This document shows, in pieces, positions 1 through 24,000 of a DNA stretch of 24,000 bases. How positions within the stretch are numbered: the stretch's first letter is position 1; every line of letters begins with the position of its first letter. This DNA comes from Natronospirillum sp. (lineage in GTDB: Bacteria > Pseudomonadota > Gammaproteobacteria > Pseudomonadales > Natronospirillaceae). The notes under the pieces were generated by a model. The model was not told the DNA's origin and did no database searches. It worked only from the letters and a program-made list of their open reading frames with translations. Made by a program: the position numbers and the translations under genes. The stretch is taken from the NCBI GenBank assembly GCA_049115955.1, contig JAGDZJ010000031.1:1-24000 (forward strand). The letters run 5' to 3'.

Positions 1-194
1 CCCTAGAATGAACGGTTACGCCTTACCGCCATTCATCAGCAGACAGCAACACAATCACCGAGATCACTATCACACTGCCTACCGCTATCTTCTTCTCAGG
101 TCTCCTACTACTTTTAGCCCATGCGTCCCAGTCTTACAATGCCGTATGTGCTACAAAATAGGCATGGTTAAGTTCCACTCCCCACCCTCTAAAT

Positions 195-223
195 TTGACC
201 TCTCCCCTTCAAGCAAGTAGGCT
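195..223 (+). promoter_or_regulatory. Candidate sigma70 promoter for the bet operon (TTGACC-N17-TAGGCT)
   Basis: TTGACC lies at 195-200 and TAGGCT at 218-223, with a 17-nt spacer. The predicted start falls just before the palindrome at 231-248. The -10 matches only T, A and the final T of TATAAT. Confidence 0.3.
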
Positions 224-230
224 TAACTTC

Positions 231-248
231 ATTGAACGGTCATTCAAT
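231..248. promoter_or_regulatory. Candidate BetI operator: palindrome ATTGAA-cggtca-TTCAAT
   Basis: Perfect 6-bp inverted arms (ATTGAA / TTCAAT) are separated by 6 bp, 39 bp upstream of the betI ATG. The TTGA...TCAA dyad resembles the E. coli betT-betI operator as I remember it. Autoregulation by BetI is the established pattern. Confidence 0.5.
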
Positions 249-286
249 TTACTTTTTCACCATCGTTTTTTGTAGTTGAGAGCTTT

Positions 287-889
287 ATGCCACGCATTGA
301 TATTGAGCCCATTCGCCGCCGCCAGTTGATTAATGCGGTGTTAGAAGTCATCGGTGAGTACGGTTTTCAGGGCACTACCATGGGCCGCATCAGTGCACAG
401 TCGGGTATGTCGGTGGGCATTGTCAGCCACTATTTCGGCGGTAAGCAAGGTTTGCTCGAAGCGGCCATGCGTCATTTGTTGACTGAGTTGCACCAGGACC
501 TTATGAGCAACATTGCGAGCCGTTCCAGTTCGCCGCGTGATCGCTTGATGGCGATTGTAGAAACGAATTTTTCCAGCGTGCAGACCAATCCAAAAGCTGC
601 GCGTACTTGGTTGGTATTTTGGTCGCAGTCGGTACACGACCCCGAGCTGGCGCGCTTACAGCAGGTGAACGAACGTCGTTTGTACGCCAACCTGATTTAC
701 TCATTACGCCCTCTGCTGCCGGAAAGCTGGCTGCGTGGCACCGCACAAACCATCGCCGCTCTGATCGATGGTTTCTGGCTACGCGCCGCACTCAGCGGTG
801 GCCGTATCGATTCCGAGCAGGCCATGCGCCTGTGTAAAGCCTATATAGATCAGGTGCTGGCCGACGGTCAAAAGCATCGCTCTGTCTGA
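287..889 (+). CDS. betI: TetR-family transcriptional repressor BetI (choline-responsive)
   Basis: 200-aa ORF with an ATG start. It has an N-terminal TetR-type HTH ([52 protein letters not shown]). It sits directly upstream of betB and betA, and only 16 nt with a GAAGGAG RBS separate it from betB. Confidence 0.9.
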
Positions 890-905
890 TTTCGAAGGAG
901 TTTTC

Positions 906-2369
906 ATGTCTGACCTCACCCTGCATTCTTGGGTTAATGGTGCACCAGCGCCGACGACCTCCGGTAACACCTTTGATGTCATCAATCCCGCCACCGGCAA
1001 GACCATTTACCGTGTGGAGCAAGCCGATGAAGCGGTGATGGCGGCGGCCATAGAGTCTGCACAGCGTGGCTTTGAGGTGTGGTCGAAAACGCCCGCCATT
1101 GAACGCGCCCGCATTCTACGCCGTGCCGCCGATCTGCTGCGCGAGCATAATGATCGCCTGGCCGCCGTAGAAGTGCTGGATACCGGTAAACCATGGCAAG
1201 AAGCCAGCGTGGTCGACGTGGTGACGGGCGCGGACGCGATCGAATTCTTTGCGGGCGAAGCACCGGGATTAGAAGGCAACAGCCAACCCATCGGTAACGA
1301 CTTCTACTACACGCGGCGCGAGCCCTTGGGTATTTGTGCGGGCATCGGGGCGTGGAACTACCCGATGCAAATCGCCTGCTGGAAAGCCGCACCGGCGCTC
1401 GCGGCGGGTAACAGCATGATCTTCAAGCCTTCGGAAGAAACACCGCGCGGTGCCGTTGAGCTGGCGATGATCTTCCAACAAGCGGGCTTGCCCGACGGTG
1501 TGTTCAACGTGGTACAGGGTGACTACCGAGTGGGCCAGATGCTGACCGCCGCGCCCGAAATCGCCAAGGTGTCTTTCACCGGCGAAGCAGGAACGGGGCG
1601 CACGGTTATGGCCGATGCCGCACGCACGCTTAAATCTGTCACCATGGAGCTGGGCGGCAAGTCGCCACTGATCATCTTTGACGACGCCGACCTGGAAAAC
1701 GCTGTGTCGGGCGCCATGCTCGGTAACTTCTACACCCAGGGCGAAATCTGTACCAATGGTACAAGGGTATTTGTGCAACGCAGCATTTACGACGCGTTCT
1801 TGCAGCGCTTGTTAGAACGCACCCGAAATAATGTGGTGGCGGGCGACCCCATGCACCCCGACACCAACTTCGGCGCACTGATTTCAGCCGGGCATCTAGA
1901 AAAGGTGTTGGGCTTTATTGAACAAGGCAAAGCGGAAGGTGCCACCTGCGCCATTGGCGGTGAACGCTTAACCGCTGGCGCGTTGGCCGACGGGTATTTT
2001 GTTGCCCCCACGGTGTTCACCGAATGCACCGACGACATGACCATCGTGCAGGAAGAAATCTTTGGCCCGGTCATGACGGTGTTGGTGTTTGACGACGAAG
2101 AGGAAGTGATTGCGCGCGCCAACGACACCGAGTACGGCCTTGCTGCGGGCGTGTTCACACGCGATATTCAACGGGCCCACCGTGTTATTCATCAGTTAGA
2201 AGCCGGTATTTGTTGGATCAATGCTTACGGCAATTCACCCGCCGAGATGCCCGTAGGCGGCTACAAGCTGTCTGGTTTGGGCCGCGAAAACGGCCGCGAA
2301 ACACTTGCCCACTACACCCAAATTAAGTCCATTTATGTGGGCTTGGGCGATATCGACGCGCCCTTCTAA
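906..2369 (+). CDS. betB: Betaine-aldehyde dehydrogenase (NAD-dependent ALDH superfamily)
   Basis: 487-aa ORF with the ALDH catalytic Glu motif MELGGKSP and the Cys nucleophile motif [21 protein letters not shown] at 894-900. betI-betB-betA synteny. Confidence 0.95.
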
Positions 2370-2389
2370 ATTTCTGCATTGACCGCTAC

Positions 2390-2409
2390 CAGCCTGCCTC
2401 GGCGGGCTG
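2390..2409 (+). other. Intercistronic stem-loop between betB and betA
   Basis: CAGCCTGC-ctcg-GCGGGCTG forms an 8-bp stem with one G-U pair and a 4-nt loop. No T-tract follows, so it is more likely an mRNA stability or processing element than a terminator. Confidence 0.3.
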
Positions 2410-2442
2410 TTAGCACTTACTCACTCCGAGACAGATTTTGCT

Positions 2443-4110
2443 ATGACTTTTGATCAGATTCATGACTACATCATCGTTGGCACCGGCTCTGCGGGCTGCG
2501 TGCTGGCTAACCGCTTATCTGAAGACGCCGACGCGCGCGTGCTGGTATTAGAAGCAGGACGCAAAGACGATACGTGGAAAATCCACATGCCTGCCGCCCT
2601 GATGTACAACCTCAAGGGCGACCGCTACAACTGGTACTACCACACCGAACCGCAAGAACACATGAACCACCGCAAACTGTATTGGCCGCGCGGCAAGGTG
2701 TGGGGTGGCGGTTCGTCGTTGAACGCCATGGTGTACATTCGCGGCCACGCGTACGACTACGACCGCTGGGCCGAGGAAGGCGCGGAAGGTTGGCGCTATG
2801 CCGATATCCTGCCGTATTTTCGCAAGGCCGAAACGCGCGAACAGGGTGCGGACGACTATCGCGGTGGCGAAGGCCCGTTGAACGTGCACACGGGCGATGA
2901 GCCTAACCCCTTGTTTGATGCGTTCTTGCAAGCCACTCAGCAAGCGGGCTACCCGGCGACCGAAGACATGAACGGCTTCCAGCAGGAAGGCTTCGGCAAG
3001 ATGGACATGACCATCAAGCAAGGCAAGCGTTGGAATACCGCGCAAGCCTATTTGCGTCCGGTATTGGCGCGCCCGAATTTGAAGGCGGAAGTCGGAGCCA
3101 TGGTCACCCGTGTGCTGTTTGAAGGTCAGCGTGCGGTGGGTGTGGAATACCAACAAAACGGCAAAACCGTGCGTGTGCGCGCTGAACGCGAAGTGATTCT
3201 GTCGGGCGGCGCCATCAATTCACCCCAACTGCTGATGCTGTCTGGCATTGGCCCCGCTGAAGACTTAAAAGCGCTGGGCATTGAGGTCAAACAAGACCTA
3301 CCCGGTGTGGGGCAGAACCTGCAAGACCACCTTGAACTGTACGTGCAGCAAGCCTGTACGCAGCCCATCACCCTGTACAAGTACACCACCCAGCCGGGCA
3401 TGGCGTTGTCGGGCATGCAATGGTTCATCAATAACGATTGGGGCGCATGCCGTACCGCGCACTTGGAAGCGGGCGGTTTTATTCGTTCTGAGCCCGGCGT
3501 GCGTCACCCGGACATTCAGTACCATTTTCTGCCATCGCAGGTGATCGACCACGGGCGCAAGAACCCCGAGCTGCACGCCTACCAAGCGCACGTGGGACCG
3601 ATGCGTCCTACCAGCACGGGCTTTTTGAAGCTGCGTTCGAGCGACCCGACCGAGCACCCCTTGATTCAGCCGAACCTGTTGAGCACCGAGCGTGACCGCT
3701 GGGAAATGCGCCAGTCGGTGAAGCTAACGCGCGAGATCTTTGCTCAAGACGCCTTTAAACCCTTCCGTGGCGAAGAATACCTGCCCGGTAAAGATGTGCA
3801 GACCGATCAAGAAATTGATGCCTTTGTGCGTGCACACGCCGACAGCGCTTACCACCCTTCGTGCACCTGCAAAATGGGCGCAGCCAGCGACCCTATGGCG
3901 GTGGTGGATGCCGAAGCGCGGGTGTTTGGTATTGAAGGCTTACGCGTCGTCGACGCCAGTATTATGCCCAGCATTGTGAGCGGCAACTTAAATGCCCCCA
4001 CCATTATGCTGGCCGAAAAATGCGCGGACCACATTCGTGGCCGTGCGCCCCTGGCGCCATCCAGCGCGCCGGTCTGGGAACACCCGGAGTACCAGACTCA
4101 ACAACGATAA
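2443..4110 (+). CDS. betA: Choline dehydrogenase (GMC flavoprotein oxidoreductase)
   Basis: 555-aa ORF. N-terminal FAD fold YIIVGTGSAGCVLANRLSE. GMC signature GGGSSLNAMVYIRG. C-terminal active-site region AYHPSCTCKMG. Synteny with betI and betB. Confidence 0.95.
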   Translation: MTFDQIHDYIIVGTGSAGCVLANRLSEDADARVLVLEAGRKDDTWKIHMPAALMYNLKGDRYNWYYHTEPQEHMNHRKLYWPRGKVWGGGSSLNAMVYIRGHAYDYDRWAEEGAEGWRYADILPYFRKAETREQGADDYRGGEGPLNVHTGDEPNPLFDAFLQATQQAGYPATEDMNGFQQEGFGKMDMTIKQGKRWNTAQAYLRPVLARPNLKAEVGAMVTRVLFEGQRAVGVEYQQNGKTVRVRAEREVILSGGAINSPQLLMLSGIGPAEDLKALGIEVKQDLPGVGQNLQDHLELYVQQACTQPITLYKYTTQPGMALSGMQWFINNDWGACRTAHLEAGGFIRSEPGVRHPDIQYHFLPSQVIDHGRKNPELHAYQAHVGPMRPTSTGFLKLRSSDPTEHPLIQPNLLSTERDRWEMRQSVKLTREIFAQDAFKPFRGEEYLPGKDVQTDQEIDAFVRAHADSAYHPSCTCKMGAASDPMAVVDAEARVFGIEGLRVVDASIMPSIVSGNLNAPTIMLAEKCADHIRGRAPLAPSSAPVWEHPEYQTQQR

Positions 4111-4135
4111 TCCGGAACAGAGGAAGACTCATAAC

Positions 4136-5068
4136 ATGAATATGAAACACCTAACCACCGCCACAGCTTGCGTGCTGATGAGCGCCCCTATTACGGCCTG
4201 GAGCCAGCAATGCACTGACGTCCGCTTTTCTGATGTAGGCTGGACTGACATCACCGCCACCACGGCACTGGCCTCAGAAGTACTTGATGCCATCGGTTAC
4301 AACCCAACGGACCGTGTGTTGTCGGTACCGGTAACCTACCGTTCACTGGCTAATAACGACCTCGACGTCTTCTTGGGTAACTGGATGCCGACCATGGCAG
4401 CAGACATCGCCCCTTATCATGAAGACGGTACGGTTGAAACGCTGCGCGCGAACTTGGAAGGCGCCAAATACACACTGGCCGTCACCCAGACCGCCTACGA
4501 TGCAGGCTTGCAGAGCTTTGCCGACATCGCGCGTTTTTCCAGCGAGCTGAACGGTCGGATTTACGGCATTGAGCCAGGCAACGACGGCAACCGTTTAATT
4601 CAAGATATGATCGACGACAACGCCTTTGATTTAGGCGATTTCCGTCTGATGGAGTCGAGCGAAGCCGGTATGCTCAGTCAGGTAGCACGCGCTGTGCGAC
4701 GTGATGAGTGGATTGTCTTCTTGGGTTGGGAACCACACCCGATGAACGCCAATTTTGACCTTGTTTACCTTGAAGGCGGTGATGATTGGTTTGGGCCGGA
4801 TCTCGGCGGCGCGACTGTCTATACCAACGTGCGTGCAGGTTTCACCGAAGACTGCCCGAACTTGGGCACCTTCTTCAATAACCTGACGTTCACCTTAGAA
4901 ATGGAGAACGAGGTGATGGGCGCGATCATTAACGACGGACAAGACCCCGGCGTTGCGGCACGCACCTGGCTGACAGATAACCCCGAAGTGCTGACGGCAT
5001 GGCTGGACGGTGTAACCACACCCGCCGGCGAACCTGCTCTGCCAGTCGCTCAGGCGACGTTCCAGTAA
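4136..5068 (+). CDS. Glycine betaine/choline ABC transporter substrate-binding protein (ProX/OpuAC family), secreted
   Basis: I use the internal ATG at 4136, which has an AGGAAG RBS at 4121-4126. The tracked ORF start at 3992 would overlap betA by 119 nt. Signal peptide MNMKHLTTATACVLMSAPITAWS. OpuAC-type motifs VRFSDVGWTDITATT and DLDVFLGNWMP. Confidence 0.9.
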   Translation: MNMKHLTTATACVLMSAPITAWSQQCTDVRFSDVGWTDITATTALASEVLDAIGYNPTDRVLSVPVTYRSLANNDLDVFLGNWMPTMAADIAPYHEDGTVETLRANLEGAKYTLAVTQTAYDAGLQSFADIARFSSELNGRIYGIEPGNDGNRLIQDMIDDNAFDLGDFRLMESSEAGMLSQVARAVRRDEWIVFLGWEPHPMNANFDLVYLEGGDDWFGPDLGGATVYTNVRAGFTEDCPNLGTFFNNLTFTLEMENEVMGAIINDGQDPGVAARTWLTDNPEVLTAWLDGVTTPAGEPALPVAQATFQ

Positions 5069-5078
5069 CATCTCCTAT

Positions 5079-5098
5079 GGGCGTGCGTCAGCGCGCCC
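5079..5098 (+). terminator. GC hairpin after the binding-protein gene; possible partial terminator or attenuator
   Basis: GGGCGTGC-gtca-GCGCGCCC forms an 8-bp stem with one G-U pair, followed by TCATTTTCA. It lies 11 nt after the stop codon and 25 nt before the permease ATG. This is the usual position for hairpins that keep binding-protein mRNA in excess. Confidence 0.35.
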
Positions 5099-5122
5099 TC
5101 ATTTTCACCCTGAGGAGATGAT

Positions 5123-5968
5123 ATGTCTTGGTTCTTTGACCACAAACTGCCGGTCGGCCGTTGGATGGAAACCCTCTTAAACTGGTTTGTTGATAACGGC
5201 AGCCTGTTTTTTGATGCGGTATCCGACAACCTGTCCGACCTGATTTATGGCCTCACCGCCATTTTGCTGTGGTTCCCCCCGCTGCTACTGATCGCCCTGC
5301 TGACGGCACTGACCTTCGCCGTACAACGACGTTGGGGTTTAACGCTGTTTACCTTTATCAGTTTCTTGCTGATTCTTAATCTTGGGTATTGGACAGAAAC
5401 CATGGCGACCCTGTCATTGGTGCTGTACGCCACCTTGATCTGTGTGTTGTTCGGCCTGCCGATAGGCATCGTGGCGGCACATCATCCGCGCGTCTATCGT
5501 GTCCTGCAGCCGGTACTGGACTTGATGCAAACGATCCCGCCTTTTGTGTATCTCATCCCCACGCTGACGATGTTCGGTTTGGGCGTCGTGCCGGGGGTGA
5601 TCTCGACCGTTATTTTCGCCATTGCCGCGCCCATTCGACTGACGTATTTGGGTATCTCGCAGGTGCCGCAAGAGCTGCTGGAAGCCGGGCGTTCCTTTGG
5701 CTACACCAAGCGACAGTTGCTCGTGCATGTGGAATTGCCCGCAGCGATGAGCAGCATTGGTGCCGGTGTTACGCAGTGCATCATGCTGTCGCTGTCTATG
5801 GTGGTTATTGCGGCACTCGTGGGCGCTGATGGTCTTGGCGTACCAGTAGTCAGAGCCTTGAACACCGTTGATATTGCCAGCGGTTTTGAAGCAGGCATGG
5901 CCATTGTGTTGCTCGCCATCTGGCTTGATCGCTTGTTTAAGCAACACGTTCGACACGAGGCACACTAG
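5123..5968 (+). CDS. Glycine betaine/choline ABC transporter permease (ProW/OpuAB family)
   Basis: 281-aa ORF with a GAGGAG RBS and multiple hydrophobic helices. It carries a BPD-transporter EAA-like loop (LEAGRSFGYTKRQLLVHVELPAA). It sits between the binding-protein and ATPase genes. Confidence 0.9.
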   Translation: MSWFFDHKLPVGRWMETLLNWFVDNGSLFFDAVSDNLSDLIYGLTAILLWFPPLLLIALLTALTFAVQRRWGLTLFTFISFLLILNLGYWTETMATLSLVLYATLICVLFGLPIGIVAAHHPRVYRVLQPVLDLMQTIPPFVYLIPTLTMFGLGVVPGVISTVIFAIAAPIRLTYLGISQVPQELLEAGRSFGYTKRQLLVHVELPAAMSSIGAGVTQCIMLSLSMVVIAALVGADGLGVPVVRALNTVDIASGFEAGMAIVLLAIWLDRLFKQHVRHEAH

Positions 5969-5969
5969 T

Positions 5970-7157
5970 ATGATTAATATCAATAACGTATCCGTGGTGT
6001 TCGGCAAGCAACCAGAACGCGCCTTGGCGCTGATGGATCAAGGGCTGGGTCGCGATGCCATCAAAGAACAAACCGGCTTGGTACTGGGCGTTCAAGAGGC
6101 AAATTTGCGCGTTGAGCGCGGTGAAATCTGTGTGTTGATGGGGTTGTCCGGCTCTGGTAAGTCCAGCCTATTGCGCTGCATTAACGGCTTGAATTCAGTT
6201 ACCCGTGGCGAAGTTTGCATTGAGCACGAAGGCAGCAGCATCGATTTTGCGGCTGCCGATAGCAAAACTCAGCAGGACATTCGAACCAACCGGGTGTCCA
6301 TGGTGTTTCAGAGCTTTGCGTTGATGCCTTGGCTCACCGTAGAAGAGAACATTGCCTTTGGCTTACGCCAGCAGAATCTCAGCAAAACCGAACTGAAGCG
6401 CCGTATTGAACAGCAACTGACGTTGGTGGGCTTGGAAGAATGGCGTTCAGCCTACGCGCACGAGCTGTCGGGTGGCATGCGCCAACGCGTTGGCTTGGCA
6501 CGCGCACTGGCGACGGAATCGGACATTTTATTGATGGACGAGCCGTTTTCTGCCCTAGACCCGCTGATCCGCCATCAGTTGCAGGAAGAGCTGTTAGAGC
6601 TGCAAACCACGCTACGCAAGACCATTGTGTTCGTGAGTCATGACCTAGACGAAGCCCTGAAGCTTGGGAATAAGATCGTCATCATGAAAGACGGGCAAAT
6701 CGTGCAACAGGGCCGACCTGAACAGATCATCCTATCGCCTGCCGACGACTACGTTAAAACCTTCGTGGCCAATACGAATCCGCTGAATACGCTGCAAGCG
6801 CAGTCGGTTATGACGCACCTTAAAGACACGCCGGCCGATGCCAACAACAACCTGTGCGTCAGTAAGCGTTATGACATCTGGGTGATGACACAGGACAACC
6901 TGGCGGACACGCAAGTCACCATGGCGGGTAAAACCTACCAAACGCAGTCGTGGCAGCCGGGGCAACCCATTGACGCGTTACAGAAGCTACCCACGTGCAT
7001 ACCGGGCCGAACCCCCATGCGTGATGCGGTGGAGATCTGCTACGTGACGGGACACAACATTTTGGTGGAGCAGAATGGTCAGTTAACCGGCACGATCGGT
7101 GAGCGTGAGATATACCACACGCTGCTGAGCAAGCACTTAGCGGACGACTTGTTGTAG
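5970..7157 (+). CDS. Glycine betaine/choline ABC transporter ATP-binding protein with C-terminal CBS-like tail (ProV/OpuAA family)
   Basis: I use the ATG at 5970, 1 nt after the permease stop. The tracked start at 5868 would overlap the permease. Walker A GLSGSGKSS, ABC signature LSGGMRQRV, Walker B ILLMDEPFSALD. About 120 aa follow the ABC core, as in ProV. Confidence 0.9.
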   Translation: MININNVSVVFGKQPERALALMDQGLGRDAIKEQTGLVLGVQEANLRVERGEICVLMGLSGSGKSSLLRCINGLNSVTRGEVCIEHEGSSIDFAAADSKTQQDIRTNRVSMVFQSFALMPWLTVEENIAFGLRQQNLSKTELKRRIEQQLTLVGLEEWRSAYAHELSGGMRQRVGLARALATESDILLMDEPFSALDPLIRHQLQEELLELQTTLRKTIVFVSHDLDEALKLGNKIVIMKDGQIVQQGRPEQIILSPADDYVKTFVANTNPLNTLQAQSVMTHLKDTPADANNNLCVSKRYDIWVMTQDNLADTQVTMAGKTYQTQSWQPGQPIDALQKLPTCIPGRTPMRDAVEICYVTGHNILVEQNGQLTGTIGEREIYHTLLSKHLADDLL

Positions 7158-7173
7158 CGGCAAATGCTTGAAC

Positions 7174-7191
7174 GGGGGCGCGTTTGCCCCC
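7174..7191 (+). terminator. Probable operon-end hairpin GGGGGC-gcgttt-GCCCCC
   Basis: A perfect 6-bp all-GC stem lies 17 nt after the ATPase stop. The downstream tract (ATGATTCATT) is only moderately T-rich. Confidence 0.4.
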
Positions 7192-7229
7192 ATGATTCAT
7201 TGCTCCACCCTTAGGTAGTTGCTGTTCCT

Positions 7230-8186
7230 ATGTCGGAAAACGGTCTGCGACAAAAGTTTTCTCGTCTGGTCATTGTGCTGCGCGTCTGGCGCTTTTCCGG
7301 TCGGGTGGTCCGAGCCTTTATGCGCAATCGCGGCATTCTGCTGGCCGGGGGTGTGGGTTACAACGTATTGCTGTCAACCATCCCATTGTTTGCTTTATTG
7401 GTTGTCTCGCTGACGCACATTGTTGACGAGCAAGACCTGCTGAACATCATGGCCATTCAAGTGCAACATCTGGCGCCCGGTTACGCCACCTTGTTGTTGG
7501 ATACCGTGCAAGCGTTACTCGACTCGCGCGATGCCATAGGTATCTTCGGTATTTTGGTGTTGCTGTTCTTCAGCTCGTTTGCCTTTCGCATGCTCGACGA
7601 CTCCATGGCGATTATTTTCCATCGGCCCGATGTACTGGCCAGGCGCAGTACTTGGGTTTCGGTCGCCCTACCCTATGCATTTATGTTGGTGGTGGGTGCA
7701 GGCCTATTGGCGTTAACCCTCTTGTTCACTTTTCTCAGCAGCTTCACGGACTACCTCTCCGACATCTTTGACGTGAATTTACCGTTCGCCAATGCACCCT
7801 TTTTCTTGCTGAATTTGGCCAGCTTTCTGGGGATGGTGATGTTGTTTACTGGCATTTATAAAGTACTGCCCGTGGTTCAGGTAGCTTGGCGTCGCGCGGT
7901 CATTGGTGGGTTTATCGCCGCGTTACTGTGGGAAGCGGCACGTCTCTTTTTGCTCTACTATTTTGCCAATATCTCCTATGTGAACGTCATCTACGGCTCG
8001 GTCACTACGGTGATTGTGGTGCTGATCAGTTTGGAAATAGCGGCCGTCATTCTGCTACTGGGTGCGCAGATCATCGCCGAACTGGAGCGCAGTGCGCGCC
8101 ATGGCGTGCCGTGGCACAAAGACCCCCGACACGCCGAACAGCGCCGGGTTGACGACCACCGCATCCAACGGCGCGGCAAGCGATAG
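7230..8186 (+). CDS. YihY/BrkB-family inner membrane protein
   Basis: 318-aa polytopic ORF. Its N-terminal region (RNRGILLAGGVGYNVLLSTIPLFALLV) matches the YihY-family pattern, and it has a basic C-terminal tail. Confidence 0.75.
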   Translation: MSENGLRQKFSRLVIVLRVWRFSGRVVRAFMRNRGILLAGGVGYNVLLSTIPLFALLVVSLTHIVDEQDLLNIMAIQVQHLAPGYATLLLDTVQALLDSRDAIGIFGILVLLFFSSFAFRMLDDSMAIIFHRPDVLARRSTWVSVALPYAFMLVVGAGLLALTLLFTFLSSFTDYLSDIFDVNLPFANAPFFLLNLASFLGMVMLFTGIYKVLPVVQVAWRRAVIGGFIAALLWEAARLFLLYYFANISYVNVIYGSVTTVIVVLISLEIAAVILLLGAQIIAELERSARHGVPWHKDPRHAEQRRVDDHRIQRRGKR

Positions 8187-8201
8187 GGTTATGGAAAAAT
8201 T

Positions 8202-8810
8202 ATGAAACTGGCCCTGCGTATTATCGCCACGCTTGCCCTAGTTGCTGTGGTGTTTACCGGCTTGTATTTGAATCAAGGCGAAGGTCTTCTGGGCCAGTCG
8301 TTACCAGCCGACAGCCGCGCGCTGCTCTTGGTGTTGACCTCGTCGCTGTACGCGCTCTTATTGGCCATTCCTTTTGTGCCGGGTGTTGAACTGGGCTGGA
8401 TGATCATGGGGTTGTTTGGCCGCATGGGTATTTTGGCGGCATGGCTGAGCACGATATTGGGGCTGAGCTTGAGCTACTGGGTGGCTCGTCGCTTGTCTGA
8501 CCACCCGAAACTGCAACGCCTACAAGTAGCGCGCTCGGCGCTGTTGGAAACCCCTCGACATGAATTATCAATGAGCCAGCGTCTTTTCGCCTCTGGCGTG
8601 CGCTTGTATGACAAGCACCCCTACTTGTTTATCTTCGTCACCTTGAACTTGCCCGGCAATTGGCTGTTGGGTGGTGGTGGCGGTATTGCGGCTACCGCTG
8701 GCATCATGCCCAAGGTCGGTTACGGCCGTTTTGTGCTGACCTGTGCACTCGCCACCGGCATTGTGCCTGCGCTGTTGTGGTTGGGCTTGGCCAATATTCC
8801 TGTTAATTAA
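8202..8810 (+). CDS. Small polytopic membrane protein, function unknown (weak DedA/TVP38-like flavour)
   Basis: 202-aa ORF with an ATG 16 nt after the yihY-like stop and 4-5 hydrophobic helices. The motif AIPFVPGVELGWMIMGLFG loosely resembles the DedA/TVP38 re-entrant loop. The family assignment is not secure. Confidence 0.55.
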   Translation: MKLALRIIATLALVAVVFTGLYLNQGEGLLGQSLPADSRALLLVLTSSLYALLLAIPFVPGVELGWMIMGLFGRMGILAAWLSTILGLSLSYWVARRLSDHPKLQRLQVARSALLETPRHELSMSQRLFASGVRLYDKHPYLFIFVTLNLPGNWLLGGGGGIAATAGIMPKVGYGRFVLTCALATGIVPALLWLGLANIPVN

Positions 8811-9720
8811 TAAACCGCGCTTTCACCTTTTCGTTGATCTCCGCCACCGGCACAATAATCCCCAATTCCAGGGCGTTTCCAAAATCCGCATCGAAGACCG
8901 TTTCGCCACACCAAATGCCAGTCGACAATGACATGTAAGACTGCAACACCGGTGGGATGTTCATGTCATAAGGGGTTAATGAATCGCGCAGTTGGCGGAT
9001 ACGCTCGTCGGCGGCGTCGTTAGCTGACAGCGTCGGAGCGGCTTGTGTGGGTTCATAGCGGCAGGTATCGCGTGCTACCAGGTAGGGTTCTGGCGGGGCA
9101 TAGTGCGCCTGCATGGTGCTGACCAACAAGTCTCTGCCGGTGTTGTTCAGGGTCTGATACAGCGACACATTGCCAAAGAAGTACTGCACCTCAGGATGTT
9201 TGCGCAACAAAGCGCCCAAGCCTACCCAAGTGGCGAAGAATCCCAGCGCACCTTTTTTGGCGGCCCGGTTAACCACCGAACGGCCCAGTTCAATGGCATA
9301 GGGCAGGATGTTGCGCTGAAATGAAACCGAATAGTCGAACAGACCATAGGTACGCAGGCACTCGGGGCCAAAGACGGTAGCCTTAGCCCCCTGCTGATAA
9401 CGGTACATGGCGACCATTTCTTGGTGTTCGGGGTCCCACGCCACCAACTGCGAGTAGCACTGTTCGCCATAATCGCGATGATCGAGGTCCAGCTCGTCAC
9501 CTCGCCCGGCACCAACGGCGCGGAAACCCGCTTCACGCAGCCGCCCTATTTCCTGCATGGCGGTTGGGCATTCATCGCCGGTAAAGCTGTAAATATTCAG
9601 GCCACGAAATTGTGCCAGCGGCGTCAACGCGGCGAGTTCTTGCACAACACTGTTGGCGGTAGCGTTGGAGATGGCAATAGGGTCTGCTTGAGCAAAGGTC
9701 GGTTGAGGAGCGAGTGTCAT
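8803..9720 (-). CDS. OlsB-family GNAT N-acyltransferase (lyso-aminolipid / N-acyl amino acid synthase type; often annotated 'putative hemolysin')
   Basis: 305-aa ORF. Family-typical block EIGRLREAGFRAVGAGRGDELDLDHRDYGEQCYSQLVAWDPEHQEMVAMYRY. C-terminal block IPPVLQSYMSLSTGIWCGETVFDADFGNA. Its ATG overlaps the upstream gene's stop (ATGA at 9717-9720). Confidence 0.8.
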   Translation of the reverse strand: MTLAPQPTFAQADPIAISNATANSVVQELAALTPLAQFRGLNIYSFTGDECPTAMQEIGRLREAGFRAVGAGRGDELDLDHRDYGEQCYSQLVAWDPEHQEMVAMYRYQQGAKATVFGPECLRTYGLFDYSVSFQRNILPYAIELGRSVVNRAAKKGALGFFATWVGLGALLRKHPEVQYFFGNVSLYQTLNNTGRDLLVSTMQAHYAPPEPYLVARDTCRYEPTQAAPTLSANDAADERIRQLRDSLTPYDMNIPPVLQSYMSLSTGIWCGETVFDADFGNALELGIIVPVAEINEKVKARFIN

Positions 9721-10973
9721 GATGAAGTCTCCTTCAAGACAAGAGAGGACATAGACTGAGCGGGCGCTGGATGCGGACGCGTCAGCCGATCATAGTGCGC
9801 GCGGACGGCCGCCATGCGCTGCTGATCGTTCGGGGCAAGCTGTTCAAGTTCCTCGACAGTGATGGCCTCTCCCGTGCTCACACCAAAGGTGCGGGTGGCG
9901 GGTTTCAACAGCTCGCGGGGCAGCAACGCCATTTCGAGGTTCAGAGCCACATTGAAGCGCTGGCGCAAAGCCGCGACGCCATGAAACAACCGCGAATTCG
10001 TGCCTTCCAAATGGATGGGCACCAATGGGCGACCATAGCGTCGGGCCAGAGTCACAGGCATGCTGTGCCATTCAAAGTCGGTCAACTTGCCCTGTTGCTT
10101 ACGGGCGGTGCGACCGGCCGGGAACACTAAAATAGCGGCATCGGTGGCGAAGGCGGCGTGCAGATTACGCACTGACTGGCGCGAAGACCGATAGCGATCC
10201 ACCGGCACGACCAAGGACTTCATCGGTGGAATCAAGGTCAATAAATCAGTCACCACCACCTTCACTTCCGGATAGTAACTTTGTAACCAGGCCAGCAGAA
10301 TGAGTCCGTCTAAGCCACCGGTCGGGTGATTCGCAATAAATACCGGGCGCGCTGCGACTGCGGGGAGCATTGCGCCATCAGGCACCTGTGCGCTGACGCC
10401 CAAGCGCTGCAACACCTGCGCGGGAAAACGGCGCTCGGGTGTCCAGGTTCGCCACCCCTCACGCTGGGTTGACCAAGGTAAGAAAAAATACTGCCGCAGC
10501 AGGGGAATCCACTGCGGCAGTAAGGAGGAAGTACTGAACGGCGAGCTGGGTGCTACCGTCTCCGACCAAGCCTGCTCTGACCAACGCCAGCACAGCGGCT
10601 CTTGGGTTTGCCAAAAAACAAAGACCACGCAGGGCGCGAAATCCATTGGCGCAGTATTCTGCAACTGCAAGCGCACGGCCATCGGCGTGGCGCAGGTACT
10701 CAGGGCGCGTACCAAGCGGCCACGGCTCTGGGTAGCGGTGGTGGTCCGGTGTTGTTGCTCAGCGGCGTAATCGTTCAGCAAACAAATCGTCAGTCCGTGG
10801 TCGTTGGTGGCCAGCCAAAAGCCATCACCTTCGGGGTCACGCGGGGCCAGTATCTTGCGCCCCCCCTCATTGAACACAGACGGCGGCTCGGCTTCGATAC
10901 GACTGCACCGTTCATCCCGGCTGAACACAATATTCAATGCGCCTTGGTGATGTTGCCAACTTAGGGTGCACAT
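9717..10973 (-). CDS. Fusion protein: N-terminal NRDE/TANGO2-like (Cys2 Ntn-type) domain plus C-terminal PlsC/OlsA-like lysolipid O-acyltransferase domain
   Basis: 418-aa ORF.
- N-terminus: MCTLSW...FSRDE (aa 17-21), APRDPEGDGFWLATNDHGLTICLLN (aa 43-67) and SRGRLV (aa 83-88). These follow the NRDE-family pattern MC..., NRDE, GGRD..GGTWLG...LTN, SRG.L.
- C-terminus: VFIANHPTGGLDGLILL (aa 211-227; nt 10305-10334 verified by hand) and ILVFPAGRTARK, typical of the acyltransferases paired with OlsB-family genes.
- The ORF is confident; the domain calls have confidence about 0.6. Confidence 0.8.
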   Translation of the reverse strand: MCTLSWQHHQGALNIVFSRDERCSRIEAEPPSVFNEGGRKILAPRDPEGDGFWLATNDHGLTICLLNDYAAEQQHRTTTATQSRGRLVRALSTCATPMAVRLQLQNTAPMDFAPCVVFVFWQTQEPLCWRWSEQAWSETVAPSSPFSTSSLLPQWIPLLRQYFFLPWSTQREGWRTWTPERRFPAQVLQRLGVSAQVPDGAMLPAVAARPVFIANHPTGGLDGLILLAWLQSYYPEVKVVVTDLLTLIPPMKSLVVPVDRYRSSRQSVRNLHAAFATDAAILVFPAGRTARKQQGKLTDFEWHSMPVTLARRYGRPLVPIHLEGTNSRLFHGVAALRQRFNVALNLEMALLPRELLKPATRTFGVSTGEAITVEELEQLAPNDQQRMAAVRAHYDRLTRPHPAPAQSMSSLVLKETSS

Positions 10974-11521
10974 AACGACTGCCCCGCAAACTGCGACGTT
11001 TCATAGCGGCGGGTAGACGGGTTAACGCCAAAACCCGGTGGCATGGCACCGCCCTGTATCACCACCAGCATCTCCACCAAGGCAAAGTGATGAATGCTGT
11101 GTTGCGTGAGAAACACCAGTTCGCGGGCCAAGGTGGTTGTGACCTGCGCATTGCCATCGTCGGTGCAGTAGTCCAGCGTGAGCGTCTGGTCACCCTGTTG
11201 CATGTGTGGTGCCAACGCTTTCTGGACACGCTGCAACAACGTCAAAGCATGCTGTGGGTCGGCTTCGACGAGCGGGTCACGTTGGCGGTGTTCGTAGTCG
11301 ATGTCGGTGCCACCGGATAAGGCGGCGGACAAGGCGAGATAATGATCCAAGATATGCCGCACATGGCGGCCCGGCGTCTGCCCGTGTGGCAGGGACTCAC
11401 AACGGCCGCTGTACTCCGTGTGGCTCACTTGCGCCAGCCAGTGCTCTAGGCGCTGCATGACACCGATGGCTTCGCGCCACAACACGCTCATGTCGGCCCG
11501 TGTCCGTTGGTTGCTGTCCAT
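10961..11521 (-). CDS. DinB-superfamily (DinB_2-like) putative metalloenzyme
   Basis: 186 aa from the ATG at 11521, which has a GAGGGA RBS 6 nt upstream. The tracked start at 11524 is a TTG. Putative His triad HVRHILDHY ... HSIHHFAL in a roughly 180-aa helical protein. Its stop overlaps the next gene's start by 13 nt. Confidence 0.7.
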   Translation of the reverse strand: MDSNQRTRADMSVLWREAIGVMQRLEHWLAQVSHTEYSGRCESLPHGQTPGRHVRHILDHYLALSAALSGGTDIDYEHRQRDPLVEADPQHALTLLQRVQKALAPHMQQGDQTLTLDYCTDDGNAQVTTTLARELVFLTQHSIHHFALVEMLVVIQGGAMPPGFGVNPSTRRYETSQFAGQSLCAP

Positions 11522-11618
11522 CAATCGTCCCTCGGCTAGGCTTCAAACTCTCCTTTTGACCAGCGAACAATCAATTAGTTCAAACTCCCGTTTCTCGGGC
11601 GAAGCCGCCAGAAATTAC

Positions 11619-11627
11619 TGTTATACT
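11619..11627 (+). promoter_or_regulatory. Candidate extended -10 promoter element (TGTTATACT) for mgtE
   Basis: TG-n-TATACT lies 64 nt upstream of the mgtE ATG. There is no convincing -35, which is tolerated by extended -10 promoters. Confidence 0.3.
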
Positions 11628-11649
11628 TTGTAACCAGAAATACGCGCGA

Positions 11650-11667
11650 GGCGACAAGCACGTCGCC
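11650..11667 (+). other. 5' leader hairpin GGCGAC-aagcac-GTCGCC upstream of mgtE
   Basis: A perfect 6-bp stem with a 6-nt loop lies 13 nt upstream of the GGGGAAGAG RBS region. Confidence 0.3.
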
Positions 11668-11690
11668 GCCACACAGCAGGGGAAGAGCTT

Positions 11691-13046
11691 ATGGCTTACA
11701 CAGTCATCGCCGACGAACTCAGAGAAGCCATGGCACAGGACGATGTGCAGACCATGGAAAAGCTGGTTGCCGATATGCAGCCCGCTGACTTTGCCGAATT
11801 CATTCAGGAACACCCTGCTGAAACCAGCTTAAAATTACTGTCGTGTCTGCCCATCAAGCAGCGTGCGGAAACCTTCGGTTATTTCAGTGAGAATGACCAG
11901 CGCGAACTTGCCGAACACATGGACGAGTCTGCTTTAGCCAACCTGTTCATTCACATGAACTCGGACGAACGCGCCGACTTATTCAACCTGCTGCAAGACG
12001 AACTGAAAGCCGATTTGATGCGCCGTTTAGCGCGCAACGAACGCGAAGATTTGCGACGCCTGTCGAGCTATGAAGAAGGCACCGCCGGGGCCATCATGAC
12101 CAGCGACTATGTGGCCGTGCCCGCTCAGTCGACCATTGCACAAGCCTTCGAGATTGTCCGGTCGACCGCGCCGGATGCCGAAACCATTTACGACATCTAC
12201 AGTATCGACCATATGGGCCGACTGATGGGTGCCACATCGCTGCGCGAACTGATTCTGGCCCGCTCTACGCAGCGGCTGGAAGCCATCATGACCACCGAGC
12301 TGATCAGCGCGACGGTTGACACCCCGCAGGAAGAAGTGGCGCGTTTGATTTCACGTTACGACTTACTGGCGTTGCCGATCATCGACAACGATGCACGCTT
12401 AGTCGGCATCGTGACCTACGATGACGCGATGGACGTCGCCGAGCAAGAAGCCACAGAAGATATCCACAAGGGTGCCTCGGTTGGACGCTTGGACGACGGC
12501 TTTGGCCGAGCACGTTTGCGTGACCTGTACCGCACGCGGATTGTCTGGCTGGTACTGCTGGTGTTCGGCAACTTGTTTTCCGGCATGGGAATCGCATTTT
12601 TTGAAGACACTATTGCCGCTCATGTGGCCTTGGTCTTCTTCTTACCGTTGTTGATTGGCAGCGGCGGTAACGCAGGTGCACAGGCCTCTACATTGATGGT
12701 GCGGGGTATCGCCACGGGCGACGTTGGGGTGTCGGATTGGGCGCGTCTGCTCGGCCGTGAACTGTTGGTCGCTCTGGCATTGGGACTGACCATGGCCTTG
12801 GCGGTATCACCCATTGGCTTCTGGCGCGGTGGCGAAGACATCGCCTTCGTGGTGGCTGCGGCGATGATTAGTGTCGTTGTTCTGGGTAGCCTGATTGGTA
12901 TTTGCCTGCCCTTTATCCTCAACCACATCGGTTGGGACCCGGCCACGGCGAGCGCACCACTGGTGACCACCCTGATCGATGCGTGCGGGGTTATCATTTA
13001 TTTCAGCATTGCGGCGGCGGTGCTGGATCTGCCTGCGCTCTTTTAG
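11691..13046 (+). CDS. mgtE: Magnesium transporter MgtE
   Basis: 451-aa ORF with an N-terminal acidic MgtE-N region, a CBS pair (AIMTSDYVAV ... LPIIDNDARLVGIVTYDD), and a C-terminal 5-TM domain carrying the MgtE motif LIGSGGNAGAQAS. Confidence 0.95.
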   Translation: MAYTVIADELREAMAQDDVQTMEKLVADMQPADFAEFIQEHPAETSLKLLSCLPIKQRAETFGYFSENDQRELAEHMDESALANLFIHMNSDERADLFNLLQDELKADLMRRLARNEREDLRRLSSYEEGTAGAIMTSDYVAVPAQSTIAQAFEIVRSTAPDAETIYDIYSIDHMGRLMGATSLRELILARSTQRLEAIMTTELISATVDTPQEEVARLISRYDLLALPIIDNDARLVGIVTYDDAMDVAEQEATEDIHKGASVGRLDDGFGRARLRDLYRTRIVWLVLLVFGNLFSGMGIAFFEDTIAAHVALVFFLPLLIGSGGNAGAQASTLMVRGIATGDVGVSDWARLLGRELLVALALGLTMALAVSPIGFWRGGEDIAFVVAAAMISVVVLGSLIGICLPFILNHIGWDPATASAPLVTTLIDACGVIIYFSIAAAVLDLPALF

Positions 13047-13105
13047 CGTATTCACAGCCATTCAATCATTCATCATTGGCGTTGGCTAAGACACAGGATC
13101 ACGAC

Positions 13106-14191
13106 ATGAAGTTTAAGGGCATAGCGGACTACTCCCACGCGCAGGCAGACAAAACCGGTATTCTGATTACTAACTTGGGCACCCCTGACGCCGCCGAAAG
13201 CGGCGCGGTGCGTCGGTACTTGCGCGAATTTTTGTCCGATTCCCGTGTGGTGGAAATCCCCAAAGCCATTTGGTGGTTTATTCTCAACGGCATTATTTTG
13301 GCCATTCGCCCGGCACGCTCCGCCAAAAATTACCGCACGGTATGGACCGAACGCGGCTCGCCGCTGCTGTATCACACGGCCGATCAGTGCGAGGCCGTGC
13401 GCGCATACATGAAGGGCAAATACGGTGACGACGTGGTGGTGGAATTTGCCATGCGTTACGGCAATCCGTCGGTGACCTCCGTGCTCGAACGCATGCAGCA
13501 GCAAGGTGTGCGTCGCTTATTGGTACTGCCGATGTACCCACAATATTCGGCCACCACTACTGCTTCGACCTTTGACGCAGTGGCGGCGGATTTCGCCAAG
13601 CGCCGCTGGATTCCCGAGCTGCGCTTTATCAATCATTACCACGATTTCGAACCCTACATTGACGCCATGGCGGCGCACATTCAGGCGTATCAATCCGAGC
13701 ACGGCAAGCCGGAAAAACTGGTGTTGTCATACCACGGTATTCCGAAACGCAATTTGCTGGAAGGCGACCCTTACCACTGCGAGTGCTATAAGACCTCTCG
13801 TTTGTTAACCGAGAAGCTGGGCCTGACGCGGGATGACGTCATCACGACGTTTCAGTCACGATTCGGCAAACAGGAATGGTTGAAGCCGTATACCGACGCC
13901 ACCATGCAGCAACTGGGTGCCGACGGCGTGAAATCCATTCAGGTGTTCTGCCCGGGCTTTCCATCGGACTGTTTGGAAACTATTGAAGAGATCGGCGAAG
14001 AGAACCGTGAATACTTCGAAGAAGCAGGTGGCGAGCACTTTGGTTATATTCCGGCGCTGAACGCCACTCCAGGGCACATTGACGCGTTGACCGCGTTACT
14101 GGAACAGCATTTGAAAGGCTGGCAGCCGTTGGCTACCCAAGACAAAAGCACGAGCGTGCGGGAGCACGCTCGGTTGGCTGCCACGAAATAA
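13106..14191 (+). CDS. hemH: Ferrochelatase
   Basis: I use the ATG at 13106 (MKFKGIADY...). The tracked start at 12902 would overlap mgtE by 145 nt. Motifs GILITNLGTPDA, LVLPMYPQYSATT, LVLSYHGIP (catalytic His) and FCPGFPSDCLETIEEI. Confidence 0.95.
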   Translation: MKFKGIADYSHAQADKTGILITNLGTPDAAESGAVRRYLREFLSDSRVVEIPKAIWWFILNGIILAIRPARSAKNYRTVWTERGSPLLYHTADQCEAVRAYMKGKYGDDVVVEFAMRYGNPSVTSVLERMQQQGVRRLLVLPMYPQYSATTTASTFDAVAADFAKRRWIPELRFINHYHDFEPYIDAMAAHIQAYQSEHGKPEKLVLSYHGIPKRNLLEGDPYHCECYKTSRLLTEKLGLTRDDVITTFQSRFGKQEWLKPYTDATMQQLGADGVKSIQVFCPGFPSDCLETIEEIGEENREYFEEAGGEHFGYIPALNATPGHIDALTALLEQHLKGWQPLATQDKSTSVREHARLAATK

Positions 14192-14193
14192 GT

Positions 14194-14934
14194 TCACCGT
14201 TTAAAAAACGCCTGCACCGCAGCCTGAAACTCTTGGCTGCGCAGGCGCTGTTGAAACACCTCGGCTTCGGCATCAATCACTTGCAGCACCTGGGCCTGCT
14301 CCGGGCCTTTCATCAACGCCTTGGCGGCCTGCATGGCTTCGGTCGGACGGCTGGCCAGTTCGGCAGCCAATGCCGCACCCGCCGCCAGCGTTTCACCGTC
14401 GGGCACCACACGATTGATCAATCCTGTGGCTAAGGCTTCCGCTGCACCAAACTTATTACCCAGCAGCAACCATTCCGCCGCTTTGACATAACCGACTTGC
14501 CGTGGAATCAGCAACGACGACGCAAATTCCGGCACCAAACCGAGATTCACAAAGGGCAATTGAAAGACAGCACTCTCACCAGCAACCACAAGGTCACAAT
14601 GCAACAGCAAGGTGGTGCCAATGCCAACGGCCGAGCCGTTCACGGCGGCAACCATGGGCTTGGGGAATACGGCGGCGGTGCGTAAGAAGCGAAGAACGGG
14701 TGCGTCGCGGTCTTTGATCGGATGCGCCATGAAGTCTTGCAGGTCGTTACCTGCGGTAAAGCAGGTTTCGTCACCTTGGAACACCACAGCCCGCACCGTA
14801 TTGTCTTCGGAGGCCTGCTCTAAGGCTTCGCGCATCGCGGTGTACATGGCTTCGGTGATGGCATTGCGTTTGGCAACACGGTTGAACAGGATGGTCATAA
14901 CGCCCTGTTCCGTCTTGGTCAGAATATCACTCAT
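14194..14934 (-). CDS. Enoyl-CoA hydratase/isomerase (crotonase) family protein
   Basis: 246-aa ORF with an ATG start. Crotonase motifs VVFQGDETCFTAGNDLQDF and KPMVAAVNGSAVGIGTTLLLHCDLVVA. Confidence 0.9.
   Translation of the reverse strand: MSDILTKTEQGVMTILFNRVAKRNAITEAMYTAMREALEQASEDNTVRAVVFQGDETCFTAGNDLQDFMAHPIKDRDAPVLRFLRTAAVFPKPMVAAVNGSAVGIGTTLLLHCDLVVAGESAVFQLPFVNLGLVPEFASSLLIPRQVGYVKAAEWLLLGNKFGAAEALATGLINRVVPDGETLAAGAALAAELASRPTEAMQAAKALMKGPEQAQVLQVIDAEAEVFQQRLRSQEFQAAVQAFFKR
14203..14247. terminator. Bidirectional terminator-like hairpin embedded in the 3' end of the enoyl-CoA hydratase ORF, 18 nt downstream of the hemH stop
   Basis: CGCCTGC-(acc bulge)-GCAGCC-tgaaactctt-GGCTGC-GCAGGCG forms 13 GC-rich bp, checked base by base over 14209-14247. 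On the minus strand it is followed immediately by TTTTTT (14208-14203). On the plus strand it is preceded by A6 and followed by CTGTTG. Confidence 0.5.
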
Positions 14935-14965
14935 GGTGGCCGGTCCGTTTTTTATCTATTGGATG

Positions 14966-14991
14966 ACGCACAGATTACCGACTCTGTGCGT
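14966..14991. promoter_or_regulatory. Perfect 8-bp inverted repeat ACGCACAG-N10-CTGTGCGT upstream of the hydratase gene
   Basis: It lies 32 nt upstream of the hydratase ATG and about 100 nt downstream of the MCP stop. No T-tract follows on either strand, so an operator is more likely than a terminator. No cognate regulator is identified. Confidence 0.2.
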
Positions 14992-15089
14992 TCTGTACAC
15001 TAGAATAAGAACCGTGCGGATCGACCTTCAACCCAACTGGGTTAATCGCCACCGATTGCCGCTGGTTTTTGTCTATTTGGCACGACACT

Positions 15090-17426
15090 TCAATCCTCTA
15101 CTTGCCAGCGCGTGGCATTCTGCTGCAACTCCTGCGCGGTAATCTGCAGCTTTTCACTCTCGCGGGCATTTTTCTCTGCTTGCTCCTGCGAATGACGCGA
15201 GCTGTCGAACGACTCGGCCAGCACTTTCGCAAGATCACCGGTCATCATGCTTTGTTCATTGGACACCGACAGAATATCTTCGTTCGCCGTTACAATGGCC
15301 TGCAGTGACTCGCCGATGGTGCTCAACGCCTGTTGCGACGCCTGCGCCGTAGACTCCAAACTTTCAGAGCGCTGCTGTTCAGCGGTCATCATTTGCTGCG
15401 CCTTGTCGGTATTGGTCAGTAAGCCATCAATGATGTTCTGAATTTCTTCCGTGGCCCCGCGTGAACGCTGGGCCAAGTTGCGCACTTCATCGGCCACCAC
15501 TGCAAAACCTCGGCCGTGTTCGCCCGCCCGCGCTGCTTCTATTGCCGCATTCAACGCCAGTAGGTTCGTTTGCTCTGCAATATTAGAAATAACTTCCAGC
15601 ACATGACGAATCTGTTCAAAGTCATTCGCCAGTGTATTGATGGTGGTCGCCGCTTCGTTTACGCCGCGCGCCATCTGGTGTACTTCAGAAATAACTTCTT
15701 GGATGGTCGTGGTACTGGAGGCAATGCTGTCGCGCGTGCGCAAGGTAACATCTGCCGTGCTGCGCGCTTGGTCGGTGACCGTTTGCGCACTGCTGACCAT
15801 GCCTTCCACCAAACCTTCGGCTGACGCGTTGCGCTGATTCTGCTCGTTCAGTTGTTGCAGCGTCTGCTCCGACCCTTGAGTCATCGCTGTAGAGGCGTCA
15901 TTCACCGTAACCGCCGCTTCGCGCGTCAGTTTGATCGAGTGTTGAATATCATCCAACAGCAAATTCACTGCGGCGGAAATCTGGCCGAATTCATCTGAAC
16001 CGGTCAGTGGGCTGCGCCGTGTGAGGTCATGGTTCTGCTGGATGCCCAGAATCGCGCCGCGCAACACCGCGACGGGTCGACTGAATGAACGAGCCATCCA
16101 CAGCGCTGCGATAAACGCCAACACCAGCACGATCAAGGTCACGGCGACGGCGTAGCCAATGACTTCGTTGCGCAGAACGCGCCCCGCTGCTAACGCTTCG
16201 CTGGTATCCATCTCGGTAACCAACACCCACTCAGCACCAGCAAAACGCAGTGGCCCGTAAGCACCAATCACTTCGTTGCCCACAGGGTTAACGTAACGCG
16301 CTGTACCGCTGTTACCACGCAACGCTTGTTGGATGCCGTCGCTGTCCATCTGAACCAGACCCGACAAGCTTCCACGCAGGTTAACGCGCTGTCGTTGATC
16401 CTCTGGCATACTCAGTTGCGCTAAGGCTGTGGCTGGCGAGTCATCAAACTCGCGCTTACTCGACAGCAAAACACGGTCGGCGTTGAGCAAATAGGTATCG
16501 CCCGTGGCGCCGAGCCCCAGGGATTCTCGGTCACCAAAGTTCGATAACGTCGCTTCTATTTGCTGCGCTTGAATACGAGCAACAAAGACACCCAACATTG
16601 TGTCAGTGCCTGCTTCAAACATCGGCATGGCGAGAAACGCGCTCTGCTCACCCAAACTGGGCACGTAAGCACTGAAGTCTACGAACACTGGTGCGCTGGT
16701 CGGCGTGCCAACCACCGCTTGTTGAAAAGCGGTCTCCATACCAGTACCCGCTAACACAGGATGTTCAACATTGATCCCAAAGTCGATTTGCTTGTTCACC
16801 GAATAAACAATGTCGCCGTTCACGCTGAGGAAATACGCATCGGCTAGACCGTAAAAGTCGGCGAAGCCACGCACTTCCTCATGAAACTCGCGGTGCGTAA
16901 TGCTGTAGCGCGACTGATCTCCGGCATCGACAATGTCAGCCCGAGCATCCCACGCACCGCCGGACTCGATTAAATAATAGTAATGCAGAACGAGGCGTGG
17001 CCGGTCTATTTCGGCCAAATAAGCATTGGCGTCAAACGATAAATCGGGGGCAACTTCTTGCAGCCGCGCATTGAAGCCGGCGTTGATGAAAGCTGCCAAC
17101 TCCGCCGTTTCGGCCGTCACATCGGGCCGATTGCGCACCACCACATTGAGCTGATAACCCCGATACGCTGAGGCGAAGGCAGTAATGGCGCGTCGTCCCT
17201 GCGTGTTGGCCGCATAGCCTGCTACCTGCTGTTGTAAGGAGCTTAGGTAATCTTCCAAACGTTGGGTTTGAGTGTCACTGACGAGCTGCAAGCGCAGGTT
17301 GGCCTGCTCAGACAACAGTTGTTGCCCTGCCCGAATACTGGTGGAACTGATCATGATGCTCGCCGCAATGGCGGCCATCAGCGATAGCCCTAAAATGACA
17401 ACGAGAAGTTTTCTTTGAATACTCAT
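15090..17426 (-). CDS. Methyl-accepting chemotaxis protein with a large (about 400 aa) periplasmic sensor domain
   Basis: 778-aa ORF with a GGAAGG RBS. TM1 [22 protein letters not shown], a long periplasmic region, TM2 [24 protein letters not shown] and a HAMP domain. Canonical signalling hairpin [38 protein letters not shown]. Confidence 0.95.
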
Positions 17427-17461
17427 GCACCTTCCTACTGCTTCGTGATTCGGCGTGCTGG

Positions 17462-17495
17462 TCTGTCTGACCCGATAACGGCATGTTCAGACAGA
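17462..17495. other. 9-bp inverted repeat TCTGTCTGA-N16-TCAGACAGA in the MCP leader/promoter-proximal region
   Basis: Perfect arms at 17462-17470 and 17487-17495. It starts 36 nt upstream of the MCP ATG and abuts the predicted sigma54 start site. Confidence 0.25.
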
Positions 17496-17501
17496 TTAAT
17501 T

Positions 17502-17517
17502 AGCAAGAAACCGGCCA
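17502..17517 (-). promoter_or_regulatory. Candidate sigma54 (RpoN) -24/-12 promoter for the MCP gene: TGGCCGG-TTTC-TTGCT
   Basis: The minus strand reads TGGCCGGTTTCTTGCT, against the consensus TGGCACG-N4-TTGCW. GG and GC are present at exactly the canonical spacing, and 10 of the 12 specified consensus positions match. It lies about 76 nt upstream of the ATG. Confidence 0.5.
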
Positions 17518-17602
17518 CTGATCGCTGTTGTTATAATTATGAGGCTGAGTCGCGCGCTACGATTCGGCATGTACACATACATACTATGTAAGAACGCTGA
17601 AA

Positions 17603-17619
17603 TGCACCATTTTTGCGCA
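17603..17619. promoter_or_regulatory. Candidate enhancer (bEBP/NtrC-like) dyad TGCACCA-ttt-TTGCGCA
   Basis: 12 of 14 positions match the NtrC consensus TGCACCA-N3-TGGTGCA. Its centre is about 100 bp upstream of the candidate -24/-12 element, a typical enhancer distance. Confidence 0.3.
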
Positions 17620-17732
17620 TGAAATTAGCCAGAGAACTCAGACGGTGCAGTCTGCTATTGTTTACAGTGTGCGACCAATGCCTATTTGGAATACGGTATG
17701 CTTGCATCGCATGGGGCGGGTGGAGAAATCTA

Positions 17733-20381
17733 TCAGTGATCTACTCGGAAGAAAGGACGGGCAAATGCCACCGCTGCGGCACGGTCCTCGACGTTCATTT
17801 TGCGATAGATGCTGCGAATGTGGCTCTTCACCGTCGAGGGCGCGACGAACATCTGACGAGCAATGTCTTGATTACTGTAGCCCTCGACAATGCGCGTTAA
17901 TACCTCAACTTCTTTCGGGGTTAAGGCTTCGCTTTGATCAGTCAGATTGGCGTTCAAGCGTGACACCCAAGGGGTGCCTGTTGGTGTTTCCGCTGTATGA
18001 TGGGCCACCCGATCGACCTGCGGCAAAATCATCCCTAACTCAGGCAGTTCCGCCATCAAAGGACGCAGCGCTGCGCGCCATACCCACAATGAAAACAACG
18101 GTTTGACCTGCAGCAGTTCGTGGCGCACCGGTTCCAACCAACGCGCCCCGGCTGCATCGTAAGCGGCTAGGCACAGCCTGTTGCGCAGCGCTTCTAGCCG
18201 CAGCCCACGGTCATCCGCCTGCAGCAAAAGAGTCTTAAGCAGCGCAATCCCCGACTCAACATCACCGCGCAGTATCTGTGTCCACGCTGCTTGGCGATGA
18301 TAACTTTGCAAGAAGTGGTTATGTGCGGGGCGAGCTAATATTGTCTCATCAGTGTCCGGCCAGTCGCCCTCTCCGGTTTCGTGGCGCAACACCAGCTCAA
18401 ACTGCAGTACATGCGCCAACCAATCGGTGTGGTAGGCAAAACGACTTTTTAAATGCTTCAGATGAAACGCCACCTGACGAGCGCGCGTCAGTTCACCCGT
18501 CACTAAATGCACCCGCCCCTTGATGGCAAAAGCGGGCAATAGGCCGTAATCGCCCAATGGCTGCATGATCGACAATTCTTCTTCCACATAATGCAGCGCC
18601 TCGTCCAACGACAGACGCTCCAACAACGCCAAAGCTCGATTGCGATATAAAAACTCCATATGCAGCACACGTTCAACGCACTTTTCATGCGCCGTTGCTA
18701 CCGCCCGTGCCTGTACCTGAAAGGCTTCATCCAATTGCCCCATGGCGCACAGCGTGTCGCTCTGCAAACACAGTGACCACAGTTGCTGCTGCGCCAGCTT
18801 GCTGACCACTGCCTGTTGTTCGGCCGCTTGCAAGCTGGCCAAGGCCTCACGCAAACGCCCGGCGCATAAATCACTTTGCCCCAGCACCAACCAAGCCACC
18901 GTGCGAGATATGGCGCTGTCAGACGGCAAAGCCTTCAGTGCTTCACGCGCCAAAGCTTGGGCGCCGGCGTAGTCCTCCCGATTGATGGCTTCTTGAGCCC
19001 GCACCACTTGGAATTCAGCCCGCAGCTCGGAACTGATGTCCATGCCTTCCGCCTCCGCGGTGGCCAGCAAGGGCAACGTCTCTGCCTCGCGATAGGTAGC
19101 CAAGTTGAGCCACAGTTTCAGCAAGAGCAAGGCAGAATCTTCCAGCATGGCCGACTCACTGATCATCGCAAAGGCCTCGTCCAGCAAATCAAACTGCCCC
19201 CGTCGATAAAAAAATTCTCCAGAATGGTGCAGTACGGTACAGACCGCAACGGCATCACGCATCGACAAGGCTAACGCGAGCGCATCATAGGCTTGCCCGG
19301 TCAGCAAGTACGCGTCCACGGCATCGGCTTGAATACGCGCCCACTCAACGGGGTCGTCCATCCCCCAACTATGAAGGGCTTCTCTGAACAGGTCTTGTAG
19401 CCGATACCATGTGTCCTGCTCTCCTGTCGGATGCACCAACATGTGCGCGTGCACCAATTGCGACAACCAATGCGACACATCATCCTGGCCCGTCATGCGG
19501 CGACACATATCCGCATTGAAGCGATCAAACACGCAGATGCGCCGCAACAGCAGTTGCAGTTCAGGTGCCAGAGAGGGCATAACTTCATCACGGAAATAAT
19601 CGAAGATCAGATGGTACGGGCCACTGAGGCGCGCACTGCTGTCTACCAGCTCTTCAGTGGTCTTGGCATGGCAACTGATGAGCTGATATCCAGCGGGCCA
19701 GCCTTGCAGCCGATGGTCTATTTGGCGCAACACTTCAGGCGTTACCTCGCGCGCCAAACGACGCGACAAAAACTCTGCGGCCTCATCAGCGGTAAAATCC
19801 AGCGCGGGCGCATCGACCTCCAACACCTGCCCCCGCACACGTAAAGCAGCAATACCGATGGCTGGCTCCACATGGCTGCCCATCAGCAAATGAATATTCG
19901 GCGGTAAATAGCGCACCCAATGCCGCATGGCGGCATGGATGTCGGGATTGTCTATCACATGGTAGTCATCCAGCACCACATACAAGTGCGCGGCGGTACG
20001 CGACAACTCGACAGACACCTTACCGAGCAAACTTTCCAGTGACTTGAACTCGCCGGTTTCGACCAGCGCAATACTTTCTGCACAGCCGTTTTCTGTGGCC
20101 TGATGCAACGCCGACAGGAGGTGTGCCGCGAAGTGCTGCACCTGATTATCGCCTGCGTCGAGAGAGAGCCAAGCATATTGGGGCTGGCGCAGATACAGCC
20201 AGCTCACCAGCAAGGTGGTTTTACCCTGGCCCGGCGGCCCTTGCAGCAGTGTGACCGGATAAGCCCATGCTTGATCCAGCACGGTTTCCAGACGTGCGCG
20301 TGCGACCACCGGCTCGGGAATGCGCGGCGGAATCAATTTGTACGGGTTCACCCACAGGCGTGTGGTGACATCGGTGGCCAT
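17733..20381 (-). CDS. MalT-family transcriptional activator (STAND ATPase + helical repeats + C-terminal LuxR HTH)
   Basis: 882-aa ORF (E. coli MalT is 901 aa). The N-terminus YKLIPPRIPEPVVARARL parallels MalT LIPSKLSRPVRL. Walker A GPPGQGKTT, Walker B YVVLDDYH. LuxR HTH LTPKEVEVLTRIVEGYSNQDIARQMFVAPSTVKSHIRSIYRKMNV. Confidence 0.9.
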   Translation of the reverse strand: MATDVTTRLWVNPYKLIPPRIPEPVVARARLETVLDQAWAYPVTLLQGPPGQGKTTLLVSWLYLRQPQYAWLSLDAGDNQVQHFAAHLLSALHQATENGCAESIALVETGEFKSLESLLGKVSVELSRTAAHLYVVLDDYHVIDNPDIHAAMRHWVRYLPPNIHLLMGSHVEPAIGIAALRVRGQVLEVDAPALDFTADEAAEFLSRRLAREVTPEVLRQIDHRLQGWPAGYQLISCHAKTTEELVDSSARLSGPYHLIFDYFRDEVMPSLAPELQLLLRRICVFDRFNADMCRRMTGQDDVSHWLSQLVHAHMLVHPTGEQDTWYRLQDLFREALHSWGMDDPVEWARIQADAVDAYLLTGQAYDALALALSMRDAVAVCTVLHHSGEFFYRRGQFDLLDEAFAMISESAMLEDSALLLLKLWLNLATYREAETLPLLATAEAEGMDISSELRAEFQVVRAQEAINREDYAGAQALAREALKALPSDSAISRTVAWLVLGQSDLCAGRLREALASLQAAEQQAVVSKLAQQQLWSLCLQSDTLCAMGQLDEAFQVQARAVATAHEKCVERVLHMEFLYRNRALALLERLSLDEALHYVEEELSIMQPLGDYGLLPAFAIKGRVHLVTGELTRARQVAFHLKHLKSRFAYHTDWLAHVLQFELVLRHETGEGDWPDTDETILARPAHNHFLQSYHRQAAWTQILRGDVESGIALLKTLLLQADDRGLRLEALRNRLCLAAYDAAGARWLEPVRHELLQVKPLFSLWVWRAALRPLMAELPELGMILPQVDRVAHHTAETPTGTPWVSRLNANLTDQSEALTPKEVEVLTRIVEGYSNQDIARQMFVAPSTVKSHIRSIYRKMNVEDRAAAVAFARPFFRVDH

Positions 20382-20436
20382 TAGCAGCTCAGTGTTGTTG
20401 TTTTTATGGTGTTAGCATGCCTGAACTTCCAGCATC

Positions 20437-20464
20437 GCTGGCAATATGCTCCTGCATTGCCAGC
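20437..20464. promoter_or_regulatory. Perfect 9-bp inverted repeat GCTGGCAAT-N10-ATTGCCAGC upstream of the MalT-like gene
   Basis: It lies 56-83 nt upstream of the regulator's ATG. A third element, CCAGC at 20429-20433, can pair alternatively with GCTGG at 20437-20441. CCAGCAT is directly repeated at 20429 and 20460. Confidence 0.3.
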
Positions 20465-20485
20465 ATACCGCCCATCCATGGGCAT

Positions 20486-20512
20486 AAAAAAGGCCGATTT
20501 AGAGAATCGGCC
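20486..20512 (-). terminator. Rho-independent terminator of the beta-amylase gene
   Basis: The minus strand reads GGCCGATT-ctcta-AATCGGCC followed by TTTTTTAT. This is a perfect 8-bp stem with a 5-nt loop and a T6 tract, 40 nt after the amylase stop. Confidence 0.8.
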
Positions 20513-20551
20513 AATTGGAGGTCAAAGGGGTGGAGTTTTATCGAACGTCCT

Positions 20552-22288
20552 TCAGAATCCGCCCGTGCTGTTGACCACAGAGTTAGTACCGCCCGTCGTC
20601 ACGACGTTGTTAGCACCGCCCTGCCATTGCACTCCGGCCGTCGGGTTCGCATCTTCGCGCTTCACGCATTTCCATTCGATTTGCGTGTTCTCGGGTAAAC
20701 CGTTCACTGTCACTTGCCATGTTGGGTAGTTTGCCGCCCCCATTAAGACGCCATTAGCTGGGCTCCAACTTCCAATACCGGAAACACTGCCTACTACGTA
20801 GACACTCTGGCCCCAATAGGTTGAACCGTTGTTGCAGGTGAACGATACCGACGCGCCGCCGCTATTCGATGGCGCTTTGAAGTTCTGGATGAACTGCGCA
20901 TAGCGGTTACGGCCCGTCGTATTGGCCGTGACATTGGACAGGCGCAATACGGTTAAGCCGTTGTAGCTCGTCCAGGTGAAGGCGTTTTCAATGTTATTCC
21001 AACCGGTGTCCGTCTGTACGCCACCCGCCAAGGCATTTTCGCCCTTGAGGTCAACGCCCATCGCACCCGCCGCATCACCGACCCAGAACACCAAGTCTTG
21101 GGCGCGTGAATAAGCCAACGAACCGCCGTCGTAATCCTGGTTGTTCATTTCCAAGGCGGTAAAATGCAGTACCACGTTACGGCTTGGGTCGCTGCCCGTT
21201 TGGGCGGTGCTGATCATACTGTTGTAGCCATGGCCGGTGCCGGGCACATTGATGTTGATGTCGGTTGGTATCAGACCGGCGGTGATTTCAGGCACGCGAC
21301 GCATGCTGTCGCTTGGGTTGCCAATCTGCCAGTGAATACCAGGTATTTTCATACCCAACTCGATGTCGGACATCGGGCCATTGAATCCTTGCAGTGCGGC
21401 GTCGATCATGCGCGTACCGTGCTGAGTCAATGATTCGTGGTACCAGCGAATGAAATCGCGGCCGTACTGGGTGTACAGGTGGTCCTGATTATCAAAGAAG
21501 AAACTGGCATTCGACGGCGGGTTGATTTGCCCCCAGCTGGTCAAATTAGTGCCCCAGGCATTATTTAGTGTGGTCAGGTTGCCGTATCGGCCTTGTGCCC
21601 AGTTACGGAAGTCGGCCACCGCCAAATTGCCGTACGCCTGCAAAGTACCGCGATTCGGGTAGTGCGCCAGCGGCGAAGCACCGTCGTGCTGATTGTAGGA
21701 CGGATAACGCAATTCACCGGCCGGGCCCATGCTGATGTTCAGCTCAATGATGTGGTCGGCTAAGTGGGCGTAGCGGTCTTCGAACGCTGCCATAAACTCC
21801 ACGTACTGGTTCAATACAAAGTCGTCCGCCCACAGCGATACGGTTTCGTACGAATAATTGCCCAGCTCACTGCGGTAGCGCAGATCATTTTCGCTGATAT
21901 TAGGGTCTTGGCTGGCGGCTTGGCTCCAGAACCAACCCGGAATGGGGATATTGCAGTCGTCACCGACGTTACCACCGCACTGGTGAAACGACATAATGGG
22001 CACGACTTTCAGTCCGGCGTTGATGATGGTGCCGAAGATCTGGTCGTAATAAGACCAGTCGAATTGGTTGTCGCCTGCGGCTTCAACCTTACCCCACCAA
22101 ACATCGACCGAGATGCCGTCGAGGCCATAACTGGCGGCTTCACCGAGCTGCCATTGAAAGTCGTTCCATTGGCTTTGGTTGGTCAGTTCCAACGGTGCCA
22201 TGGCATTGGTGGTTTGCGCGAGGTCGGCCCAACTGGCCGAAGCAAAGATCACAGCGGTTGCCGCAATCAGGCTTTTAAACTTGAACAT
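20552..22288 (-). CDS. Secreted beta-amylase (GH14) with C-terminal CBM20 starch-binding domain
   Basis: - Both GH14 signatures are present: HQCGGNVGD (nt 21959-21985, verified by hand) and GPAGELRYPSY (catalytic Glu). A second catalytic Glu lies in LKGENALAGG.
- The C-terminal roughly 100 aa (SVSFTCNNGSTYWGQSVYVVGS...SWSP...YPTWQVTV...IEWKCVKRE) is CBM20-like.
- Sec signal MFKFKSLIAATAVIFASASWA.
- I use the ATG at 22288, which has an AAGGTG RBS 6 nt upstream. The tracked start at 22297 is a GTG. Confidence 0.9.
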   Translation of the reverse strand: MFKFKSLIAATAVIFASASWADLAQTTNAMAPLELTNQSQWNDFQWQLGEAASYGLDGISVDVWWGKVEAAGDNQFDWSYYDQIFGTIINAGLKVVPIMSFHQCGGNVGDDCNIPIPGWFWSQAASQDPNISENDLRYRSELGNYSYETVSLWADDFVLNQYVEFMAAFEDRYAHLADHIIELNISMGPAGELRYPSYNQHDGASPLAHYPNRGTLQAYGNLAVADFRNWAQGRYGNLTTLNNAWGTNLTSWGQINPPSNASFFFDNQDHLYTQYGRDFIRWYHESLTQHGTRMIDAALQGFNGPMSDIELGMKIPGIHWQIGNPSDSMRRVPEITAGLIPTDININVPGTGHGYNSMISTAQTGSDPSRNVVLHFTALEMNNQDYDGGSLAYSRAQDLVFWVGDAAGAMGVDLKGENALAGGVQTDTGWNNIENAFTWTSYNGLTVLRLSNVTANTTGRNRYAQFIQNFKAPSNSGGASVSFTCNNGSTYWGQSVYVVGSVSGIGSWSPANGVLMGAANYPTWQVTVNGLPENTQIEWKCVKREDANPTAGVQWQGGANNVVTTGGTNSVVNSTGGF

Positions 22289-22381
22289 GGTGTGCACCTT
22301 AGAGTGTTATTGTTTTTATCACTACACCCGCAAGGTTACGAATTCGATTCCGCCGCACAAGGTTGAGGGGGGCGTATTTTG

Positions 22382-22391
22382 GGGGAGGAAT
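22382..22391. promoter_or_regulatory. Possible MalT-box-like element GGGGAGGAAT upstream of the beta-amylase gene
   Basis: 8 of 10 positions match the E. coli MalT box GGGGA(T/G)GAGG, about 95-104 nt upstream of the amylase ATG. A second G-run (GAGGGGGG, 22365-22372) lies 10 bp away but does not fit the consensus. Confidence 0.2.
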
Positions 22392-22459
22392 TTGCACCCA
22401 CCGTTAAGACAGACGTTATGACGAGCTATTAAAAACGTCGCGAGCGCAGCAGTTTTTAA

Positions 22460-23989
22460 TCACCAAACCCAGTGACGCAAACGCAGCAGCAGTAGCTCCG
22501 CATCCGACAGCCCCGCCCGCTCCGCCAACACCTCGGTCAGAATTTCCGGGCTATCGGTGATGATGCCGTCCACCCCCATATCCAGAAAACGCGCCATGCT
22601 GGCGGCATCGTTCAGCGTCCAAACGTGAAGTTCCTGGCCTTCGTTGCGAATTTGCCGCATCCGCGACGGGGTGATAAATGCATCCCGCAAAGCCAAAATA
22701 TCAAACGGCTGGCCCGCGTACGCGCCGATGGAGCTGTGCACCAATAGGCTGGTGCGTAAGCGAGGCTCCAGTCGTCGAACCTCATGCAGTACCTGTGGGT
22801 TCAAGGCAGCAATGGTGGTCTGATCAATAAAGTCCAGCGCTTGCAGTTCGGCCACCACATCGCGTGTGAGTTGCGGCGTTTGCGGGGCGGTTTTGATCTC
22901 TAGATACAAAGCGCCGCGCCCGCGAATCAATTCAATGGCGTCGGCCAGTGTTGGAATGGGTTCGCCTTGAAATTCCGGGCTGAACCAACTGCCCGCGTCT
23001 AAGGTCGCCAGTTCATCGTAGCTGACTTCCCAGATGGCCCGACGGTCGCCTGCCACGCGCAGTAAGTCGCGGTCGTGCAGCAGCACCAGTGCACCGTCAG
23101 CTGTAGCACGGACGTCCAGCTCTATGGCGTCTGCGCCGTCGTTTAATGCGCGCTCTATGGCTGCCAAGCTGTTCTCTGGTGCCAAAAACGCGCTGCCCCG
23201 ATGGGCAATGTTCAGCGCGCTGTCGCGTGGTGTAAACACTTGCACGGCATAGGCTAACTGCCCCAAAGCCAACATCACCACCACGACTTCGACGCCCCAT
23301 GTCAGAACCCCGACGCGACGTGGCTCGTTGGTATCGGCTAAAACAAACGACTTGCCGCAGCAGAGCTTATACAGCTTTAAAATCAACATGCTGTTGGCAC
23401 TGACGCCTACAATCACCGCCACCGCAGCCAAGACGACGTAACTGGCAATAAGCATCAATAATACGGGGATCAATACGGCGTGGCGCTCGGGCAAAGCAAA
23501 CAGCACGCCGCGCCCCAGGGCATCGAAACTGACCGACAGCACAATGGGTAACAGGGCCGCCACTCCAGCCACAACCAACACCCTAAACGCCAAGCGCCAA
23601 CGCGAACCGCTGGTCAGGGTGCTACTGCGCTGTAACGCTGCCCAGGGTGATTTGCCTTCCAGCAACATGACCGGTAGAGCCAGAACCCAGCGAAAGTACA
23701 AACCGCCATTGAGCGCGGCCATCGCTAATATCAACGGCACCGCCATGGCGAAAAACCACCACAGCTCCGTCGGCTGACCGTTGATCACGTAATAGATGTC
23801 GTAACTGCCGAGCTGCCATTGAAAGGCTAAGGCCAGCAGCATCAACCAAGGAAGCGCCAACACCAGATGCACAAAGACCTGGATGCTCGCTAAAGGCAGC
23901 AACTTAGGCAGCCGACGCGCCAACAACCACAGCGCGGACGCCGCCGAATGATAACGACCATCAGCACGCGGTGAGGCGATCAGCATCAT
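22460..23989 (-). CDS. Membrane-anchored glycerophosphodiester phosphodiesterase (N-terminal polytopic domain + C-terminal GDPD domain)
   Basis: 509-aa ORF. The first roughly 250 aa contain about 7 hydrophobic helices. The GDPD core is NIAHRGSAFLAPENSLAAIERALNDGADAIELDVRATADGALVLLHD. The frame stays open to the window edge (24000), so the true start could lie upstream of 23989. Confidence 0.85.
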   Translation of the reverse strand: MMLIASPRADGRYHSAASALWLLARRLPKLLPLASIQVFVHLVLALPWLMLLALAFQWQLGSYDIYYVINGQPTELWWFFAMAVPLILAMAALNGGLYFRWVLALPVMLLEGKSPWAALQRSSTLTSGSRWRLAFRVLVVAGVAALLPIVLSVSFDALGRGVLFALPERHAVLIPVLLMLIASYVVLAAVAVIVGVSANSMLILKLYKLCCGKSFVLADTNEPRRVGVLTWGVEVVVVMLALGQLAYAVQVFTPRDSALNIAHRGSAFLAPENSLAAIERALNDGADAIELDVRATADGALVLLHDRDLLRVAGDRRAIWEVSYDELATLDAGSWFSPEFQGEPIPTLADAIELIRGRGALYLEIKTAPQTPQLTRDVVAELQALDFIDQTTIAALNPQVLHEVRRLEPRLRTSLLVHSSIGAYAGQPFDILALRDAFITPSRMRQIRNEGQELHVWTLNDAASMARFLDMGVDGIITDSPEILTEVLAERAGLSDAELLLLRLRHWVW

Positions 23990-24000
23990 CCCTGCGTGTT

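Follow-up and report, generated by a model that had tools for sequence, protein, structure and literature searches.

Three genes on the minus strand of the window, a stretch of 24,000 nucleotides from a metagenome-assembled genome (MAG), are one translationally coupled operon of a haloalkaliphilic soda-lake Natronospirillum. They encode a DinB-fold protein, an NRDE/TANGO2 domain fused to an O-acyltransferase, and a GNAT N-acyltransferase. The locus is best read as an aminolipid synthase split over two genes, which has recruited a DinB/NRDE module and is found here as a damaged copy; the probability of this whole reading may be put at about 0.65. No description of an NRDE-acyltransferase fusion was found in the literature searched, and the fusion family is a testable lead on the biochemistry of the human disease protein TANGO2.

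Organization and conservation of the operon

Features of the region, numbered from the first nucleotide of the window, are:

8803-9720, minus strand: GNAT N-acyltransferase gene, 305 aa, GlsB/OlsF-C type, apparently intact (Pfam, NCBIfam)
9717-10973, minus strand: NRDE/TANGO2-acyltransferase fusion gene, 418 aa, internally deleted allele (ORF, Pfam, NCBIfam, comparison with relatives)
9717-10433, minus strand: Acyltransf_2, GlsA- and OlsF-N-type O-acyltransferase core, residues 181-418 (Pfam, NCBIfam, comparison with the full-length relative P0002)
10434-10973, minus strand: NRDE/TANGO2 (Cys-Ntn) remnant, residues 1-180 (Pfam, alignments, profile alignment to human TANGO2 8sv7, P0002 model)
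10431-10445, minus strand: junction of a 384-nt deletion, between E180 (codon 10434-10436) and R181 (codon 10431-10433) (blastn against L001, junction sequences)
10489-10522, minus strand: strong hairpin and U-run inside the fusion gene, about 45-50 nt 5' of the 10434/10433 junction (terminator-like scan, fold)
10961-11521, minus strand: DinB-fold protein gene, 186 aa (ORF, Pfam, 12-orthologue alignment, AF2 model, Foldseek)
11522-11690, no strand assigned: intergenic/promoter region shared with the divergent mgtE gene (alignment with the L001 and L009 junctions)

The ORF scan of the window returned the three minus-strand frames delimited in the initial annotation (10961-11521, 9717-10973 and 8803-9720), and bears out its view that they form a single operon joined by stop-to-start overlaps. 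The first overlap measures 13 nt (ATGTGCACCCTAA, 10961-10973) and holds the start of the fusion and the stop of DinB; the second measures 4 nt (ATGA, 9717-9720) and holds the stop of the fusion and the start of GNAT. Shine-Dalgarno-like sequences, GAGGGA and AAGGAG, are located 5' of the DinB and GNAT starts, respectively. The length of the DinB ORF is counted from an ATG, 3 nt upstream of which lies a TTG. The 13-nt overlap is found, identical, also in loci L001, L002, L005, L008 and L009, yet the DinB proteins of L002, L005 and L008 share only 31-33% identity with that of the window. By sequence comparison, this recurrence across genera confirms that overlap and gene order are beyond chance.

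The initial annotation had placed three genes in the operon. In the three nearest relatives (L001, L009, L092), a DUF547 gene comes first, and the native operon of this lineage has four genes. In the window the loss of DUF547, which occurred between 9-nt repeats, is marked by the scar GCCGAGGGA at 11528-11536. A conserved 19-nt element resides in the same intergenic region (11616-11634).

Eleven related loci were examined, in Natronospirillaceae, Alkalimonas, Alishewanella, Arsukibacterium and soda-lake spirochaetes. The acyltransferase family is accompanied in all of them by an adjoining DinB gene and by a GNAT gene, adjoining or close, so that the three genes are conserved neighbours, as the initial annotation supposed. 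Nine of the 11 loci keep the order DinB, NRDE-acyltransferase, GNAT. The exceptions are L004, where DinB and the acyltransferase form one direct fusion, and L007, where GNAT is located upstream of the remaining genes. The DinB protein is joined directly to the acyltransferase in Natronospirillum operosum, and P0037 and P0035 are DinB-acyltransferase fusion proteins. The NRDE domain is degenerate in P0027 (Cys2 changed to Asp) and absent from P0037, in cassettes which are otherwise intact and feature DinB, acyltransferase and GNAT; NRDE is therefore an accessory, not a required step.

A putative split aminolipid synthase

The GNAT protein matches PF13444 (34.2 bits, cut-off 22.4), the NCBIfam GlsB profile over positions 29-302 of 303 (214 bits, equivalog cut-off 300) and the C-terminal half of OlsF (159 bits). 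In the fusion, Acyltransf_2 is matched at 110 bits over residues 207-380, PF01553 at 27.9 bits, and GlsA at 163 bits (186 in P0002) against an equivalog cut-off of 260; the catalytic motifs NHPTGGLDG and FPAGRT are kept. The OlsF profile matches both acyltransferase and GNAT halves (137-159 bits vs a cut-off of 620). The two-step aminolipid logic proposed at the outset for these two products agrees with the GlsB, GlsA and OlsF matches. From sequence similarity we infer that acyltransferase and GNAT make up a split acyloxyacyl-aminolipid synthase of the OlsF/GlsBA type. Both enzymes score below the NCBIfam equivalog cut-offs, which would have assigned a particular head group. As family homology suggests, GNAT would N-acylate an amino acid with a 3-hydroxyacyl chain, yielding a lyso-aminolipid, and the Acyltransf_2 domain would then attach a second acyl chain to the 3-hydroxyl through an ester bond.

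The combination of Acyltransf_2 and a PF13444 GNAT is shared with OlsF of Serratia, Vibrio and Flavobacterium (ornithine/lysine lipid) and with GlsB/GlsA of Bacteroides (glycine lipid). The gene order, acyltransferase before GNAT, parallels the order of the OlsF domains, and GlsA, GlsB and OlsF profiles are matched nearly end to end in full-length relatives. Unlike OlsF, the window enzyme is divided over two genes, and unlike both OlsF and GlsBA, it features an N-terminal NRDE/TANGO2 domain on the acyltransferase, a DinB gene always adjoining and, often, DUF547. Neither of two recent aminolipid reviews mentions NRDE, DinB or DUF547 partners. The acyl donors used by OlsF have yet to be established (PMC12971839). 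For S. marinum and N. operosum, the type strains are described as containing unidentified aminolipids and as growing up to pH 10 (PMC11966569).

The NRDE/TANGO2 domain

Pfam TANGO2 (PF05742) is matched by residues 1-90 of the fusion (32.8 bits, cut-off 22.6, E=1e-7), over profile positions 1-93 of 257 only. The protein begins with MCTLSW, which places a Cys directly behind the initiator Met, and carries the motif S18-R19-D20-E21; besides these, the remnant retains N67, R84, an SSS motif and R160. Cys2, R19, D20, E21, N67, S83 and G85 are near-invariant in an alignment of 33 fusions, and an alignment of 14 NRDE domains, some fused and some standalone, shows the same seven residues, plus R84, to be invariant. 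For 145 of the 150 best NRDE relatives the alignment begins at their own residue 1. Profile alignment to 8sv7 sets these residues against N25-R26-D27-E28, N75 and R88 of human TANGO2 (PMC13044924), N25, the putative catalytic Asn, being replaced by Ser in the window subclade.

The model of P0002 (pLDDT 86.5) shows a complete four-layer alpha-beta-beta-alpha Ntn sandwich. Foldseek pairs its N-terminal domain with acyl-CoA:isopenicillin N acyltransferase (IAT; E=2.5e-7), as with bile salt hydrolases, penicillin V acylase, acid ceramidase and the bacterial NRDE structure 3gvz, and its C-terminal domain with GPAT and PlsC. The Met-Cys start, the (N/S)RDE motif, the equivalents of N75 and R88 and the fold of the full-length model are thus those of the TANGO2/NRDE family, as known from human 8sv7, Shewanella HtpA and CV2077 (3gvz). 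What sets the proteins apart from that family is the covalent fusion to a lipid acyltransferase, along with the Ser of the subclade. IAT and bile salt hydrolase/transferases, in spite of 9-12% sequence identity, are the best structural matches of the P0002 NRDE domain. Unlike them, NRDE needs no autoproteolytic propeptide, because the Cys directly follows the initiator Met.

The DinB protein and its pairing with NRDE

The initial annotation anticipated DinB, TANGO2, PlsC-type acyltransferase and PF13444 domains, and Pfam matches all four. The DinB protein scores 23.6 bits with DinB (PF05163), above the cut-off of 23.0, and 24.0 bits with DinB_2 (PF12867), below the cut-off of 24.8. The His motifs singled out earlier, HVRHILDH (residues 53-60) and HSIHH (141-145), hold up, their His being invariant in 12 relatives. 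Invariant in the 12-orthologue alignment are H53, R55, H56, H60, Y61, Y76, R79, R81, R133, E134, H141, H144 and H145. A sequence-level search of the window DinB against solved structures gave no match. With the AF2 model (pLDDT 87.8) Foldseek retrieved YizA, YfiT, mycothiol-dependent maleylpyruvate isomerase and mycothiol S-transferase (TM 0.55-0.6), and all top matches are DinB/YfiT-fold proteins, confirming the four-helix-bundle DinB fold predicted by the model. As in the thiol S-transferases and isomerases of this fold (YfiT/BstA and others), candidate His ligands are found on helices 2 and 4 (H56/H60, H141/H145). The window subfamily differs from the known enzymes by the additional invariant motifs RH..H..HY, DY.xRxR, REL.F and FGV.xST. 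Gammaproteobacteria are not known to have mycothiol or bacillithiol.

DinB and NRDE had been regarded as modules attached to lipid synthesis. This description is not supported: pairs of a DinB gene and a standalone NRDE gene also occur where lipid genes are absent, their neighbours there being TTL, acidic-repeat and cytochrome c (CxxCH or CCP_MauG) genes. DinB and NRDE are an older two-gene module, recruited by the aminolipid synthase.

The vicinity of lipid-free pairs to cytochrome c genes fits the disputed role of bacterial TANGO2 in heme trafficking (PMC10470608). NRDE might accordingly handle heme, as Shewanella HtpA does; the link to the acyltransferase would then be incidental, or would serve heme/redox control of lipid synthesis. 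Bacterial TANGO2 homologues reportedly traffic heme in the maturation of cytochrome c (PMC10470608), and a ferrochelatase gene (hemH) is found two genes away in the window, L001, L009 and L092. This synteny is, however, limited to Natronospirillaceae, and in about 19 independent 50%-identity clusters NRDE is covalently joined to a lyso-lipid acyltransferase, always with a GNAT partner. Whether TANGO2 has a role in heme handling is itself disputed (PMC12782551), and according to the crystal study its binding of heme is nonspecific (PMC13044924). Where the human protein has Y116, a Tyr implicated in heme binding, the window protein and that of S. marinum have Phe. A heme-handling NRDE is very improbable.

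Possible function of the NRDE-DinB module

Fusion, fold and published work on TANGO2 lead us to favour, for NRDE and DinB, a role in which Cys2 either relays acyl groups or edits amides. Sitting at the extreme N-terminus of the acyltransferase, NRDE would expose Cys2 as a free N-terminal nucleophile. This might accept an acyl group in thioester linkage, with acyl-CoA as the probable donor, and hand it to the acyltransferase; alternatively, NRDE might edit or cleave the amide-linked product. The DinB protein would act as metal-dependent partner of NRDE. Human TANGO2 binds acyl-CoA via the NRDE motif (PMC11867700). In IAT and bile salt hydrolase/transferases an N-terminal Cys acyl-thioester moves acyl groups to or from amides, the donor being acyl-CoA in IAT (PMC13044924). 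The dispensability of NRDE in some cassettes (P0027, P0037) argues against an obligatory acyl relay.

The initial annotation had hinted at head-group modification or lipid remodelling. NRDE could be an amidase or transamidase, with Cys2 attacking the amide bond in either the N-acyl amino acid or the lyso-aminolipid; the amino acid would be released (turnover, proofreading), or a different amine would receive the acyl chain (head-group exchange). Cys-Ntn enzymes acting on amide bonds are indeed the best fold matches, bile salt hydrolase/transferases and IAT work by such a route, human TANGO2's crystal structure has been read as that of a Cys-Ntn hydrolase (PMC13044924), and the GNAT product holds exactly such an amide. 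Lipid-free DinB-NRDE pairs adjoin another amide-forming enzyme, the TTL ATP-grasp, and an accessory NRDE is what is expected of an editing enzyme. Yet no TANGO2 is known to act as a hydrolase, the N25 equivalent is Ser in the window subclade, and a degrading activity fused to a biosynthetic acyltransferase is counter-intuitive, unless it is a transferase. This alternative overlaps largely with the favoured role and, on its own, seems rather unlikely.

A broader idea, speculative and less likely still, is that bacterial fusions reveal the ancestral job of TANGO2, namely Cys2-dependent acyl transfer or editing on the donor or amide product of a lyso-lipid acyltransferase, with DinB as dedicated partner. 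If true, it would explain the accumulation of lysolipids on loss of human TANGO2, and would provide a simple bacterial system for reconstituting TANGO2 chemistry.

A probably damaged allele of the fusion gene

The initial annotation described NRDE and O-acyltransferase as fused in one protein. Domains and fusion are real, but the 418-aa form is not native; a 128-residue internal deletion hits both domain cores. The full-length protein measures 545-546 aa, as in two of the three nearest relatives (in the third, L009, a frameshift breaks the gene in two), and 128 codons (384 nt) are missing in frame from the window gene. The blastn alignment to L001 breaks at the junction (window 10481/10434 against L001 6493/6924), where the short homology GGACACC is found (10438-10444). 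The window NRDE is devoid of the last three beta-strands (205-216, 219-226, 237-242), and with them of the invariant M200, R202, T207 and S209 and the near-invariant V208; it does not form the complete four-layer sandwich and, unlike TANGO2 proteins, is without the C-terminal third of the fold. The O-acyltransferase domain is likewise incomplete. Matches to Acyltransf_2 and GlsA begin at profile positions 69 of 266 and 51 of 267, respectively, and both at position 2 in P0002; the first 50-68 profile positions, corresponding to four N-terminal helices, are gone, and helices 264-302 of the P0002 model fall inside the deletion.

Comparison with relatives marks the fusion gene, as assembled in this MAG, as a derived and damaged allele. 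A 384-nt in-frame deletion would have cost NRDE the C-terminal third of its fold and the acyltransferase its N-terminal helices, and a second short-repeat deletion would have taken out the leading DUF547 gene. Only DinB and GNAT look intact, and the cell may produce from this locus at most the N-acyl (lyso) product.

The middle gene could be a dead remnant, or an artefact of MAG assembly, leaving DinB and GNAT as the only functional genes locally. The three strands and four helices lost are kept in every other family member, standalone acyltransferases included, the L009 copy is broken as well, and NRDE has decayed in a sister cassette of Natronospirillum. Against this, the reading frame survives the deletion, as do both gene overlaps, and the short repeats at the junctions of the two deletions are typical of real events. 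Nonsynonymous changes are not in excess in the codons that remain: lineage-specific nonsynonymous:synonymous counts are 9:19 and 7:15 for the deleted gene, 8:17 and 11:20 for L001, so that loss of function is presumptive. A dead or artefactual gene is a real possibility, though on balance doubtful, and concerns the window copy only, with no bearing on the conserved family. The hairpin inside the fusion gene has a folding energy of -25.1 kcal/mol (z = -7.9), and the same hairpin is found in L001.

Operon organization and domain content

Three overlapping open reading frames occupy the minus strand of the window, as the initial annotation had described.

10961-11521, minus strand, DinB-fold gene, 186 aa counted from ATG
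9717-10973, minus strand, NRDE-acyltransferase fusion gene, 418 aa
8803-9720, minus strand, gene for a GNAT N-acyltransferase, 305 aa

The sequence ATGTGCACCCTAA (10961-10973) includes both the start of the fusion gene and the stop of the DinB gene, and ATGA (9717-9720) joins the fusion gene to the GNAT gene. The domains predicted for the three products are each backed by Pfam searches. The fusion matches TANGO2 at residues 1-90 (E=1e-7), Acyltransf_2 at residues 207-380 (E=1e-31) and PF01553, and the GNAT product matches PF13444. The DinB gene gives marginal matches to DinB (23.6 bits) and DinB_2 (24.0 bits). The last two products had been read as aminolipid acyltransferases, and the profile matches agree. 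The nearest NCBIfam profiles are those of the glycine lipid enzymes GlsA and GlsB (163 bits for the acyltransferase, 214 bits for the GNAT), and the two halves of OlsF, a bifunctional ornithine-lipid synthase, match the same two products. All GlsA, GlsB and OlsF scores lie under the equivalog cut-offs. Ornithine, glycine and lysine were dropped as head groups because both enzymes score under every such cut-off. NCBI lists a protein 100% identical to the window fusion, from a Natronospirillum sp. MAG, under the sole name 'NRDE family protein'.

The 3' end of the GNAT gene shares 8 nt with a convergent plus-strand gene (8202-8810), whose membrane-protein product of 202 aa has a weak VTT/DedA match (18.6 bits, under the cut-off). 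In the related locus L009 the cassette is followed by a similar gene, and the spirochaete locus L003 has a VTT_dom gene close to its cassette.

Conservation and variants of the cassette

The three genes co-occur across genomes. The order DinB, NRDE-acyltransferase, GNAT is kept in Alkalimonas amylolytica, Alishewanella, Arsukibacterium, a soda-lake spirochaete and several metagenomic contigs. The same 13-nt overlap of DinB and fusion genes is found in five related loci (L001, L002, L005, L008, L009), so that otherwise divergent DinB proteins share a C-terminal 'CAP'. For the Arsukibacterium fusion P0036, the start given in the database ('MHIVFNRDE') is mis-called (L005 4965-5001); ATGTGCACCCTAAGC at 4965 restores the conserved MCTLSW start, and with it the 13-nt overlap with DinB.

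A second type of locus, with prkA-DUF444-spoVR and a GH65 gene as its flanks, resides in Natronospirillum. In one MAG, it carries DinB followed by a degenerate NRDE-acyltransferase, in which Cys2 is replaced by Asp and the NRDE motif is lost. In N. operosum, a single DinB-acyltransferase fusion of 486 aa, which lacks NRDE, is found at this type of locus; NRDE is therefore dispensable in some cassettes, and the fusion ties DinB to the acyltransferase in a predicted functional link.

The named hosts of the cassette are haloalkaliphiles, and the type strains of Salinispirillum marinum and N. operosum grow to pH 10 and are listed with an unidentified aminolipid (PMC11966569). The cassette thereby points to haloalkaliphiles as a lineage in which a possibly modified aminolipid may be identified.

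Gene neighbourhoods vary. In Alkalimonas and Alishewanella, a bufferin-type cluster (BufA1, MbnB_TglH_ChrH, HvfC_N, DoxX; L002 306-2863, L008 1-1880) and a divergent AraC/Cupin_6 regulator are found directly upstream of the cassette, and the operon starts with genes for a 150-aa protein, an HD_5 phosphohydrolase and an 82-aa membrane protein, all three absent from the window. A PF01804 penicillin-amidase-family protein of ~790 aa, another Ntn hydrolase, is encoded downstream of the cassette in L001 (11268-13634, minus strand) and L092 (8149-10521, minus strand), and is also absent from the window.

The NRDE/TANGO2 domain

In the AlphaFold model of a full-length fusion (pLDDT 86.5, pTM 0.88), the NRDE domain folds as an N-terminal alpha-beta-beta-alpha sandwich. 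Its best Foldseek match is acyl-CoA:isopenicillin N acyltransferase (IAT), ahead of bile salt hydrolases, penicillin V acylase, acid ceramidase and 3gvz, a bacterial NRDE structure; for the C-terminal domain the hits are GPAT and PlsC. Among solved structures, human TANGO2 was reached by the NRDE-only profile alone (E=0.013); the same sequence searches with DinB-family and whole-fusion profiles gave nothing useful. In the profile alignment to human TANGO2 (8sv7), (N/S)18-R19-D20-E21 fall on N25-R26-D27-E28, N67 on N75 and R84 on R88. The aligned residues have been proposed to be catalytic or ligand-binding in a crystal study of the human protein (PMC13044924), whose binding of acyl-CoA needs the NRDE motif (PMC11867700).

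Cys2 is near-invariant in 33 fusions, and invariant in an alignment of 14 NRDE domains. The domain is N-terminal in every fusion, the arrangement required by an N-terminal-nucleophile mechanism. The best 150 NRDE matches in a search of 1.84 billion representative proteins comprise ~19 fusions and ~130 standalone proteins of 235-265 aa, and 145 of the 150 align from their own residue 1.

The DinB protein and the DinB-NRDE pair

The DinB protein is confidently modelled as a DinB/YfiT four-helix bundle (pLDDT 87.8); six His residues, and further Arg, Tyr and Glu residues, are invariant. Scanned with the DinB profile, metagenomes yielded 256 relatives, and 80 loci, a DinB-centred sample, were examined. 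A standalone NRDE gene lies 9-35 nt downstream of DinB in 12 of the 80; GNAT and/or acyltransferase genes are adjacent to DinB or within a few kb in 9, and several of these 9 lack NRDE. Many of the other DinB loci hold a separate cluster, which comprises a TTL-family ATP-grasp together with a small acidic-tailed protein, DinB, sometimes NRDE, and a cytochrome c/CCP-like protein or DUF302. Given these non-lipid contexts, DinB and NRDE are probably an older pair, independent of the lipid cassette, which would have captured a pre-existing module.

Peptide modification is one possible role of the non-lipid cluster (L047 1962-6887; also L021, L023, L029, L041, L043, L051, L078, L091 and many of L012-L090). 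The ATP-grasp measures ~800 aa and has a weak PqqD-like match. The small protein starts with 'MSRETQKQRLLGKLARG', followed by a transmembrane or signal segment and a (G/A/K-E)n acidic repeat tail. The further member features either GEAE repeats and a CxxCH cytochrome c motif, or DUF302.

Putative function

The two acylations of an aminolipid would, by homology, be the work of the GNAT and the acyltransferase. Cys2 of the NRDE domain may accept an acyl group, probably that of acyl-CoA, and hand it to the acyltransferase; alternatively, it may cleave or transfer an amide-linked product. DinB would serve as a metal-dependent partner of NRDE. The acyl donors of OlsF are undetermined (PMC12971839).

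The molecular function of TANGO2, a question directly relevant to human metabolic disease, is disputed, a heme chaperone, an acyl-CoA binder and a Cys-Ntn hydrolase having each been proposed. Heme trafficking, a role reported for bacterial TANGO2 homologues (PMC10470608), would fit the cytochrome c neighbours that DinB-NRDE has in the non-lipid context, and also the presence of hemH near the window operon. The ferrochelatase gene (hemH, 13106-14191, plus strand) lies two genes from the operon, past mgtE, and is similarly found in L001, L009 and L092; this synteny bears on the heme hypothesis, but is limited to Natronospirillaceae. Heme trafficking is nonetheless improbable here, as NRDE is recurrently fused, covalently, to a lipid enzyme, the window lineage has Phe instead of the Tyr equivalent to Y116, and the heme role of TANGO2 is itself contested (PMC12782551, PMC13044924).

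In nature the TANGO2 domain has repeatedly been fused to a lyso-lipid acyltransferase, with its Cys kept at a free N-terminus and with a DinB partner that is always adjacent and in some genomes fused to the same acyltransferase. As an evolutionary clue, this arrangement is independent, and it points to acyl-lipid chemistry. The chemistry of TANGO2 becomes approachable in E. coli through lipidomics, and the aminolipid pathway gains three uncharacterised accessory genes (DinB-like, NRDE, DUF547). The acyltransferase fusion and the DinB partner are unmentioned in the TANGO2 literature searched, and TANGO2, NRDE, DinB and DUF547 are all unmentioned in the two recent aminolipid reviews searched.

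Deletions in the window copy

The cassette may offer a handle on TANGO2 biochemistry, with a predicted function and a damaged copy in the window. The closest relative is the S. marinum locus L001 (~85% DNA identity), where the fusion measures 546 aa. The window fusion aligns to residues 1-180 and 306-546 of this protein; at the deletion site, 46 nt in the window correspond to 430 nt in L001, so that the window is 384 nt (128 codons) shorter with the reading frame preserved. Short GGAC(A/G)CC homology is found at both deletion ends. The enoyl-CoA hydratase, ferrochelatase and mgtE genes are syntenic in the window and the three nearest relatives (L001, L009, L092). The fusion is 545-546 aa in two of these; in the third, a linker frameshift divides it between two ORFs. 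All other fusions in the 33-sequence alignment measure ~520-605 aa, and the missing block holds the near-invariant residues M200, T207, V208, S209, P273 and N297.

In the model, the deleted residues 181-308 form one helix, the last three strands of the NRDE sandwich and four N-terminal helices of the acyltransferase. Loss of these helices explains why acyltransferase profile matches, which start at position 2 in full-length relatives and standalone acyltransferases, start in the window at position 51 (NCBIfam) or 69 (Pfam). In the MAG assembly, the window fusion is, as judged from alignment and model, a 128-codon in-frame deletion allele, predicted to lack core structure in both domains. The window DinB and GNAT genes look intact. 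The damaged allele could serve as a natural control for the S. marinum or Alkalimonas genes.

Lineage-specific nonsynonymous:synonymous changes in the fusion gene, compared among the window, L001 and L009, are 9:19 and 7:15 in the window versus 8:17 and 11:20 in L001. The counts, made as a test of relaxed selection, are small; by them, what is left of the gene carries no surplus of nonsynonymous change, and the deletion would be either recent or tolerated.

The operon in L001, L009 and L092 is headed by a DUF547 gene, whose product of 275-296 aa has a signal or transmembrane segment; this gene abuts the DinB start or overlaps it by 1-4 nt. DUF547 is also found beside or near the cassette in the soda-lake spirochaete (L003) and in L007; the literature on DUF547 gave no functional information. 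The window mgtE-DinB spacer corresponds to the mgtE-DUF547 spacer and the DUF547-DinB junction of relatives, joined at the 9-nt repeat GCCGA(G/T)GGA (window 11528-11536). The putative loss of DUF547 is a clean deletion in the MAG assembly, with the upstream region kept.

An Rfam search of the window identified no RNA family, and the mgtE/operon intergenic region is therefore not explained by a riboswitch or leader. The 170-nt promoter region, read by eye, has no obvious signs of a Pho regulon. Promoter and terminator scans did not exceed shuffled sequence, except for one intragenic hairpin. This perfect 14-bp hairpin, followed by UUUUUUCUU (10489-10522, minus strand; -25.1 kcal/mol, z = -7.9), sits within the fusion gene, ~45-50 nt to the 5' side of the deletion junction (10434|10433). 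The hairpin codes for LLPQWIPLLRQYFF, is present also in L001, and could be an internal attenuator or a deletion hotspot. A 19-nt element in the mgtE/operon intergenic region, GGTTACAAAGTATAACAGT (11616-11634), is shared without a mismatch by the window, L009 and L001, with flanks that are not the same in the window as in L001; it may be an operator or promoter element of one of the divergent genes.

Follow-up and report, generated by a model that had tools for sequence, protein, structure and literature searches.

A recurrent fusion of a TANGO2-like domain to a predicted lyso-aminolipid O-acyltransferase and its internally deleted copy in Natronospirillum sp.

Deficiency of TANGO2 causes a lethal metabolic disease in children, and what the protein does biochemically is contested, with proposals of acyl-CoA binding, a Cys-Ntn hydrolase activity and haem trafficking. 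Purified TANGO2 binds acyl-CoA through its NRDE motif and shows no LPLAT activity of its own, and its loss raises lysophospholipids (PMC11867700); a set of catalytic residues has also been proposed (PMC13044924). Here, we analysed a protein that joins a TANGO2-like domain to an acyltransferase, encoded in a 24,000-nt stretch of Natronospirillum sp. DNA (the window) and publicly recorded as MFY0665969.1, 'MAG: NRDE family protein [Natronospirillum sp.]'. Like human TANGO2 (8sv7, 9bwa) and the bacterial NRDE/DUF833 proteins (HtpA SO0126; CV2077, 3gvz), it matches PF05742, starts with Met-Cys and carries the (N/S)RDE, L-N and R-G motifs, with a four-layer Cys-Ntn-like fold in a full-length orthologue. 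Unlike TANGO2, to which it is about 12% identical and alignable by sequence in the N-terminal half only (8sv7, E 1.7e-5), it tentatively has Arg160 for Lys166 and Ser for Asn157, it is covalently linked to an acyltransferase, and the window copy lacks the last helix and three strands. A profile search with the full-length fusion did not reach TANGO2.

For the lipid enzymes, the closest described system is the Bacteroides gene pair GlsB/GlsA (NF053696/NF053697), which performs N- and then O-acylation and likewise combines PF13444 with PF19576. GlsA and GlsB are the best NCBIfam matches of the fusion and of the neighbouring GNAT, at 163 and 214 bits against cut-offs of 260 and 300. In contrast to GlsB/GlsA, the acyltransferase (AT) gene precedes the GNAT gene, NRDE and DinB-like modules are added, and positions 1-50 of the GlsA profile have no counterpart in the window AT. 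The ornithine/lysine-lipid synthase OlsF contains the same two catalytic domain families; at our locus, unlike in OlsF, AT and GNAT are encoded separately, with NRDE fused at the AT N-terminus. The matches to the OlsF equivalog (NF052615), 137 bits for the fusion against the OlsF N-half and 159 bits for the GNAT, stay under its cut-off of 620.

Two further comparisons concern the fold. IAT (2x1d/2x1e), the second-best structural match of the N-domain of the Salinispirillum orthologue P0002 (E 1e-7), is a Cys-Ntn enzyme that takes up the acyl group of acyl-CoA as an acyl-enzyme and then passes it on, a chemical precedent for the mechanism we propose below. It differs in that its precursor self-cleaves to expose the Cys, whereas NRDE exposes Cys2 by Met removal, in having no sequence similarity and in its substrate class. 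Judged from the model, the choloylglycine-hydrolase-type Cys-Ntn amidases bile-salt hydrolase (BSH), NAAA and acid ceramidase appear to share the class of fold and the geometry of the catalytic site. They act on N-acyl amides whose amine part is glycine, taurine, ethanolamine or sphingosine, compounds that are chemically near N-acyl-amino-acid lipids; unlike the fusion, these amidases are not known to be AT-fused, and they are undetectable by sequence and have other substrate pockets.

Table 1. Features of the fusion gene and its neighbours in the window
Feature	Position	Strand	Remarks
NRDE(TANGO2-like)-acyltransferase fusion ORF	9717..10973	(-)	418 aa, ATG start
NRDE/TANGO2-like remnant	10434..10973	(-)	aa 1-180; Pfam match aa 1-90
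Acyltransf_2 remnant (predicted GlsA/OlsF-N-type lyso-aminolipid O-acyltransferase)	9720..10433	(-)	aa 181-418
Deletion junction	10427..10440	(-)	codon 180 (E) / codon 181 (R), at 10434/10433
Terminator-like hairpin within the fusion ORF	10489..10522	(-)	14-bp stem, -25 kcal/mol, U-run after
GlsB/OlsB-like amino-acid N-acyltransferase (PF13444)	8803..9720	(-)	305 aa
DinB-like protein, predicted four-helix bundle	10961..11524	(-)	187 aa

The fusion and its two halves

An earlier note on this DNA had described the ORF as a single gene that fuses an NRDE-family domain to an acyltransferase. Its boundaries were exact (Table 1), and every motif it quoted is located in the translation. The NRDE half contains MCTLSW (aa 1-6), (F)SRDE (aa 17-21), PRDPEGDGFW (aa 44-53), CLLN (aa 64-67) and SRGRLV (aa 83-88), and the acyltransferase half contains NHPTGGLDG (aa 215-223; 10305-10331) and FPAGRTARK (aa 284-292; 10098-10124), both intact.

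Is the fusion one gene or two genes joined by chance? Database comparison recovered the PF05742+PF19576 architecture in about 30 protein clusters, 523-551 aa in length, from soda-lake and alkaliphilic Gammaproteobacteria and from Spirochaetes, and isolate genomes, including Salinispirillum marinum, Alkalimonas amylolytica and Alishewanella, encode it as a single ORF. With single ORFs in about 30 independent clusters and in isolates, the one-gene view stands; only one Logan contig (L002) has the fusion split, by a 1-nt indel. The full-length proteins (about 530-546 aa) place the TANGO2-like Cys-Ntn domain at the extreme N-terminus, followed by a linker of about 20 aa and a GlsA/OlsF-type O-acyltransferase. 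The NRDE domain is always N-terminal, in keeping with the need of an Ntn enzyme for the free α-amine of its Cys after Met removal. That the NRDE part is simply the normal N-terminus of this acyltransferase subfamily is ruled out, since the region is missing from OlsF and from the AT-only members (GlsA profile, 267 positions; P0024, P0030 and P0042-50 at 271-307 aa). The fusion is real and recurrent. The more distant database matches of the window protein are OlsF-type PF19576+PF13444 fusions. As to whether the architecture had been catalogued, PF05742 plus acyltransferase is already present in databases, as 'NRDE family protein' at NCBI and in UniRef entries, and we found no paper describing it in the literature searched.

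The assignment of the N-terminal half to the NRDE family is carried by a significant PF05742 match (32.8 bits against a cut-off of 22.6, E 1e-7), in which aa 1-90 cover profile positions 1-93 of 257, and by the fold of a full-length orthologue. PF05742 is matched by 27 of the 29 aligned full-length relatives, with a best E of 2.6e-15 and matches reaching up to profile 1-200. Used as a query, the N-terminal 178 aa matched 2,397 representative proteins, 808 of them at E<=1e-10; almost all were stand-alone, 235-265 aa long and aligned from residue 1. The putative catalytic positions are all kept in the window copy, namely Cys2 (codon 10968-10970), SRDE (aa 18-21; 10911-10922), Asn67, Arg84-Gly85, Ser149 and Arg160; SRDE has Ser for Asn, most family members having NRDE. 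The clade-invariant residues C2, R19, D20, E21, N67, R84, G85 and R160 align with R26/D27/E28, N75 and R88/G89 of TANGO2. The sequence alignment of the fusion clade with 8sv7 ends at TANGO2 residue 125, and it is by motif spacing only that the near-invariant Ser149 and the invariant Arg160 fall where TANGO2 Asn157 and Lys166 would be expected. Within PF05742, the fused NRDE domains form a divergent branch.

Structure prediction, which the earlier note had put forward as a check, gave the TANGO2/Cys-Ntn fold for the N-domain of the full-length orthologue. The AlphaFold (AF2) model of P0002, which is 88% identical, reached a pLDDT of 88.9 and a pTM of 0.90. In Foldseek its N-domain matched TANGO2 (8sv7, E 5e-8, TM 0.58; 9bwa) and also resembled IAT (2x1d/2x1e), CV2077 (3gvz), BSH and acid ceramidase, and its C-domain matched PlsC (5kym) and GPAT (1k30).

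This PlsC fold, the catalytic motifs and the PF19576 Acyltransf_2 match (110 bits against a cut-off of 27, aa 207-380) bear out the reading of the C-terminal half as an acyltransferase; PF01553 matched with 27.9 bits. By its profile matches, we assign this half as a predicted GlsA/OlsF-type lyso-aminolipid O-acyltransferase. The GlsA score (NF053697, profile 51-253 matched) is under the equivalog cut-off, and the protein is therefore related to GlsA rather than an equivalog.

A 384-nt deletion in the window copy

The earlier note had cautioned that the NRDE part was short and perhaps truncated, and we found the cause. Relative to all full-length relatives, the window copy has a clean in-frame internal deletion of 384 nt (128 aa), corresponding to aa 181-308 of P0002 from Salinispirillum marinum, with a microhomology of 5-7 nt (GCGCC) flanking the junction. 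The deletion removes part of the helix 179-187 and the strands 205-216, 219-226 and 237-242 of the NRDE domain (P0002 numbering), the interdomain linker and four N-terminal helices of the acyltransferase, together with the clade-invariant TVS motif and near-invariant H, M-x-R and Y residues. PF19576 is thus covered over profile 69-243 only, against 2-244 in P0002, and the deleted helical segment (Pfam profile about 2-43) is kept in P0002 and in all AT-only and DinB-AT relatives. A complete four-layer alpha-beta-beta-alpha domain takes about 240-260 aa, of which the window copy has 180 aa left; it is a deletion derivative of a PF05742 member and not an intact member.

The deletion allele is known from a single MAG contig (one cluster of one member). 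Measured against the intact orthologue, dN/dS is low for each half, at 0.10 and 0.14, with no relaxation visible. The perfectly preserved frame, the low dN/dS and the single contig speak against an impaired allele. In the lineage of the window copy, NRDE decay is repeated: the fusion is frameshifted in L002, NRDE is degenerate in P0027, with loss of Cys2, and in P0032, and in Natronospirillum operosum (P0037) a direct DinB-AT fusion stands in place of NRDE.

How should this allele be read? We think that it is probably recent and function-impairing and not a designed 'mini' version. It seems improbable that the gap arose in assembly or binning, or marks a minority variant of the population, with a real gene encoding a full-length fusion of about 546 aa, even if the allele comes from the one MAG contig behind MFY0665969.1, its dN/dS shows no relaxation and neither the junction 24-mer nor the flanking 25-mer had a match in JGI metagenome contigs. 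The microhomology is too short for de Bruijn collapse, which needs identity of k-mer length, the deletion is exactly in frame, and the same region carries the independent lesions listed above (L002, P0027/P0032, P0037); in addition, the strong hairpin (Table 1), which lies about 55 nt upstream of the junction and is conserved in two Saccharospirillaceae orthologues, could promote slippage. More of a contender, but still doubtful, is a truncated protein that remains a working O-acyltransferase or a minimal NRDE-AT, the deletion being neutral or an adaptive streamlining. The reading frame is unbroken and neither module has lost a catalytic motif, both halves are under purifying selection, translational coupling to both neighbours persists, and NAAA naturally lacks two strands of the TANGO2 sheet, so that some strands are dispensable in the superfamily. 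This has to be set against the clade-invariant residues within the deleted segment and the AT N-terminal helices, which every other member keeps, the AT-only ones included. The model of the window copy (pLDDT 71, pTM 0.53) also loses confidence exactly at the active-site elements, falling below 50 at Cys2, RDE, the S149 loop and the junction, in what is an uncontrolled comparison, as its alignment was shallower (13 sequences versus 29 for P0002).

A conserved cassette and its possible chemistry

The fusion always lies in a cassette of the order DinB-like, NRDE-AT fusion, GlsB-like N-acyltransferase, translationally coupled and conserved in Saccharospirillaceae, Alkalimonas, an ENA MAG and Spirochaetaceae. 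The DinB-like stop overlaps the fusion start by 13 nt, and the GlsB-like start overlaps the fusion stop by 4 nt (ATGA), with an AAGGAG Shine-Dalgarno sequence upstream; this adjoining PF13444 gene agrees with the amino-lipid operon context proposed earlier, and the pairing of AT and PF13444 genes is conserved in loci L001-L006. The DinB-like gene, the conserved first gene of the cassette, probably starts at the ATG at 11521. It scored 23.8 against a cut-off of 23 for PF05163 and 23.9 against 24.8 for PF12867, and its His54/57/61 and His142/145/146 are invariant in seven distant orthologues.

The DinB-like gene is the steadiest partner of NRDE. Among 80 DinB-anchored genomes, 24 have NRDE directly downstream, AT-fused in six, and 18 of these 24 loci additionally encode aminolipid acyltransferases or a VTT/DedA-ATP-grasp protein. 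The order OlsB-like, OlsA-like, DinB-like occurs in 14 loci, and an OlsF-like gene lies directly 5' of the DinB-like gene in two genomes (L078, L081). Eleven OlsBA-DinB loci have no NRDE. NRDE is dispensable for the pathway core, as seen in these 11 loci, in P0037 and P0027 and in AT-only spirochaetes, an observation that counts against an acyl-handling role.

By analogy with the characterised GlsB/GlsA, OlsB/OlsA and OlsF systems, the GNAT would make an N-(3-hydroxyacyl)-amino acid, a lyso-aminolipid, onto which the acyltransferase half would then esterify a second fatty acid. We speculate, with confidence a little short of even, that the NRDE domain and the DinB-like protein form an accessory acyl-handling module of aminolipid pathways. 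NRDE would bind a fatty-acyl thioester, either acyl-CoA or acyl-ACP, or carry the acyl group on Cys2 for a short time, and would present or select it for the fused O-acyltransferase. Such a role has three precedents, the acyl-enzyme chemistry of IAT, the NRDE-dependent binding of acyl-CoA by TANGO2 and the lysolipid rise on TANGO2 loss. For OlsF-type enzymes, the acyl donors have yet to be determined (PMC12971839). Against the mechanism, PlsC-type enzymes normally draw on acyl-ACP or acyl-CoA with no carrier in between. More tentatively still, DinB-like and NRDE could make up a hitherto unrecognised accessory module of two components that serves N-acyl-amino-acid lipid pathways in bacteria and has been taken up by at least three synthase types (GlsB/GlsA-OlsF, OlsB/OlsA and alpha/beta-hydrolase-VTT/DedA-ATP-grasp), with its NRDE welded to the O-acyltransferase in one lineage. 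The explanation as a whole, combining the cassette, acyl handling by NRDE and an impaired window allele, we consider reasonably probable.

Ntn hydrolases characteristically cleave amides, which favours a different activity, in which NRDE would not handle the acyl donor but act as an amidase or transamidase on the N-acyl amide of lyso-aminolipids or N-acyl amino acids, in editing, remodelling or turnover. We judge this rather unlikely. The characterised Cys-Ntn fold relatives (BSH, acid ceramidase, NAAA) all cleave fatty- or steroid-acyl amides, BSH and IAT also transfer acyl groups to amines, NRDE co-occurs with three kinds of amide-forming enzyme (GlsB-type GNAT, OlsB-type GNAT and the ATP-grasp fusion), its dispensability suits an editing or remodelling role, and Arg160 would correspond to the Arg that true Ntn hydrolases carry at the place of Lys166 in TANGO2. 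Fusing a hydrolase to the consumer of its own substrate would, however, set up a futile cycle, except in the case of a transamidase; the equivalent of the oxyanion Asn157 is seemingly Ser149, judged by motif spacing only, and acyl-CoA is the sole demonstrated ligand of TANGO2 (PMC11867700). Far less credible is a haem-binding or trafficking module like Shewanella HtpA, which would make the AT linkage uninformative on lipid chemistry. Haem binding by HtpA/TANGO2 has been reported (PMC10470608), and the ferrochelatase gene hemH (12902-14191) is found two genes from the fusion, both in the window and in L001/L002. This proximity is confined to Saccharospirillaceae and does not extend to the loci of Alkalimonas, the spirochaetes and the ENA MAG, the partners that are conserved are lipid enzymes, and the haem role is disputed, crystallography having found haem binding to be non-specific (PMC12782551, PMC13044924).

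Meaning for the TANGO2 superfamily

The earlier note had taken the fusion as a 'Rosetta-stone' link between NRDE/TANGO2 proteins and acyl lipids. Our analysis supports this interpretation in an amended form that must include the DinB-like partner; none of the three outcomes that the note had named as refuting it was observed. The recurrent fusion, together with its repeated occurrence within aminolipid clusters of two or three independent kinds, constitutes independent genomic evidence for an acyl-lipid role; as the fused clade is distant in sequence, transfer to human TANGO2 is indirect. While the architecture was already annotated in databases, the deletion in the window, the repeated NRDE decay, the DinB-like partnership and the OlsB/OlsA and VTT-ATP-grasp contexts are new here.

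For bacterial lipid biology, the analysis flags the DinB-like and NRDE genes as unstudied accessories of aminolipid clusters and points to the large hydrolase-DedA-ATP-grasp protein that these clusters contain. The fusion and its cluster contexts also parallel what is seen in humans, an increase in lysophospholipids despite the absence of LPLAT activity in TANGO2 itself. If the two-component module is true, it would give the TANGO2 superfamily its first functional assignment from gene context, as a Cys-Ntn enzyme that acts on fatty-acyl thioesters or amides beside a lysolipid acyltransferase, and would offer a tractable bacterial system for why TANGO2 loss leads to lysolipid accumulation in humans.

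A deletion derivative of a recurrent fusion

The reading frame for which the earlier note had proposed a fusion of an NRDE/TANGO2-like domain to an acyltransferase was borne out on the minus strand as a protein of 418 aa, and all motifs quoted there were located (aa 1-6, 17-21, 44-53, 64-67, 83-88, 215-223 and 284-292). Its first 90 residues match the TANGO2 family PF05742 above the cut-off (profile 1-93 of 257). In an exhaustive HMMER scan, aa 1-178 alone match 2,397 representative proteins, 808 of them at E<=1e-10; nearly all are stand-alone proteins of 235-265 aa whose alignment starts at their own residue 1, and sampled relatives belong to PF05742 themselves. Thus, the N-terminal part is a bona fide NRDE-family domain and not a chance string of motifs. 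An ordinary N-terminal extension of the acyltransferase subfamily was ruled out, as acyltransferase-only relatives and GlsA lack this part. The C-terminal part scores below the NCBIfam cut-offs of both GlsA and OlsF and is therefore related to both enzymes but the equivalog of neither, so these scores assign no head-group amino acid.

Is the fusion a recurrent architecture? A search of 5.8 billion proteins returned about 30 clusters combining PF05742 and PF19576, every one of 523-551 aa, with full-length hosts in Salinispirillum, Alkalimonas, Alishewanella, Arsukibacterium, a Bacterioplanes MAG and soda-lake Spirochaetaceae. The NRDE-acyltransferase fusion is real and recurrent, and the window copy is a deleted version of it. 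Whether the combination had already been catalogued, a point raised earlier, can be answered: such proteins are present and named in sequence databases, the window protein itself as MFY0665969.1 ('MAG: NRDE family protein [Natronospirillum sp.]', one contig). Every genus that hosts the fusion lives in soda lakes or alkaline habitats. The window also holds a complete osmoprotectant block, which is consistent with a haloalkaliphilic host.

In the alignment, a contiguous 128 aa present in every full-length relative is missing from the window protein, and comparison with the 87% identical Salinispirillum marinum gene resolved a deletion of exactly 384 nt, in frame, that falls between codons 180 and 181. 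The caution that the N-terminal part was unusually short and perhaps truncated is resolved by this internal deletion. The junction is flanked by GCGCC microhomology only, which is shorter than a k-mer assembly collapse would need. A single MAG is the sole source of the allele; the junction 24-mer and the flanking 25-mer were both missing from the JGI metagenome contigs, a scan that is uninformative and offers no independent confirmation, as that collection does not contain the strain. Values of dN/dS against the intact orthologue (0.10 for the N-terminal and 0.14 for the C-terminal part) are similar to those of neighbouring genes, so the deletion is recent or the product still used; as a test of relaxed selection they were discarded, since neighbour-like values cannot tell when the deletion arose. 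The window gene derives by deletion from a PF05742+PF19576 member, and neither its NRDE nor its acyltransferase module is a complete domain.

Coordinates of the fusion gene, its domains and neighbours, and of features in compared loci
Feature	Position	Strand	Remarks
Osmoprotectant block	window 287-7157	+	betI-betB-betA (choline to glycine betaine), then OpuA-type ABC transporter
Membrane ORF	window 8202-8810	+	202 aa; convergent with GlsB-like gene, 8-nt overlap
GlsB-like N-acyltransferase (PF13444)	window 8803-9720		downstream of fusion; 4-nt ATGA overlap, AAGGAG Shine-Dalgarno
NRDE-acyltransferase fusion	window 9717-10973	-	
PF05742 TANGO2	aa 1-90		32.8 bits, E 1e-7; cut-off 22.6
PF19576 Acyltransf_2	aa 207-380		110 bits; cut-off 27
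PF01553	aa 209-321		27.9 bits; cut-off 23
NCBIfam GlsA	aa 183-382		163 bits; cut-off 260
NCBIfam OlsF (N-half)	aa 185-412		137 bits; cut-off 620
Deletion junction	window 10434/10433		
Terminator-like hairpin	window 10489-10522	-	inside fusion ORF; 14-bp stem, -25 kcal/mol, then TATTTTTTCT
DinB-like gene	window 10961-11524		upstream of fusion; 13-nt overlap
Ferrochelatase (hemH)	window 12902-14191	+	two genes from fusion; likewise in L001 and L002
DUF547 gene	L001:6626-7453; L002:3623-4471		between mgtE and DinB-like gene
Split fusion orthologue	L002:5019-6676		Logan SRR23593236; ORFs of 280 and 289 aa
DinB-acyltransferase fusion P0037	L006:6001-7461		N. operosum
Hydrolase-VTT-ATP-grasp protein, examples	L048:5542-8085; L069:6245-8824; L060:6048-7793		

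Structural losses and repeated damage to the NRDE domain

The full-length Salinispirillum protein gave a confident AlphaFold2 model (pLDDT 88.9, pTM 0.90), which implies a defined interdomain arrangement. In Foldseek comparisons with the PDB, its N-domain matched human TANGO2 (8sv7, E 5e-8, TM 0.58; also 9bwa), acyl-CoA:isopenicillin-N acyltransferase (IAT; 2x1d/e, 1e-7), the bacterial NRDE protein CV2077 (3gvz), bile-salt hydrolases (BSH) and acid ceramidase, and its C-domain matched PlsC (5kym) and GPAT (1k30, 1iuq). On this model the deleted segment corresponds to residues 181-308 and takes out most of helix 179-187, the Ntn-sandwich strands 205-216, 219-226 and 237-242, the linker, and the four helices 264-302 with which the acyltransferase module begins (Pfam profile about 2-43) and which all acyltransferase-only and DinB-acyltransferase relatives keep. 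A TVS motif invariant in the clade, together with a near-invariant H, M-x-R and Y, also falls inside it. The putative catalytic positions (C2, R19, D20, E21, N67, R84, G85, S149 and R160) all lie upstream and are kept. The model of the window protein itself was poor (pLDDT 71, pTM 0.53), with confidence below 50 precisely at Cys2, RDE, the S149 loop and the junction; a shallower alignment lies behind this model, so its comparison with the Salinispirillum model is no more than suggestive.

The NRDE part has been damaged repeatedly within the Natronospirillum/Salinispirillum lineage. In the Logan contig (L002), one of the two closest relatives' loci, a single-base indel in the NRDE C-terminal region splits the orthologous fusion; this is an error of sequencing or else a third lesion that hit the domain independently. 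Two proteins of 497-499 aa from Natronospirillum MAGs (P0027 and P0032) are degenerate fusions whose NRDE motif is lost (LSSRDS and LSSHE) and whose NRDE domain lacks its C-terminal half; in P0027, Cys2 has gone as well (MDALTW). P0037 of N. operosum, and likewise P0035, has no NRDE and joins the DinB-like domain straight to the acyltransferase, a second, independent Rosetta-stone fusion that ties the DinB-like domain to the same enzyme. With NRDE deleted in the window and frameshifted, degenerate or replaced elsewhere in this lineage, the domain is thus an accessory of the acyltransferase and not a requirement for it.

The terminator-like hairpin within the fusion gene covers codons about 151-166 and lies some 55 nt upstream of the junction. 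Both closest relatives keep it with one wobble-compatible change, in genes that differ by 13-16% overall; Alkalimonas lacks it. The hairpin may act as an internal attenuator, or may be a hotspot of slippage that would account for the lesions in this region.

Linkage to aminolipid genes

The order DinB-like gene, fusion, GlsB-like N-acyltransferase gene recurs in Salinispirillum, the Logan contig, Alkalimonas, an ENA MAG and a spirochaete MAG, and the small upstream proteins are homologous across cassettes, with six invariant histidines. When the cassette region was scanned for promoters, terminators and Pho boxes, no Pho box was found, and promoter-like sites were no more frequent than chance.

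The 202-aa membrane ORF has a weak VTT/DedA-domain match (18.6 bits, under cut-off); VTT domains recur beside DinB-NRDE modules elsewhere, and also in locus L004 and cluster 13. A DUF547 gene accompanies the cassette in the two closest relatives and lies close to it in both spirochaete MAGs; it was ruled out as a cassette member, being found in just 3 of the 80 loci anchored on the DinB-like gene plus L002. Its presence in both Saccharospirillaceae and Spirochaetes hints at a possible block transfer. The gene is wholly missing from the window, tblastn detecting no remnant at 11525-11690, and its absence is a second gene-content difference from the closest relatives beside the window cassette.

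How widely is NRDE linked to these genes? The DinB-like alignment had 144 hits when one genome for each GTDB species was scanned, and purpose-built HMMs were applied to 80 loci. NRDE lies directly downstream of the DinB-like gene in 24 of the 80, fused to the acyltransferase in 6 and stand-alone in 18; the stand-alone loci span Psychromonas, Desulfobulbaceae, Opitutaceae, Puniceicoccaceae, Flavobacteriales, Thermoanaerobaculia, Phycisphaerales and Gemmatimonadales. An OlsB-like GNAT, an OlsA-like PlsC-type acyltransferase and the DinB-like gene follow one another in 14 loci, in some with NRDE behind them; two loci have an OlsF-like gene directly upstream of the DinB-like gene, one reads DinB, acyltransferase, GNAT without NRDE, and in 36, mostly Halomonadaceae, the DinB-like gene stands alone. 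In 18 of the 24 loci with NRDE, aminolipid acyltransferases and/or a VTT-ATP-grasp protein also occur; NRDE and the DinB-like partner are thus tied to N-acyl-amino-acid lipid genes through one gene fusion and through proximity to at least two synthase types that are evolutionarily independent. A DinB-like gene also precedes P0121, the stand-alone NRDE protein closest to the fusion (47% identity). Another, P0122, has neither DinB nor lipid neighbours, so the association is not universal. Searches of the accessible literature library found no published link of TANGO2/NRDE or DinB to aminolipids or their genes.

OlsB/OlsA-type loci usually end in a large protein of 600-860 aa with alpha/beta-hydrolase, VTT/DedA and ATP-grasp domains. 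Across many phyla, in about 27 of loci L009-L088, this uncharacterised protein (about 580-860 aa overall) is the next gene after DinB-like or DinB-NRDE; it may be a novel N-acyl-amino-acid/aminolipid synthase, head-group ligase or flippase. About 29 Halomonadaceae loci (Halomonas, Vreelandella, Chromohalobacter; L010-L036 etc.) carry the same DinB-like subfamily without NRDE or acyltransferase and with their own conserved neighbours, a rhodanese-like protein among them; the DinB-like protein therefore has a role independent of NRDE.

A possible role for NRDE

Domain identities, order, conservation and linkage were observed; for the catalytic steps, we infer from the characterised GlsB/GlsA, OlsB/OlsA and OlsF that the GNAT would make a lyso-aminolipid, which the acyltransferase would O-acylate. 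We tentatively favour acyl-donor handling as the role of NRDE, a reading we hold at a little under even chances: the domain may bind acyl-CoA or acyl-ACP, or form an acyl-Cys2 intermediate, and would then feed the acyl group to the fused acyltransferase. We favour it because gene fusion usually joins consecutive or interacting steps, because IAT is a chemical precedent, and because the NRDE domain is invariably N-terminal, as an Ntn nucleophile needs. A further reason is that purified TANGO2 binds acyl-CoA via its NRDE motif and that its loss raises lysophospholipids, yet TANGO2 has no LPLAT activity (PMC11867700). The main rival, amidase or transamidase activity towards the N-acyl amide, fits both the chemistry of BSH, NAAA and ceramidase and the association of NRDE with three kinds of amide-forming enzymes; we regard it as doubtful. 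A haem role, considered in light of the disputed haem trafficking by TANGO2/HtpA, is unlikely: the proximity of hemH was rejected as support, being lineage-specific and not conserved in other fusion-bearing lineages.

A clade profile aligned with 8sv7 (E 1.7e-5) places RDE, L-N and R-G on TANGO2 R26/D27/E28, T74/N75 and R88/G89, which are the residues put forward as the Cys-Ntn active site (PMC13044924). In PDB sequence searches, 8sv7 was reached only by a profile including stand-alone relatives; the full-length fusion profile gave no TANGO2 match, and the fused clade is ~12% identical to the human protein. The closest known systems are TANGO2/HtpA/CV2077 by domain family, GlsBA and OlsF by pathway, and IAT/BSH/NAAA by chemistry. 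The covalent NRDE-acyltransferase link and its acyl-lipid reading, as first suggested from the sequence, are supported at the family level. Since the fused clade is remote from human TANGO2, the finding does not prove TANGO2 function but supports an acyl-lipid view of the superfamily, and its weight lies in the family-level fusion and the wider DinB-NRDE-aminolipid linkage rather than in the damaged window copy.
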